The notes under the pieces: generated by a model
The model's input: only the letters and a program-made list of their open reading frames with translations
Database searches by the model: none
What the model was told of the DNA's origin: nothing
Part shown: in pieces, positions 1 to 64,000 of the stretch
Position numbering within the stretch: position 1 is the first letter of the stretch
Layout: every line of letters begins with the position of its first letter
Position numbers and translations under genes: made by a program
NCBI GenBank assembly: GCA_963711565.1
Contig: CAVQEQ010000001.1
Span: 608,001-672,000, forward strand
From: an uncultured delta proteobacterium
Lineage (GTDB): Bacteria; Desulfobacterota; Binatia; Binatales; Binataceae
DNA length: 64,000 nt
Reading direction: 5' to 3'

Positions 1-2
1 CG

Positions 3-578
3 ATGAGCGCGCTGGTGCTCGATCGGAAGATCGAAGTCGGCACGCTGGTATCGCCCAACAGCGTCGGCTTTCAGATTGGCGATACCAGCAAGGTCAAAGT
101 CGTGTTCGGCGTGCCGGGCGCAATTGTCGGCGAGTTGAAGCCCGGAGCGGCGATCGCGGCCACCGTCGATGCGTTCCCCGGCCAGACCTTCAAGGGCGCG
201 ATTTCCAAAGTCGCCGCCGTCGCCGATCCCAACGCTCGCCTATTCGATATCGAGGCGACGATTCCCAACCCCGACGCGCGCCTGCGGGTCGGCATGATTG
301 CCGCGCTCCATCTGCCGGCCGCCGCGCAAGCGCAGAGCGTGCTGGTGGTGCCGACGCGGGCGATAGTGCGGCCGCCGGACGACCCCAAGGGCTATGCGGT
401 GTACGTCGCGGAGAAGAATGCTGACGGAAAGATGGTCGCGACACTCAAGAAGGTCGAGATAGGTCCTGTCGTCGGCGACCAGGTCTCGATTGCGACGGGG
501 CTCGACGCCGGTGCGCAAGTGATCGTCAGGGGCGCGGACATCGTCTTCAACGGCGCGAGCATCAACGTGGTTCCGTAG
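3..578 (+). CDS. RND efflux periplasmic adaptor (membrane fusion protein), 5'-truncated by the window edge
   Basis: C-terminal MFP features (DAFPGQTFKGAISKV, ADPNARLFDIE, LRVGM, GLDAGAQVIVRG); lies 10 nt upstream of an RND permease. Confidence 0.9.
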   Translation: MSALVLDRKIEVGTLVSPNSVGFQIGDTSKVKVVFGVPGAIVGELKPGAAIAATVDAFPGQTFKGAISKVAAVADPNARLFDIEATIPNPDARLRVGMIAALHLPAAAQAQSVLVVPTRAIVRPPDDPKGYAVYVAEKNADGKMVATLKKVEIGPVVGDQVSIATGLDAGAQVIVRGADIVFNGASINVVP

Positions 579-588
579 GCGCGATCCG

Positions 589-3500
589 ATGGCGCATCGG
601 CCTGACGCAGAAATAATCGCGACGACTCACAACACTGCGCGGTTCTTTACCGAGAACCGCCAGATTTCGTGGGTCGCACTCCTGCTCGTGATCGCATGGG
701 GCATCTACGGCTACGGCAAGATGCCCAAGCGCAAGGACCCCGACATCCCCGTGAAGGAAGCGCAGGTGATATGCGCATGGCCGGGCGTCAGCGCCGACCG
801 GGTCGAGCAACTCGTCACGCGCAGAATCGAACAGCAACTGGCCGAGGTCTCCGAGGTTCGCGCGCCTTCGGCCGAAGAGTACTCGATCAAGTCGCTGACG
901 CTCGACGGACTGTCGGTCGTCAACGTACAGGTCGATTACAACGTCAAGGACACCAAGCCCGTCTTCAACGAGATGGACTTGAAGCTTAGGAGCATCACGG
1001 ACCTACCCAAAGGTGCCGGGCCGATTCAGTTCTTCAGCGGCTTTGGCGATACGGCGGCGCTGATGCTGACGGTGGCAAGTCCGAAAGAAAGCGAGGTCGC
1101 GATCTCGCTGCGCGCCAGGGAGATCGCGGCCGCAATAAAAGCGGCGCGCGGCAGCGGCGACACGTCGAAGCGCGCGACGATAGTTGTCCCGTTTCCGCTA
1201 GGTCTCGATTCGCCGAACATCGGCGAAAGCGTCAGGAGTACGCTCGGGCCGTGCCTGGCCAAGAGCGGATCTCTCGCCGACATCCGGCCGATTGCGGGCA
1301 AAGGCTTCGTTGGACTCGACGGTATCGCGAACTCCGACGCCGAACTGCAGCGCGCGTTCATGGGATGCGTCGAGGAAAAGTACGGCTCCGCCTCGTTCGA
1401 TCCGGACATCTGGCAGCCGGTCGTAATTCGCAATCCCGACGACGCGGAGGCGCGGCTCGCCACCGTCGCGGGAGACAAGTACAGCTTTCGTGAGCTGGAC
1501 GATTTCACGGATCTGATCAAGCGCGGGCTGACCGGAGTGCCGCAGGTATCGAAGATTCTGATCTCCGGAGATCTGCCGCAGTGGATTAACCTCGAATATT
1601 CGCAAGCCAAGCTCGCGGCTTACGGCATCACACCGAGCAAGATCTCACAGGTGCTGGCGGCGCGAAATATCGTTTCGCCCGGAGGCTCGCTGGAAACCAA
1701 CGGCCGCAATCTGATCGTGTTGCCCTCGGGCGAGTATAAAAGCGAAAAGGATATCGGCGACACAATCATCGGCAAGTCTGCGACCGGCACGCCGCTGTAT
1801 CTGCGCGATCTCGTGACGATCACGCGCGGCTACCAGGACCCCGCGCGCTATCTCAACACTTATACCGTCCGCGACGCCGCCGGCGGATGGCAAACGCATC
1901 GCGCGATCACGATCGCCGTGCAAATGCGCTCGGGCGAACAGATTCATCTGTTCGGCGAAAACGTCGATCGCCAACTGACGATGCTTCGCCAGCAACTGCC
2001 GTCCGATCTGATCATGGCGCGGACCTCGGACCAGCCGCGGCAGGTCGAGGAAAACGTCGAGCTGCTGAATCACGCGCTCGAGGAAGCGATCGCGCTGGTC
2101 GTCATCACGGCTCTGATCGGGTTCTGGGAATGGCGCTCGGCCCTGCTGATGGCCGTGTCGATCCCGCTAACGCTGCTGATGACGTTCGGCTTTATGGATC
2201 TGGTCGGATGGGACATCCAACAGGTCTCGATTGCTTCGCTGATCATCGCGCTAGGTCTGCTGATCGACGACCCGGTCGTTGCCGGGGACGCGATCAAGCG
2301 TGATCTGGACGCGGGGCATCCGCGGATTATCTCGGCGTGGCTGGGACCTACCAAGCTGGCGCGCGCGATCCTGTACGCCACTATCACGAACATCGTCGCC
2401 TATTTGCCATTCGGCTTACTCAGCGGAGATACCGGCAAGTTTATGATTTCGCTGCCGGTTGTTATGACCGCATCCCTTATAGCGTCGCGATTGGTCTCGA
2501 TGACCTTTATCCCGATGCTGGGTTACTATTGGCTGCGCCCGGCAAAGAAGAAACCGCTACCGATAGAAGAGCAGCGTCGCCAGGGCTTCAGCGGCTACTA
2601 CTACCGCACCGGACATTGGTGCCTGGAGCATCGATGGTTGACGTTCGCCGCCTCGATTGTCTTCCTGGTCGTTGGATTCAAGTTAGGTTCGATGCTGAAG
2701 TCGGCGTTCTTCCCCACCGATCTGCAGTTCCTGTCCACGGTCGATATTCTTCTGCCCAACGACAGTGCGTTGACCGAGACCACAGCTGCGGCGGCGAAAG
2801 CGCGCGAGATAATCGAGCAGCAGGCGCATCAGATTGACGTCAAGGAATCGGAGGGCGCCGAAGCTACCCATCACATACTAAAGTCGCTGACGACTTTCGT
2901 CGGCGGCGGCGGTCCGCGCTTCTGGTATTCGCTGGCGCCCGAGACGAAGCAGGTCAACTACGCGCAAGTCGTCATCGAAATTGACGACCGGCGGGCTATG
3001 TCGCACTTCGCCGACGTGCTGCAACCCGCGCTGTCGGCGGCGATTCCCGGCGCATACGTGGATGTGCAGGAGTTGCAGACCAACGGCTCCAAGTATCCCA
3101 TCGAGATTTTCGTAAGCGGCCGTGCGGAATCCACGACTGGCGGCGAGATCGAAGACATCGTGACGCTTCGCAAGTTGGCCAACAACCTTGAAGATATACT
3201 GCGGGCGGTGCCCGACGCGCGCCGGGTCCGTAACGATTGGATGGGGCAAACGATGGTCGCGCGGCTCGATATCGATCCCGATCGCGCCAACCTGGCCGGC
3301 ATTTCCAACCAAGATGTCGCCGCGTCAACCACCGCCGGCTTGAGCGGCACCAGGGTGACGACGCTGCTCGAGGGAGACAAACAGATCCCGGTCGTTGCGC
3401 GCCTTGACCGGCGTGAGCGAGCAACCGTGCCGGATCTGGAAAATCTCTACGTCTATCCCTCGAACGGGGGCCAACCGGTTCCACTTAAGGCGATCTCGTC

Positions 3501-4263
3501 GGTGCATTACGAACTCGAGACGCAGCGAATCCGCCGCCGCGCCCACCACCGCACCATAACAGTCGCGGCTTTCACCGCACCCGGCGTGCTGGCCTCGGAA
3601 GTACTTAACCAGGCGCTGCCGAAGATCAAGGAACTGCAGGCTAGTTTGCCACCCGGCTACAGCATCGTCATAGGCGGCGAGTATGCCAAGCAGCAAACCG
3701 GATTTGGAGAGTTAAGCACCATACTTTTGATCTCGTGCCTGATGATTTACGTGGCGCTGGTCATCCAGTTCAACAGTGCCATCAAACCAGTGCTGGTGTT
3801 CGCCTGCGTTCCATACGGCGTCGTCGGCGCATTGCTAGCGCTCCTTGTAATGGGTACGCCTTTCGGCTTCATGGCGTTCCTGGGTATAGCCAGTCTCATA
3901 GGTGTCATCGTAAGTCACGTTATCGTGCTGTTCGATTTCATCGAGGAGATGCACGAGAAGGGCGAACCGTTCATGGAGGCAGTGCTCGACGCCGGCATCG
4001 AGCGGCTGCGTCCCGTGCTGATCACGGTCGGCGCGGCGGTGCTGGCGTTGGTGCCTCTTTCGATGCGCGGCGGCCCTTTGTGGGAGCCGCTATGCTACGC
4101 ACAGATAGGAGGTCTTAGCGTCGCGACTTTCATCGAACTGCTACTGGTGCCGGTGTTGTACGGAATATTCGTGCTCGATTTGAAAATCATCAAGTGGGAG
4201 ACGATACATCCAGACACTGCGCCTGGGACGGTGATTCCGCTTCGTGGTAGCGCGGAAGATTGA
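589..4263 (+). CDS. RND efflux permease, AcrB/AcrD/AcrF family (1224 aa)
   Basis: RND architecture with two periplasmic loops; WPGVSADRVEQLVT, TM4 GLLIDDPVV, RLRPVLIT, GGLSVAT motifs. Confidence 0.93.
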   Translation: MAHRPDAEIIATTHNTARFFTENRQISWVALLLVIAWGIYGYGKMPKRKDPDIPVKEAQVICAWPGVSADRVEQLVTRRIEQQLAEVSEVRAPSAEEYSIKSLTLDGLSVVNVQVDYNVKDTKPVFNEMDLKLRSITDLPKGAGPIQFFSGFGDTAALMLTVASPKESEVAISLRAREIAAAIKAARGSGDTSKRATIVVPFPLGLDSPNIGESVRSTLGPCLAKSGSLADIRPIAGKGFVGLDGIANSDAELQRAFMGCVEEKYGSASFDPDIWQPVVIRNPDDAEARLATVAGDKYSFRELDDFTDLIKRGLTGVPQVSKILISGDLPQWINLEYSQAKLAAYGITPSKISQVLAARNIVSPGGSLETNGRNLIVLPSGEYKSEKDIGDTIIGKSATGTPLYLRDLVTITRGYQDPARYLNTYTVRDAAGGWQTHRAITIAVQMRSGEQIHLFGENVDRQLTMLRQQLPSDLIMARTSDQPRQVEENVELLNHALEEAIALVVITALIGFWEWRSALLMAVSIPLTLLMTFGFMDLVGWDIQQVSIASLIIALGLLIDDPVVAGDAIKRDLDAGHPRIISAWLGPTKLARAILYATITNIVAYLPFGLLSGDTGKFMISLPVVMTASLIASRLVSMTFIPMLGYYWLRPAKKKPLPIEEQRRQGFSGYYYRTGHWCLEHRWLTFAASIVFLVVGFKLGSMLKSAFFPTDLQFLSTVDILLPNDSALTETTAAAAKAREIIEQQAHQIDVKESEGAEATHHILKSLTTFVGGGGPRFWYSLAPETKQVNYAQVVIEIDDRRAMSHFADVLQPALSAAIPGAYVDVQELQTNGSKYPIEIFVSGRAESTTGGEIEDIVTLRKLANNLEDILRAVPDARRVRNDWMGQTMVARLDIDPDRANLAGISNQDVAASTTAGLSGTRVTTLLEGDKQIPVVARLDRRERATVPDLENLYVYPSNGGQPVPLKAISSVHYELETQRIRRRAHHRTITVAAFTAPGVLASEVLNQALPKIKELQASLPPGYSIVIGGEYAKQQTGFGELSTILLISCLMIYVALVIQFNSAIKPVLVFACVPYGVVGALLALLVMGTPFGFMAFLGIASLIGVIVSHVIVLFDFIEEMHEKGEPFMEAVLDAGIERLRPVLITVGAAVLALVPLSMRGGPLWEPLCYAQIGGLSVATFIELLLVPVLYGIFVLDLKIIKWETIHPDTAPGTVIPLRGSAED

Positions 4264-4311
4264 TCGGGAAATTATGATTGGTTTCGCGAACGTGGATCGG
4301 AGGTCATAGCT

Positions 4312-4842
4312 ATGTCGCCGAAAGACCACTCGAGCGTACCGCCGGACTGTGGCGAACCGCCGCCAGCAGCGAGTTCAGACCCCGACTGGCCCAGGCTTCT
4401 CGCGCGCGTCGTAGAAGGAATAGTCACCGCAGAGTTGCAGGAGTTCGAAGACAACGTGATGGCGTTTCTCGACTCCGCCGTCGCGGATGCCTACGCAACC
4501 TTCGTCTGGATATGCGCGCGAGTAATCGGCGCGGCCTTTCTGCTGACTGGGCTGGTCCTGTTTTTGGGAATCTTCCTTCAATGGTGGGCGGCATTTGGAT
4601 TGGTGGGTATAGTAGTCATCGCGGTGGGTGCTCTCGCGAGCATCAGGCGCAGGCCTGCCCGCGCCGATCACGCCGATAGCATTGGTGCGGGACACAAAAG
4701 CCGGATTAGCGTTAATATAATCGACGATTTTCAAAAAGCTGGAGACAGCCGATGCCACATTGGTACGAAGATAATTCAAGATCGATCGGACACACGCCGC
4801 TGGTGCGGCTCAACCGCGTCACCGACGGCGCACCGGCGATAG
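4312..4842 (+). CDS. Small 2-TM membrane protein resembling the YqjE/Holin-X (phage-holin-like) family; true 3' end uncertain
   Basis: GGAGG upstream of the ATG; acidic amphipathic N-terminus, two hydrophobic helices, then a basic RRR stretch; the tail overlaps cysK by about 90 nt and is probably not real. Confidence 0.55.
4716..4721 (+). promoter_or_regulatory. Putative -10 element for cysK
   Basis: TATAAT in an AT-rich patch about 30 nt upstream of the cysK ATG; GGAG RBS follows. Confidence 0.4.
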
Positions 4843-5708
4843 TTCTCGGCAAGATCGAAGGACGCGGCCCCGCGTATTCCGTCAAGGACCGTATCGGCGC
4901 CGCGATGGTCTGGGACGCCGAGAAGCGCGGCCTGCTAGGCCCCAGCAAGGAGCTGGTCGAGCCGACCAGCGGCAACACCGGTATCGCGCTCGCCTTCGTC
5001 GCCGCCGCGCGCAACATTCCGCTGACCTTGACGATGCCCGATACGATGAGCCTCGAGCGCCGCAAGCTGCTGATCGCCTACGGCGCGAAGCTGGAATTGA
5101 CCGAGGGCGCGCGCGGGATGAGCGGCGCGATCGCGAAGGCCGAGGAAATCAAAGCGTCGGCGCCCGATCGCTACGTCCTGCTGCAGCAGTTCAGCAATCC
5201 CGCCAATCCCGCGATTCACGAAGCAACCACCGGCCCTGAAATCTGGAACGACACGGAGGGTGCGATCGATATTTTCGTGTCGGGAGTCGGCACCGGCGGA
5301 ACAATCACCGGCGTCTCGCGCTACATCAAGAAGACAAAGGGCAAAGCCATCGTTTCGGTCGCCGTCGAGCCGACCGCCAGTCCCGTCATCACACAGAAAC
5401 GCAGCGGTCAGCCGCTGAAGCCGGGCGCGCACAAAATCCAGGGCATCGGGGCGGGGTTCGTGCCCGAGAACCTCGACCTCTCGATTGTCGATGTGGTCGA
5501 GCAGGTCAGCAACGAAGATGCGATCGAATACGCGCGGCGGTTGACACGCGAAGAAGGAATCCTGTCGGGCATTTCGTCGGGAGCAGCGGTCGTCGTGGCC
5601 GTGCGCATCGCGAAGCGTCCGGAGAACAAGGGCAAGACCATCGTCGTCGTGCTGCCGGATTCGGGTGAACGATATTTGAGTACCGCGCTATTCGAGGGCC
5701 TTTCCTAA
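4752..5708 (+). CDS. cysK: Cysteine synthase A (O-acetylserine sulfhydrylase)
   Basis: SVKDR PLP-lysine motif, [31 protein letters not shown]. Confidence 0.96.
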
Positions 5709-5732
5709 AATCAGGAAGCCTGCGACGCGAGC

Positions 5733-8054
5733 ATGAAGCCGGAAGAAACTCTCGACGCTGCGACCGCGCTGAACCATTCGCATTGGGGCGCGTTCGAGCC
5801 GGTCGTCGTCGATGGACGGGTGACGGAGGCACGCCCCTTCTCCAAGGATCCTGACCCTTCGCCGCTACTGCAATCGATTCCCGATGCGCTGCATCACGCG
5901 AGCCGTATCGCGCAACCGGCGGTGCGAACAGGATGGCTCGAGAACGGGCCGGGTGGTGCACGCGATCGCCGCGGCGCCGATCGCTTCGTGCCCGTGACGT
6001 GGGAGCGCGCACTCGATTTAGTCGCCGATGAAATCAGGCGGGTGATTCGCGAGCGCGGCAACCAGGCCATTTACGCCGGTTCATACGGATGGGGCAGCGC
6101 TGGCCGCTTTCACCATGCGCGGACGCAGCTACAACGCTTCCTCGGCGGGATCGGCGGATACACCGAAGCGCGCGACACTTACAGCAACGCCGCGGGCGCG
6201 GTGCTCGTCAAGAACGTGCTAGGCAGCCTGCACGCGATGAACGGTCCCGGCACCAGTTGGAAGAACATCGCCGATCATGCGGACCTGGTCGTGATGTTCG
6301 GCGGAATGCCGACGCGCAACACTCAAGTCACGCCCGGCGGGATGGGCGAGCATACGACGCGCGGCTGGCTGGAGAAGGCCAAGGCCGCGGGCGTCGAGTT
6401 CTGCAACATCAGTCCGATGCGCGACGATGCGGCCGACTTCCTCGAGGCGGAATGGATCGCGCCGCGCCCGCATAGCGACACTGCGCTGATGCTCGCGCTC
6501 GCGCACACCCTGATCGTCGAGGGCCTGCACGATGCGGACTTCCTCGCGCGCTACTGCGCCGGCTTCAATCGCTTCCGCGACTACTTGCTCGGGGCCGACG
6601 ACGGCGTCGCGAAGTCTGCCGACTGGGCGTCGAGCTTGAGCGAAATATCAGCCGACAGGATTCGTGAGTTAGCGCGCAGGATGGCGGCGTCGCGAACCTT
6701 CATCAACGTCAACTGGTCTCTGCAGCGCGGCGACCACGGCGAGCAGCCGATATGGGCGGCGATTGCGCTCGCGGCCGTGCTCGGCCAGGTCGGTCTGCCG
6801 GGCGGAGGTTTCGGCTTCGGCTACGGCAGCATGGAGGGTCTCGCGAGCCTGTTGCCGGATATGCCGATTCCCACTCTGTCACTCGGCCGCAACCCCGCTC
6901 GCAGCTTCATCCCGGTGGCGCGAATCGCGGACTTGCTGCTCAACCCTGGGCAGCCGTTCCAGTACAACGGGCAGGATCTCGTCTACCCTGATATCGATCT
7001 CGTCTACTGGTGCGGCGGCAATCCGTTTCACCATCATCAGGACATCAACCGCCTGATTCGAGCATGGCGGCGGCCTGCGACGATCGTCGTCCACGATCCG
7101 TGGTGGACCGCGACGGCGCGCCACGCCGACGTCGTGCTGCCAACGACGACGACACTCGAGCGCGACGACATCGGCGCCAGTGCGCGCGACAGATTCATCA
7201 TCGCGATGAAGCAGGCGATCGAGCCGGTCGGCGAAGCGCGCGACGACTTTGCAATCTTCGGCGATCTCGCGGAGCGGTTCGGGACTCGCGAATCGTTCGC
7301 CGAGGGCCGCAACACCATTCAATGGCTCCGTCATATCTACGAGGCGGCGCGCAAGCGCACGAATCCTCGCGTCGCCGAATGGCCGGACTTCGACGAGTTC
7401 TGGCGGCGCGGCTATCTCGAGATTCCCGAAGCCTCGACGCCGCATGTGCTGTTCGAAGAATTCAGGATGAATCCCGACGACAATCCGCTGCCGACTCCGT
7501 CAGGACGAATCGAAATCTTTTCGGAGAAGATCGCGAGCTATAACTACGCCGACTGTCCCGGACATCCGACCTGGCTCGAACCCGCCGAATGGCTGGGCAG
7601 CCCGGCCGCGCGCGAATATCCGCTGCATCTCCTGACCACGCAGCCGCGCACGCGATTGCACGGCCAGATGGACATGGCGCGCGTCAGCCAGGAGAGCAAA
7701 GTCGCGGGGCGCGAGCCGATGCGGATCAATCGCGATGACGCCGGCGCGCGCGGGATTCGCGACGGCGACGTCGTGCGGGTTTTCAACGATCGCGGAGCGA
7801 TTCTCGCCGGGGCGGTTCTGACCGACGACATTCGCCCCGGCGTGATTCAGATCTCGACCGGCGCGTGGTACGACCCGGCCGAGCCGGGCACGATCGGCAG
7901 CCTCGACAAGCACGGCAACCCGAACGTGCTCACGCTCGACAAGGGAACGTCGAGTCTGGCGCAAGGTCCGAGCGCTCAGACCACGCTGGTGCAGGTCGAG
8001 AAATACGCGGGCGAGCCGCCGGCGGTCAGCGCCTTCACACCGCCGCTCGCCTGA
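5733..8054 (+). CDS. Mo-bisPGD S-/N-oxide reductase, BisC/TorA/DMSO reductase family, no Tat leader
   Basis: SHWGAF start, GSYGW, YS Mo-ligand Ser motif (DTYSNAAG), GGNPFHHHQD, RLHGQ, GNPNVLT. Confidence 0.9.
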   Translation: MKPEETLDAATALNHSHWGAFEPVVVDGRVTEARPFSKDPDPSPLLQSIPDALHHASRIAQPAVRTGWLENGPGGARDRRGADRFVPVTWERALDLVADEIRRVIRERGNQAIYAGSYGWGSAGRFHHARTQLQRFLGGIGGYTEARDTYSNAAGAVLVKNVLGSLHAMNGPGTSWKNIADHADLVVMFGGMPTRNTQVTPGGMGEHTTRGWLEKAKAAGVEFCNISPMRDDAADFLEAEWIAPRPHSDTALMLALAHTLIVEGLHDADFLARYCAGFNRFRDYLLGADDGVAKSADWASSLSEISADRIRELARRMAASRTFINVNWSLQRGDHGEQPIWAAIALAAVLGQVGLPGGGFGFGYGSMEGLASLLPDMPIPTLSLGRNPARSFIPVARIADLLLNPGQPFQYNGQDLVYPDIDLVYWCGGNPFHHHQDINRLIRAWRRPATIVVHDPWWTATARHADVVLPTTTTLERDDIGASARDRFIIAMKQAIEPVGEARDDFAIFGDLAERFGTRESFAEGRNTIQWLRHIYEAARKRTNPRVAEWPDFDEFWRRGYLEIPEASTPHVLFEEFRMNPDDNPLPTPSGRIEIFSEKIASYNYADCPGHPTWLEPAEWLGSPAAREYPLHLLTTQPRTRLHGQMDMARVSQESKVAGREPMRINRDDAGARGIRDGDVVRVFNDRGAILAGAVLTDDIRPGVIQISTGAWYDPAEPGTIGSLDKHGNPNVLTLDKGTSSLAQGPSAQTTLVQVEKYAGEPPAVSAFTPPLA

Positions 8055-8124
8055 TCCCGCAATGCGCGCAAGATGGTTTTGTATTCGTCTGCCATCGGTA
8101 CAAACGTGACGCAGGCCACTCCAA

Positions 8125-8580
8125 ATGAAAATCCGGGATGATTCAGAGCAAGGACCGCCGCAGCGGAAGTTTGGCGGACGCAACCGGGTTTGGGCGCTCG
8201 CTATTTTGGCCGTCTTGATGCTCTCGAATCGGACCGAAGCGCAATCGGCGGCCCGCGACGGCTGGGTCGAGGAGCCGGCGACCAAGTCGCTCAACGTTGA
8301 AGGAGATCCTGGTCGTGCCTACCTCGATCCCGCATCCGTCCACCGCGGCGATGACGGCCTGATCTATTTCAACGAAAGCTCCAACGTGTCGCGACCGGAG
8401 GAAATCGGCAAGGTCGGCCTCATGAACGATGCGTACGATTGTGCGAAGAACATCAAGTACATGTGCGTGGAGGCCGGAGATTGGCGTAACGATCCGAAAA
8501 GCACGATCAATGCCGCCAATGATCCGGCGCTGCCGGTTTACCGCAAATTCCTCTGCGGTGACGCTGGTCCCGCCAAATGA
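8125..8580 (+). CDS. Hypothetical secreted protein, possibly surface-adhesin-E-like
   Basis: Hydrophobic signal-like segment ending TEA; three Cys (YDC, YMC, FLC); YLDPASV pattern. Confidence 0.6.
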   Translation: MKIRDDSEQGPPQRKFGGRNRVWALAILAVLMLSNRTEAQSAARDGWVEEPATKSLNVEGDPGRAYLDPASVHRGDDGLIYFNESSNVSRPEEIGKVGLMNDAYDCAKNIKYMCVEAGDWRNDPKSTINAANDPALPVYRKFLCGDAGPAK

Positions 8581-8615
8581 CAACGGCGCATGAACTTCGC
8601 TCGTCTTCGATTTGA

Positions 8616-9494
8616 TCAGCTCGCGCTCTGATACTTCGGCGACGACGCCTTCATGAAGCGCAGCAGCATTCTCATTTCGGCGACTCGCTTGCCGTCCGCT
8701 TCGTTCAGCGCGGTTTCGAACCACATGTATTCAGTCTTGGGACTCTGGCCCAACGCGACGATACTCCCGCCGACGCGATACGGATGCTCGACCATCACGG
8801 GACCGTTGATGTTGCGGAGCTCGATCGCGCCGAACAGTCCTATCGCCTGACCAAGCTTGCCGCGCAGAGTCGCGATCGACTGAGAGTAGAGCAGCTGCAC
8901 CATCGTCGCCGGCGTGGCGATCGCGCCGCCCCACGGCGAGGGCTTGATGTACCAGTCCAGCGGTTCGGTGATGACCTTCATCCGTTCGGTCATCGTATCC
9001 TTCGTCAGAAACGCGTCGCACTCCTCAAACTTGTCGCCGACTTTCAGCCCGCTAAGAATCCGTAACTGACCAGCGTCGAATCGATAGAGCGGGCGCCTTA
9101 GCAACGCGCTCGGCTCCTCGGGGTTTCCGATCGACGCGGTGCCTTCCGCGACGCGCATTCCATCGTCGCGCTCGATCCAGATATCGACCTGCGCATCGGC
9201 TGCATCGTGCGGAGGCTCTTTGACGAATGCGCGGACCGGTTCACTGTCAGTCGTCGCATTGAGGAAGTACATCGAGATCGTTCCGCGCTCGAACCATCGC
9301 TTGCCGAACGCTTTCAGCAAGAGCGGCGGAAACAATTCCAGATGGATCGATCCAGCGACGGTGCCGCCGCGAAAACCCAGCTTGGTCGCCGTCGCATCAT
9401 CGTGGATGCTGCCCTTCACGTTGCGAGCGTTGTTCCGAGATCGTCGCAAGGGGCCGACGAACACGTGATCGCGCGATTCGATTTCCGAGTTCAT
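8616..9494 (-). CDS. Hypothetical protein, probable double hot-dog (MaoC/dehydratase-like) fold
   Basis: SIHDDATATKLGFRGGTVAG resembles the hydratase-2 motif; SPWGGAIA in the second half; AGGA-type RBS. Confidence 0.7.
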   Translation of the reverse strand: MNSEIESRDHVFVGPLRRSRNNARNVKGSIHDDATATKLGFRGGTVAGSIHLELFPPLLLKAFGKRWFERGTISMYFLNATTDSEPVRAFVKEPPHDAADAQVDIWIERDDGMRVAEGTASIGNPEEPSALLRRPLYRFDAGQLRILSGLKVGDKFEECDAFLTKDTMTERMKVITEPLDWYIKPSPWGGAIATPATMVQLLYSQSIATLRGKLGQAIGLFGAIELRNINGPVMVEHPYRVGGSIVALGQSPKTEYMWFETALNEADGKRVAEMRMLLRFMKASSPKYQSAS

Positions 9495-9576
9495 GATGTC
9501 GTCCTCAAGGCGGATTGAATCACGGTCTTACCGCGCTCGGCAAACATCCAGTCGTTTCCCGATTCATTCGTGCGGA

Positions 9577-9585
9577 TGCTAATTT
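9577..9585 (+). promoter_or_regulatory. Extended -10 promoter directly upstream of a GTG start (possible leaderless mRNA)
   Basis: TG-c-TAATTT, 6 nt, then GTG at 9592; no Shine-Dalgarno. Confidence 0.45.
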
Positions 9586-9591
9586 CCTCGC

Positions 9592-11004
9592 GTGGCCACC
9601 CCTTCAGCGATAGAACCATCCGCATGGACGGGTGATCTGCTCGCGTCCCTCGGACGCGCAGACTCCTCAATTCAGCACACGCTATCCATCACCGGACACG
9701 ATCCGGTAATCGCCACCAGGTTTCGCGCGGGCGAAGCTGCCGCGGCCGTGCTCGCCGCGAATGCGACCGCGGCCGCCGACCTGTGGTGCGCGCGCGGTGG
9801 ACGTCCGCAGCGGATCGAGGTTGACGTGCGCGCGGCGGCGGCGTCGCTCGTGTCGTTCGCATACTTGCGATATCAAAATGCGTCGTTCGAGCGGCGCGGG
9901 CTGGCGACCACCGCGCTCTATCGGGCGCGCGACGGGCGATGGGTTCATCTGCACGGCGGATTCAGTTCACGCGAAGGCACCCTCGCTCTTTTGAATTGCG
10001 ATGATGACGCAGGCGCGATCGCGAAGGCCGTCGCGTCGTGGGATGCGCAGGCGCTCGAGGATGCGCTCGCTGAGCGAGGCGTGTGCGGTGCGAAGCTTCG
10101 CAGCGCCGACGAGTGGCGCGTTCACCCGCAGGGGATGGCGCTCGCACAAGTGCCAGTGGTCGAAATACTTCGCCTCGGCGACGCCAGTCCCGAGCCGATT
10201 CCGGGACCTCGCGCCGAAGAGCGTGGCGCGCGTCCGCTTTCTGGAGTGCGCGTTCTCGATCTGACTCGGGTGCTGGCGGGACCGACCTGCGCGCGGACGC
10301 TGGCCGAGCATGGCGCCGAGGTGCTACACGTCCGCAGTCCCAAGCTGCCGTCAATCGAGGGTTTCGTCATCGATACCAATCCGGGCAAGCGTTCGTGCTT
10401 TCTCGATCTCGATCGCAAGCAGGACGTCGAGCAATTGCGCGCACTAGCTCGCGATGCTCACGTGTTCTCGCAAGGCTATCGTCCCGGCGCGCTCGCGCGG
10501 CGGGGTTTCGCGCCCGAAGAATTGGCAGAGATGCGGCCCGGAATCATCGTGGTTTCGATCGACTGCTACGGACATGAGGGTCCGTTCGCCGGCCGGCCGG
10601 GATGGGAGCAACTCGCACAGACGGTTAGCGGCATGGCGCTCGAGCACGCCGGCGACGAGCATCCCGCGCTCGTGCCAGCCGCGATCAACGACTACACGAC
10701 CGGCTATCTCGGTGCGCTGGGCGTGATGCGTGCGCTCGCGCGACGCGCGACCGAAGGCGGCAGTTGGCATGTACGCGTGTCGCTCGCGCGAACCGCAATG
10801 TGGATCATGTCGATTCCGCGAACCGACCCCGATGCCAAACCCGGTGGATTCGACGCGGCGTCGATCGCTCCGTGGATCATCGAGATGAATACGGCCTGGG
10901 GGCCACTGACTCGTCTCGGGCCGATCGCGCGCATGTCGGAAACCCCGCCACGATGGGATCTTCCGCCCGCGCGGCTCGGCAGCGATCCGCCGTCGTGGCG
11001 CTAG
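9592..11004 (+). CDS. Family III CoA-transferase (CaiB/BaiF), long form
   Basis: PLSGVRVLDLTRVLAGP, GKRS, QGYRPG, catalytic-Asp region NDYTTG. Confidence 0.9.
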   Translation: MATPSAIEPSAWTGDLLASLGRADSSIQHTLSITGHDPVIATRFRAGEAAAAVLAANATAAADLWCARGGRPQRIEVDVRAAAASLVSFAYLRYQNASFERRGLATTALYRARDGRWVHLHGGFSSREGTLALLNCDDDAGAIAKAVASWDAQALEDALAERGVCGAKLRSADEWRVHPQGMALAQVPVVEILRLGDASPEPIPGPRAEERGARPLSGVRVLDLTRVLAGPTCARTLAEHGAEVLHVRSPKLPSIEGFVIDTNPGKRSCFLDLDRKQDVEQLRALARDAHVFSQGYRPGALARRGFAPEELAEMRPGIIVVSIDCYGHEGPFAGRPGWEQLAQTVSGMALEHAGDEHPALVPAAINDYTTGYLGALGVMRALARRATEGGSWHVRVSLARTAMWIMSIPRTDPDAKPGGFDAASIAPWIIEMNTAWGPLTRLGPIARMSETPPRWDLPPARLGSDPPSWR

Positions 11005-11026
11005 CGGGTTTTGGAGCAGCGACCGG

Positions 11027-12256
11027 ATGAAGCTGGAACAGATAGACCTCACCGACCTGGATTTTTTCCAGAGCGGCGATCGCTTCGAGGCCTGGCGGAT
11101 CATGCGCGCCGAGGCTCCCGTCTATTGGCACCACAAAAACTCCGGCGAGGGATTCTGGTCACTCACCACGATGCACGAGTGTCTCGCGGTGCTTGCCGAC
11201 GCGCAGCTGTTCAGCTCGGCCTTAAGGGGCAACGTGCTGAACTTCGTGCTGAATCGCGATCGCGCGGGTGCCGACACCGGCGTCGGCAAGATGCTCAACT
11301 GGACCGATCCGCCACGGCACGAGAAAATCCGCGCACTCGTGAATCGCCATTTCGGCCATCCCGAAGTCTCCGCGCGCGAACCGCACATCCGCCGGATCGT
11401 CAATTCGATTATCGACACCGTCGTGGTGCGCGATGAATGCGATTTTTCGGTTGAGGTCGCCGGACAACTTCCGACCGCGGTAATCTGCGAGATGATGGGG
11501 ATTCCGCGCGCGGATTGGAACCCGCTGTTCGAGCTCGGCAAGACCATGCTCGGCGCCGACGATCTGGAATATCGCAAAGGCCGCTCGTCGGCGGAGACCG
11601 AGGCGGGGGCGCGCTCCAGGATGTTCGACTACCTTCGCCGCCTGATCGCGGAGCGCCGGAAAAACCCCGGCGACGATTTGGTAAGCGCCCTCGTTACAGG
11701 AACCATCGCGGGCGCCGGACTCTCGCAATCCGAGTTGCTGTGGAACGCGCTTCTGCTGATTCTCGGCGGACTGGAAAGCCTGCGCATCGCTATCACCGGC
11801 GGCCTTCACGCACTGCTCGAAAATCCCGCCGAGTTCGCCAGGTTGCGCGCCAATCCCGCGCTGATAGAGACCGCGGTCGAGGAGATGCTGCGCTGGACGT
11901 TGCCCGCCACTCATGCGATGCGCAGCGCGGTGCGGGACACCGAAATCAACGGCCATCCGGTGCTCGCCAATCAGCGCGTCGTGATGTGGTTCGCGTCGGC
12001 CAACCGCGACGAGCAGGTCTTCCCTGAGTCCGAGCGCTTCCTCGTCGGCCGCTCGCCCAACAATCATCTGACTTTCAGCCACGGCAACCACTTTTGTATC
12101 GGCTCCGGCGTCGCGCGCCTCGAGATGCGCGTGATGTTCGAAGAGGTTCTCCGTCGCATGAGCGACATCGAACTCGCGGGACCCGTCGAATGGCTGCGGA
12201 CCAACTTCAATTGCGGCATCAAGCACATGCCGATCAAATTCAAACCTCGCGCATGA
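11027..12256 (+). CDS. Cytochrome P450 (CYP124/125/142-like)
   Basis: DPPRH, I-helix GGLES, EEMLR (ExxR), SANRD, heme motif FSHGNHFCIG. Confidence 0.95.
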   Translation: MKLEQIDLTDLDFFQSGDRFEAWRIMRAEAPVYWHHKNSGEGFWSLTTMHECLAVLADAQLFSSALRGNVLNFVLNRDRAGADTGVGKMLNWTDPPRHEKIRALVNRHFGHPEVSAREPHIRRIVNSIIDTVVVRDECDFSVEVAGQLPTAVICEMMGIPRADWNPLFELGKTMLGADDLEYRKGRSSAETEAGARSRMFDYLRRLIAERRKNPGDDLVSALVTGTIAGAGLSQSELLWNALLLILGGLESLRIAITGGLHALLENPAEFARLRANPALIETAVEEMLRWTLPATHAMRSAVRDTEINGHPVLANQRVVMWFASANRDEQVFPESERFLVGRSPNNHLTFSHGNHFCIGSGVARLEMRVMFEEVLRRMSDIELAGPVEWLRTNFNCGIKHMPIKFKPRA

Positions 12257-12275
12257 ACCGCGCGGAGGAACGCCG

Positions 12276-12854
12276 ATGCTCACGCTCTATTTCTCGCCCG
12301 GATCGAGTTCGATGGCGCCGCATATTGCGCTGCACGAAGTCGGCGCACCGTTCGAAAGCCGGCCGATCTCGCTTGCGGAGAAAGAGAACCGCACGCCCGC
12401 CTATCTCGCGATCAATCTTGAAGGCCACGTGCCGACCATGCTGATCGACGGACGCGCGCTGACCGAGGTCGCCGGGATTCTGTACTACCTTGCCAGGCGC
12501 TTCCCGGAGGCGAGCCTGCTGCCCGACGACATCGAAGCGCAAGCGCAGGTCGTCTCGTGGATGTCGTTCATCGCATCGACGGTGCATCCTGTGCGACGGC
12601 AGGGGCTCGAACATGCGCGCGCCGTTTACGCGATCGCCGATAAGCGATTGGGGAATCGCGAGTGGGCGGTGGGAAGCTACTCGATCGCTGACATCCACCT
12701 GTTCCGGCTGTTCTGGCGCTTCAGCAATTCGCTCAAGCTTTCGCGCATAGAGTTCCCCAGTCTCTTCGCGCATTACGACCGCATGATGGCACGCCCGGCG
12801 GTGCAACGAACGCTGGCGATCGAATCATCGATCGGTTACGAACTGCCGGCATGA
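12276..12854 (+). CDS. Glutathione S-transferase family protein
   Basis: LYFSPGSSS N-terminus, GHVPT, LTE, YSIADI; GGAGG RBS. Confidence 0.9.
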   Translation: MLTLYFSPGSSSMAPHIALHEVGAPFESRPISLAEKENRTPAYLAINLEGHVPTMLIDGRALTEVAGILYYLARRFPEASLLPDDIEAQAQVVSWMSFIASTVHPVRRQGLEHARAVYAIADKRLGNREWAVGSYSIADIHLFRLFWRFSNSLKLSRIEFPSLFAHYDRMMARPAVQRTLAIESSIGYELPA

Positions 12855-14284
12855 CTCGGCGGAAGAAGATTCCGCCACCTGACTCGAGTCGCCTTCAACT
12901 TTTCGACGAGACCGGTCGCACAAGGATCGAGCCTTGCGGGTTCCGGATTTTTTCCGCGCGCTAGTAACGACAACGCAACCGCGCCGCGAAGCGTTCCGGT
13001 CTCATCCGGCGAACGAAACACCGGCTGAGGTTCGCGCAGCGCCGCGAGTGCCGACGCGAATGCCTCGTTGGACGCAAGCCGCCCTTCGAGGATGATGTCG
13101 CCGCGCGCCTCGAGCATCGTCAGGCAGTAGTCCGTCATCAGTGCGCAGTACAGCGCCGCGAGCGCGGCTCGAGGGCTCGGAGCTCCGGGAGCGTTGCCCA
13201 CGATTCGTCCGATTTGAGCGCGCAGGGGACCGCCTTGATCGGCGAACGAAGGAATCGCCAATGCTCCTGATTCAAGAACAGTTTCGAGGTCGCCAGCGGA
13301 AGGCTGCGCCAGGACGCCATCGGCGCCGCAGATCGCGGCGTACTCGCGCCCGCCCATGAAGCGCGCCGTCGGAACAGGGTTGCCGAACGCATCGACGTTC
13401 GCGAGCATGTCCAAGTCCTCGCGCAGCACGTCGAGCGGACTGCCATGCGCCATCGCGACGATCCAGGTCCCCGTTGACACGACGCAGAAGGGCTGTGCGC
13501 GAGTCGCGCGATGGGCGAGATACGACGCGTTGCTGTCGTGGATACCCGCGAGAATTTTGCATTCATTGGAAAGACCGGTGGCGACGACCTCCGGCAGTGG
13601 AAGACCGAGAGGGGTCCATGCGCTGACACGATGGCCGAATCGCGAGTCCCATTTCATCTTCTTTGCGAAGGTCGAGAAATCTCCGCACCCTGGTTCCCAC
13701 AGATCGGTGTGGCAGCCCAGCAACGTCGGCTCCCATGCGCGGACGCCGCACAGCCGCGCGGCCCAGTATTGCGGGTATGGGAGAATCGTCGCGCGGCTGA
13801 ATTCCCGCGGAAATCGTCGCTGTTGCCAGAAAAGCTGCCGGCCAAGGTTGAGACCGGCCGGAAGTTTGGGTGACGCGGTCCGCGCAAAGTCACGCGCGAT
13901 CGCATCGTAGTCGGAATCGATTTCGCTTACGCCGCGAAATTCGTAATCCATGGTCGGCAGCACGAGTCCATCGTCATCGACCAGCGCCGCGCACGCGCCG
14001 TGAGTGACCGGCACGACGGAATGAATCGCGAAGTCGCGCGCGAGCGTCGCGAGTCCGTCGATCAGCCATGCATACAGCTCGTCGGCCTCGAAATGCGGAT
14101 ACGGCGGCGAACTATCGACACCGTTCTGACGTTCGAGAGCAGCTAACGCGACGCCGGAATCGTTGACTGCGGTGAGTCGTACGTTGCTTTTGCCGACGTC
14201 GAAGACGGCGACCGCTTGGGGACGCGCTTTGCTCACCTCGGAACCATTACTCAATCGGCCGCCTTCGCTCAATTGAATTAGCAC
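12836..14284 (-). CDS. rhaK: FGGY-family sugar kinase, probable L-rhamnulose/rhamnose kinase (start may be slightly downstream)
   Basis: FDVGKSN, PVTHGA, GCHTDLW, GIHDSNAS, STGTW, ARFMGGRE; adjacent to the rhamnose aldolase and isomerase. Confidence 0.85.
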   Translation of the reverse strand: MLIQLSEGGRLSNGSEVSKARPQAVAVFDVGKSNVRLTAVNDSGVALAALERQNGVDSSPPYPHFEADELYAWLIDGLATLARDFAIHSVVPVTHGACAALVDDDGLVLPTMDYEFRGVSEIDSDYDAIARDFARTASPKLPAGLNLGRQLFWQQRRFPREFSRATILPYPQYWAARLCGVRAWEPTLLGCHTDLWEPGCGDFSTFAKKMKWDSRFGHRVSAWTPLGLPLPEVVATGLSNECKILAGIHDSNASYLAHRATRAQPFCVVSTGTWIVAMAHGSPLDVLREDLDMLANVDAFGNPVPTARFMGGREYAAICGADGVLAQPSAGDLETVLESGALAIPSFADQGGPLRAQIGRIVGNAPGAPSPRAALAALYCALMTDYCLTMLEARGDIILEGRLASNEAFASALAALREPQPVFRSPDETGTLRGAVALSLLARGKNPEPARLDPCATGLVEKLKATRVRWRNLLPPSHAGSS

Positions 14285-14291
14285 GCCACCG

Positions 14292-14300
14292 TGTTACGAT
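14292..14300 (+). promoter_or_regulatory. Extended -10 promoter directly upstream of a GTG start (possible leaderless mRNA)
   Basis: TG-t-TACGAT, 6 nt, then GTG at 14307; no Shine-Dalgarno. Confidence 0.5.
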
Positions 14301-14306
14301 CCGCGC

Positions 14307-16370
14307 GTGACAATCGACCGATGGAACGACGCCGACGCGAAGGCGCTGTCAGAGCCCGAGCTGCTTTTGTACCGCTCGCACCTGTTGGGCGCCGATCTTG
14401 GCGTGACAAATTTCGGCGGCGGCAACACCTCGGCGAAAATCGCCGCGGAGGATCCGCTGAGCGGCGCGAGGGTTACGGTTCTGTGGGTGAAAGGATCGGG
14501 CGACGATTTGGGCTCGATGGATCTGTCGGGCTTCGCGAAACTGTACCAGGACAAACTTCTCGCGCTGGAAAATCGTTTTCGCGGGCGCGCGCACGAAGAC
14601 GAAATCGTCCCATACTTCGACTATTGTGCGTTCGCCGGTAGCAGCCGCGCCGCCAGTATCGACACTCCGCTGCACGCACTGTTGCCATTCGCGCACGTCG
14701 ACCACGTGCATCCCGATTCCGTTATCGCGATTGCGGCGGCGCGCCATAGCGAAGCAATCACGCGCGAGGTTTTCAGCGGCGAACTCGGATGGCTGCGATG
14801 GCAGCGGCCGGGCTTCGACCTCGGACTGCACTTGCGCGACGCGGTGCGAGCAAATCCGAAAATTCGGGGAGTCGTGCTCGCGGGCCATGGGCTCATCACC
14901 TGGGGCGAGACGTTGAAGGCCTGCTACCAGAACACGATCGATACGATCCGCCGCGCGGAAGCGTGGCTGGCCGAGCGCAACGGAACGGCGCCGGCGTTCG
15001 GCGGCATGCGCGTCGCCTCGCGGCCCGAGCCGCAGCGCAGCGCAATCGCGTCGGAGTTGATGCCGATTCTTCGCGGTCACCTGTCTGGCGCGCAACATAA
15101 AGTCGGTCATTTCGCTGACAACGCGCAGGTACTTGAGTTCGTGGGGGCGCGGCAGTTCGAGGAATTGGCGCGGCTTGGAACATCGTGCCCCGATCATTTT
15201 CTTCGCACCAAGATTCGGCCGCTCGTGGTGCCGTCTGATCCGGCCGCTGCAAAAGCGGGCGCGACCGAAACGATCGCGCGCTATAGAACCGATTACCAGG
15301 CGTACTATGAGCGATGCCGCAGGCGGGATTCTCCGCCGATGCGCGACGCGAACCCGATCGTGATCCTGATGCCGTCGGTAGGGATGTTCACGTTCGCCAG
15401 AGACAAGGCGACTGCTCGCATCGCGGCTGAGTTCTACTGCAATGCGATCGGGGTCATGCGCGGAGCGTCGGGGGTCGATGAATATCTCGGATTGCCCGAG
15501 CAGGAAGCTTTCGACATCGAGTATTGGGCGCTGGAGGAGGCCAAGCTGCGCCGACAACCTGCGCCCAAGCCGTTGGCAGGTCGCGTCGCGATCGTAACCG
15601 GTGGCGCCGGCGGCATCGGGCGTGCGATCGCGGAACGGCTATTGGCCGACGATGCGTGCGTAGTGCTGTTGGACAACGACGGAGACGCGCTGGAACAGGT
15701 AGGCGCCGACTTTGCGCTGAAGTTCGGCAGGGATCGCACGCGGGTTACGCGATGCGACGTTACCGACGAAGCGAACGTGGCGCGAGCATTTGCGTTCGCG
15801 GCGCGGGAATACGGCGGCGTCGATATCGTGGTGTCGAACGCGGGAATCGCGTCGGCCGCACCCTTCGATCAAACGACGCTCGACACGTGGCGGCGGAATA
15901 TGGACGTGCTCGGGACAGGCTATTTCCTGATCGGGCGCGAAGCGGCTCGAGTGATGAAGACACAAGGCATCGGCGGATCGATCGTATTCGTCGCCAGCAA
16001 GAACGCGCTGGTAGCATCGGCGGGCGCCGCCGCATACAGCACCGCCAAGGCAGCCGAGCTTCACCTGGCGCGATCAATGGCGCTGGAACTCGCTCCTGAT
16101 GGAATCCGTGTGAACGCGGTGAATCCCGACGCCGTGTTGCAAGGCTCGCGAATCTGGTCGAGCAGTTGGCGGGCGGAACGCGCGCGCGCATACGGGATCG
16201 ACCCGTCGGAACTGGAGCAATTTTACCGGGAACGAAGCCTGCTGAAAACAAACGTCACGCCCGAGGATGTTGCCGAGGCAGTGCATTTTTTTGCGTCCGA
16301 TCGATCGGCGAAGTCCACGGGCAACATTCTCAACGTCGACGCCGGTAACGCCGCCGCTTTCACGCGGTAA
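14307..16370 (+). CDS. rhaD: Bifunctional rhamnulose-1-phosphate aldolase / short-chain dehydrogenase
   Basis: GGGNTSAK, KGSG, SIDTPLH, HVDHVHPD, SCPDHFLRTK, EYWALEEAKL, then an SDR domain (TGGAGGIG, YSTAK). Confidence 0.94.
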   Translation: MTIDRWNDADAKALSEPELLLYRSHLLGADLGVTNFGGGNTSAKIAAEDPLSGARVTVLWVKGSGDDLGSMDLSGFAKLYQDKLLALENRFRGRAHEDEIVPYFDYCAFAGSSRAASIDTPLHALLPFAHVDHVHPDSVIAIAAARHSEAITREVFSGELGWLRWQRPGFDLGLHLRDAVRANPKIRGVVLAGHGLITWGETLKACYQNTIDTIRRAEAWLAERNGTAPAFGGMRVASRPEPQRSAIASELMPILRGHLSGAQHKVGHFADNAQVLEFVGARQFEELARLGTSCPDHFLRTKIRPLVVPSDPAAAKAGATETIARYRTDYQAYYERCRRRDSPPMRDANPIVILMPSVGMFTFARDKATARIAAEFYCNAIGVMRGASGVDEYLGLPEQEAFDIEYWALEEAKLRRQPAPKPLAGRVAIVTGGAGGIGRAIAERLLADDACVVLLDNDGDALEQVGADFALKFGRDRTRVTRCDVTDEANVARAFAFAAREYGGVDIVVSNAGIASAAPFDQTTLDTWRRNMDVLGTGYFLIGREAARVMKTQGIGGSIVFVASKNALVASAGAAAYSTAKAAELHLARSMALELAPDGIRVNAVNPDAVLQGSRIWSSSWRAERARAYGIDPSELEQFYRERSLLKTNVTPEDVAEAVHFFASDRSAKSTGNILNVDAGNAAAFTR

Positions 16371-16388
16371 CACTCTCGCGAGGTTTTT

Positions 16389-17684
16389 ATGACACCACGC
16401 ACGCCGATCGATCCCGAGCTGATCGCAAAACACAACTCGCGCCTGGAGAAGGACCTTGCCGCCGACTACGAGCATCTTGGCGTCGTGCTGGCACGGCGCG
16501 GCATCGACCTCGAAGCGATCACCGCGCGCATCCAGCGATTTGCGGTGGCGATCCCGAGCTGGGGCGTCGGCACGGGCGGCACGCGGTTCGCGCGGTTTCC
16601 GCTTGCCGGCGAGCCGCGCAACGTTTTCGAGAAGCTCGAGGACTGCGCGGTCATCCAGCAGCTTGGACGCGCGACGCCGACGGTGTCGCCGCATTTTCCG
16701 TGGGATCGCGTTGACGATCTCCGCGAGCTGCGCGAGTTCGCGCACTCCTACGGAATCGCTTTCGACGCCGTGAATTCGAATACGTTCGAGGATCTTCCCG
16801 GTCGGCTGTCCTACAAATTCGGCAGCCTGACCCACACTGACAAGGCGGTTCGCGAACAGGCGATCGCGCACAACCTCGAATGCATCGAGATCGGAAAGCA
16901 GCTCGGCTCGCGAGCGCTGACGGTCTGGATTGGCGACGGCTCGAACTTTCCGGGCCAACTCAACATGACGAAAGCGCTGGAACGGTATCTCGAGAGCATG
17001 CGCGTGATCGTCGCGGCGATTCCCGACGGATGGCGCGCGTTCATCGAGCACAAGCTCTACGAGCCGGCGCTGTACTCGACGGTGATCGCGGACTGGGGCA
17101 CCAGTTTCATATGCGCAACGCAGCTCGGCGCGAACGTGCAATGCCTGGTCGACTTGGGGCATCACGCGCCGACGACGAATATAGAGCAGATCGTTTCGCG
17201 GTTGATCCAGTTTCAGCGGCTTGGTGGATTCCATTTCAACGATTCCAAGTATGGCGACGATGACCTCGACACCGGCTCGGTCAACCCGTTCCAGATTTTC
17301 CTGGTTTTCAACGAGTTGGTGGACGCAGAGCTGCGCGGCGCGCCCGGCTTCGCGCCGGCCTACATGCTCGATCAGAGTCACAACGTGACCGACCCGGTCG
17401 AGAGTCTGATGGAGAGCGCGGTCGCACTGCAGCGCGCGTACACGCAGGCGTTGATGGTCGATCGCGGCGGGTTGAATTCAGCGCAGGACTCGAACGACGC
17501 GCTGATGGCTAATCGCACACTGCAGAACGCGGTGCGCATGGACGTCGAGCCCGCGATCAAGATGGCGCGCAAACGAAACGGCGGCGCAATCGACCCGGTC
17601 GCGGTGTTCAGGGAGAGTCGCTACCGTCAGTGCAAAGCGTCGGCGCGTCCGCAAGACCTGACTGGCAAATCGGGAATCGTTTAG
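16389..17684 (+). CDS. rhaI: L-rhamnose isomerase (Pseudomonas stutzeri/rhizobial type)
   Basis: PSWGVGTGGTRFARF, HFPWD, WIGDGSNFPGQ, EHKLYEP, DLGHH, FHFNDSKYGDDDL. Confidence 0.94.
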   Translation: MTPRTPIDPELIAKHNSRLEKDLAADYEHLGVVLARRGIDLEAITARIQRFAVAIPSWGVGTGGTRFARFPLAGEPRNVFEKLEDCAVIQQLGRATPTVSPHFPWDRVDDLRELREFAHSYGIAFDAVNSNTFEDLPGRLSYKFGSLTHTDKAVREQAIAHNLECIEIGKQLGSRALTVWIGDGSNFPGQLNMTKALERYLESMRVIVAAIPDGWRAFIEHKLYEPALYSTVIADWGTSFICATQLGANVQCLVDLGHHAPTTNIEQIVSRLIQFQRLGGFHFNDSKYGDDDLDTGSVNPFQIFLVFNELVDAELRGAPGFAPAYMLDQSHNVTDPVESLMESAVALQRAYTQALMVDRGGLNSAQDSNDALMANRTLQNAVRMDVEPAIKMARKRNGGAIDPVAVFRESRYRQCKASARPQDLTGKSGIV

Positions 17685-18790
17685 CTCGAGCGGATAGCGT
17701 TGGAGAGTTTGCGGCTGGTCTTCGCGTCGCGATAGATTAGTGGACCTTCGCCGGAATTCTTTCGTATCGATTCGACGATTCCGTGATGCGGTGAGAGGCG
17801 GCAGATCGGATCGGCTTCGGCCGCGTTTCCGGCAAGCATAAAGGCCTGGCAACGGCATCCGCCGAAATCGATTTCCTTCCTGGCGCACGAGCGGCACGGT
17901 TCCATCATCCAATCGTCGCCGCGAAACGCATTCATAGCGGGCGAATCGCGCCAGATCTTCCCCAACGCGCCATCGCGCACCGAATCGAAGCGCAATCCCG
18001 GGATCACCGAGGCGGCGTGACACGGCATCACCTCGCCGGTCGGATTGATGCACATATAACTGCGGCCCCATCCGCCCATGCACGGCTTGGGCTCGCCCGA
18101 GAGATAGTCATTCTGCACGAACGCGATCTCGAGCATGCCGCGATACTTCTCTATCGCCTCGAGCGCGATTTCTTCGGCGCGATCGTACTGCTCGCGGGTC
18201 GGCATCAATGCTCGACGATTCTCGGCCGCCCACGCATAGAACTGAGTATTCGCAAGCTCGAGACGATTCGCACCCAGTTCCAATGCGAGCGCGATGAGGT
18301 CGGGAACTTCGGAAATATTCAACCGATGAATCACGACGTTGAGCGTTAACGGAAAGCCGAGCTTGCCGATAAGCCGCGCAATCTCGAGTTTTTTTCGATG
18401 CGAGCGCACGCCAGCGATCGTCTCGGCGCTTTCACGGTGAGCGCCCTGGATACTCAATTGAATGTGGTCGAGGCCGGCCTCGCGAAAACGCCACAACTTG
18501 TCCTCGTCGAGTATCGTGCCGCCCGTTATCAGGTTGGTGTAGAGATCATTCGTGCGCGCGTGCTGAATCAGTTCGATCAAATCATCGCGGAGGACAGGCT
18601 CGCCACCCGAGAGATGCAACTGCATGACGCCCAGTTCCGCAGCCTCGGAAAAAACGCGGCGCCAGTCGCCGGTCGAGAGCTCGGCCCGCGAGCGGTGGAA
18701 ATCGACGGGGTTGGAACAGTACACGCATCGCAACGGGCATCGATAGGTAAGCTCCGCGACCAGCGTGTAGGGACGCGGCGCCGCGCTCAT
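17681..18790 (-). CDS. pqqE: PQQ biosynthesis radical SAM enzyme
   Basis: AELTYRCPLRCVYCSNP, ELANTQFY, SPASM cysteines (KPCMGGWG, CRSC, GGCRCQA, DPIC). Confidence 0.97.
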   Translation of the reverse strand: MSAAPRPYTLVAELTYRCPLRCVYCSNPVDFHRSRAELSTGDWRRVFSEAAELGVMQLHLSGGEPVLRDDLIELIQHARTNDLYTNLITGGTILDEDKLWRFREAGLDHIQLSIQGAHRESAETIAGVRSHRKKLEIARLIGKLGFPLTLNVVIHRLNISEVPDLIALALELGANRLELANTQFYAWAAENRRALMPTREQYDRAEEIALEAIEKYRGMLEIAFVQNDYLSGEPKPCMGGWGRSYMCINPTGEVMPCHAASVIPGLRFDSVRDGALGKIWRDSPAMNAFRGDDWMMEPCRSCARKEIDFGGCRCQAFMLAGNAAEADPICRLSPHHGIVESIRKNSGEGPLIYRDAKTSRKLSNAIRSS

Positions 18791-19062
18791 TGGAGCAACC
18801 CGCGCGCGCGAATCGTGGCAATGAAATCCACGACCTCGCGCATCAACGCGTCGCGATCGGCGTTGCCGTATTTCTCGGATAACCGATCGACGATTTCACT
18901 TATCGAGCGAGCGCCGTTGCATAGCTGTACGATCGCGGCGCCAGTTTCATTGAGCGCCAGGGCGGCTTCCGGGAACAGCAGCATTACCTGCTTTTCGATC
19001 GGGTCGAACTTGAGCCGCGCGCACGAGGCCAGACGCGGCCGCCATGCGTCGTCAGCGTCCAT
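18787..19062 (-). CDS. pqqD: PQQ peptide chaperone (91 aa)
   Basis: ATG at 19062 coupled to the pqqC stop (TGATG); LLFPE..LNETG..IVQLCNG.RS motif; the ORF track gives it only as the tail of 18787..19572. Confidence 0.93.
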   Translation of the reverse strand: MDADDAWRPRLASCARLKFDPIEKQVMLLFPEAALALNETGAAIVQLCNGARSISEIVDRLSEKYGNADRDALMREVVDFIATIRARGLLQ

Positions 19063-19802
19063 CAGAGTTTCCGCGAGTCGTGCCACAGCGGCGGCAGATG
19101 GCCGGGTGAGACGTACGCGTAGTGAACCGCGTCGAGCAGGCACCAAAGTATGTGGCACTTGAGCGTGAGCGCTTCTGCCGCGCGATCCTGCGACTCGCGC
19201 GTCGTGCAATGCGCGACGACGTATTGCAAGCCGAACTCCGAGTCGCGCGGCGCCTGCACGAGGCGTCCACGGAAGTATTCCAGCCCGCGGCTGTCGAGCC
19301 ACGGGTAGAGTTTTTCGAGAACGGCGATACGATCCGCCATCAGCGTCGCCGCGAACAATTCCGTCAGCGACGACGCGACTGCCTCGGTCAGCGGACGCGA
19401 CGCGCACAGATGCAGATAGGCGTCCACCGCGAAGCGCACGCCGGGCAGTACGTAGCGCAGGCTCGCGACGTCGGCGACATTGAGCCCGGCGGCCTCCGAC
19501 AGCTTGTACCACTTGCGGATGCCGCCCTCGCTGTCTCCAATCCCGTCGTGGTCGGTGATGCGCGTGATCCATGCGCGGCGGAATTCACGGTCGTCGGCCT
19601 TGGCGAGGATCAGCGCGTCCTTTTTGGGAATCGTCCACTGATAGTAGAAACGATTTTCGATCCACGCTTGCAGTTGCCGCTTGGTCAGCTTGCCCTGATG
19701 CATCAGCACGTGGAACGGATGCTTGTCGTGATAGGCCGCCTCGCCGATTGCACGCAGGCGCGCGACAAATTTTTCCGGCGAGTCGGGATTACTTTCCGCC
19801 AT
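19062..19802 (-). CDS. pqqC: Pyrroloquinoline-quinone synthase
   Basis: YHDKHPFH, NRFYYQ, RITDHDG, RFAVDAY, SSLTELFA, QAPRD; start set at MAESNPD. Confidence 0.96.
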   Translation of the reverse strand: MAESNPDSPEKFVARLRAIGEAAYHDKHPFHVLMHQGKLTKRQLQAWIENRFYYQWTIPKKDALILAKADDREFRRAWITRITDHDGIGDSEGGIRKWYKLSEAAGLNVADVASLRYVLPGVRFAVDAYLHLCASRPLTEAVASSLTELFAATLMADRIAVLEKLYPWLDSRGLEYFRGRLVQAPRDSEFGLQYVVAHCTTRESQDRAAEALTLKCHILWCLLDAVHYAYVSPGHLPPLWHDSRKL

Positions 19803-19819
19803 ATCGTTTCCGTCTGACG

Positions 19820-20719
19820 TCAGACCGTAAAGTCCATGCCGTCTTCGGCGACTTCCCATCCCGCTTTCTCGACCGCGCGCCGCTCGGCCGAGTCTTCGTC
19901 GAGAATGGGATTGGTGTTGTTGATGTGAGTATAGACTTTTCTGATTTGAAGATCGCGGAGCCGCGCAAGACTGCCGCCGGCTCCCGAGATTGGTATGTGA
20001 CCCATCGCCGACGCGGTCCGCGTCCCTGCGCCGCGCAGCTCCATTTCATTCTCCGACCGGAAGCTGCCGTCGAACATAAGACAGTCGCATTCGGCGGCCG
20101 CCGCGATAAATCGTTCGTCGATTTCCCTGATCGCCGGAACATAAAGGAGTGACGAGCCGGTACTACTGTCGATGAGTTTGTAGGCGACCACAGCGCCATC
20201 GTAATTCGCAGGCGGAGTTTTCACATAAGTCGGAACCTTGCCGCTGACGAAGATCGCCTCGAAGCCCAGACCGCTCCCGATAGTCTCGGCCTTGCGATCT
20301 TCGGTCGTCGTCACGCGAAATCTGTCCGGCGAATTCAACGCGCTGAAAACTGGATTCGACGCGAAGACCCAATCGAAAACCAGTGAGGTGCAATAGAGGC
20401 GCACCGGTTGCGACTCTCTAAGCGACAGCAGGCCGGTGATGTGATCGAGCTCCGCGTCGGAAAGCAGGACCGCGTCGATCGCCGATCCTCTAACGAGGCT
20501 GGTGGGCAGCAATTCGGGAAATGAAAATACTTGTGCGCGAAGGTCGGGGCTCGCGTTCAGCAGGGACCAGTGCGAGCCGTCCGCGCTGACAGCCACTGAG
20601 CATTGCGTCCGCGCCTTCGCGCGAAGTGACCCGGTGCGCAACCCTGCGCAATTTACACAGTTGCAGTTCCACTGCGGGAAGCCGCCGCCGGCAGCGGAAC
20701 CAAGGATATGGACCCGCAC
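19820..20719 (-). CDS. pqqB: PQQ biosynthesis protein B (metallo-beta-lactamase fold)
   Basis: LGSAAGGGFPQWNCNC, NASPDLR, DHITGLL, MGH, HINNTNPIL. Confidence 0.97.
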   Translation of the reverse strand: MRVHILGSAAGGGFPQWNCNCVNCAGLRTGSLRAKARTQCSVAVSADGSHWSLLNASPDLRAQVFSFPELLPTSLVRGSAIDAVLLSDAELDHITGLLSLRESQPVRLYCTSLVFDWVFASNPVFSALNSPDRFRVTTTEDRKAETIGSGLGFEAIFVSGKVPTYVKTPPANYDGAVVAYKLIDSSTGSSLLYVPAIREIDERFIAAAAECDCLMFDGSFRSENEMELRGAGTRTASAMGHIPISGAGGSLARLRDLQIRKVYTHINNTNPILDEDSAERRAVEKAGWEVAEDGMDFTV

Positions 20720-20731
20720 GACGGCCGGGTC

Positions 20732-20881
20732 TTAGGATTCCCGATCGGCTTCCGAGTTGTCGCGAATCAGAGGCTGCTTGAGGACTCGCACCCTCGGATC
20801 GTCCGCCAGCGCGGAACTGTAGCAGTTGATTTCCGCGTCCATCCGGATCTCGACGAACTCTGGCTTCTTCCACTCACTCAT
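20732..20881 (-). CDS. pqqA: PQQ precursor peptide, 49 aa (absent from the ORF track)
   Basis: Manual translation MSEWKKPEFVEIRMDAEINCYSSALADDPRVRVLKQPLIRDNSEADRES; W-x-K-P and E-x-x-x-Y motifs; GGAG RBS; ends 12 nt before pqqB. Confidence 0.92.
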   Translation of the reverse strand: MSEWKKPEFVEIRMDAEINCYSSALADDPRVRVLKQPLIRDNSEADRES

Positions 20882-20973
20882 ATTTGAACTCCTGCGAACG
20901 CCCCAAAGAGTTTTTACACCATGAGGTTAACTGAAGGCAACGCGTGTCCACATTATGGCGACGCTTTGAGCAG

Positions 20974-22932
20974 CTAATTTACCGATTCCTGAAATACCTG
21001 CTGCCCGGCGATGACACGGTTATCGATTCGACTGCGTCCGGCAGTGCGCCTCAATACAAGCCGTCTCCTGACGCACCAGGCCTGGACTCTTTGGATTTCC
21101 TCGACGTTCGGGCCGGCAAGCAATCCAAGCGACTCGCCCAACGACACCAGATAGAGGCGAGTTCTTTCAATGGCGGCGGCCGTGCGCGAGCGCTCGACCC
21201 GGATGATCGCCATCATGCCGCCGTCTTCGTGTCCGGCGATGTGGCAGTGATACACGAAGTCGCCAATATCGGCTCCGCGAAAGTCCATTCGAACCGTCAC
21301 GGATGGATAAGGATGGCTCGGGTTTCCGTCCCAGAAAGGAACCTGAATCATGTCGAGCATCTGTCCTTGAATGCTTGGATTCGGCTGGGTTCCATTGATT
21401 GCGAAATTGTTCTGCGAAAGCACCAGGAAATGAATCTGGTGGATGTGGAATTCATGATTTTCCATCGCTTGATTTTCGATCGTCCAGTCTTCCACCGCGC
21501 CCTGGGTCGTGACGATAGCCGGTGGATTGTTGGGATCGAACAATTCCGGAGTGGCGCCCGCGACGGTGATGTAGAAGTTAGTGGGACTTGAAGGGTTGCT
21601 GGGGTCGCTCAGCACTTCGGAGAAATAAAGCGAACGCTGCGCGGTCACGCGCGCGGTCTTGAGGTTCTCAAATCGCTGTGGCGATGCCGGCGCGGTGACG
21701 TCCGGCAGTACGCTGTCTTCGGCGCTCACTGATGTGCTCTTGGTGACTGTCTGAATCGTCGCCAGCGTCCGCTGAGTGTCGTTGTCACCGTCGGGGCCGG
21801 TATTGATGGCCAGGGTAACCAGACCTGCGTTCGTTACAGTTGACGGCGGGGCGTTCACGATCAATTCCGCGCGGCCGGCAGTGGGAAGCAGAATGTCCGT
21901 AGCGTTAACGATTTTGCCGTGCCGGTCGCCGTCCTGAGAGCCCGTGGGAACTCCGTCCAGCCCGACTATCTGTAGATTTTGCGGCTCGCCGTCGTATTGT
22001 ACCTGCAGATCGATAATAGTGTCGGCTGACGCGTTCACAACGCGCCAGAGTTGCTTCTCTCCGGCTTGCATTTGTATGACGGCCGGAACTTCATCCGGAT
22101 AAGCGATCGGAACATTGTTCAAAGTAAGATCCCACGAGGGAATGTCACCTACAGGGTTGGGATTGCCCGCGACATTCTGGTCGCGAATCACCAGCACGCG
22201 CTGAGCGAGGTGCCTTACGGCGGGCTGCAGGTTCTGGATTCCATCCACCACGATCGCCCCTGAGGCTCCCCCCTGCAGGGCCGCCTCCACCAGCATGTGC
22301 GCATGCGGATGGTACCAATAAAGTCCGGGCGGCTCGTCTGCCGGAAAGTGGACGTCATAGCGGAATGACTGGCCGGAATTTATCAGTGTATGAACCACCT
22401 CATCCTTGTGGCAGGTCGGAGATATGTTAGTGCCGTGGAAGTGGATATTAACTGACGACCCGGTTAGGTCGCTCGCTCCGCAGTTGGGCGGATTGATCGC
22501 CTCAACCAGCGGCGTCGCGGGAGTGTTATTCGTCATGTTGATCACAAGATGATCACCAGGATGGACATGAAGCGTGGGATTCTCGAGGCCCTCGGGGGTC
22601 ATGAAACAAAACAGCGTCCGGCCATCCGTGTCGGTGGTGGTCTGGTAGGAAAGATTGACCTTGAGCTTGCCGTTGTGACTGAAGAGCGCAGGCGGGTCCT
22701 GGACGATGCTTCCCGCCGTAAACCGAGCGCACGCGTTGGCGACGGGCGCTACGGGATGCGAAGCGAGGGTCGCATGTCCAGGGGGCGCGCCGATATTTGC
22801 TGATGCATGAGCCGGCGCGACGGCTGCTAAAACAATCAGCGTTGCGAGCAGCGGGAGCCCTGTTACGAGAAGCTGTGTGAGGCGCTTCGGCAGTCTTGGA
22901 GTCATGACGCTCAACCGTTGGGGGAATGACAT
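20974..22932 (-). CDS. Secreted multicopper oxidase (alternative start 22905)
   Basis: All four Cu motifs present: HFHG, WYHPHAH, HEFHIHQ, HCHIAGHEDGGMM; signal peptide ending AHA. Confidence 0.92.
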   Translation of the reverse strand: MSFPQRLSVMTPRLPKRLTQLLVTGLPLLATLIVLAAVAPAHASANIGAPPGHATLASHPVAPVANACARFTAGSIVQDPPALFSHNGKLKVNLSYQTTTDTDGRTLFCFMTPEGLENPTLHVHPGDHLVINMTNNTPATPLVEAINPPNCGASDLTGSSVNIHFHGTNISPTCHKDEVVHTLINSGQSFRYDVHFPADEPPGLYWYHPHAHMLVEAALQGGASGAIVVDGIQNLQPAVRHLAQRVLVIRDQNVAGNPNPVGDIPSWDLTLNNVPIAYPDEVPAVIQMQAGEKQLWRVVNASADTIIDLQVQYDGEPQNLQIVGLDGVPTGSQDGDRHGKIVNATDILLPTAGRAELIVNAPPSTVTNAGLVTLAINTGPDGDNDTQRTLATIQTVTKSTSVSAEDSVLPDVTAPASPQRFENLKTARVTAQRSLYFSEVLSDPSNPSSPTNFYITVAGATPELFDPNNPPAIVTTQGAVEDWTIENQAMENHEFHIHQIHFLVLSQNNFAINGTQPNPSIQGQMLDMIQVPFWDGNPSHPYPSVTVRMDFRGADIGDFVYHCHIAGHEDGGMMAIIRVERSRTAAAIERTRLYLVSLGESLGLLAGPNVEEIQRVQAWCVRRRLVLRRTAGRSRIDNRVIAGQQVFQESVN

Positions 22933-23033
22933 GGAGATTTCTCGGCATTCTGAAACTGAGATTCATTCTCAATATCAATACGAGGCTCAGCCTGTCAAGA
23001 AGAAGCAACTGCGCTGGCAGCCGAGACAGTATT

Positions 23034-23480
23034 TCAAGCGCGCCAGGCGAGAAGATCGTCCGCAAATCTGCGCAGCAGGCGCGCAAGATCCTGAAGGTCC
23101 GTCTGGCTCCAGTCAGCCAGCAGGATCGATGCGATCCGTTCACGCGCTGCGTCCAGCGCGTTCGTCATCGCGCGCCCTTTCGCCGTGATCGTCGCTTCGC
23201 GCACCCGCTTGTCGCCCTTGGATGCGCGCCGTGTGACGAGCTTCAAGCTTTCGAGCTTTGCCACCTGCCGGCTGACGGTCGTGTAATCTCGCGCGACGCC
23301 GTCGGCCAGTTCGCCCACTCCGATCGGTCCCTTGCGCTCGATGCCGACCAGCAGGGGAAACAGCGCCCGGTCCAGAGAGATACCGGCTTCCCGGATAAGC
23401 GCCGTGTCGCGCTGTGGCCGGTTCATCATCCCGATCAAGTCGATGAGGGCATGGTGCAGCTGGCGAATCTCTTTGTTCAC
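23034..23480 (-). CDS. MarR-family transcriptional regulator
   Basis: GELAD..RDYTTVSRQVAKLE, DKRVR, TAKG; divergent from the FAD monooxygenase. Confidence 0.92.
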   Translation of the reverse strand: MNKEIRQLHHALIDLIGMMNRPQRDTALIREAGISLDRALFPLLVGIERKGPIGVGELADGVARDYTTVSRQVAKLESLKLVTRRASKGDKRVREATITAKGRAMTNALDAARERIASILLADWSQTDLQDLARLLRRFADDLLAWRA

Positions 23481-23502
23481 GATTTTGGCGGCCCGTTTGC
23501 GA

Positions 23503-23542
23503 TTGACAGTTTACGCGAGATTATGTGTATAATACACATAAT
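23503..23542 (+). promoter_or_regulatory. Sigma70-type promoter overlapped by a perfect palindromic MarR operator
   Basis: TTGACA 23503-23508, TATAAT 23528-23533; inverted repeat ATTATGTGTAT-A-ATACACATAAT at 23520-23542. Confidence 0.8.
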
Positions 23543-23567
23543 TGAACTGCAATGCAGGAGTGCCTGG

Positions 23568-25070
23568 ATGAACCATGAGTTGACGGCCGAAGTTCTCATC
23601 GCTGGCGCCGGGGCCGCAGGATTGACACTAGCCATCGATTTGGCCCGCCGCAACGTCGCCTTTCGCTTGATCGACAAACTGCCCAGCCCGTTCGCCGGCT
23701 CGCGCGGCAAGGGAATACAACCGCGCAGTCAGGAAGTGTTCGAGGATCTCGGCGTCATCGACCGGCTCGTGGCCGTCGGCGGAACCTATCCGCCGCAGCG
23801 CGAATATCGCGAGAACGGTAGTTATCAAGACTCGCCGCTGATGGAACAACATGAAGCCAGGCCGGACGAGCCTTATCTAATCCAGCTGATGGTGCCGCAA
23901 TTCCTGACCGAGGCGGTGTTGCGCGAACGTCTGGCGGAACTCGGGCATCGTCCACATTTCGGCTGCGAGCTGACGGCTTTCGAGCAGGACGCTGACGGCG
24001 TAACGGCTCATGTCATGAGCACTGATGGAGAGGAAGCCGTGCGGGTCGGCTATCTGGTCGGCATGGATGGCGGCAGGAGCTACGTGCGGCACGCGCTGGA
24101 CATCGAATTCCCCGGCCAGACCCTGGGCGTCCGGGCGGTGGTCGCGGACGTTCGGCTGGAAGGGCTCGGCACCGACGCGTGGCATCGGTTCAACGGAGGC
24201 TCGATGGAACGGCTGACTTCATTCTGTCCGCTGCGCGGAACCGATATGTTCCAGCTGCAAGCACCGATCCCGATGGAGGGCGATATCGATCTCTCGCCCG
24301 ACGGGCTGACGGCATGGGCGGCCGCGCGCACCGGCCGAAAGGACATTGTGATTCGCGAGGTCCTATGGGCTTCCGCCTATGACATGAACGCGCGCATGGC
24401 CGACAAATACCAGGTCGGCCGCGTCTTCATCGGCGGCGACGCTGCTCACATCCATCCGCCGACGGGAGGCCAGGGTCTCAATACCAGCGTGCAGGACTCC
24501 TATAATCTTGGATGGAAGCTCGCGGCCGTCATCAACGGCGCGCCGGAGAAAATCCTCGCGACATACGAGGAGGAACGCCGCCCGATCGCGGCGGAGATGC
24601 TCGGCCTCTCGACCAAACTGCTCCAGGCCGCCAAACAGCGCGGTGATATGCGACGCGGCCGCGAGACGCACCAGCTCGATCTGGGTTATCCCGATTCGAG
24701 CCTGTCTCTCAACCAACCGGCGCGATCGCCAGAACTCGTGATGGCGGGGGACCGCGCCCCGGATGCTCCCGTCAGAGGCGCTGCGGGCCAGCCCACCCGG
24801 CTCTTCAAACTCTTCCAGGGTCCGCACTGGACTTTGATCGGCTACCAAGTCGAGCGCGAGGCGATCGCGCCGCGCCGCGACTTGCACATCCACACGATTG
24901 GCGTGCGCGGAGACATCATTGACGAGGGCGGCTACGTTCGCGATGCCTATGGCGTCTCGGCCGGCGACTGGGTGTTGGTCCGGCCGGACGGCTATGTTGG
25001 AGCGATCGTATCGTCCAGCGAGTTAGCGACCTTGAGCCAATATCTGGACGGTGTCGGCATCGCCGCATAG
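23568..25070 (+). CDS. FAD-dependent monooxygenase (PheA/TfdB/rifampin-monooxygenase-like)
   Basis: AGGAG then ATG 23568; GAGAAG, DGGRS, GDAAH.HPP.GGQGLN, C-terminal LVRPDGY thioredoxin-like domain. Confidence 0.92.
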   Translation: MNHELTAEVLIAGAGAAGLTLAIDLARRNVAFRLIDKLPSPFAGSRGKGIQPRSQEVFEDLGVIDRLVAVGGTYPPQREYRENGSYQDSPLMEQHEARPDEPYLIQLMVPQFLTEAVLRERLAELGHRPHFGCELTAFEQDADGVTAHVMSTDGEEAVRVGYLVGMDGGRSYVRHALDIEFPGQTLGVRAVVADVRLEGLGTDAWHRFNGGSMERLTSFCPLRGTDMFQLQAPIPMEGDIDLSPDGLTAWAAARTGRKDIVIREVLWASAYDMNARMADKYQVGRVFIGGDAAHIHPPTGGQGLNTSVQDSYNLGWKLAAVINGAPEKILATYEEERRPIAAEMLGLSTKLLQAAKQRGDMRRGRETHQLDLGYPDSSLSLNQPARSPELVMAGDRAPDAPVRGAAGQPTRLFKLFQGPHWTLIGYQVEREAIAPRRDLHIHTIGVRGDIIDEGGYVRDAYGVSAGDWVLVRPDGYVGAIVSSSELATLSQYLDGVGIAA

Positions 25071-25075
25071 TCGGG

Positions 25076-27541
25076 TTATGGCGATCCCTTGAAGAGCTGC
25101 GTGAGCGGGATTTTTATCCCGGCGTACAAAGTGCGGCGGGGGCCGTACGTCGGCGAAAAAACCCCGATCCCGCTGCCATTGCGAATCTGATAAGTGTGGT
25201 CGAACACATTGATCAGGCTGATCCGCCCCTCGACGTTGCCGATCCCCGGCATCCTGAAGTTGCGGATTACCGCCGCGTTGAATTGCAGTATCGGCGGCAA
25301 CTCGCCACTGTTCGCGAAACCGCGGCGATAGCCGCTAGCCCAGATGCCGTCGGCTGTGAGCAGATTTCCCCAGAGTTTGTACGAGGCGCCGCCCGACCCG
25401 ACGAACATCTGATCGTCATCGAGCGTGACCCAGTGATTCGCGATGTAACCGATCTCGGACGCGTCGTCGGCGAGGAACGCACCGGCGCTGATCTTCTGCG
25501 CTTGCAGCACCGCGTAGGAAAAATTGAAATACCCCGACAGCCCATTGCGCTCCAGGGTCAGGCTGAAGTCGGAGCCCCACGCCCGGCTCGTGCGATAATT
25601 CAGCGGCGCGGTCACGACGCTGCCCGCAAGTTGCGCCAAGTCGAGCTGGTCGTGCCCAAATTTGTAAAAGCCATCGACCCCGGCGTTGAGGCCCTCGATG
25701 ATGCGCTGCCGAATCCCGGCGTCGAAGTAGTCGTCAGTCTCCGCCTCGATCTTGTCGTTGCCGCTGTTGACCGGCGCAGCATTGGTCGTGTCCTTAAACT
25801 TCTGCACGGTCTCGAGTGCGACCTGATCGAACGGCGGCACCTTGAAGTAGCGCGCGTAACCCGCATGCAGCGTCGTGCTGTGCGTCAGCGCGTATTCCAC
25901 CGCGAATCGCGGGCTCCATTGATTCTGAGTGACGAACGCGCTCATCCAGTCCCATCGCAAACCCGCATTTATCGTCAGCTTCTCAGTCGGATGCCATTCG
26001 TCCTGCGCGTAAAATCCGAGCAGCCACGCGATCTGATTGTTGTCATCGACGATCGAAAACGGATGGTCGCTGGTCGGCACGCCGTCCACCGCGTGAAACG
26101 TCTGCGCGTGATCGTCCAGCTCGATTGCCTCGCCGCTCATGTAAAATCCGGCGCGCAGCGTGTGCTGCGAACCCAGCTTGTAGCTGGTGTCTTCCTGCAG
26201 GCCGTTGATGAAGCCGGTGTGCAGGATCTCCGCCGCAACGCCGTTGTATATCAGGTCGCCGATCGGATCGGGGCTGTACTTCAGCTCGTAGTACCTGCTG
26301 AATGCCGCCAGCTGGTAGTTGAGGTTCTCGCCGACCGCCCCCTGCAAAGACAGGATGCCGTAATAATTTTGTTCGAGCTCGTTTTCCTTGACCTCCGACG
26401 ACGGATAAGTCGGCACGCCCGCGAGCGCGAACTGCTGTGGCAGGCCCGGCTCCGGCGGAATCTCGAATGAATTCACCGCCACGCCCGTCACCAGTGAGAG
26501 CCGCGTATCGGAATTTATTAGATACGACAAGTAGCCGAATCCCTGGCCCTGATCCGAGTAGTCGTGATTTGGATCGGGGCTGTCGGACGGCGCCTGAAGC
26601 CCGAGACTGTTGTGCTCGTAGAAACCGCTCAAGTAGTAGCTGAAGCGCCCCTTGCATCCGCCGATTTCGAAACTCGGCTGGACGGTCTCGCGCTGCCCGC
26701 CATACATTTCGATGTTGTCGTTGTCGGGTCCGCCGTCGGTGCATCCGTCCTTGGTCCGGATATCGATGATGCCTTCGGGGCGATAGCCGATCTCCGCGGG
26801 CAGCACGCCAGTCAGCAGTGTGATGCTATGCACGAAGCGGGGGCTGAAGATCTCGCCGAAGCTGGTCACCGCCTCCGGCATGAAAATGTCGTTGATGCGG
26901 TACTGGATACCGCCGCCGTTCTCGCCGTGGATATGAATCTGCTCCTGCCCCTGCGCGTATGCGTCCTGGCTCACTCCCGGCGCCTGCTGCAGCACCTGCG
27001 CGAGGTTGGTGTTCTGCCCTTCCGGCAGCTTCTGAATCGCCTGCTGATCGAAACGATAGGCGGTCGCGCCTATCTCCGGCGCCAGATCGTTACGCGCCTT
27101 GTTCAGCCGCTCGGTGATCACCTTGAGCGTCAGCGGCGCCGTTGCCTCCATCGCGAGGACCATCGGCTCGTGGCGTTTTCCGGGACTCATGACGATGGTC
27201 TCAAGCGTCGGCTTGAACCCCTGCTTGTTCACGCTGATGGTGTAGGTTCCGGGCGCGATCGTCCTGAATTGAAATGCCCCGGCCGGGTCGGTATGCGTGC
27301 GCGCAACCACGCGGCTACCCGCCTGCACGCGCACCTCGACGCCGGCGATTGGTCTTCCCAGAGCGTCCTTGATCGAGCCACTTAATTCGGGTCCACGCGC
27401 CGCATTGCTATTGGCGGCGCCGGCAATGCAGATGCTGACGGAGAACAAAATCGCGAGCGCAATAAAGATCAGGACGACGCAGACGTCACCAATTCGGTCG
27501 TCAATCGACTCACGAAACATCGCACGATTCCTGGTGGGCAT
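25076..27541 (-). CDS. TonB-dependent receptor with N-terminal carboxypeptidase-regulatory-like domain
   Basis: Signal-like N-terminus; GSIKDALGRPIAGV..PGTYTISV; plug motifs QAPGV and LLTGVLPAEIG; beta-barrel motifs NAGLRWD, NVFD, GPRRT. Confidence 0.88.
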   Translation of the reverse strand: MPTRNRAMFRESIDDRIGDVCVVLIFIALAILFSVSICIAGAANSNAARGPELSGSIKDALGRPIAGVEVRVQAGSRVVARTHTDPAGAFQFRTIAPGTYTISVNKQGFKPTLETIVMSPGKRHEPMVLAMEATAPLTLKVITERLNKARNDLAPEIGATAYRFDQQAIQKLPEGQNTNLAQVLQQAPGVSQDAYAQGQEQIHIHGENGGGIQYRINDIFMPEAVTSFGEIFSPRFVHSITLLTGVLPAEIGYRPEGIIDIRTKDGCTDGGPDNDNIEMYGGQRETVQPSFEIGGCKGRFSYYLSGFYEHNSLGLQAPSDSPDPNHDYSDQGQGFGYLSYLINSDTRLSLVTGVAVNSFEIPPEPGLPQQFALAGVPTYPSSEVKENELEQNYYGILSLQGAVGENLNYQLAAFSRYYELKYSPDPIGDLIYNGVAAEILHTGFINGLQEDTSYKLGSQHTLRAGFYMSGEAIELDDHAQTFHAVDGVPTSDHPFSIVDDNNQIAWLLGFYAQDEWHPTEKLTINAGLRWDWMSAFVTQNQWSPRFAVEYALTHSTTLHAGYARYFKVPPFDQVALETVQKFKDTTNAAPVNSGNDKIEAETDDYFDAGIRQRIIEGLNAGVDGFYKFGHDQLDLAQLAGSVVTAPLNYRTSRAWGSDFSLTLERNGLSGYFNFSYAVLQAQKISAGAFLADDASEIGYIANHWVTLDDDQMFVGSGGASYKLWGNLLTADGIWASGYRRGFANSGELPPILQFNAAVIRNFRMPGIGNVEGRISLINVFDHTYQIRNGSGIGVFSPTYGPRRTLYAGIKIPLTQLFKGSP

Positions 27542-27644
27542 CTGTCTAGCGAATTAACACCAACATAGTTGAATATCGCAAGCGATTTGGCGAAACTCCA
27601 AGGATACCGTCGCAGTTGAGTCATCTGGTGTCGAGGAAGCTTTG

Positions 27645-28280
27645 ATGTCGAGCCTGTTTGAAGAAACAGATCGGCTCGTGAGAATTCCGATTGCGGACGG
27701 CGAGGTGTATTACCTAAGTGAGCTCAGGCTGGGACGCAACGCCGTTTCAATTTTGCGTCAGCTAATCGCGGACGTGGTATGGCGACAGGACAAAATCGTA
27801 GTGTGGGGCAAAATGTATTCGCAGCCGCGCTTGGTCGCGTGGTACGGAGATCGAGGCAGCGACTACACTTATTCCGGCATCAGACTTACGCCACTGCCAT
27901 GGACCGATCTGTTGCTTGAGGTCAGGAGACGCGTCGAGACAGTGACGGCGTCATCTTTCAACAGCGTGCTGCTGAACTACTACCGTGACAATCGAGATAG
28001 CATGGGATCCCATAGCGATGATGAACCGGAGCTTGGCGAAAGGCCTGTTATCGCATCGGTGAGTCTGGGTGAGGAACGGACGTTCGTCCTGAAGCACAAG
28101 GCAAACAAGCTTGCGAAGCCTGTCCGGCTAAGGCTTGCATCGGGGAGCCTGTTGTTGATGAAAGGTGAGACGCAGCGATATTGGAAGCACGGAATCGCGA
28201 AGGAAACCCGTCCACGCGGGCCGCGGATTAACCTGACTTTCCGCCGCATTGTCTCGCAAGCGAATGTGTTAGATAGATAA
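27645..28280 (+). CDS. AlkB-family 2OG-Fe(II) dioxygenase (ALKBH2/3-like DNA repair)
   Basis: QPRLVAWYG, NSVLLNYYR, HSDDE (HxD), WKH, RINLTFR. Confidence 0.93.
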   Translation: MSSLFEETDRLVRIPIADGEVYYLSELRLGRNAVSILRQLIADVVWRQDKIVVWGKMYSQPRLVAWYGDRGSDYTYSGIRLTPLPWTDLLLEVRRRVETVTASSFNSVLLNYYRDNRDSMGSHSDDEPELGERPVIASVSLGEERTFVLKHKANKLAKPVRLRLASGSLLLMKGETQRYWKHGIAKETRPRGPRINLTFRRIVSQANVLDR

Positions 28281-28304
28281 TTACCCGCGTAAAGGAGTCG
28301 CACC

Positions 28305-28931
28305 ATGATTGTTGTTCATCACCTTAACGATTCGCGTTCGCAACGAATCCTTTGGCTACTGGAAGAGCTGGGGCTGCCTTACGAGATCAAGCCTTATCAG
28401 CGCGATGCGCAAACCCGGCTGGCACCGCCGGAGTTGAAGAAGGTTCATGCGTTGGGCAAATCGCCGGTCATCACCGACGGGAATAAGACCATCATCGAAT
28501 CCGGCGCGATCATCGACTACATAATTCGACGCCACGGCGGAGGGCGTTTGCAGCCCGCGCCCGAGACGCCGGCGTACGACGAATACCAACAATGGATGCA
28601 CTATGCGGAAGGATCCGCGATGCTCCCGTTGATGCTCAACCTTTATGCCTTGCGGCTGGGTGATGCGGCGGCGGCACTGATGCCGCGAATCGAGAGCGAG
28701 ATCGCGAATCATCTGAGTTATATCGATGGCGCTTTGAAGGGCCGGCAGTTCCTGTTGGGCGACAAACTGACGGGCGCCGACATCCAGATGAGCTTCGTCG
28801 GCGAGGTGGCGGGAGCGTTCGGCAAGCGCGCTCAGTATCCAAATCTCGATGCGTGGACGAAGCGCATGCACGAGCAGCAGGCATACAAAAAGGCACTCGA
28901 GAAAGGCGGCGCGTATAACCTCGCGAACTAG
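28305..28931 (+). CDS. Glutathione S-transferase (GTT1-like)
   Basis: HHLNDSRSQRILWLLEEL, LGKSPVI, ESGAI, AEGS, GADI; AAGGAG RBS. Confidence 0.93.
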   Translation: MIVVHHLNDSRSQRILWLLEELGLPYEIKPYQRDAQTRLAPPELKKVHALGKSPVITDGNKTIIESGAIIDYIIRRHGGGRLQPAPETPAYDEYQQWMHYAEGSAMLPLMLNLYALRLGDAAAALMPRIESEIANHLSYIDGALKGRQFLLGDKLTGADIQMSFVGEVAGAFGKRAQYPNLDAWTKRMHEQQAYKKALEKGGAYNLAN

Positions 28932-28932
28932 T

Positions 28933-29739
28933 CTAATCGCGCGGCGCGATCCGTACGGTGCAGAAGAGACCGCTGTGGTCGGAATAGGGAACGTCGGCGC
29001 TCTGATTTGCGATTAGCGCGAGGTGTGCCGAGACATCCCACGTGAGCGAGTTGGCTGCGACGATGTAGTCGATCCATTCGGGACGCCCGCCACGCGGGTT
29101 AACAGTCGTTCCGGGATTCCCCGGCGCGCGCGCCTCGGCAGTCAGGTCCGTGCCGAGGGCCTTGACGTGGGCATAGAGTGATTCGCGGAAGTCGGTATTG
29201 AAATCTCCCGCAACCAACGCGGGTAGTGAAGGATGGAATTGCGAGACGACCTTGCCTAGCTCGATGAGTTGAGCTTCGCGAACTTTGGCATAGTTACTGC
29301 CCGAATATTGTGACTGAAGATGAGTATTGATCGCGCAGATGCGCTGCTCGCCGTTTTCTAGCTCGACACTCAGAACACCCTTCCGGCCAAGTCCATCGCC
29401 CTCCCAGATTTTCCATACTGGCGCGCTAACCGTGAAGGCATCAAAGTCCGGCGAAGATACCGCGCGCCATCCCGCGGAAGCGCGGAGGAACGTCAGCAGT
29501 CCGCCGCGAGGACCACCGCCACGGCGCTTGCTATATGTAGGCATCCAATCTTGTTGCAGCGCCGTCGCGAGACGATCGACAAGCGAGCCGAGCCAGACTT
29601 CCTGCAACAGCAGAATGTCGGGCGACAGCTCGCGCACTTTCGCGCTCACGCGATCCATCCGAACGCCGGGATCCTTTGATAAGGGCCATGCCAGTCCGTG
29701 AAGGTTCCATGATAGGATCTTAAGGCAGATTTCGCGCAT
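28933..29739 (-). CDS. Endonuclease/exonuclease/phosphatase (EEP) family protein, sphingomyelinase-like
   Basis: SWN, LQEV, NTHL, AGDFN, IDYI, SDH. Confidence 0.9.
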   Translation of the reverse strand: MREICLKILSWNLHGLAWPLSKDPGVRMDRVSAKVRELSPDILLLQEVWLGSLVDRLATALQQDWMPTYSKRRGGGPRGGLLTFLRASAGWRAVSSPDFDAFTVSAPVWKIWEGDGLGRKGVLSVELENGEQRICAINTHLQSQYSGSNYAKVREAQLIELGKVVSQFHPSLPALVAGDFNTDFRESLYAHVKALGTDLTAEARAPGNPGTTVNPRGGRPEWIDYIVAANSLTWDVSAHLALIANQSADVPYSDHSGLFCTVRIAPRD

Positions 29740-29749
29740 CCGGGGCTAT

Positions 29750-31297
29750 CTAATGAGAGGGTTCGCCGGTGTCCGGTTTGAGGAATAGAGGAGGAGTGCG
29801 ATGGTGCCCGGTGAAATCGAACAGGTTGGTGAGCTGGCCGGCGATTGCGTCAAAGGAGCCTCCGCCAATCCTGCTAAGTGACCAGTTGTCTTCGATGAAG
29901 CGCGTGATTGAGGTCAGGTCGGTGATCGTATGGTCAACGGAATTCGGCCTCGCATAAGGCGAGATGACCAGCAACGGCAATCGCGGACCATAACCGCATC
30001 GCAACTCCGCGTGCCCCAGCGAAGGATCGCCTGACCCGCAGATTCCCATCCCGCTTAGCGCATCGAGAGGCGAGGTCGAACCGTTGAAGATAGGACTCAT
30101 CTGATGATCATAGTCACCATCGCTGTCGTCGAAGGCGATCACGATAGCCATGCTCTTCCACTGCCGCGTTTTCTCAAGCGCGTTGATTGTCTGGACCAGG
30201 AACATCTGCTCGTTCAGCGGATCCGAAATGCCGCCCGCATGACCGGTTTGATAGCGCACCGCTTTGACATAGCTAACCGCCGGCAGGTTATTGGCATTGG
30301 CAGCGGCCAGCAGGTCGTCCAGGTCGTACTCATGGTTGGCCGGGCCGGGATGCCCTATTTCGGAGACGTCGGCGGGCCGCGTGTGAGCCAAGTTGCTGCT
30401 CTGAGGATAGTACTGAAACGGAGTGTACTGGCCGTTGTAGTCGGCGATCAGCATGCCACTTATGGGATTGGTATGGCTACGCATACATCCTGTAGTGCCG
30501 TTAGGATTGACCGTCTGTAGGTTGAAACCGCCCTCGAAGGATCCCCAGCTTATCGCCTTATCATTCAACAGGTCGCCAATGTTCCTTCCCGCCATTTGAA
30601 CCGTCTGGGGAGCGCTGGCGAAGCATACGTCGCCGGTCGGCTGCGCATTGGCGACAAGAGTGCCATCCAGAACGACCTTGGTATTAGGCGGAGTCGCTGT
30701 TGCACCGTTGGTTTGGCCCGAAACCAGGTTGATATGTCCTAGCAAGGTGCTACCAAAGGTGGTGCCATAAGAGTTATCACTCATTGCAAAATGCTGCGCG
30801 TAATTCCACAACGCGGTCACGGTGTTACCGTCGAAATAGCCCATCACGAACGCACTGCCATAACCGTAATCGGGGCATCCTGGCGGAAGCTTAGTAAAGG
30901 GAGGGAACTTGTCCATCAGGCCCATATCGAACTGCTGCTGCTCGGCGAGGTAACCGTTGTCGCCGTCGCAGGTGAAACCTTGCGAGCGATCGTAGCGAAA
31001 CGGATTTACCCCGTTAGGATTGAAGTTTAGCAGCGTCGGCGTTAGTCCGTTAACCGACGGCGTGTCGTGAGCGGGATGGAACTCAGGCTCACCGGGAGGA
31101 TTGGCGGCGTTGGGATAAGTCCCGAAGTAGTGATCAAAGGTCTCGTTTTCCTGGAAAATAATTACCAGATGCTTGATAGGTGTGGTGGTAGAAAAACCGT
31201 CCGCTTCGTCGGCGATCGCTTGCTTCACCGATATAGTCGTGACCAGTGCCAGGACCGAAACAATCGCGCACAGCAATCTGGAAATCGATCGATACAT
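29750..31297 (-). CDS. Secreted phosphoesterase (phospholipase C / AcpA-like)
   Basis: Signal peptide; TPIKHLVIIFQENETFDHYFG, MGYFD, FAMSDN, DDSDG.YDH, GPRLPLLVISP. Confidence 0.9.
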   Translation of the reverse strand: MYRSISRLLCAIVSVLALVTTISVKQAIADEADGFSTTTPIKHLVIIFQENETFDHYFGTYPNAANPPGEPEFHPAHDTPSVNGLTPTLLNFNPNGVNPFRYDRSQGFTCDGDNGYLAEQQQFDMGLMDKFPPFTKLPPGCPDYGYGSAFVMGYFDGNTVTALWNYAQHFAMSDNSYGTTFGSTLLGHINLVSGQTNGATATPPNTKVVLDGTLVANAQPTGDVCFASAPQTVQMAGRNIGDLLNDKAISWGSFEGGFNLQTVNPNGTTGCMRSHTNPISGMLIADYNGQYTPFQYYPQSSNLAHTRPADVSEIGHPGPANHEYDLDDLLAAANANNLPAVSYVKAVRYQTGHAGGISDPLNEQMFLVQTINALEKTRQWKSMAIVIAFDDSDGDYDHQMSPIFNGSTSPLDALSGMGICGSGDPSLGHAELRCGYGPRLPLLVISPYARPNSVDHTITDLTSITRFIEDNWSLSRIGGGSFDAIAGQLTNLFDFTGHHRTPPLFLKPDTGEPSH

Positions 31298-31370
31298 TTA
31301 GGTCCTCTTCGGAGCGCATGGCCTAGTCAAAATCGGCAAGTGGTAATAGATTCAATTGAGCGATATTTTA

Positions 31371-32656
31371 ATGGTTGGCAGTACCCTTATAGTGGATACA
31401 GAAGCAAAAAGCGAAGCCGTCCTTTCGGAAATACCGGAGATCTCGCGCGAGGAACTCCGGCGCGGCTTCACGACCCGTCGCTCACGATCGTTGATGTCTT
31501 ACCCGCCGAGTCTTACGCTGCGGGGCACGTTCCAGGCGCGGTCAGCATTCCGCTCGAACTGGTCGCCAGCCGCGCGCCGGAACTTCTTCCCGATCACGCC
31601 GCGGAAATAGTTGTCTACTGCGGGAAGCTGACGTGCGACCGCAGCGAGCAGGCACTCGAGCAACTGCACAAACTCAGCTACTCGAATGTGCGCGACTATC
31701 GCGCCGGAATTGCCGACTGGGTGGAATCGGGGGAACCGACCGAGAGCATCGCTGAAGCCGCCTCCAAGCCGGATGCCGCGGCGGCGATTCTGGCAGGACC
31801 TCCGTTGACAGTTTCGCCCACCGGAGAAATCGGCCGACTCCCCGCACGCCTGTCGCAGATGCGTCGGTGGGACAACTCGGTGCTGGGCCTGGTTCAGCGG
31901 CAGTCCACTTTGCAGTTGTTCCTCCTCTGGCTCGCTATGATCCTGCTGTCCGGCGCCGGGTACTGGTTAGGTGCGCTGGCCGGCGAACACGGGCTGGTCG
32001 AGGCGGGCGTCCCGGTTGGCGCCGACCTGAAAGGTTTTGCCGGCGCGATTTATTTCAGCTTCGTAACCGCGACTTCCGTCGGTTATGGCGACATCGTTCC
32101 CGTCGGGTTCGCGCGCGCAATCGCGGTCGCGGAAGCAATCAGTGCGCTACTCATCTTCGGCGCGGTGGTCGCCAAGTTCGTTTCGCATCGGCAGGAAGAG
32201 CTGGTGCTCGAAATACACCGCGTCACGTTTGAAGAACGACTCGCTCGTGTCCAGACAAATTTCAGCATGGTGATTTCCGAACTACTGTCGATCCAGGCGA
32301 TGTGCGACGCACAGGCGCCGCTCAATGGAGTCGGCACGCGGTTGGACAGCGCGGCGCTGATCTTCCTCGGTGAGGTGCGAGCGATTCACGATCTCCTGTA
32401 TCAGCCGCGGCTGATCGTTGAGGAAGGCGTCCTGGCCACCATTCTCGCCCTCCTGGCCTCTGCGATGAACGTATTGTCGGAGCTCTTGAGTCACTTGCCG
32501 CCGACATTCGTGCGCTCACAGCCGTTGGAGATAGCGCTCGAGAACTTGACGCGCCTCGCTGGCGACATCTGCAGCACCTGCGTGCCTCACGAATATACAC
32601 CGCGGCTCGTATTCTGGATGGACCGCATCCAGACGACCGCGCGGAAAATCAAGTAA
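31371..32656 (+). CDS. Rhodanese-domain / 2-TM potassium channel fusion; 1-nt frameshift near 31460 (start uncertain)
   Basis: Frame of ORF 31356 gives EISREELRR; frame of ORF 31067 continues RLHDPSLTIVDVLP..GHVPGA..VYCGKLTCDRS..GIADW, then TM1, YFSFVTATSVGYGD and TM2. Confidence 0.82.
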
Positions 32657-32664
32657 GGCCGCGC

Positions 32665-34176
32665 ATGCCGCTCCCGAAGTTCGCAGATATCGTCGTCATC
32701 GGCGGCGGCACCGCTGGCGCGGCAATCGCGGGTCTGCTCGCAGAGCATTCCGAGCAGTCAGTGCTGTTGCTCGAGGCCGGTCCGGACTATGGTCCGTTCG
32801 CTGCGGGACGATGGCCCGCGGAGCTTACCGATGCGGGCGCGATACCCACCACGCACGACTGGGGCTACCACAGCGGCGAGCATTATGCGCCACGCGTGAT
32901 CGGCTACGAGCGCGCTCGCGTGATCGGCGGATGCTCGTCGCACAATGGATGCGCCGCGATCTGGGGCAGCCGCGTCGATTACGACGGATGGGCCGCGCTC
33001 GGAAATCCGGGATGGTCAACGGACGAACTGCGTCCGCTGTTTCGTGCCGCCGCCGACCGTCTGCGGGTCAGGATTCCCGAGCCGGGCGAGATAACTCCCT
33101 TCCAGCGCGCAACCTTGCGCGCCGCCGCCGAAGCCGGAATCCCGCGCGTAGCTGATCTCAACAATCTCGATGAGAACCTTGGGATGGCGCCGAGTCCGGC
33201 AAACATCGTGAACGGCGTTCGTTGGAACACCGCTTTCGCCTATCTCGATCCGGTCCGCGATCGATCAAATCTGACTATTGTCGGCAACTCGCCGTGCGAC
33301 CGCCTCGAAATCATCTCGGGACGCGTGAACGCCATAATCGTCGCTGGACGCGAAGGTCCGGTTCGCGTTGAGGCGGGACGAGTGATCGTGGCGGCGGGAA
33401 CCTACGGCTCTCCCGCGATTCTTCTGCGCTCAGGGATCGGCGATGCATCTGAACTGCACTCCGTCAGCATCGCGTCAACTCTCGACCTGCCCGGAGTCGG
33501 CCGCAACCTTCATGATCATCCGCGGGTTTCGCTGAGCTATGCGGGGACGCGCGAGCTCGAAGAGATGACGACCGCGTTTGCGCGCGACCATTGGATGCCG
33601 GAGGAGCAAACGATCGCCAAGGCGCAATCCTTGCGATGCACGCGAGCGTTTGATCTGCACATCTATCCGGTCGGCGGTCCCGACAACACAACGCCAACCG
33701 GATGGCGATGGACGATCGAAGTCGCGTGCATGACGCCACGCTCTCGCGGCGCGCTCAGGATTACGAGCGTGGACAGCGGCGTGCCTCCGATCATCGACCA
33801 TCGCTACTTGTCCGATCCCGAGGGCGAAGATTTGCATGTGCTCGCCGACGGCGTCGCGCTGGCTCGCGAGATAGCCGCGAGACCCGCGCTGTCCCGGCTT
33901 GTGGGTAAAAAGATTGCACCGGACAGCAGCGTCGCGACGCGCGACCCGCTCGAGACGTTCATCAGGGCCAATTGTCTCCACTACTACCATCCGGTGGGGA
34001 CGTGCATGATGGGCCCGGCGAGCGATCGTGCCGCCGTCGTCGATTCGCGCGGCAGAATTCACGGGCTCGACAACGCTTACGTCGCTGACGCATCGATTAT
34101 GCCGATCATACCTCGCGCGAACACCAACGTTCCGGCGCTGGTCGTCGGCGAGCGAATCGCGCGCTGGTTGTTTTGA
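32665..34176 (+). CDS. GMC-family FAD oxidoreductase (choline dehydrogenase-like)
   Basis: GGGTAG, LEAG, GGCSSHN, GVGRNLHDH, YYHPVGTC, DASIMP, NTN. Confidence 0.92.
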   Translation: MPLPKFADIVVIGGGTAGAAIAGLLAEHSEQSVLLLEAGPDYGPFAAGRWPAELTDAGAIPTTHDWGYHSGEHYAPRVIGYERARVIGGCSSHNGCAAIWGSRVDYDGWAALGNPGWSTDELRPLFRAAADRLRVRIPEPGEITPFQRATLRAAAEAGIPRVADLNNLDENLGMAPSPANIVNGVRWNTAFAYLDPVRDRSNLTIVGNSPCDRLEIISGRVNAIIVAGREGPVRVEAGRVIVAAGTYGSPAILLRSGIGDASELHSVSIASTLDLPGVGRNLHDHPRVSLSYAGTRELEEMTTAFARDHWMPEEQTIAKAQSLRCTRAFDLHIYPVGGPDNTTPTGWRWTIEVACMTPRSRGALRITSVDSGVPPIIDHRYLSDPEGEDLHVLADGVALAREIAARPALSRLVGKKIAPDSSVATRDPLETFIRANCLHYYHPVGTCMMGPASDRAAVVDSRGRIHGLDNAYVADASIMPIIPRANTNVPALVVGERIARWLF

Positions 34177-34292
34177 ACGTCGTAAGCGTCCGCATCCTTT
34201 CTCCGCAAAAAACCGGCCTGCACAACAGGGGGGCGCCAACCCGTTCACTGGACAGCTGGAGGGGTCGATCCCAACCTGGCCAGTTCCAACAT

Positions 34293-34735
34293 CTAACGGC
34301 GCTTCATCATGCGATGGTCAACGCGCGCAACCACCTTGCCATTCTGATTGATCAGCGTAGATCGGATCACGGCAAATACCATCGTGCCGGTACGGCCGGT
34401 TTTCTCGTAGATATCTTTCAGTTCGGACGACACGCGAATTGAGTCGCCAGCCGAATCGGCGCCTCAAGCTCGAAGTCGATTCCGCCCATGAGCCCGCCGC
34501 CGCCGAAGCGCGGGATTTGATCGAAAACTTTGTCTGCGTAGCGAAATGAGGCGACGAACGCCGGCGGAGCGATGATTTCACCGTATGGGCCCGCCTTGGC
34601 TGCCTCCGGATCGACGTACAACGGATTGTGCTCGCCGACTGCGGCACAGAAGCTGGCGATCCTTTCTGCCGTCACGAGGTAGGGCGCACCCGCCTCGAAA
34701 GTGGCGCCCATCAGTTTTAAGTCGTCGTGTCGCAT
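34293..34735 (-). CDS. MaoC/FAS1-like hot-dog dehydratase; 1-nt frameshift near 34450
   Basis: NPLYVDPEAAKAGPYGEIIAPP..PIR; after adding one base it continues GDSIRVSSELKDIYEKTGRTGTMVFAVIRSTLINQNGKVVA to TAG at 34293-34295. Confidence 0.82.
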
Positions 34736-34746
34736 CGTTCGACCAG

Positions 34747-35749
34747 TCAGATGCTTAACACCTTGGTTAAGAGGCCGGCCGTATGATCGCGAGCTGCCAG
34801 GTATTCTGCGAGGGTCCGGTCTACGAGTTCTGCCGCGCTTTGGATCCTATCTACGCCGGAGATCGAATGACCGGCGCTCCAGATGTCTTTGTAGCGCCGC
34901 GGTCCCTCGATTTCGGACTTACTGCTGAACTTTTTCGCAGCCTCTTCATTCGACAGGCGCGGCGGCAGCGTCGATGGATCGAGTCCCGCGGCAATCATTG
35001 AAGGCCGCAGCATGTTGGTGTCCAGGCCCGTGAATGCCTGGGTGAGCATCACGTCGTCCGTGCCCGACTCGACCAACATCTTCTTGTATCCCGGTGGCGC
35101 CATGCTCTCATGCGTCGCGATGAACTTCGTCCCCATGTAAGCAAGGTCGCAACCTAGAACCTCGGCAGCCCAGAGCGCATGACCGTCCGAGATTCCGCCG
35201 GCTGAGTACGATCGGTCCGGCGAACATCGCGCGCACTGCGCGGACGAAGGCTAGCGGATTGAGCCACCCGGTCTGCCCGCCCGCGCCCGCGGTCAGCAGG
35301 ATGAGGCCATCGACGCCCGCGACGATAGCTCTCTCAGTATGGTGAAGCGTCGCCACGTCCGCGAACACGATGCATCCAACGTCGTGCAGAGGTTTGATCG
35401 CTTCGGCGGGCGAGCCGACGCTCGTGATAACCATCTCGACACGATGCTTCACCAGCGCCTGCAGTTCGTCACGCATTTGCGCTCGTTTGATGATCAGGTT
35501 GGGGCAGAACGGTGCGGTAGGCCGATCGGCATTTTCGTCCGCCGCGCGGGCGAGATCACTTTTGATTTGTGTGAGCCATGCATCGACGCCCTCGATGGTT
35601 CGAGCATTAGCGAGCGGAAACGAACCGATCACACCCGCCTTGCATGCTGCTATTGCGAGATCAGGTCCAGAAACCGAGAGCATTGGAGCGGCGATCAATG
35701 GGAGCCGCAGCCGTTTCGCGATTTTATCCGTCAGACGATTCGACATCAT
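34747..35749 (-). CDS. Nitronate monooxygenase / FabK-like FMN enzyme; 1-nt insertion at about 35203
   Basis: LPLIAAPM, AGAGGQTG; removing one A gives GPIVLAGGISDG..YMGTKFIAT, joining ORFs 35108..35749 and 34747..35136. Confidence 0.85.
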
Positions 35750-35752
35750 CGT

Positions 35753-36904
35753 TCACGCGCCCTTCTGCAGAATATGAACGACGCAAACCGCGCCCACGCC
35801 GACCATGTGCGCGAGCCCGGTTTTTGCGTTCGGCTGTTGCCGCACGCCCGCTTCGCCGCGCAACTGCCGCGTGATTTCGGCGATCTGTCCGGCGCCGGTC
35901 GGACCGATCGGATGGCCCATCGCGAGAAGTCCGCCGGAAGCACTTACTGCGCAGCGTCCACCGATATCGAAATCGCCGGCCGCAATTGCGTGCGCGGCTT
36001 GACCAGGTCCGCATAGACCCAACGCCTCTGTGTACAGCAGCTCTTCGATCGTGAAGGCGTCATGCAATTCCATCAGATCGAGATCGCTGGGTGCGATGCC
36101 GGCTTCGCGGTATGCCTGCTCGACCGTTTCGCGAGTGAGCTCGGCGTCGAAATTTTTCGCGTCGCGATAAACTTGCTCGGTTTTTGTGACCGACGCGATG
36201 ACTCTGACTGCGCGATTGCGATCGATCCCGAGCTCCGCGATCGCATCGTCGGACGTAACGATCACCGCGGCTGCGCCTTCGCCGACGGGGCAGCATTGCA
36301 GGCGCGTCAGCGAGCCGGAAATCGCGGGACCGGCCATCACTTCCTCGAGGGTCACGGCTTTCTGGCGCTGCGCGTAAGGATTGTTCGCGCCGTTGCGATT
36401 GTTCTTGACGGCGACCTGCGCAATTTGTTCCGCGCTCACTCCGTAGCGAGTCATGTATTCCTGCGTGAGCAGCGCGAAGTGGGTGAAAGGTACCACACGA
36501 GAGCCGGCCAGATCGCGCATCCGGGTCTTACCGGGGGCTATCGCGACCGGACCCGGCTTATCCACTCCCACCGCGATCGATACGTCGGTTAATCCGCTCG
36601 CAACGTCGATGCACGCCTGGCGAAATGCGGTCGAGCCGGACGCTGACGCGTTCTCAACCTGCGCCATCGGAATTCCGGTCGCGCCGAGATGACGCAGCAT
36701 CGGTCGCGACGCCGCCATTCCGATCAGCGCCGTGCCGGTGTAAGCCGACTCGACCGATCGCCACTCAAGGGCGGCATCCGCGAGAGCTTCGCGCACCGCG
36801 GTAAGGCCGAGCTTCACGTACGGCGTTTCGCTGAGGCGCTGATATCGATGGAGGCCGATGCCGACCACGTAAACCGGACGCATCTCGCGAAGGTGCTTTT
36901 TCAT
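35753..36904 (-). CDS. SCP2/SCPx-type thiolase-fold protein lacking the canonical nucleophilic Cys
   Basis: VENASASGS, NPYAQ, LQCCP..EGAAA, ELHDAF, SGGLLAMGHPIGPTG. Confidence 0.9.
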   Translation of the reverse strand: MKKHLREMRPVYVVGIGLHRYQRLSETPYVKLGLTAVREALADAALEWRSVESAYTGTALIGMAASRPMLRHLGATGIPMAQVENASASGSTAFRQACIDVASGLTDVSIAVGVDKPGPVAIAPGKTRMRDLAGSRVVPFTHFALLTQEYMTRYGVSAEQIAQVAVKNNRNGANNPYAQRQKAVTLEEVMAGPAISGSLTRLQCCPVGEGAAAVIVTSDDAIAELGIDRNRAVRVIASVTKTEQVYRDAKNFDAELTRETVEQAYREAGIAPSDLDLMELHDAFTIEELLYTEALGLCGPGQAAHAIAAGDFDIGGRCAVSASGGLLAMGHPIGPTGAGQIAEITRQLRGEAGVRQQPNAKTGLAHMVGVGAVCVVHILQKGA

Positions 36905-37323
36905 TTGCGTGCCTCAGTCCTGGCGAAGCGCATCTCCACCATCTCGTTGTTGTCCTGATCAGCACCGGCCACGACCAGCACGCTGTTCATGCGGTCGCCG
37001 ATGGCAAGTCCTTCATCGGTGCGGTTGGTCAATAGCGATCGAATAGCAGGCCCGTCGTCAAGGACGATCACGCCGACCGTAAACGGAGCTTCGATGTCTT
37101 TGCCCTGATGGAGATGAACAGTTGCGTACGAATGGAGCCGGCCGCATCCGCGCAATTCCGCGGCCGCGAGCTTTTCGGGCGGCGCGCCGCATGATTCGCA
37201 TCCGTAACGCTGCGGAGGGAAGAAGACATAGCCACACACGCGACACTTGCCGCCATTCAGCGCAGGATTGTCGGCGGTGTCTGGCGAGTAGAGTTCAGGT
37301 TGCACGGCTTTTCGATTAGGCAT
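36901..37323 (-). CDS. DUF35 Zn-ribbon/OB-fold acyl-CoA-associated protein
   Basis: CRVCG..FFPP..CESCG, GRLHSYAT, PFTVGVIVLDDG; ATGA-coupled to the thiolase-fold gene. Confidence 0.9.
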   Translation of the reverse strand: MPNRKAVQPELYSPDTADNPALNGGKCRVCGYVFFPPQRYGCESCGAPPEKLAAAELRGCGRLHSYATVHLHQGKDIEAPFTVGVIVLDDGPAIRSLLTNRTDEGLAIGDRMNSVLVVAGADQDNNEMVEMRFARTEARK

Positions 37324-37368
37324 GGATTTCTCCGGCCCGATGATACGATGAATTTTTTTCGCGCGTCA

Positions 37369-37394
37369 ATACTTGCAAGCTAACCAGCAAGTAT
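37369..37394. promoter_or_regulatory. Candidate TetR operator between divergent operons
   Basis: Inverted repeat ATACTTGC-N10-GCAAGTAT in the AT-rich divergent spacer. Confidence 0.6.
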
Positions 37395-37410
37395 ATATCG
37401 TTGGCCCTCG

Positions 37411-38055
37411 ATGGCAATCTCGACTCAATCAAAGCGCGCGCCACGCCGGCGCCGCACACAAGCTCAGCGGCGAGAACTGTCCGATCAGCGAATGATCGAC
37501 GCAGCGTTCAAACTGATCGAACGCCAGGGCGGCAGCCGGACAACGCTGGTGGAAATCGGCGAGTTGTCGGGCTACAGCCACGGACTCGTCACCCATCGCT
37601 TCGGAACGAAGGGCGCGCTGGTACGCGCGGTGACCGACCGCCTGCAACGTGAGTTCGTAAAAATGCTGGAGCCCGCCTTGTCGGGGCTGCACGGAATGCA
37701 AGCCCTGATAGTTACCGCGGAAACATATTTGCGCGCGGCCGCGGCGAGCGATCGCAACGCGATGTACGTCTTGATCGGCGAGGCGCTTGGTCCGCTGCGC
37801 GAGATTCGAGGCGAGATGGCCGCGGCGGACCAAAAGTTCCGGACGTCGGTGCAGAAGTTGATCGAGGAAGGGGTGCGACTCGGAGAGATTCGCCCCGATG
37901 TCGATCCGGCCGCATACTCGGCGCTGTTTATAGGAATGCTGCGAGGATTGGTGGTGCAGCATCTGATGAAGCCGCGAGCCTTCGACATAGACCGCGTCTG
38001 TCGCGAGCTGATCCTGAGTGTCGAGCGAAACCTGAGGCCGGCCGATGCTCGATGA
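37411..38055 (+). CDS. TetR-family transcriptional regulator
   Basis: RTQAQRR..MIDAA, TTLVEIGELSGYSHGLVTHRFGTK HTH; C-terminal GEIRPDVD. Confidence 0.92.
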   Translation: MAISTQSKRAPRRRRTQAQRRELSDQRMIDAAFKLIERQGGSRTTLVEIGELSGYSHGLVTHRFGTKGALVRAVTDRLQREFVKMLEPALSGLHGMQALIVTAETYLRAAAASDRNAMYVLIGEALGPLREIRGEMAAADQKFRTSVQKLIEEGVRLGEIRPDVDPAAYSALFIGMLRGLVVQHLMKPRAFDIDRVCRELILSVERNLRPADAR

Positions 38056-39268
38056 CGTTCGCGTGCTTGAAGTCTCCGCGCCCGCGACGATGCTCGCAGG
38101 GCGGATTCTCGCCGATCTCGGCGCCGACGTCGTCGTGGTTGAACCGCCCGCAGGATCGCCCGGGCGGCGGCTTGCGCCGTTCCTCGACGACCAACCCGGG
38201 ATCGAGCGGAGCCTCACCTGGCACGCGCTGAACTACAACAAACGCGGAATCACGCTTGACCTGTCGACACCAGACGGGAAGTCGTTGATGCGAGACCTCG
38301 CCACGAAATTTGACGTATTAATCGAAGCGACCTGCGCGCGCAGAAAGTCGCCGCTGGACTCGATCCAGTTTGCGCCGCGTACTATCCGATGCACGATCGC
38401 TCCGTTCGCGCGCACCGGCCCGAAGAGCGAATACGCGGCGACGGATTTCACCGTAATGGCGGCGAGCGGTGCGCCGGCGATGACGGGAGATATCGATCGC
38501 CCGCCACTGTTTTTTCCCGTCCCGCAAGCAATGATGGAGGCTGCCGCTGATGCCGCGATCGCGACCCTGGCAGGACTGATCGCGCGCGATCGCGATGGCG
38601 TCGGCCAGCGCGCGGAAGTATCGGCAAGGATCGCCGCGATGATGGGCTCGTTCGGCCAGGCGCTCGTTCCGGGTTCAGGCAATCCGGAGGGCAAACGTTC
38701 ACAAGGCGCGATGGCGATTGCGGGCGTGCAAGTCCCGAGTGTCTATGAATGTGCGGACGGCTTCACACTGATTACGATCGGCTTCGGCCCGGTTTTCGGT
38801 CAGATGACGCAGCGTCTTGCGAAGTGGGCGGCCGAAGAAGGGCACGCGGATCGCAGAATCGCCGAGATAAGCTGGCCGTCGTTCATCGGCGATCTGTCGG
38901 CGCGAAAAACATCGCCATCGGATCTGCAAGCGCTCGTTGATGGGCTCAAGTCGCTCGCACGATCGAAGACCAAGGCTGAGCTGGCGGAAAGCTCGCGGAA
39001 GCTTGGTCTGCTTTCGTCGCCTGTTATGAACATGAGAGACGTCGCCGAGTACCTGCAGTACCGCGAGCGCGGACTTTTCGCGGCGGTAAATCTCGATGCG
39101 GGCCGCGAGATCGACGCGCCAGCGCGCTTTGCACAATTCTCGAACTACTCGATCGAGATCAAACGACCCGCGCCGAAATTGTCTGAACACTCCGCCGGGA
39201 TCTTTGAAGCAGAACTCGGCCTTTCCAAGAATGAAATCCAGGCGCTGTTCGTCGCCGGAGCAATCTAG
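38045..39268 (+). CDS. Family III CoA-transferase subunit, probably non-catalytic (BbsE/F-type pair)
   Basis: LDDVRVLE, LADLGADV..VEPP.G, NKRGITLDL; no Asp at the usual catalytic position. Confidence 0.88.
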   Translation: MLDDVRVLEVSAPATMLAGRILADLGADVVVVEPPAGSPGRRLAPFLDDQPGIERSLTWHALNYNKRGITLDLSTPDGKSLMRDLATKFDVLIEATCARRKSPLDSIQFAPRTIRCTIAPFARTGPKSEYAATDFTVMAASGAPAMTGDIDRPPLFFPVPQAMMEAAADAAIATLAGLIARDRDGVGQRAEVSARIAAMMGSFGQALVPGSGNPEGKRSQGAMAIAGVQVPSVYECADGFTLITIGFGPVFGQMTQRLAKWAAEEGHADRRIAEISWPSFIGDLSARKTSPSDLQALVDGLKSLARSKTKAELAESSRKLGLLSSPVMNMRDVAEYLQYRERGLFAAVNLDAGREIDAPARFAQFSNYSIEIKRPAPKLSEHSAGIFEAELGLSKNEIQALFVAGAI

Positions 39269-39269
39269 G

Positions 39270-40478
39270 ATGTCGGCACCGCTGGCAGGCGTTAACGTGC
39301 TCGATTTGAGCTGGGTCATGGTCGGACCGGCCAGTGGCCGCTACCTCGCTGACATGGGCGCAGACGTTATCAAGGTCGAGAGTTCAAAACGCATCGATCC
39401 GGTGCGCACGCTTGGTCCGTTCAAGGATGGAAAGGCGGGGCCCGAACGCTCGGTCAGCTATCACAACCTCAACGCCGGCAAGCGGTGTATCGCGATCGAT
39501 ATTCGCCTGCCCGAGGGTCGCGAGATCATTTTGCGACTCGCGCAATGGGCGGACGTCGTGCTGGAGAGCTTCACGCCCGGCGTGCTGGAAACGCTTCATC
39601 TCGGATACCCGGATCTGCGCCGGCGCAATGAGCGGATTATCATGGCGTCCACCAGCCTGCTCGGACAAACGGGTCCGTATGCGCAGGGCACCAGCGGAGT
39701 CGGCACGATGGGCGCGGCGATGTCGGGCGCGACGTATCAAATCGGGTGGCCCGATCGCGAGCCCGCGGGCCCATTCGGTCCATGGACGGACGCGGTGACG
39801 CCGAGATTTATCGTCGCGAGTATCCTGGCCGCGCTACATCGCAGATCGCGCACCGGAACGGGCAGCTATATCGATGTCGCGCAGGCCGAAGCAGGAATCC
39901 AGTTCATGCTGCCCGCATACTACGAGTGCGCTGCAAATGGCGCGATTCCGGAGCGTCGTGGCGTCGCGGGATCGCCCTTGCAAGTGCCTCAGGGTTTGTT
40001 TCGATGCAGCGGAGAGGATCGATGGATTGCCATCGATGCGTCGGCTCCAAATCATTGGGAGGCACTTCGTGCGGTGATCGCGGAAATGTGCGACGCGAGA
40101 TTCGACACGATAGTCGGCCGGATGCGCAATCGCGCTGAGCTCGAGGCGGCTATTTCAAAGTGGACACGCGCGCAGGAAGCAGCAGCAGTCGAGCATCGCC
40201 TGCAAGCGGCTGGAGTGCCGGCGCATGTCGTCAGCCGAAGCGGTGACTTCGCGCGCGATGTCGATCTTCGCGAAGCAGGCCATCTCCACAAGATCATCGA
40301 TCCGGTTTTCGGCGAAGCGGAAATCGAGGGGCCGCGGTTCTCGCTCGAGCGCACGCCGCTTCCGCCGACTCGGCGAGGGCCCCGAATCGGTGAGCACACG
40401 AAGGAAGTGCTGGCGACCGTCCTGGGAATGTCGGAGTCGGAAATCGCGCAATTGAGTGAGGCGGGCTTGCTCGCCTAG
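39270..40478 (+). CDS. Family III CoA-transferase, catalytic-type subunit
   Basis: ATG 1 nt after the upstream stop; PLAGVNVLDLS, GADVIKVES, GKR, ESFTPG, PWTDAV. Confidence 0.9.
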   Translation: MSAPLAGVNVLDLSWVMVGPASGRYLADMGADVIKVESSKRIDPVRTLGPFKDGKAGPERSVSYHNLNAGKRCIAIDIRLPEGREIILRLAQWADVVLESFTPGVLETLHLGYPDLRRRNERIIMASTSLLGQTGPYAQGTSGVGTMGAAMSGATYQIGWPDREPAGPFGPWTDAVTPRFIVASILAALHRRSRTGTGSYIDVAQAEAGIQFMLPAYYECAANGAIPERRGVAGSPLQVPQGLFRCSGEDRWIAIDASAPNHWEALRAVIAEMCDARFDTIVGRMRNRAELEAAISKWTRAQEAAAVEHRLQAAGVPAHVVSRSGDFARDVDLREAGHLHKIIDPVFGEAEIEGPRFSLERTPLPPTRRGPRIGEHTKEVLATVLGMSESEIAQLSEAGLLA

Positions 40479-40513
40479 CTGGAACGCAAGACAAATCGGC
40501 TGGAGGAAATGAC

Positions 40514-41305
40514 TTGAGCAGTAACATCCTCGATCTCAAAGGACGCGTCGGCCTGGTGACCGGCGCTGGACAGGGCGTTGGACGCGCAGTCGCGCTTCGC
40601 TTCGCTGAGAATAATGCGGGCGGCGTGGTCGTCAACGACTTTCGTCTCGAGCGCGCTGAGAGCGTTGCCGCCGAGGTGGAGAAGCTGGGCGTCAAGGCCG
40701 TCGCCGCGCAGTGCGACGTGACCAGCTTTGCGTCGGTCACTGCGATGTTTGAAAAAGCGCGCGCGGCTTTCGGCAAAGTCGATATCCTGGTGAACAACGC
40801 GGGCAACGCCGGCCCGGATCCGGGCGCGGTCGCGCGCAAACCCTTCTGGGAGCAGGAGCCGAAGGATTGGGAGGCCTTCCTCGGCACCAACCTCTTCGGC
40901 GTGCTGAACTGCGTGCGAATCGCCGGACCGGGAATGATCGCCAACCAGTACGGCAAGATCGTGACTGTAATCTCCGATGCCGGGCGGGTCGGCGAGCCTC
41001 ATCTGGAGATCTATTCGGGCGCCAAGGCGGGCGCCGCAGGCTTCATGCGGGCCGTCGCGAAGAACCTTGGCCGCGCGGGAATCACCGCCAACTGTGTCGC
41101 ATTGGGCGCCACGCGGACGCCCGCGATCGAGCGCGCCGCCTCGGACCCGGAGGCCGTCAAGCGAATGCTGAAGGTTTATCAGATCAAGCGCCTCGGCGAG
41201 CCGGAGGACGCTGCCAACATGATTTTGTTTCTTAGCTCCGATGCGGCGAGCTGGATCACCGGACAGACAATTCCGGTCAACGGCGGTTACTCGTTCGCGA
41301 TGTAA
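40514..41305 (+). CDS. SDR, 3-hydroxyacyl-CoA / BadH-like dehydrogenase
   Basis: TGAGQGVG, NNAG, SDAGRVGE, YSGAK; GGAGG RBS before TTG. Confidence 0.9.
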   Translation: MSSNILDLKGRVGLVTGAGQGVGRAVALRFAENNAGGVVVNDFRLERAESVAAEVEKLGVKAVAAQCDVTSFASVTAMFEKARAAFGKVDILVNNAGNAGPDPGAVARKPFWEQEPKDWEAFLGTNLFGVLNCVRIAGPGMIANQYGKIVTVISDAGRVGEPHLEIYSGAKAGAAGFMRAVAKNLGRAGITANCVALGATRTPAIERAASDPEAVKRMLKVYQIKRLGEPEDAANMILFLSSDAASWITGQTIPVNGGYSFAM

Positions 41306-41320
41306 CCGATAGGTAACAGC

Positions 41321-42139
41321 ATGAAATACGAAACGATAATTCTCGAGCGCAAGGAAGGAATCGGCTACCTGACACTGAATCGTCCCGACCGTGCAAATAC
41401 CATCAGCCTTCAACTCATGCATGACGTGGTTAGCGCGATGGAACAGGTTGAGGCTGACCAGGAATATCGAGTCGTCATCGTAACCGGCGCCGGAAAGCAT
41501 TTCTGTGGCGGCGCCGACTTGCGTGATTTCGCGGAGCGCGCTCGCGAGCGGGCGGCGAGTGGCTCGGAGCGTCAAGGCAGCGGAAGCTTTGTGGCGCCCC
41601 AGCGCGACATCTTCAGCGCGCTCGAAGAATCGCGGGTCCCGGTCATCGCGGCGATCAACGGCGCGGCGATGGGCGGCGGATGCGAAATCGCGCTGGCGTG
41701 TGACGTCAGAGTCATTTCAGATACTGCGACTATAGGTCTCCCTGAAATCCGGTTCGGGGCTTTGCCTGCCGGCGGTGGTACGCAACGTCTTCCGCGCCTG
41801 GTGGGCGTTGGCGTGGCCAAAGAGATGATTTTCAGTGGACTTCCGTGGACGGCGCAGGAAGCGTTTCGAGTGGGACTGGTCAATCGAGTGGCGCCGGCCG
41901 CGGAGTTGAACGAGGAATGCGAGAAGATGGCGCGCGTTTATGTCGAGCGCGCGGCTTATGCGCTCAAGACCTCGAAGCAGTTGGTCAATCGCGGCGTCGA
42001 ATTGCCGCTGAGAGACGGCCTTGTGCTCGAGCGCAAAATGATCGCGGAGATGGCAACGCCGGAGGAGCGCAAGCAGGCGCAAGATCAGGCGGCCGCCACG
42101 CAAAAGACCTACGCACGAATTTTCGAAAAACGTTCTTGA
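41321..42139 (+). CDS. Enoyl-CoA hydratase/isomerase
   Basis: LNRP, FCGGADL, GGGCE and LPEI (both catalytic Glu), GGTQRL. Confidence 0.93.
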   Translation: MKYETIILERKEGIGYLTLNRPDRANTISLQLMHDVVSAMEQVEADQEYRVVIVTGAGKHFCGGADLRDFAERARERAASGSERQGSGSFVAPQRDIFSALEESRVPVIAAINGAAMGGGCEIALACDVRVISDTATIGLPEIRFGALPAGGGTQRLPRLVGVGVAKEMIFSGLPWTAQEAFRVGLVNRVAPAAELNEECEKMARVYVERAAYALKTSKQLVNRGVELPLRDGLVLERKMIAEMATPEERKQAQDQAAATQKTYARIFEKRS

Positions 42140-42297
42140 TCGCCAGTCCGGTTTGTTCCGCCCATCAGGCGCATGATCGACTCAACTGATGCCGCGCCTC
42201 GTACACGCTTACCCCTGAGTCTGTGTCCGTACTACCGATTTGATAGACTCTTCGACGCCGCGACGGATTCGACGCCGCAAAGTTGAGAAGATCGCTT

Positions 42298-42648
42298 ATG
42301 CTTGAAGAGCACAAATTCTTCATCGGGATATTTGCCTTCGAGGGGCGCGGACTGGAAGAGCCGGTTAGCCTGGAGCCCAAGGCGGTCTATACGGTGCCGC
42401 CGAACAAGCGCGTGCAATTCATCTACGGACGGATCGGCAATCCGACGGCCGAGTTTCTTTATGTGGCGCTCCAGCGCGACGGCAAATCGATCCGCTTGTT
42501 CCCGTGCGGTCCGCAGAGCGGAATCAACGTGCCACTTGCGATCATCGATGACTACCTGCCTGGCAGCAAGGCCGAACTGAAGATCGCGGCGCCCAAGGGG
42601 CTCGCGACCAAGGTGATGATCGACGTCGGCTTCGTGGAGTTCGAATGA
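42298..42648 (+). CDS. Small conserved hypothetical beta-rich protein, of the kind I recall beside assimilatory nitrate-reductase genes
   Basis: F.GIFAFEG.GL..P..YTVP..GNP..LQRDG..R.FP..DVGFVE pattern; ATGA-coupled to the NasB/NirB-like gene. Confidence 0.7.
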   Translation: MLEEHKFFIGIFAFEGRGLEEPVSLEPKAVYTVPPNKRVQFIYGRIGNPTAEFLYVALQRDGKSIRLFPCGPQSGINVPLAIIDDYLPGSKAELKIAAPKGLATKVMIDVGFVEFE

Positions 42649-44753
42649 AGCGCGGCAAACGCAACCTGGTCGTGATCGGCAACGGCATGGCGGGCGCGCG
42701 GACCGTCGAGGAGATTCTCGCCCGCGGCGGCGCCGAGTTGTTCAACATCGCAATGTTCGGGAGCGAGCCGTTCGGCAACTACAACCGGATCATGCTGTCC
42801 GGCGTACTTGACGGGTCCCATGAGGCGGCCGAAATCGTTCTCAATCCGCTCGCATGGTACGGGCAGAATGGTATCCGGCTGCATTCAGGTATCCGCGCCA
42901 CGCACATCTTGCGTTTCGCCCGCCGCGTGATCGGATCCGACGGATCCGAAGAGCCCTACGACAAGCTTATCATCGCTACTGGCAGCCGCTCCTTCATTCC
43001 ACCGATTCCCGGGTTGACGCAAAACGACGGCAGCATGAAACCCGGCATCTTCGGGTTTCGCTCGCTTGAAGATTGCCGCCGGATGGCGGACTACGCGCAC
43101 GGCAAAAAGCGAGCGGTGGTAATCGGCGGCGGCCTGCTCGGGCTTGAGTGCGCGCACGGGCTGCAAAGTCTCGGTCTCGAAGTCCACGTAATGCATCGAT
43201 CGCCCTACCTGATGAACCAACAGCTCGACCCTGCCGCCGGCGCGATCCTGCGGTTGCTGGTTGAGAAAAAGGACATCCGCGTGCATGTCGGCATGGACAC
43301 GGTCGCGGTCCTCGGTGACGACCGCGTCAGCGGACTCGAATTCAAGAATGGCGAGACGCAGGAATGCGAGCTGGTGGTCTTCGCCACTGGAATCAGGCCC
43401 AATGCCGAAATCGCAAGACAATGCGGCCTCACAGTCCAGCTTGCGATCGTAGTCAACGACCACATGCGCAGCGATGACGACCCGCACATTTACGCGGTTG
43501 GCGAATGCATCCAGCATCGAGGGCAGACCTACGGCTTGGTGGCGCCGATATGGGAACAAGCCAAGGTTCTCGCCGATCATATAACCGGAACCAATTCCAG
43601 CGTGGCCTACCACGGCTCAAAGGTCGCGACCCGACTCAAGGTGGCAGGCGTCGAGCTGGCCTCGATGGGACTCACTGAGCCAGTTGAGCAGCGCGACGAG
43701 ATAGTGCAGTTTTCCGAGCCGAGACACGGGACTTACAAGAAGTTGATCATCCGCGACGGCCGTCTGATAGGCGGTATCCTGCTTGGCGAGAGCAGCAAGG
43801 CAGCCTACCTGCTGCATGCCTTCGAGAGCGGCACGCAACTGCCCGAGGAGCGAATCCCCCTGCTCTTCGACATCGGCGCGCCGCCCAAACGGGTGACGCT
43901 CGAGCAGATCCCGCTTGACGCCCAGGTCTGCAACTGCGAACACGTCAACAAGGGCGCCATCGTCGAATGCGTCAAGAGCGGGCGGCGCACAATCGAAGCG
44001 GTAAGAGAGGCGACGCGCGCCGGCCTTTCATGCGGCTCGTGCGACGCGATGGTCCGCGAGATCGTCGAATGGGCGTGTGGCGGTCAAAACGGGACCGCCT
44101 CAAGGGAATCAGCAGATGAGGCCTTGCCGGGCTCGGACGGCGAGCATGAGCTGCAGAGCAAGTTCGGTACGAGCTTCCAGGCGCTCACCTTCTACAAGCA
44201 TCGGGTGCTGGACCATCTCAATTCCGAGATGCAGGAATTCATTGCTCTTCGGGAAATGATGTTCGTGGGAACTGCGGATAGAAATGGAAACGCGGACGCT
44301 TCGTTCCGGGCCGGACACGCCAACTTTGTCAAAGTGCTCGATGAACGAACCATCGCGTACCCGGAGTTCCGCGGCAATGGGGTGATGTCGAGCATGGGCA
44401 ACATTTCGGAAAATCCGCACGTCGGACTGATGTTCATTGACTTCGAGCAGGACCGAATCGGTCTTCACGTGAACGGCAACGCGCGCATCGTCGAGCATGA
44501 TGAGTTCGTGCGATTTATGCAGGATCGTCCGACCGCGGACGTCGTGCTCGGGGACTCAACCCTCACCGACCTGAGAAGCAAGGACCCCGCCAACCTCGAA
44601 CGCTGGGTGATTGTTTCAGTCGACGAAGCCTACATGCACTGTTCCAAACATATCCCGCTGATGAAGAAGGTCGAGCGGGAAGTGAGCTGGGGAACCGACG
44701 ACGTGAAGGCCAAGGGCGGAGATTACTTCGGCGCGGACAGAGTCCCGAAGTGA
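42645..44753 (+). CDS. NasB/NirB-like NAD(P)H-FAD oxidoreductase with a BFD [2Fe-2S] domain fused to a PNPOx-like flavin-binding domain
   Basis: GNGMAG, YNRIMLS, ATGS, GGGLLGLE, YAVGEC, TRLKVAG, VCNC..CGSC; then GEHELQ, DASFRAG, YPEFRGNG.MSS.GNI.ENP, EAYMHCSKHIP. Confidence 0.88.
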   Translation: MKRGKRNLVVIGNGMAGARTVEEILARGGAELFNIAMFGSEPFGNYNRIMLSGVLDGSHEAAEIVLNPLAWYGQNGIRLHSGIRATHILRFARRVIGSDGSEEPYDKLIIATGSRSFIPPIPGLTQNDGSMKPGIFGFRSLEDCRRMADYAHGKKRAVVIGGGLLGLECAHGLQSLGLEVHVMHRSPYLMNQQLDPAAGAILRLLVEKKDIRVHVGMDTVAVLGDDRVSGLEFKNGETQECELVVFATGIRPNAEIARQCGLTVQLAIVVNDHMRSDDDPHIYAVGECIQHRGQTYGLVAPIWEQAKVLADHITGTNSSVAYHGSKVATRLKVAGVELASMGLTEPVEQRDEIVQFSEPRHGTYKKLIIRDGRLIGGILLGESSKAAYLLHAFESGTQLPEERIPLLFDIGAPPKRVTLEQIPLDAQVCNCEHVNKGAIVECVKSGRRTIEAVREATRAGLSCGSCDAMVREIVEWACGGQNGTASRESADEALPGSDGEHELQSKFGTSFQALTFYKHRVLDHLNSEMQEFIALREMMFVGTADRNGNADASFRAGHANFVKVLDERTIAYPEFRGNGVMSSMGNISENPHVGLMFIDFEQDRIGLHVNGNARIVEHDEFVRFMQDRPTADVVLGDSTLTDLRSKDPANLERWVIVSVDEAYMHCSKHIPLMKKVEREVSWGTDDVKAKGGDYFGADRVPK

Positions 44754-44758
44754 GGTGA

Positions 44759-44801
44759 TTCGCGACCGAGATGCTCGTAAACTGAGAGTTTCGGTCGCGA
44801 A
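44759..44801 (+). terminator. Strong hairpin after the flavoprotein gene (terminator or mRNA-stabilising)
   Basis: TTCGCGACCGA (44759-44769) pairs perfectly with TCGGTCGCGAA (44791-44801); only a weak U-tract follows. Confidence 0.5.
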
Positions 44802-44860
44802 CTGGTTTCTGCCCATAGCCAGATGCTCGACACCACCAGCGTCGCCAATCGGGGGCTTCT

Positions 44861-45823
44861 ATGAATAATGACTCCACTGCATCGCGCACAGTGCACGTCC
44901 CACAGCCGGCCACCGCGATCGCATCTCATCTGGTGCGCGCCGACAAGGCCGACGAATACTTCAAGGCGCAGACCGCAATTACCGACGCAGCCCGGAAGTT
45001 CCCCGGCTTCGTCGGCACGGAAGTTCTCGGCCCAATCCCTGGTCTGCAGGCAGAGTGGGTGGCGATTTTCCGCCTCGAATCCAACCAGGCGATGAAGCGA
45101 TGGCTCGACAGTCCAGAACGCGCGCAACTTGCGGCGCGAATCGAGGCTTATCTCTCGGAACCGTCGCGCTTGTTGCTGCTCGCGAGCGATGACAACGCCG
45201 AGCCGCCGGTCGCGATGGTTTTCACGCATCGCGTAGCCAAGGGCAAAGTGGCGGACTATCTCGCGTGGCGGCGCAAGGCGATCGAAGCGCAGGCGCACTA
45301 CCCCGGCTATCTCGCGACCGACTTTTTCAAGCCGCACGGCACGTTTCAGAATGAATGGGTGGATATCGTCCGCTACCGCAGCGTCGATGATCTCAATCGC
45401 TGGATGGAATCGGAAGAGCGGCAGTCGCTGCTCAAGGAACTCAAACCGATCGTCGAGAGCATGCACGCCCATCCGGTGACGGGACTCGAAGGATGGTTCG
45501 CGCTCAGTCGCGAGACCGGCGCGACGATCAGCGCACCGCCGCCATGGAAGCAGGCGTTGGCGGTACTGTTCGCGCTTTATCCGACCGTCATGGTTCTGAG
45601 TTTTCTAAATCCACTTTGGCGGAACTTGTCGTTCGCGCAATCGATGCTGATCGGCAATATTCTCTCGGTCACCTTGCTGACGTACCTGGTCATGCCCCGG
45701 CTGAGCCGACTCCTCAATTTCTGGCTGGCCGCACCCGCGCACGACTGGAAAAACGAGGCGCTCGGATTATCCACGGTCGCGATTGGCCTCGCCTTGTTTG
45801 TCCTCATCTTCCAGGCGCTGTGA
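44861..45823 (+). CDS. Tandem ABM (antibiotic biosynthesis monooxygenase-like) domains with a C-terminal membrane domain
   Basis: Two repeats of (F/Y)PG(F/Y)..W..I.R......L..W..S.ER; TGLEGWF, PPPWKQAL..LYP; three hydrophobic helices. Confidence 0.85.
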   Translation: MNNDSTASRTVHVPQPATAIASHLVRADKADEYFKAQTAITDAARKFPGFVGTEVLGPIPGLQAEWVAIFRLESNQAMKRWLDSPERAQLAARIEAYLSEPSRLLLLASDDNAEPPVAMVFTHRVAKGKVADYLAWRRKAIEAQAHYPGYLATDFFKPHGTFQNEWVDIVRYRSVDDLNRWMESEERQSLLKELKPIVESMHAHPVTGLEGWFALSRETGATISAPPPWKQALAVLFALYPTVMVLSFLNPLWRNLSFAQSMLIGNILSVTLLTYLVMPRLSRLLNFWLAAPAHDWKNEALGLSTVAIGLALFVLIFQAL

Positions 45824-45904
45824 TCAACTTTGATTTTGTCCCGTGCGTAACATTTTCTTCCGCCGGTTATTGTGGACGCGTCGGGTTCCGCTGTATGAAT
45901 ACGA

Positions 45905-47029
45905 ATGCGCAAATTTAGATTTCCTATTCGCGTCCTTCTCGCCTGTTCACTCGTTGTCAATCTCGCGATCGCTGGTCGAGCCAGCGCCCAAAGCGGGGGC
46001 GACCTGCCCGACTACATGGACGTGATTGTTGGCAAGGGGGCACCCGCGTCAAAATCGCAAGTCGCCGAGCAGAATGTGCTTGCCCTCGACATCGCGATGT
46101 TCGGACTCTACGACGACGCGCAGGCGAAATTTCAGAAAAATTTCCTCGCCGAGCATCCTGTGCTCATGGGCCTGTTCAGCAACCAGGGCGGAAAGCTCAC
46201 CCTGTTCCGGCCCGGCAAGGCGCCGTTGGAGGCTCCGCAAGTCCCGATTCGCTATCAGATCTACAAGTCAGTAGGGCATTCGGCGTTGGCGGTGTTCGAG
46301 CTCGTCGGTTCCCACCTCGGCACCGTTTCTGACCAGTCGTGGGTCGGCCCGATGCGCACCTTTCGTGCCGCGAATCAGACCGCACTCGACAGCCTTGATA
46401 CGCTCGATCTGAACGCCGAAGCACGAGAGAACCAGCGCAATGTCCTGACGAGCAATATCAAGTTCATGGACGCGTGCCTCAGCAAGGGCAGCTATACTTT
46501 CGCGGACATCCAGCAATATGCGGCGGAAGTGAAGCCCTATCTGCAGAAGAATATTACGTGGGGCGCGACGACCCAGGTCGAACACTGGATGAAGGTGATC
46601 AAGGACTGGAAAGAGATGCTCGGCCCGGACTGGAACAAGACTTACGGCGTCAGCAACACGCTTTATGTGGCGCGTCAGAACAACGTCATATTCAGCACGA
46701 TGGCCCAGTTCTTCGGCAAGAACGCGATGAACACACGGCTGTTTCTGTTCGAGACGTCGCAGTTCGTTACCACGCCTGATCAAATGCTCGACGTGCTGAT
46801 TCGGACGGTCGCAGATCGCTCGGTCGGCCAGGTGTTTTTCGGCAACTACTATCTGATGGACTACGAACTGATGGGAGGCGATGGGCGCAAGGCGATAGCG
46901 GCCGAGGATCAGAAGTACGGCATGCCGGTGTTCCTGCCACCTGCCGTGCCTTTCCATTCCAACGAATGGCCTTTCAGGATCGATCCGAGCCAGGGCGAAG
47001 GTCCGGCAACGATCGAGGAGATCAAGTAA
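45905..47029 (+). CDS. Hypothetical secreted protein (374 aa)
   Basis: Sec signal ending ASA; strong GC3 codon bias; no recognisable family motif. Confidence 0.8.
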   Translation: MRKFRFPIRVLLACSLVVNLAIAGRASAQSGGDLPDYMDVIVGKGAPASKSQVAEQNVLALDIAMFGLYDDAQAKFQKNFLAEHPVLMGLFSNQGGKLTLFRPGKAPLEAPQVPIRYQIYKSVGHSALAVFELVGSHLGTVSDQSWVGPMRTFRAANQTALDSLDTLDLNAEARENQRNVLTSNIKFMDACLSKGSYTFADIQQYAAEVKPYLQKNITWGATTQVEHWMKVIKDWKEMLGPDWNKTYGVSNTLYVARQNNVIFSTMAQFFGKNAMNTRLFLFETSQFVTTPDQMLDVLIRTVADRSVGQVFFGNYYLMDYELMGGDGRKAIAAEDQKYGMPVFLPPAVPFHSNEWPFRIDPSQGEGPATIEEIK

Positions 47030-47069
47030 GCCGGCTTGTCATTCAAAATAGCGATCACGCTTTATCCTC

Positions 47070-47127
47070 ACCTCCCCTTGTCCGAGGGGAGGTCGCCGCG
47101 CGCCGAAGGAGCGCGGCGGGTGGGGTG
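47070..47127. repeat. REP-like double-hairpin extragenic palindrome
   Basis: ACCTCCCCTTG-TC-CGAGGGGAGGT, then CGCCGCGC-N9-GCGCGGCG and GGTGGGGT, between convergent genes. Confidence 0.65.
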
Positions 47128-47275
47128 CAACGCCCGACAGGTCACCTACTCCGACTTGTCTAATCGCAATGCAAAGACACCAACGCCGCCGCCCGACAGC
47201 AGCACAACTTCATGCAGGTGCAGCCGTCAGCGTTGCACCTCGCCGGGAGCGCGACGCGGGCGCTAGACGTTGAGA

Positions 47276-48655
47276 CTAGAACAAGACCGTCAGTTGGGCT
47301 GTCACCGCGACGGCGCCTTCCGTCCCCCGACTTTCGCCGGGATTGGGAATGTAGCTGAGCACGGGTTCCAGAAAAGATGTGCCTATCAGATGTATCTGGT
47401 AGTACGTCTGCAGGATCGCCTCGTTGCTGCGAAATCCGTATCGCCGATTCAGCCACGACCACGCAAGCCCCGTACCGATTGAATCCACCGGGCGGTGAGG
47501 AAGCAGTCCGAAGCCGGTAAAGCCGGCGCCGAAGTATTCGTTGGCGATCATTGTCCGCGAGTCGTTGATGCCGAACTGGAAAAAAGCGGAGATGCCGCTG
47601 TTATCGACGCCCTCGTGACGTCTCCATAGACGCTGCGAGCCGAACGTATAGAAGCCCTCGGAAGCATTCTGACTCGTTCCGGGAGCGTACAGTTCGCCGG
47701 TTTGAGCCCATCCGCCAGCGGCGACAATTCCGATCAGTTTGTGCTCGCCAAGAGTCCAGGCGTAGCCGGCCTCGCCGATCGTGAAATAGTGTCCGTCGAA
47801 GACCGGCTCCTCTCGGAGTCCGGTTTGTATGCCTCTGCTCAAAGCGCCGTCGTAGATTGCGTAGGTCAGATAGAAATTTTTGGACGGCGCGTAGTTCGCG
47901 GTTATCCCATACGCAGTGTTGTAGTATCCCGGCATCACGCCAATCAGCGTCGGGTTCTTGAAGATCGGCGTGTAGATGAGTCCGGAGACTGCGGGAACTT
48001 TCAGACTAATGTCCGCGGTCGGGACGGCGCGCGTGACGTTGTTGAAGTCTGCGGGGGGCGTTGTCTTGCCTACTCGAATTATCAGCTTGCCGGCGAACAG
48101 GCTCTGCCGCCACCAGAGCTCGTACAGCTGGGTGCGAACGAACGGCTTTGGTCCCGTGAGCCCGTCGTACGCGGTGATGACGCCAGCCTTGCCGTTGGCG
48201 TCCTCGCCGTTGAACTGCATCAGCTCCGCGTCCATCGAGGCACCCGGAATGCCGGCGAGCTTTTCCAGGTCGATGTTCAAGTTCAGAAAGAGCAGGCTGT
48301 TGAAGCTCCACGTTCGCGGTTTCACTCCACCGGTGAAGAGATAGTCCGCGTTGCCGATCCACAAGCCGCCGACGCGAACGCCGGGAATATTGTCGAGTCC
48401 TATCAGATGACCTAGCAGACCTGTTCCGGGAATCATGTTGGACGCGCCGGGGTTGGCGCTGATCGGCTGGACATCGCCGCTCGAGATCACCTTCGCGATC
48501 GGCGACGACGGCGTACTCGATGCCGCCGGACTGGACGACGCAACCGGCTGCGGGACAGCGTCGGCTGCTGAGTCATGCGACTGCGCTGAAACGAGGCCGA
48601 CGACGAGCAGCGTCCCCGCCGTGACGAGAACGCGCCGTCTGAGAGCGCGCTTCAT
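47276..48655 (-). CDS. OprB-family carbohydrate-selective porin
   Basis: Signal peptide; DLEKLAG, LYELWWRQ, IRVGK, RPVDSIG, YIPNPG, terminal Phe. Confidence 0.88.
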   Translation of the reverse strand: MKRALRRRVLVTAGTLLVVGLVSAQSHDSAADAVPQPVASSSPAASSTPSSPIAKVISSGDVQPISANPGASNMIPGTGLLGHLIGLDNIPGVRVGGLWIGNADYLFTGGVKPRTWSFNSLLFLNLNIDLEKLAGIPGASMDAELMQFNGEDANGKAGVITAYDGLTGPKPFVRTQLYELWWRQSLFAGKLIIRVGKTTPPADFNNVTRAVPTADISLKVPAVSGLIYTPIFKNPTLIGVMPGYYNTAYGITANYAPSKNFYLTYAIYDGALSRGIQTGLREEPVFDGHYFTIGEAGYAWTLGEHKLIGIVAAGGWAQTGELYAPGTSQNASEGFYTFGSQRLWRRHEGVDNSGISAFFQFGINDSRTMIANEYFGAGFTGFGLLPHRPVDSIGTGLAWSWLNRRYGFRSNEAILQTYYQIHLIGTSFLEPVLSYIPNPGESRGTEGAVAVTAQLTVLF

Positions 48656-48662
48656 CTGACGT

Positions 48663-51392
48663 TCACGCGCCCTTTTTATCGGTGATCTCGAAAATGCGCC
48701 GATAGATGCGATCGGGTGTCAGCGACGAGTCGTGGAAGCGGACGCCGGTGGCGTTGGTCAGCGCGTTGGCAAGCGCAGGCGCGATCGGATAGATCGGCGC
48801 CTCGCTCATCGACTTGGCGCCGAGCGGGCCGAACGCGTCGTGCGTATCGGCGAAGTAGATCTCGGTGCGCTCGAGCAGATCGGCATATGCTGGAATGCGG
48901 TAGTTGCGAAAGGTCGGATTGATCATGCGGCCGCTGTCGTCAAAGACCATCTTTTCCTGCAGCGTCCATCCCACCCCCTGCGAGATTGCGCCTTCGACCT
49001 GTGCTCTGCACTGCATCGGATTGATGATCACGCCGCCATCGCACCCCTGGACGCTCTGCAGGATGACGATTTCTCCCGTGACGCGATTGACTGCGATGCG
49101 AAATGCCTGCACCTGGAAGGTGACGCTGCGCGGAGTGCCGTAAGCCTTGCGCACGGTCTCGAGCTGACGTCCGGCCTTGCGCGACGCCTGGAAAAAATCC
49201 GCCAGCGGAACCCGCGTATCGTTGTAGAAGACGGCGTCGTGCTCGATGCGGCAGGCGTCGCGGCCGGCGGCATAATTCTTCGAGGCGAAGGTCAGCATCC
49301 GGTCCCGCAGCGCTTCGGCCGCCAGCCGCACTGCGTTGCCGGCGACGACCGTGCCCGCACTGGCGAACGCTCCCGTGTCGTAGCCCGTTTTATCGGTGTC
49401 GGACTGGACCACCCGCACGCGCGAGGCGGTGCTGTTGAGTACGCTCGACACGATTTGCCGATGAACCGTCGTGGTCCCGTTGCCGAATTCGGCCGTGCCT
49501 ATAGCCAGGTGATAGTTGCCGTCTTCGCCGAGGCCGAGCCGCGCCTCGGAACGATGCTCCGTCGGCGGCACCGAGCCATGCATCGAAATCGCCATGCCCT
49601 GGCCCTCGAGCCAGTCAGCGCCCGGCGGACGCTTCACATCGTTGCCGCGTTTCATTGCGGCATCCACCAGGTCAATGCACTGGTCGAGGCCGTAGCTGCC
49701 AAACTCGGTGTCGGTGGCGTCGGTGCTCTCGGCAATCATCTGATCGTCCGGTTTGACGACGTTGATGCGGCGAAATTCGTAGGGGTCCAGTTTGAGGCTG
49801 CGCGCCACCTCGTCCATCGCGCACTCGACGGCGAAGATAGTCTGCGTCATGCCGTAGCCGCGGATCGCACCGGCCGGGACCATGTTGGTGTAAACCGTAT
49901 AGCCGTCGACTTTCTTGTTGGCGCATTTGTATACTGCGACGGCTTCGCCGCACGCCGCATACAAAGTTTCGCCGCCGTGATTGCCGTAGGCACCGGTGTT
50001 GGAAACGACGCGCACCTCCATCGCAGTCAGAGTGCCGTCGCGCTTTGCGCCGACTTTCATCCTGACGTTCATCGGATGGCGCGTGGTCGCGGCGATAAAT
50101 TCCTCTTCGCGGGTGAATTCGAGCATCACCGGACGGCCGGTCTTCAAAGTGGCAAATGCGCAGATGTCTTCGGTCAGCACTTCCTGCTTGCCGCCGAAGC
50201 CGCCGCCCACGCGCTCGCAAAAGACGCGAACGCTCTCGGGCATCAGGTCGAAAAGGTAGCAGAGCTTTTGCTTGGTGATGTACGGCGTCTGGCTGCTGGT
50301 GCGGACGTTGAGCCGGCCGTGGTCGAGCCACGTGATCGAGCAATGCGTTTCGAGATGCGCGTGCTGGACGCGATGCGTGGTGTAGGTAGCCTCGTGGATT
50401 GTGTCGGCCGCTTTGAATCCCGCTTCAACGTCGCCGACGTTGCCGTGAATTTCGAGCAGTATATTTTGCCCCGGACGCCGGATGCGCGACTCCGCGCCCT
50501 TATCGTGGATGACGGGCGCGCCCTGGCTCATCGCTTCTTCGGGATCGAAGACCGCGGGCAGCAGCTCATAGTCGATCTCGATCCTGCGGCATCCCTCTTC
50601 CGCCGCGCCTTCCGTTTCGGCTACGACGGCGGCGACTCGTTGCCCGACAAACCGAACCACGTTGTCGAGCAGGTACGTGTCGTTGGGATCGACGTGGTAG
50701 TCGTCGTGAGTGGCGGAGGTATAGAGCAGCCGGGGGACGTCTTCCCAGGTGTAGATCGCGCGTACGCCGGGCACCGCGAGCGCGGCGTCCTTGCGGATTG
50801 CCTTCACGCGCGCGTGGGCGTGCGGCGATCTGAGCAGTTTCAGATGCAGCATGCCCTCCATCGCGGTGTCGAGGGTATAGCGGACCTTGCCGGTGACGAT
50901 CCCCTCTGCGGCCGGTGCCAGTAGTCCCGCGCCACAAGACTTACCGGGCTGGTCCTCCTCGATGGACTTGACGCCGTGGATCGCGTTTTCGATCGAGTGA
51001 TAACCGGTGCATCGACATAGATTGCCCTTGAGGTAGCGCGGCAGGTCTTTGATCTGCTCTTCGCTCAGCGTCGCGGCAGTCATGATCATGCCGGCCGTGC
51101 AGAAACCGCACTGAAAACCCGCGGCCTCCATGAACGCTTTCTGCATCGGATGCAGATCGCCATTCTGCGCCAGGCCTTCGATGGTCGTGACCTTGTGACC
51201 GTCGGCGCGAAAGGCGGGGATGAGACAGCTATGAACGGGGATGTCGTCGAGCCACACCGTGCAAGCGCCACAATCGCCGGCATCGCATCCTTTTTTGACG
51301 CCGAACCATCCCATGTCGCGCAGGAAAGTTCGCAGGCACTGGCCGGGGCGCGGCTCTTCCGAGAATGTTTTGGCGTTGACCAGGAAACTCAC
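48663..51392 (-). CDS. Xanthine-dehydrogenase-family molybdenum hydroxylase, fused 2x[2Fe-2S] and Mo subunit
   Basis: GCDAGDCGAC, QCGFCTAG, GNLCRCTGY, RSPHAHA, GGGFGGK, RGYG, GAKSMSE. Confidence 0.93.
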   Translation of the reverse strand: MSFLVNAKTFSEEPRPGQCLRTFLRDMGWFGVKKGCDAGDCGACTVWLDDIPVHSCLIPAFRADGHKVTTIEGLAQNGDLHPMQKAFMEAAGFQCGFCTAGMIMTAATLSEEQIKDLPRYLKGNLCRCTGYHSIENAIHGVKSIEEDQPGKSCGAGLLAPAAEGIVTGKVRYTLDTAMEGMLHLKLLRSPHAHARVKAIRKDAALAVPGVRAIYTWEDVPRLLYTSATHDDYHVDPNDTYLLDNVVRFVGQRVAAVVAETEGAAEEGCRRIEIDYELLPAVFDPEEAMSQGAPVIHDKGAESRIRRPGQNILLEIHGNVGDVEAGFKAADTIHEATYTTHRVQHAHLETHCSITWLDHGRLNVRTSSQTPYITKQKLCYLFDLMPESVRVFCERVGGGFGGKQEVLTEDICAFATLKTGRPVMLEFTREEEFIAATTRHPMNVRMKVGAKRDGTLTAMEVRVVSNTGAYGNHGGETLYAACGEAVAVYKCANKKVDGYTVYTNMVPAGAIRGYGMTQTIFAVECAMDEVARSLKLDPYEFRRINVVKPDDQMIAESTDATDTEFGSYGLDQCIDLVDAAMKRGNDVKRPPGADWLEGQGMAISMHGSVPPTEHRSEARLGLGEDGNYHLAIGTAEFGNGTTTVHRQIVSSVLNSTASRVRVVQSDTDKTGYDTGAFASAGTVVAGNAVRLAAEALRDRMLTFASKNYAAGRDACRIEHDAVFYNDTRVPLADFFQASRKAGRQLETVRKAYGTPRSVTFQVQAFRIAVNRVTGEIVILQSVQGCDGGVIINPMQCRAQVEGAISQGVGWTLQEKMVFDDSGRMINPTFRNYRIPAYADLLERTEIYFADTHDAFGPLGAKSMSEAPIYPIAPALANALTNATGVRFHDSSLTPDRIYRRIFEITDKKGA

Positions 51393-52213
51393 GGCTGCAC
51401 CTTGTTTGAGACTTCGCGCCGGATCTCTTCAGCGAAATAGAAAGTCATGTGCTGGCGATACTCCGGCGTTCCATGAACGTCGTCGAAGAATTTCGGAATT
51501 TCACGCTCGAGGCGGGCGAGCAACTCGTCGGCAGCTGGAAGTTTCGGAAACCTGAGTCGATGCGGCCGCTCGGTCGAGGCGGAAACCGTGAGCATGAAGA
51601 CTCCGTCGTGCGGATCCAGAGTGCCGGCCAGCAGTGCGGCCGATCGCCCGAGGTGAGTCAGCGACATTCGTCGGAAGCAGGTTCGTTTGCGCAGGGCGGA
51701 AGCCGGCAGCTCGATACTTCTGAGCAAATCGCCCGGCTGCAACACGTTCTGATGGTTGCCGGTGACGAAATCCTCGACCGCAACCCGGCGCTCGCCGCCG
51801 TCGCGATTCAGAATCCTGCAGCTGCCCTCGAGCGCGACTGTCAGCGAGATCATCGGACCCGCCGGCAACGACATGCAGACATTTCCGCCGACGGTGGCTG
51901 TATTCCAGATTTTGAACGACGACAGAAAAGCGCGGCAGCATTCGACAATCAGCGGCGCGGCGGCCCAATCCGCCGGTGCGGTCAGCGCGACGAGCTTGGC
52001 AATCTCGCAAGTGGCGGCAATCTCGAGGCCGCGCTCGCTGACCGTCAAAGGTTGCCATCCCAAGCCGTGCAGATCGACCAGGCGGCGCAAATGCAGCTGC
52101 GGTTCGGAGAATAGCCACGTGCCTCCTGCGAGCCACGCGTCGCCGTCGCGCCAATCGATCGGTCCGTCCCCGGGCTTTGGGCGCGCAACTTCCCCGATTG
52201 TATTTAAATCCAC
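51389..52213 (-). CDS. Molybdenum hydroxylase FAD-binding subunit
   Basis: AAGGAG then GTG 52213 (MDLNTI); LAGGTWL, IWNTATVGGN; GTGA overlap with the large subunit. Confidence 0.92.
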   Translation of the reverse strand: MDLNTIGEVARPKPGDGPIDWRDGDAWLAGGTWLFSEPQLHLRRLVDLHGLGWQPLTVSERGLEIAATCEIAKLVALTAPADWAAAPLIVECCRAFLSSFKIWNTATVGGNVCMSLPAGPMISLTVALEGSCRILNRDGGERRVAVEDFVTGNHQNVLQPGDLLRSIELPASALRKRTCFRRMSLTHLGRSAALLAGTLDPHDGVFMLTVSASTERPHRLRFPKLPAADELLARLEREIPKFFDDVHGTPEYRQHMTFYFAEEIRREVSNKVQP

Positions 52214-52220
52214 GCGAACT

Positions 52221-52330
52221 CTCCTTACGACAGTGTCGGGCAGTAACTTCTTGTCAGTTTCGATCCCCAGGAAGTTGACGCCCGGCCCCTCATGCGTCAC
52301 CTCTAAGTACTCCACCCACTCATCGTCGCA
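52221..52330 (-). promoter_or_regulatory. Candidate structured 5' leader abutting the Shine-Dalgarno of the XDH-family operon
   Basis: On the minus strand, outer stem UGCGACGAUG/CACUGUCGUA ends at AGGAG; inner stem CGGGCGUCAACUUC/GAAGUUACUGCCCG. Confidence 0.4.
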
Positions 52331-52453
52331 AGCAAGTTGGCGAGATTTGGCGCGATAGACAAAGCGGAAGATTGAAGCTCAGATTGCGGCGGCAGTTGTG
52401 CCCGAAGGAACATCGAGCGTTGATTGTCAGATCGAAAATGGAGAGCGACCCAC

Positions 52454-53212
52454 ATGAAGCGAGACTTTCTCAATTTCGTCCGTCCGTTTGCGTGCCTCGC
52501 TGCAAGTCAGATGAATAAGCAAGCTGAGCTGCTCGCGTCGCTCATCTTTTGCCTGCTGTTTGGAGTTCCGCATCTCGCTGCCGCGAGCGAGTTAGATTAC
52601 CGATGCTCGGAGCCGCCGTTAGAGGTGGAATTCGCAGAGAAGGACCGCCGTTATAGCGGGGCGGTGAGTTGCGGCAATCTCTTTCTGCAATCGGACATAC
52701 CCACCGCTCCCGTCGTCCGATGGAAGGGAGCCGATGCGACGAAATTCTATACGCTGATGATGCTGGACCTCGATGGGAATGCGAATGGATCCTGGCCGGA
52801 CCCGGTTCCTCCGGGAGAGAATGCTCCGGTGCGGCATTGGATTGCGGGAAACATTCCCGGTGACCTGCTGCGCGGCACGGGCTACGTGGAATCAGCGAGC
52901 GATACGGAAATCAAAACGATTCGTGTCCTGCAACTATATCGCGCTCCTCACATCCCGGTGGTTTCGGATCGATACGGCATTTATTTGTTCGAGCAGACCA
53001 ATAGAATCGACTTCGCGGCGTTGTCCGGACCGATAACGAATTTCGACTACTCGACCTTCGTGGCTACTTATCGGTTGGCAGACCCCAAAGCTTCCAACTT
53101 CTTTGTGGCGATATATACGTCTGAATCACCATTTTCTGGAAAACCTTTCGGGGGCAACGAGGTTGGCGGAATCTGGCATCAGGGTTATGGGAAAGGGCGA
53201 CTTGCTCCATGA
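52454..53212 (+). CDS. PEBP/RKIP-family protein, probably secreted (alternative start 52511)
   Basis: FYTLMMLDLDG, RHWIAGNIPG, YRAP, RYGIYLFEQ match the PEBP layout; hydrophobic leader ending AAA. Confidence 0.75.
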   Translation: MKRDFLNFVRPFACLAASQMNKQAELLASLIFCLLFGVPHLAAASELDYRCSEPPLEVEFAEKDRRYSGAVSCGNLFLQSDIPTAPVVRWKGADATKFYTLMMLDLDGNANGSWPDPVPPGENAPVRHWIAGNIPGDLLRGTGYVESASDTEIKTIRVLQLYRAPHIPVVSDRYGIYLFEQTNRIDFAALSGPITNFDYSTFVATYRLADPKASNFFVAIYTSESPFSGKPFGGNEVGGIWHQGYGKGRLAP

Positions 53213-53294
53213 CCTCCGCAGTGAACTTGACCCAAAAATCAACTGGTTGGAAAATTTAGAGAGGAAATTTCGTTTGCACCACGGAGGTCTTAAC

Positions 53295-53864
53295 ATGCGA
53301 ATCGCGCGTTTATCGGACGTTGTCCGCATCGGATTCGGAGCGCTGGCGGGGGCGAGTTTGGTACTCACCACCAGCGGATGCCTTGCCACCCGCAATTGGG
53401 TCGGCGATCAACTGCGCCCGATCCAGGGCCAGCAATCGCAGCTCGAAACCCAGATGAGCGATCTCCACCTCGAGCGCAAGCTGGTCCTGGATTCGACCGC
53501 CGGGCCGACCTTCAAAACCGGATCGGCTGCCTTGAGCCCGAACGCCAAGCGCGAGATCGATGCATTCCTCGAAGATATGGAGCAACCGACCGAATCCGCG
53601 CCGGCGGCGGCGGCGAATCGCGTCTTCGTGGTCGCCGGTTATACAGACAGCGTCGGCCACGAGGACTACAACTACGAGCTCGGGCAGCGGCGCGCTACCA
53701 GCGTCGCCGGATATCTGGTCGGCAACAAGGGCCTCGACCCGACGCAGGTTCGCGTAGTTTCGTACGGCGCGAGCAAGCCTGTCGCCGACAACAGCTCGCC
53801 GAGCGGTCGGCGTAGCAATCGGCGGGTCGAGATTCTCGTCTACCAGGAGAAGATTGCGAGCTGA
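53295..53864 (+). CDS. OmpA-family peptidoglycan-binding lipoprotein
   Basis: GGAGG then ATG 53295; lipobox-like TSGC; GYTDSVG..YN.ELGQRRA, YGASKP, NRRVEI. Confidence 0.9.
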   Translation: MRIARLSDVVRIGFGALAGASLVLTTSGCLATRNWVGDQLRPIQGQQSQLETQMSDLHLERKLVLDSTAGPTFKTGSAALSPNAKREIDAFLEDMEQPTESAPAAAANRVFVVAGYTDSVGHEDYNYELGQRRATSVAGYLVGNKGLDPTQVRVVSYGASKPVADNSSPSGRRSNRRVEILVYQEKIAS

Positions 53865-54046
53865 TTGGTCTGCAACTTCTGACTGACTGTCTTCGGCCGC
53901 GAATCGCAGTCGGCCTGCCTTGATCGGCCCCGTTCGCCGGGTTGAATCAGCAGCCGAATCTACGGCGACGATTCATGGGCCGCCGCCGAGGCCGTTCTCC
54001 GCGATGTCCCAACCCGAAAGACTGAGGCGTAAGGCCGCGACACGCG

Positions 54047-54799
54047 TCAGGATCGCAGACTAGTCTGAATTCTTACCGAGTCGATGATGAAACGGCGGTG
54101 TTCGCGCTTCACCACGCCTTCAGCAACTAGACTCTTGAGGCACTCGCTCACCTTCGGCCGCGAGGACTCCACCAGGTCCGCGAGGTCCTGACCGCTTAGA
54201 CCCAGATCTACGATCATCGCGTGTTCGTCTCGCCGACCGAACTTGCGGCCGAGGTCGAGCAAGGCGAGCATGATTTTCTCTCGGACGGTTTGACTGAGAA
54301 AGTTTGAATGGCGCTCCAGCAGCGTCCACCATCGGCCGACCGTCAAATTGAGCGCCTCGTTGAACTCGCGGAATGGAATGCCAACGATGCCCTCCACCAG
54401 CGCGGTCGGGCTGATTAACCCGATTTGACAATCCGTGAACGTCTCGCAGGTGAGTTTATGATGAATATCTGGCAATAGTGACGGAATCTCGATCACGTCG
54501 CCGGGTCCCAGCACCTCGAGCAGATTGCGTTTCCCTTTTCGATTCAGGCAGACAAGCCGGGCTATTCCCGAGAGCACGATGTATACGGCGTCGTCTGATT
54601 CGTCCCCCTCTTTATAGATGGTCGAGTGTCTAGAAAATTGCCGAATCCTCATCCTGGCTCGCAAGGCTTCCAATTTGCGTAAGGAAAGGCCCGCCAGCCC
54701 TTGCAGTTTCCCTAAGTCTTGAGCGCTGACTGCGCGAGGTTGAGGAGGCCTGGCCCCCCTTTGCCTGATGGATTTGCCGCGTGACGAGCGTGGTGCCAT
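54047..54799 (-). CDS. Crp/Fnr-family transcriptional regulator
   Basis: IYKEGD, YIVLSG, LGPGD cNMP-like domain; LSGQDLADLVESSRPKVS HTH; start uncertain. Confidence 0.85.
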   Translation of the reverse strand: MAPRSSRGKSIRQRGARPPQPRAVSAQDLGKLQGLAGLSLRKLEALRARMRIRQFSRHSTIYKEGDESDDAVYIVLSGIARLVCLNRKGKRNLLEVLGPGDVIEIPSLLPDIHHKLTCETFTDCQIGLISPTALVEGIVGIPFREFNEALNLTVGRWWTLLERHSNFLSQTVREKIMLALLDLGRKFGRRDEHAMIVDLGLSGQDLADLVESSRPKVSECLKSLVAEGVVKREHRRFIIDSVRIQTSLRS

Positions 54800-55042
54800 G
54801 GGTAGGAAGATTGAAGCGAGCTCGTTGTCCCTTAAGTCTAACTTGCGCCCTCGAATCGCAGCCTTCGAGCACAGTCGCCGGATGTAACGACAATCGGTGC
54901 GAGAAAACAACGGCGGAGTTGTTCCTTTTGTAACAGAATCGGCCTTGAACGTAGCTTTATTTGGCCTAGAACATGCCCCAGATGCAGGCTTGTCCGTTGT
55001 GCGCGCCAACGGTGTATACGCCCGATCCCGTGCGGTGCGATT

Positions 55043-55789
55043 TTGAATGAGAAAAAAACTGTTCGCGAAACTGACCTCGACCGACTAAGCCGACTCAAGG
55101 TTTTGTCGTGGCTTTCTCTCGCTGAGCTTAAACTTCTGGGAAGTGTTCTCTCGCTTTCCAACTACAAACGAAACGCGCTAATTCTGCGCGACGTTGCGCA
55201 AGCCCAGGGTGCGCACATTCTGTTGGCAGGAATTGCGCGGATCACCTGCCGCCGTGCGCGCAACGAGCGGGTCACGGTGGCACTCCTGGCGCCGGGACCG
55301 ATTCCGGAATTTCCGGCGCTCCCGCTCAGTCAGTCTGGTTTTCAATGTGAGGCTTACAACGATTGCCGCGTTGGAACTGTGAGCTGGGCTGATTTCGGCG
55401 GCATTACTCCAAATGCTCCCGAGTCCGCCTTCAAGCAATTTCACAGCAACGATTTGAAGCAATGGTACCGCCTCCTGCTGCGCAGCTCGAGTTTCCTGAA
55501 CCTCGGCCTGCACGAACGAATAGCCATCGCGCTGCTGGAGTTGTGCTCGGACTTTGGCGTCGAGGAATCGCGTGGCACGCTGCTGCGCGTAGCTTTCAGC
55601 CATAAGGACATCGCCAACCTGGTCGGTGCCACGCGGCCAAGAGTTACCGAGCATCTGGCGCGATTGGAGCGCGAGAAGTTCATGATTCGCCAGGGACGAC
55701 AGATGGTTGTGCAGGTCGCCAAGCTGCTCGATTCCATAAATGATCAGGCAGGCGCGGATGTTTTGCGAGGCAATCCGCAACGTCAATAA
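55043..55789 (+). CDS. Crp/Fnr-family transcriptional regulator
   Basis: ILLAGIARI, LLAPG, ERIAIALLEL..DFG, SHKDIANLVGATRPRVT HTH. Confidence 0.85.
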   Translation: MNEKKTVRETDLDRLSRLKVLSWLSLAELKLLGSVLSLSNYKRNALILRDVAQAQGAHILLAGIARITCRRARNERVTVALLAPGPIPEFPALPLSQSGFQCEAYNDCRVGTVSWADFGGITPNAPESAFKQFHSNDLKQWYRLLLRSSSFLNLGLHERIAIALLELCSDFGVEESRGTLLRVAFSHKDIANLVGATRPRVTEHLARLEREKFMIRQGRQMVVQVAKLLDSINDQAGADVLRGNPQRQ

Positions 55790-55858
55790 GGCGAGCGGTT
55801 CGACCAGGGTCAAGTTCTCCGTGCTTCCGAGTTGGAGGACACCCAAAGCAGCGGAGAA

Positions 55859-56017
55859 ATGAAGCCGAAGTGGATTTGCAACCGGTGCGGTTTGGTCGTG
55901 GAGGAGTACACTGATGAGCCGCACCTGCGGAAGGGCATCGAGCCGACCAGGGAGAATTTAGAGAATGCGCACAATCTTTGCTACGGAACGTTCGTACAAC
56001 TGAGAGAGCCGCCGTGA
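55859..56017 (+). CDS. Possible small metal-binding protein (52 aa)
   Basis: MKPKWICNRCG rubredoxin-like knuckle, later His and Cys; GGAG close upstream. Confidence 0.35.
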   Translation: MKPKWICNRCGLVVEEYTDEPHLRKGIEPTRENLENAHNLCYGTFVQLREPP

Positions 56018-56156
56018 TGCAAGCGTTCGGAATCATTCCCCCCGGAACGCGCCGCGTCGCGCACCCTTACTAAATGACGCGTTCTCCGGGTCAGGGCGCG
56101 ATCGTAAATCGCGCAACGTCAGGGCCAGCGCGCGTGATCTCGAAGTGGCTTCATCT

Positions 56157-57000
56157 CTACACTGCTGCGATCGCTACCGCGATTCCGCCCGCCATGATCA
56201 GGAACGAAAGTAGTGTCACCATGGCGATCGTTACCGAAGACACGGCTGGAGCGAGGTGCCCAGAGTGTTCTCCCATCTCACGCTCATGTCCGCTCTGCGA
56301 GTGATGATGCATTGCTGGCATCCCGTGGTCGCTTGTTCCCTCCGCTTCAGCCTGGCCGTACCGTAAGCATTCCGTGCTTCAGCTTGCGGGCCACCAACCA
56401 CCAGTTCATCGGATAGGCGGTGATGAATCCCACCAACAACGCCATGCTCATGATGAACCAGAACGCTGGCGACGCCGGATTGGCGCCGCCCGGTACACGG
56501 GCCTTAAAGACCACCGCGACCGGAATCATTCCCGCCATCAAGCAGTTCATCGATGTGAGCTCAGGGATAAATGCGGCGGCAAGCGCACGACTGTACGAGC
56601 CGCCTACCATATCCCGCATGAAGAGCGCCTGAAAAATCCCCAGCCCAAACGTGAAGCCCAGCAGATACTCCATCGCAACATCAAGCGCAGGCGGCAGCAT
56701 CAGGAATCCACCGATGACCGCGCCGGCCAGAATTCCTATGCCGTCACCCGCGACGCAATGCATCGTGGAGCCGAGCGTTTGCCGCCATTGCGCTGCCACA
56801 TATTGCTCGTGAGTGCCGGCGATCGGCTCACGGCATCCCAACACATAGAGCATGGCGCCGATCGGACCGGTGAAGAGCGTCACAATCACAAATCCCCATT
56901 TCAGCACCGGGGATTCAGGCGTTGAGCGAATATCAATTGCGACGAAGACGACAGAGAGCGCTGTCAGCACGAACCAGGTGAGGATAATACCGCTGAACAT
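56157..57000 (-). CDS. DUF4396 membrane protein; 1-nt insertion near 56350 hides a His-rich tail and final TM helix
   Basis: STMHCVAGDG.G, FQALFM, AYPMNWWL..KHGM; the shifted frame reads EAEGTSDHGMPAMHHHSQSGHEREMGEHSGH..TM helix to TAG at 56157-56159. Confidence 0.85.
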
Positions 57001-57150
57001 CTGGAATTCTCACCACGCATCTTTAGAGCACGGTCGGAGATCATTCAAGATCGATCAGCAAGTGGAACACAGTGAACGACTCATGAATAAGGACGGTAGC
57101 AAAATTCGTCCTGTTCGCCCTCGCTGTTGACGACATCGGCGCGAAGGCCG

Positions 57151-57300
57151 TCACGCGAGCGTCCGCCCCCCGTCCACGATCAGCACCTGCCCCGTCGTGT
57201 AGCTCCCCCGCATCAGGTAGAGATAGGCCTGCGCCACCTCGGCAGGCTCGGCTCCACGTGGAATCAACTGGCGCTCAGTTTGCTGGCGGACAACCTCCGA
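57151..57300 (-). pseudogene. C-terminal remnant of an SDR gene
   Basis: Manual translation RQLIPRGAEPAEVAQAYLYLMRGSYTTGQVLIVDGGG; no SDR-like sequence upstream. Confidence 0.7.
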
Positions 57301-57515
57301 GGACCGGGCCAACCTTTTCGTTGAGTACCAAGCCGGGGCAAACTGCCGAAGGCGGTCGTTAGCGGCGCGCCTTTTCGCGGCCGATGGACCAGGACTCCAT
57401 CGGTGAGGGCGATTTGAGCCGTCGAGGCCCTGAAGGTCAGGTTCTGGGGGCGCTGATAGCTATCTCGGGCGTCGGCGGTAAAAATGAGATACTGGACAGT
57501 ATCGAGTTAGGAGCA

Positions 57516-59288
57516 GTGGCGCTATCTCGGATTAAGAGTCGTCGTTTTATCGAGCGCGAGGTACTGTGGGCCGCTTTGGGCACGCTGGTCTTCACGCTCG
57601 CATTCACCTGGCCGGTGCTGTGGCATCTGCGCGAATTCGGCTCCCGTGACGATTGGGATCTCTTCACCAGCCTGAGCTGGATACCTTACTACACGGTCCG
57701 ACACTTTCATCAATTACCGCTGTGGGATCCGTATCGATGCGGCGGCCTTCCGATGCTGGGAAATCCCCAAGCACGAATTGCCACGCCGTCCTTCCTGCTG
57801 ATCCTCGCGTTCGGTCCGTTCGTTGGGATGCACCTGGAACTCATCGCGCACATCGCGGCCGCCTTCGCGGGGACATACGTACTCGGACGGGTTATGGGCG
57901 TACGACCGTTGGCGGCATCGGTTGCGGGCGCGATGTTCGGCTCGACTTCCTGGTTCTATATGCATGCGGGCGTGGGTCACCAGACGTTTCTGGCGGGCGC
58001 GTACCTGCCATGGATAGCCGCGCTGTTCTGGTTGTCGATAGAGCGCGAAAGCTGGGCGCTGAGCATGCTCACCGGGTTGCTGGTAGCGTCCACCTTTCTG
58101 GACGGCGCCGTATACATCATTTTTTACGCAGCAGTTGTGGTGGTCGCGCTCGCGTGCGGCTGGGCACGCGTCAAAATGAGTATTCGGCCGATCGGTTCGG
58201 CCCTAGTGGTTGGGATATCCAGTCTGGGCTTTGCAGCCGTCAAGCTGATTCCGGCACTCGAAATGATCGCCCGTTATCCGCGTGCCGGCATGGGCGCGGA
58301 ATCCAACCCCCTTTCGCTGCTCCCGACGCTATTGTTTTCCCGCAACCAGCCGTTCTTCCGACTCGATGTCTCTTCGTTCGGTTTCCAGGAGTTCGATGCG
58401 TGGATTTCAATTGCCTTCGCTGCCCTCGCCCTGATCGGCCTGTTCACTTCGCGCCGCCGCTCGATTCCATGGCTGATACTCGCGATTACGTTTATTCTCT
58501 TTTACATGGGCGACTCTGGCCCGTATGCGCCGTGGACGTTGGCCCGCGAGTACCTTCATCTCATGGCGATGCGCCTTCCGGCGAGGTGCCTTATAGGCGT
58601 GATCCTGAGTCTTGCCGTCCTCGCGGCGCTGGGCGCGGAAGCTATTTGTACCCGAATGGGAACATGGGGCACGGTGGCGGTCGTGGGACTGCTGGCGTAC
58701 GGCCTCGCGGATTCCTGGTTGGTCTCGCCGCCACACCTCAAGTACGCCTTCATCCAGACCGAAACCCCTGCTCCCCGGTCGGACACCTTCAAGCAAACGA
58801 ATCAGCTGATGTCCACTTACAATATGGTCTCTTATCTGGAATCGAACATCGGCGTCCTTCGCTGTTATGAGTTCACAGATATTCCCACCAAGGCATTGGC
58901 GTACGACGATCCGAAGTATCGGGGCGAGCAATTTCTCACAGGGCCGGGAACTGTAACGCTCACCCGATGGACGCCCAATGCGCTGAGCTACAGCGTTGAT
59001 ACATCTGCTCCGAACGAGCTGGTTCTCAATCGCAACTACGATGCTTCGTGGCGGCTGGTCGCAGGCAAAGGCGCGGTAGTTTCAGAGAATACACTGCTCG
59101 CAGTCCGGCTGCCCGCTGGGCGCCAGCAGCTCAAGATCGCTTACCGGAGTTTCCGTCCGTTAGTTGGTGCTATGATTACGCTGGTAACCTTTGCAGTGAT
59201 GATTGCGGTATGGCGCCGGGAACGGCGGCTTTGTCGAGCTGCGGAGAAAGCGCCTTGCAGCCCCACGCGTAAACCGACGCGCACCTAG
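57516..59288 (+). CDS. Multi-pass membrane protein, YfhO-like / GT-C glycosyltransferase candidate
   Basis: AGGAG then GTG 57516; DDWD acidic loop, LPLWDPY.CGG.P..GNPQ, YLPW, PAR, NYDASW; many TM helices. Confidence 0.75.
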   Translation: MALSRIKSRRFIEREVLWAALGTLVFTLAFTWPVLWHLREFGSRDDWDLFTSLSWIPYYTVRHFHQLPLWDPYRCGGLPMLGNPQARIATPSFLLILAFGPFVGMHLELIAHIAAAFAGTYVLGRVMGVRPLAASVAGAMFGSTSWFYMHAGVGHQTFLAGAYLPWIAALFWLSIERESWALSMLTGLLVASTFLDGAVYIIFYAAVVVVALACGWARVKMSIRPIGSALVVGISSLGFAAVKLIPALEMIARYPRAGMGAESNPLSLLPTLLFSRNQPFFRLDVSSFGFQEFDAWISIAFAALALIGLFTSRRRSIPWLILAITFILFYMGDSGPYAPWTLAREYLHLMAMRLPARCLIGVILSLAVLAALGAEAICTRMGTWGTVAVVGLLAYGLADSWLVSPPHLKYAFIQTETPAPRSDTFKQTNQLMSTYNMVSYLESNIGVLRCYEFTDIPTKALAYDDPKYRGEQFLTGPGTVTLTRWTPNALSYSVDTSAPNELVLNRNYDASWRLVAGKGAVVSENTLLAVRLPAGRQQLKIAYRSFRPLVGAMITLVTFAVMIAVWRRERRLCRAAEKAPCSPTRKPTRT

Positions 59289-59348
59289 AGGCACCCTTCC
59301 GCTGCGGAAGATACCACTAGTTCCGCTCGCGGCAATCGCCAACCGAAC

Positions 59349-60224
59349 CTACAATTCAGCGTGCTCGAGATCGGGGATGAGCCCAGTCTGTGTTGGGCGC
59401 CATCCCAGCTGTTCCTGCGTTCGCACGCTCGAAGTCGGAGCGTCAACACCTACGAAGAGCGCGAGGAAGCCGAAATGATCGGCCGTCTCCGCGGGCGACT
59501 TGGCGACGACTGGCACGTTCAGGCGCCTGCCTATTACCTCGGCGATTTCTCGAAGCAGCACTCCCTCTTCGGCGACCGCGTGATACCGCGCGTTCGCAGA
59601 TCCCTTCTCAAGGGCCAGGCGGAAGAGATGGGCAGCATCGAGCCGATGCACCGCAGGCCATCGGTTGCGCCCGTCACCTACGTACGCCGAAATTCCCTTC
59701 TCGCGGGCCAGAGCGATCATCATTGTGACTAATCCATGCTTGCTTCGGTCGTGGACCGATGGAGGAAGACGTACCGCAGAGACGCGCACGCCACGCTCTG
59801 CTACCGAGTCTCCTGCCTGTTCTGAAACGCGGGGAAACCCGGGGATGAACGCATCTTCTTCGGTTCCGAGGCGGCCCGGCGCAAGACCCGCAGTTCCGGA
59901 GGTGACGACCAAAGGGCGGCCGGAGCTGGCCAGCGCCGATCCAAGAACCTCGATGGCGCGCCGGTCTATCTCGCAGTTCTCCTGGTATTTCGAAAAATCG
60001 TGGATAAAGGCGCAGTGGATCACGCCATCCGACATGGCCGCTCCACTGCGCAGGCTTTCCACGTCTTCAAGGTCGCCGCGACGCGCCTGCGCACCAGCCT
60101 CGACCAGCGACCTGGCGCCCGCATCTGAGCGGGCAAGACCGATCACCTTATGGCCCGCGTTAATCAGCTCGGGAATAATTGCGGAACCGATAAACCCTGT
60201 GGCGCCAGTGACGAAAACACGCAT
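59349..60224 (-). CDS. NAD(P)-dependent epimerase/dehydratase-type (atypical) SDR
   Basis: [32 protein letters not shown]; AAGGAG RBS. Confidence 0.92.
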
Positions 60225-60491
60225 CACGATTTCTCCTTCAGTTCAATTCATGGCCGTGAACGAATTCACAGCCCCGTCGTTATCATCGTAGGAATTGGAG
60301 GAAGTACAGTCTATGCTGCGGAGTCCGTATTATCTTCGCGATCGTCCGAGGATCATACGTATAGCCGGGGCAGGAGTCCCGATTTTCCTTCGCACACCGC
60401 TGCCAGATCTTGCAAACTTCGATTCGGTTGGAATTCTCGGGCGGACTTCCGGGAGGGACACGAAGTTCCAACCAGGGTAAAATCAATCGAT

Positions 60492-61475
60492 ATGGGGAAG
60501 CTGAAATTCGGGGTTTGGATTCCGAGCTATGCGTCCAATGACTCTGCGCGGCTCGAGCGCGTTCGAACCTCAATCCGGAAGTGCGACGAGTACGGTATCG
60601 ACATCTGGGTCATCGATCATCTGCTTACTTCTCCGGGGCTCTATTCGGTCAGTTGGCTCGAGCCGATCGAGATGCTCTCCTATGCTGCGGCGATCACATC
60701 GCGGGTGAAACTCGCGACCGGAATCCTGCTGCTGCCGGTCAGAAATCCGGTGGTTCTCGCGAAGGAAGTTGCAACCCTGTGCGCGCTCTCAGGCGAGCGG
60801 TTGATGCTCGGGGTCGGCCCGGGATGGAATGCGCAGGAATTTGCCGCCACCGGATCGCGAATCGAGGAGCGCGGCCGCAGATGTGACGAGATGATCGAGT
60901 CGCTGTCGCTACTACTCAGCAGGAGCAATGCGACGTTCACGGGGCGCTATTACAATTTCGAGGATGTCACACTCGATCCGCGACCGTCGCGGATGCCGGA
61001 ATTGTGGGTCGGAGGCGGATCGAAAACTCCGGATTTGCAGGGTCACGATCAACCGAAGTTGGCGAAGACCGTAGCCGATCGAATCGTCAAGGCCGGACAT
61101 TGGCTGTCGCGCGCCGCCGGCTCGCAGGAGATGGTGAAGCGGGATTGGGAACTCCTGCGCGAGCATTCGCGCGCGATGGGGAAAAATCCGGATTCACTCG
61201 TCTTCGGTCACTGCAATTTCATCCACCTCGTCGATACGGCTGACGAGGAAAAAGCGGCGGCGGAATCCAGGGAACCGTTCCTGCGCGTGATGGGCAGTTA
61301 CCGCGAATGGGACCATTTGCGGACGTCGTACTTCATCGGCTCGATCGACCGGATACCCGCCCGAATCGCGGACCTCGTCGAGGCCGGCCTGCAATACCTG
61401 GTGCTCGGACCCGTCAGCGACGATCCTGTCCAAATCGATCTGATCAACAAACGCATCGTCGCCGCATTCTCCTGA
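60492..61475 (+). CDS. LLM-class flavin-dependent oxidoreductase (possibly F420-dependent)
   Basis: WVIDH, AAAITSRVKLATG..RNP..LAK..ATL, LGVG.GW..EF, LWVGG. Confidence 0.9.
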   Translation: MGKLKFGVWIPSYASNDSARLERVRTSIRKCDEYGIDIWVIDHLLTSPGLYSVSWLEPIEMLSYAAAITSRVKLATGILLLPVRNPVVLAKEVATLCALSGERLMLGVGPGWNAQEFAATGSRIEERGRRCDEMIESLSLLLSRSNATFTGRYYNFEDVTLDPRPSRMPELWVGGGSKTPDLQGHDQPKLAKTVADRIVKAGHWLSRAAGSQEMVKRDWELLREHSRAMGKNPDSLVFGHCNFIHLVDTADEEKAAAESREPFLRVMGSYREWDHLRTSYFIGSIDRIPARIADLVEAGLQYLVLGPVSDDPVQIDLINKRIVAAFS

Positions 61476-61603
61476 CGGTTTTGCGCAATGCCATCCTGAC
61501 CTATCCGATAATGTTCGAAGGACTGAGCCAGTTAGCGGCTAACGTTCCGGCGCGATGAGTTCCGAGTGACACTAATCCAATTTCAACGAGAGGTACATTG
61601 ATT

Positions 61604-62356
61604 ATGAAAAAATTAGCCGGCAAGGTGGCAATCGTAACCGGAGCGTCCAAAGGAATTGGAGCTGCTGCGGCCAAGGCGCTCGCGGCTGAAGGAGCAGCGG
61701 TCGCGGTCATCTACTCCTCAGGAAAAGAAGGAGCCGAGCGCCTGGCGTCGCAGATAACCCGCGAAGGCGGCAAGGCGAGCGCGATTCAAGCTGACGTTTC
61801 CAAAGCGGCCGACGTAAAGCGCATGTTCGAGAAGACAAAGGAACTCTTCGGGTCGGTGAATGTGCTGGTGAACAATGCCGGCGTCTTTCAATTCGACCCC
61901 GTCGAAGCGATCACGGAAAAGGAGTTCCATCGCGAGTTCGACATCAACGTGCTCGGGACGATTCTCGCGACGCAGGAAGCGCTGAGATACTTCCCGTCCA
62001 GTGGCGGCAGCATTATCAATATGAGTTCGATCGCCAGCGAGAATCCGGTGCCGAATTCATGTCTCTACGCCGCAACCAAGGGCGCCATTGATACGATTAC
62101 AAAGGCGCTGGCGAAAGAGCTCGGACCCCGGAAGATCCGCGTAAATACCGTTGCGCCGGGACTGGTCGATACGGAAGGTAATCGCAGCAGCGGCTTTGTC
62201 GGCAGTGCGGCTGGAGATGCGGGCGCAGCGGCTACCCCGCTGGCCGCGAGATTCGGCAAGCCGGAGGAAATCGCGCCAGTCGTTGTTTTTCTCGCCTCAG
62301 ACGATGCGGCGTGGCTGACGGGCGAGCGAATCAGCGCTTCCGGCGGCTTACACTAA
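61604..62356 (+). CDS. Classical SDR (FabG/glucose-1-dehydrogenase-like)
   Basis: TGASKGIG, NNAG, YAATK, RVNTVAPG. Confidence 0.93.
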   Translation: MKKLAGKVAIVTGASKGIGAAAAKALAAEGAAVAVIYSSGKEGAERLASQITREGGKASAIQADVSKAADVKRMFEKTKELFGSVNVLVNNAGVFQFDPVEAITEKEFHREFDINVLGTILATQEALRYFPSSGGSIINMSSIASENPVPNSCLYAATKGAIDTITKALAKELGPRKIRVNTVAPGLVDTEGNRSSGFVGSAAGDAGAAATPLAARFGKPEEIAPVVVFLASDDAAWLTGERISASGGLH

Positions 62357-62391
62357 GGCTTCGCCGAGTGGGGATTGTGGTTCGCTGATCA

Positions 62392-64000
62392 TTAGAGCGA
62401 GGTCATGCGCGGGTGGGTACTCGAGGGGGCTGACGCCAGTCCGCTCGCTTGCTGGTCAAACAGTCCGGCATAGACACCACCACGGCGTATCAGGTCCTCA
62501 TGCTTGCCGGTCTCGACGATGCGACCGTCATCCAACACGACGATCAGATCGGCGGTAATCGCGCTGCGCAGACGATGTGAGATCATCAACACCGTGCGGC
62601 CGATCATCAGCCGTTCCATTGCACTGTGAATCTGATTCTCCGATTCCGAGTCCACCGCCGAAGTCGCTTCGTCGAAGATCACAATCTTCGAGTCCTTCAG
62701 GAGCGCTCGCGCAATCGCAAGCCGTTGGCGCTGGCCGCCGGAAATCTTAAAGCCTCTTTCACCGATGATCGTATCGAGTCCCTGCGGCATACTTTCGACA
62801 AAATCCCGCATGCTGGCCATCTCGAGCGCGCGCATCAGCATCTCGTCGGTCGCGTCGGCGCGCGCATAGCGCAGGTTGTCCCGGATACTGGCGCTGAAGA
62901 GCAGCGCATCTTGCGCGACCAACGCGACGTGGTTCCGCAGCGACTTGAGCGTGTAGTGGCGCACGTCCCGGCCATCAATCAGAACGCGGCCGCGCGTGGC
63001 GTCATAGAAACGCGGAACCAGGCTCGCCATCGTCGTCTTGCCGGCGCCGGATTTGCCAACCAGCGCGACCCGGCATCCGCCGGGAATGTGCAGGTTCAGT
63101 CCTTCGAGGGCCGGACCCTTCGACACCCCGTTGCGTGCGCCGTACGCGAACGACACGTCGTCGAACTGAACGGTCCCGTTGCGGATGGCAAAGGGACGAC
63201 TCAGCGGATGGTCGGTTATCTCGGGCTTCAGATCGAGGAACGAGAAAATTCGCTCGAGCGCGGCCATCGAGGCCGACACGACAACGGAGAGCTGCGCGAA
63301 TCGTTCCAACGGCAGGTAAAGAAACCCGAGATACGAAAAGAATGCGACCAGCGTGCCGAGCGTCATGGTGCCGCGAAGGATCATCAACGCGCCCACCCAG
63401 ATCACGACCGAAGGTGCGGCGCGAGTCAGCAGCTGGATCAGCATCTCCTGGCGAGCCGCGAGTCTGACCTTGTCGACCGTGCGGTCCAGCAGCCGTTTGG
63501 TCTGATCGCGGAAGTGCTCGACTTCGAGATCCTCGCGGCAAAATGACTTGATCGTGCTCGCGCTCGCGACTCGCTCGTGAACTTGACCGGTGATTTCCTC
63601 GACCGTCTCCTGCATCCGGTGGCTCACCGATTTGATTCGCGGTGAGAAAAAACGCATGAAGACAACCCACAGCGGCGAAATACAAAGCGCCACGATTGCG
63701 AGGCGCCAGTTCAGCGCCAGCAGCGCGACCACCACCAGCATCAGTGAGATGCCGTCCATCCACACATCGATCAGCACCGAGCTGACGAGCTCGTTGGCTT
63801 GCTGAACGTCGTTGAGCACGCGCGATACGATCGCGCCGCTTGGATTTCGATCGAAGAACGAATGCGGAAGAGTTTGCAGATGCGAAAACAGACGACCTTG
63901 AAGATCGAAAATCAGCTTGTTGCCTGCAATGCCCGCCCAATAATTGCGATAAAAGCTCGCTATCGACTGAAGCGTATAGAGCGCCAGCATCACCGAACTT
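62392..64000 (-). CDS. ABC exporter, fused TMD and ATPase (MsbA/Sav1866-like), 5'-truncated by the window edge
   Basis: Walker A GKSGAGKT, signature ISGGQRQR, Walker B IFDEATS, H-loop SHR. Confidence 0.94.
   Translation of the reverse strand, partial: SSVMLALYTLQSIASFYRNYWAGIAGNKLIFDLQGRLFSHLQTLPHSFFDRNPSGAIVSRVLNDVQQANELVSSVLIDVWMDGISLMLVVVALLALNWRLAIVALCISPLWVVFMRFFSPRIKSVSHRMQETVEEITGQVHERVASASTIKSFCREDLEVEHFRDQTKRLLDRTVDKVRLAARQEMLIQLLTRAAPSVVIWVGALMILRGTMTLGTLVAFFSYLGFLYLPLERFAQLSVVVSASMAALERIFSFLDLKPEITDHPLSRPFAIRNGTVQFDDVSFAYGARNGVSKGPALEGLNLHIPGGCRVALVGKSGAGKTTMASLVPRFYDATRGRVLIDGRDVRHYTLKSLRNHVALVAQDALLFSASIRDNLRYARADATDEMLMRALEMASMRDFVESMPQGLDTIIGERGFKISGGQRQRLAIARALLKDSKIVIFDEATSAVDSESENQIHSAMERLMIGRTVLMISHRLRSAITADLIVVLDDGRIVETGKHEDLIRRGGVYAGLFDQQASGLASAPSSTHPRMTSL

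Follow-up and report, generated by a model that had tools for sequence, protein, structure and literature searches.

The window, by which we mean the whole stretch of 64,000 nucleotides analysed here, encodes a rhodanese domain fused to a potassium channel pore, and this fusion is real and no artefact. Judged from the sequences of its relatives, the family is very probably a selenocysteine-bearing variant of the two-transmembrane (2TM) K+ channels that is absent from the literature searched. We predict from sequence and structure models that the window protein is a two-helix K+ channel subunit, the Cys form of a likely selenocysteine (Sec) family, and that it would be gated by thiol or selenol chemistry, a prediction that we regard as evenly poised.

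A rhodanese domain fused to a potassium channel pore

One open frame on the forward strand (31463-32656) encodes a rhodanese domain, an Ion_trans_2 pore, and a tail without a Pfam family, and it contains the motifs DVLP, GHVPGA, VYCGKLTCDRS, TATSVGYGD, and CSTC. A Pfam search placed both the rhodanese domain (PF00581, E 3.7e-13, 50 bits against a cut-off of 22.2) and the pore (PF07885, E 1.1e-12, 48 bits against a cut-off of 22.5) far over their cut-offs, and both domains occur in 69 of the best 120 homologues, the other 51 having the pore alone; the fusion proposed in the preliminary description is thereby borne out. The features of the gene and protein are as follows.

31371-31462, forward strand: N-terminal coding segment with the first rhodanese helix, starting at ATG 31371 or GTG 31392; in another frame in the window
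31462-31463, forward strand: single-base assembly error; an extra C is present here in the contigs of 6/6 DNA runs from 3 studies
31463-31747, forward strand: remainder of the rhodanese domain (PF00581), predicted to be cytoplasmic; model pLDDT mostly above 88
31619-31621, forward strand: Cys89, the canonical rhodanese catalytic position; Cys in 138/138 loci and 88/88 full-length proteins
31634-31636, forward strand: Cys94 (TGC); TGA (predicted Sec) in most relatives
31637-31669, forward strand: site of a SECIS-type hairpin in TGA relatives, absent from the window copy (L032 fails the SECIS model)
31748-31855, forward strand: flexible linker of varying length; pLDDT below 50 over most of residues 134-167
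31856-31978, forward strand: slide-helix-like helix, then TM1 (model helices 168-182 and 185-208)
32027-32092, forward strand: pore helix and filter TSVGYGD, with Ser for the second Thr of TTVGYG
32111-32185, forward strand: TM2, with near-invariant Glu260; unbroken into the first tail helix (helix 253-318)
32186-32656, forward strand: cytoplasmic tail, about 155 aa in five helices; without a Pfam family or a clear fold match
32570-32581, forward strand: CxxC (CSTC), Cys406 and Cys409; the only two invariant columns among 143 sequences

In the window, the first 31 to 36 residues are out of frame with the rest; of the two candidate starts, GTG 31392 agrees with the starts in close relatives. 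We compared the window with contigs from six DNA runs, four from one study and two from two further studies. Because all six carry the extra C, and because a protein database holds an intact 433-aa form of the channel protein (P0003), the frameshift at 31462 is an assembly error and the sequenced populations carry an unbroken gene. Single run contigs bridge the rhodanese domain and the pore (one X4 contig over 31200-32143 and also an X6 contig), so there is no misjoin, and a fusion made by misjoining or by the frameshift is ruled out. The earlier view that the frameshift is harmless and did not create the fusion was thus correct, and the fusion also recurs elsewhere: 63 of 151 family genomes have a match at E below 1e-78 (counted by hand).

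The run contigs differ from the window at two further positions, 31468 (T>C in 6/6 runs) and 31887 (G>A in the main contigs of three runs, which gives Asp, as in P0003). Two RNA runs yielded one short contig each, one upstream and one downstream of the channel gene. Elsewhere in the window, a nitronate monooxygenase-like gene on the reverse strand (34747-35749) is split into two ORFs, 35108-35749 (PF03060) and then 34747-35136, and a MaoC-like ORF (34418-34735) has an odd end; these are possibly more single-base assembly errors like that at 31462.

The named relatives, Candidatus Binatus and Binataceae, come from soil; the distant named records, all of the short form as database proteins, are from NC10 and Acidobacteriota. 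At 50% identity, 109 representatives score at E up to 1e-30, some of them being rhodanese-only, and a single-protein query with the tail alone had no match in 400 other genomes sampled over the phylum.

An in-frame TGA in the rhodanese loop of most relatives

Many relatives are recorded in databases as channel-only proteins of about 260-340 aa. These short pore-only homologues start just past the second loop Cys and still hold the end of the rhodanese domain, and this led us to suspect a stop codon that is read as Sec. By our own count, 56 of the 63 matching family genomes have one TGA at the loop and seven have no stop there. From 110 collected genome loci we parsed 97, having dropped nine selA/selB loci and four partial ones; among the 72 that were non-redundant, the codon at Cys94 is TGA in 63 and TGC in 8, and one locus is frameshifted. 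Metagenomes gave 80 further loci with identity down to 39%, and the 70 that could be parsed comprise 63 with TGA, 4 with Cys, and 3 that were mis-parsed; the ten unparsed loci have a stop at the site in five (by eye), Cys in one, and the region missing in four. Position 94 is Ser or Gly in a few relatives, a point against the thiol or selenol chemistry predicted below. An in-frame UGA aligned to the Cys of homologues, by which bacterial selenoproteins are recognised, is therefore found in the family; by the same standard the window copy, with TGC and no passing hairpin, is a Cys homologue and not a selenoprotein.

The channel-only database records would also fit a reading in which the TGA is a true stop in the relatives, whose genes would be broken up or decayed, with the Cys forms as the sole real fusions. 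We consider this extremely unlikely. The same codon occupies one column over 126 loci, where it is aligned to Cys and followed by a hairpin, and the sequences indicate that the segment upstream of it is under purifying selection (dN/dS of 0.19 upstream and 0.14 downstream, a crude estimate). A protein broken at this codon would lose the closing helices and strand of its rhodanese fold. After the TGA, the earliest codon at which translation could restart lies at 11 different positions, and 23/126 loci have none. An alternative genetic code (TGA as Trp or Gly; code 4 or 25) was rejected, since TGA also terminates 48 of 116 complete TGA-type genes. W stands at this site in two database proteins, which resemble recoded gene calls; one of them adjoins a TGA locus on the tree. 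Two genomes carry a second, broken channel copy besides an intact TGA-type copy: G107 (L104, C1:173289-174012, Cys-type) and G046 (L094, C1:764541-765686).

A bacterial SECIS element is described as having a loop of 3-9 nt with a G, 16-37 nt from the UGA, and an energy of at most -7.5 kcal/mol (consensus as given in PMC13188914). A common hairpin, with the G at +22 invariant, spans +14 to +32 in the 63 TGA loci from genomes. Its partners pair in 85.5% of cells, compared with 29.5-47.6% when partners are slid, and its covariation score was matched by 0/500 shuffles, a control that relatedness inflates. Mean energy is -11.7 kcal/mol in the TGA loci and -6.0 kcal/mol in eight Cys forms. The hairpin gains only mild stability over synonymous shuffles (mean z -1.08 for TGA loci and -0.69 for Cys forms), and the former value is this small because the encoded amino acids themselves favour the hairpin. 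The SECIS model as coded here was passed by 115/126 TGA loci and 3/12 Cys loci, and the passing TGA loci mostly have the loop GGUC or GGUCG, 17-18 nt after the TGA. The coded model is loose and its background high: at any spacing, 89/250 ordinary TGA stops and 107/250 Cys codons of the window genome pass as well. Within 16-19 nt, a range picked after the data were seen, 108/126 TGA loci pass, compared with 14/250 stops and 32/250 Cys codons. The window copy has no hairpin that passes the coded consensus model. Judged from these aligned loci, the second loop residue in most relatives is very likely Sec. Gene callers break these genes at the TGA, which conceals the family in databases.

The window genome has tRNA-Sec, selA, and selB. 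With relatives judged by selA alone, 142 of 151 family genomes have it, including all 63 carriers of the channel; the gene is found in 0/9 selA-negative genomes, which as kin are not independent. Loss of the Sec machinery was rejected as the cause of the Cys form, as all seven Cys-type family genomes have selA. We built trees on the region downstream of the loop and hairpin. In a tree of 212 rows, the window copy groups with Cys forms in a clade of 69 rows (support 0.93); such forms are over-represented in protein databases, since TGA forms are cut short there. In a tree of 54 chosen rows, rooted on nine distant TGA loci, the window copy falls in a 12-row Cys clade (support 97), which itself sits in a 33-row clade (support 100) whose first branch is a TGA form, and the outer Binatia-level branches are all TGA forms except one pair. 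Because the Cys clade is nested among TGA forms, Sec is likely the ancestral state and the window copy a reversion to Cys. If so, the window lineage is a natural Sec-to-Cys revertant, and substitution in this direction is described as rare in bacteria in the cited part of PMC13188914. The 54-row tree holds at least four Sec/Cys changes (counted as fewest changes, with one fork left open), in genomes that retain selA.

Protein architecture and comparison with known proteins

The full-length AlphaFold2 model has a mean pLDDT of 88 and a pTM of 0.66. By sequence and model, the window protein has the 2TM K+ channel layout of TM1, pore helix, filter, and TM2 with the TxGYG signature. In K+ channels of this topology, four subunits build the pore; on this basis the rhodanese domain and the tail are predicted to be cytoplasmic. 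The rhodanese domain is predicted to keep its fold (model compared with 6mxv: Z 16.5, rmsd 1.6, 108 residues) and retains Cys at the first loop position, its sulfurtransferase activity being putative. Both cysteine motifs singled out in the preliminary description proved to be conserved, the loop through Cys89 in every locus and the tail through its invariant CxxC. TM2, in which Glu260 is Glu in 128/129 loci, is modelled as a single helix with the first tail helix up to residue 318. Modelled alone, the tail forms five helices and no strand (pLDDT 90, pTM 0.83); its best structure match has a Z of 12.5 (rmsd 3.0, 140 aligned) where the helical-bundle background is about 13, its best Foldseek match has an E of 0.014, and Atlas matches were all under 0.9. 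The window protein contains no RCK or cNMP-binding domain, as Pfam gives two domains and the tail model is all-helical. Conservation of His288 and His304 is about 90%, and the window copy has Ser304.

The core of TM1, pore helix, GYGD, and TM2 is shared with KcsA, MthK, and LctB-type 2TM channels (PF07885), and many relatives are labelled 'potassium channel LctB' by JGI. In sequence searches, the best PDB matches of the pore are to KcsA (E 1.2e-9), and Kir2 matches over a longer stretch than KcsA. A helix precedes TM1 in KirBac as it does in the window protein, and KirBac3.1 (1xl4) is the top channel fold match (Z 11.8, rmsd 2.5, 89 residues), with other channels within 1 Z. The cytoplasmic domain of Kir channels is a beta-sandwich, whereas the window tail is all-helical in the model. 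RCK/KTN domains are the commonest addition to 2TM channels according to the cited part of PMC2234077; in the window family, the N-terminal rhodanese domain and the 155-aa helical tail with CxxC stand in their place, and the filter is TSV/IGYG, unlike that of KcsA-type channels.

The filter bears on whether the pore is K+-selective or might instead pass cations less selectively, or conduct nothing and act as a sensor. Ser replaces the second Thr in 129/129 loci, at a position that we take to be equivalent to T442 of Shaker. The Shaker T442S substitution alters the order of open-state conductances and the selectivity of the open state, and yet T442S channels still work and have longer openings, as described in PMC2233792. 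With GYGD or GFGD kept throughout and the best sequence matches being KcsA and other K+ channels, we judge a pore that is not K+-selective to be very unlikely.

On the rhodanese side, the nearest known selenoprotein is TsoB (NF045694, rhodanese/DsbD fusion-like, rhodanese-like form 5), which has the motif UxxxxU in Table 1 of a 2026 catalogue of 119 prokaryotic selenoprotein families; that table includes five rhodanese forms and no channel (PMC13188914). As here, the chalcogen residues of TsoB are five apart and a second redox or membrane module is fused to the rhodanese; the window family differs in combining CxxxxU or CxxxxC with a K+ pore, where TsoB combines UxxxxU with a DsbD-like partner. 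The window protein reaches 40 bits with the NF045694 model against a cut-off of 805 (a weak domain match, E 1e-10), and by E-value no member of sequence set A2 is near that cut-off. Rhodanese-like selenoproteins of forms 1-4 (PF00581; NF041203) likewise share the rhodanese fold and carry Sec in the region of the loop, but their motifs are UxxS, UxxG, and CxU, and none is listed with a channel in the parts of the catalogue cited here (PMC13188914); with NF041203, the window protein scores 35 against a cut-off of 115. More broadly, NCBIfam holds no model whose cut-off the window family proteins reach, and the words channel and potassium are absent from the main texts of PMC13188914, BSepDB, and deep-Sep. 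No description of a rhodanese-gated K+ channel was found in the literature listings searched.

KefC and KefB offer a functional analogy, since they couple K+ movement to thiol status (parts of PMC10224563 and PMC3412212). KefC exchanges K+ for H+, carries a KTN domain, and senses glutathione adducts, and it has neither a GYG pore nor a rhodanese domain. Three more rhodanese domains of the window genome (C1:985030-985257, C3:754686-754997, and C4:1410615-1410863) have the YC-x4-C loop, which suggests that a two-Cys loop is the mark of a broader subfamily of rhodaneses. Phosphatases and arsenate reductases of the Cdc25/ACR2 type have the loop motif HCx5R. The loop of the window family is YC-x4-C/U, with D, T, P, or H at +6 and an Arg at +7 that is not kept in TGA forms, and on this sequence evidence a Cdc25/ACR2-type enzyme was rejected as unlikely.

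Predicted gating and gene context

We propose that the family may comprise widespread and overlooked selenoprotein ion channels in which a C-x4-U rhodanese sensor relays a sulfur or redox signal to the CxxC of a new helical gating domain, a proposal to which we give slightly less than even weight. The C-x4-U/C loop would react with reactive sulfur or an oxidant to form a persulfide, selenenylsulfide, or disulfide, and the flexibly tethered rhodanese domain would exchange with, or dock near, the CxxC of the tail. Because the tail forms one helix with TM2, it could then shift the inner gate and thereby alter K+ flux and membrane potential. In the window lineage, Cys in place of the likely Sec would keep the chemistry at a lower reactivity. 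A thiol relay appears the most economical reading since a C-x4-U loop on a flexible tether and an invariant CxxC continuous with the gate helix are both predicted to be cytoplasmic. Strong, though indirect, backing for a redox or thiol reading comes from the relatives, most of which have TGA followed by a SECIS-type hairpin at the second loop Cys. Sec occurs mostly at redox-active or metal-binding sites (stated in the cited part of PMC13188914).

If true, this would be a new gating mode beside RCK, cNMP, pH, and voltage, and in soil bacteria it would couple membrane potential directly to the status of reactive sulfur or selenium. The Cys form in the window would be the easier member of the family to study; being expressible without Sec machinery, it makes gating directly testable and comparable with the Sec form.

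The same residues might instead serve metals or metalloids, with the C-x4-U/C loop and the CxxC, perhaps together with His288 or His304, binding As(III), Hg(II), Cd, or Zn to gate the channel, or with the CxxC being a structural metal site. Four conserved thiol or selenol ligands and the broad retention of both His residues are consistent with this, as are a weak coevolution of M305 with T408, which puts His304 near the CxxC, and the several metal-handling selenoproteins in Table 1 of the catalogue (PMC13188914). The Ser at 304 in the window copy argues against it, and 81 neighbour ORFs include no ars, mer, or metal-efflux gene save one ArsR-methyltransferase and one OFeT; we hold metal gating to be unlikely, if a serious contender.

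It is quite unlikely, in our judgement, that the channel serves to anchor the rhodanese at the membrane as an active sulfur- or selenium-transferase, the pore being gated otherwise (by pH, lipid, voltage, or a partner of the tail). The retained fold and catalytic Cys and the long, disordered linker would suit such an enzyme, and rhodanese-tail coevolution is absent as a signal, with 11 of the top 100 coevolving pairs being rhodanese-tail, below the 23% share of all pairs, in an underpowered alignment (Neff about 98); this result also weighs against the thiol or selenol relay. The fusion and the CxxC are nevertheless kept together down to about 35-40% identity, which is a better fit to coupled functions than to a passive anchor.

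A GMC oxidoreductase gene (32665-34176, forward strand) starts 8 bases past the channel stop. Neither this gene nor the phosphoesterase gene that also neighbours the channel in the window lies beside any other locus (0/138), about half of these loci being less than 8 kb long; in run contigs of a close relative, the channel is followed by the GMC oxidoreductase in the same order as in the window. A conserved operon was rejected, as neighbour clusters follow genus-level synteny and no more. Across the family loci examined, no sulfur, selenium, or metal gene is conserved nearby; the neighbours thus single out no particular ligand, which counts against the thiol or selenol relay. Scattered sulfur or redox neighbours do occur (L127:3200-4930, L132:2-1426, L146:1-918, and L158:273-3269), comprising an upstream SulP permease for sulfate in two TGA loci, another rhodanese ORF, and a pyridine nucleotide-disulfide oxidoreductase, and these are too few for a pattern. 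An anti-phage role was rejected, with 0/50 members matching PADLOC and 1/50 touching HalA (E 1.5e-4).

The filter is degenerate (ASYGD) in two distant Cys-type homologues, P0141 and P0144, whose C-terminal extension resembles by eye the start of a peroxiredoxin-like domain and adds another hint of redox coupling.
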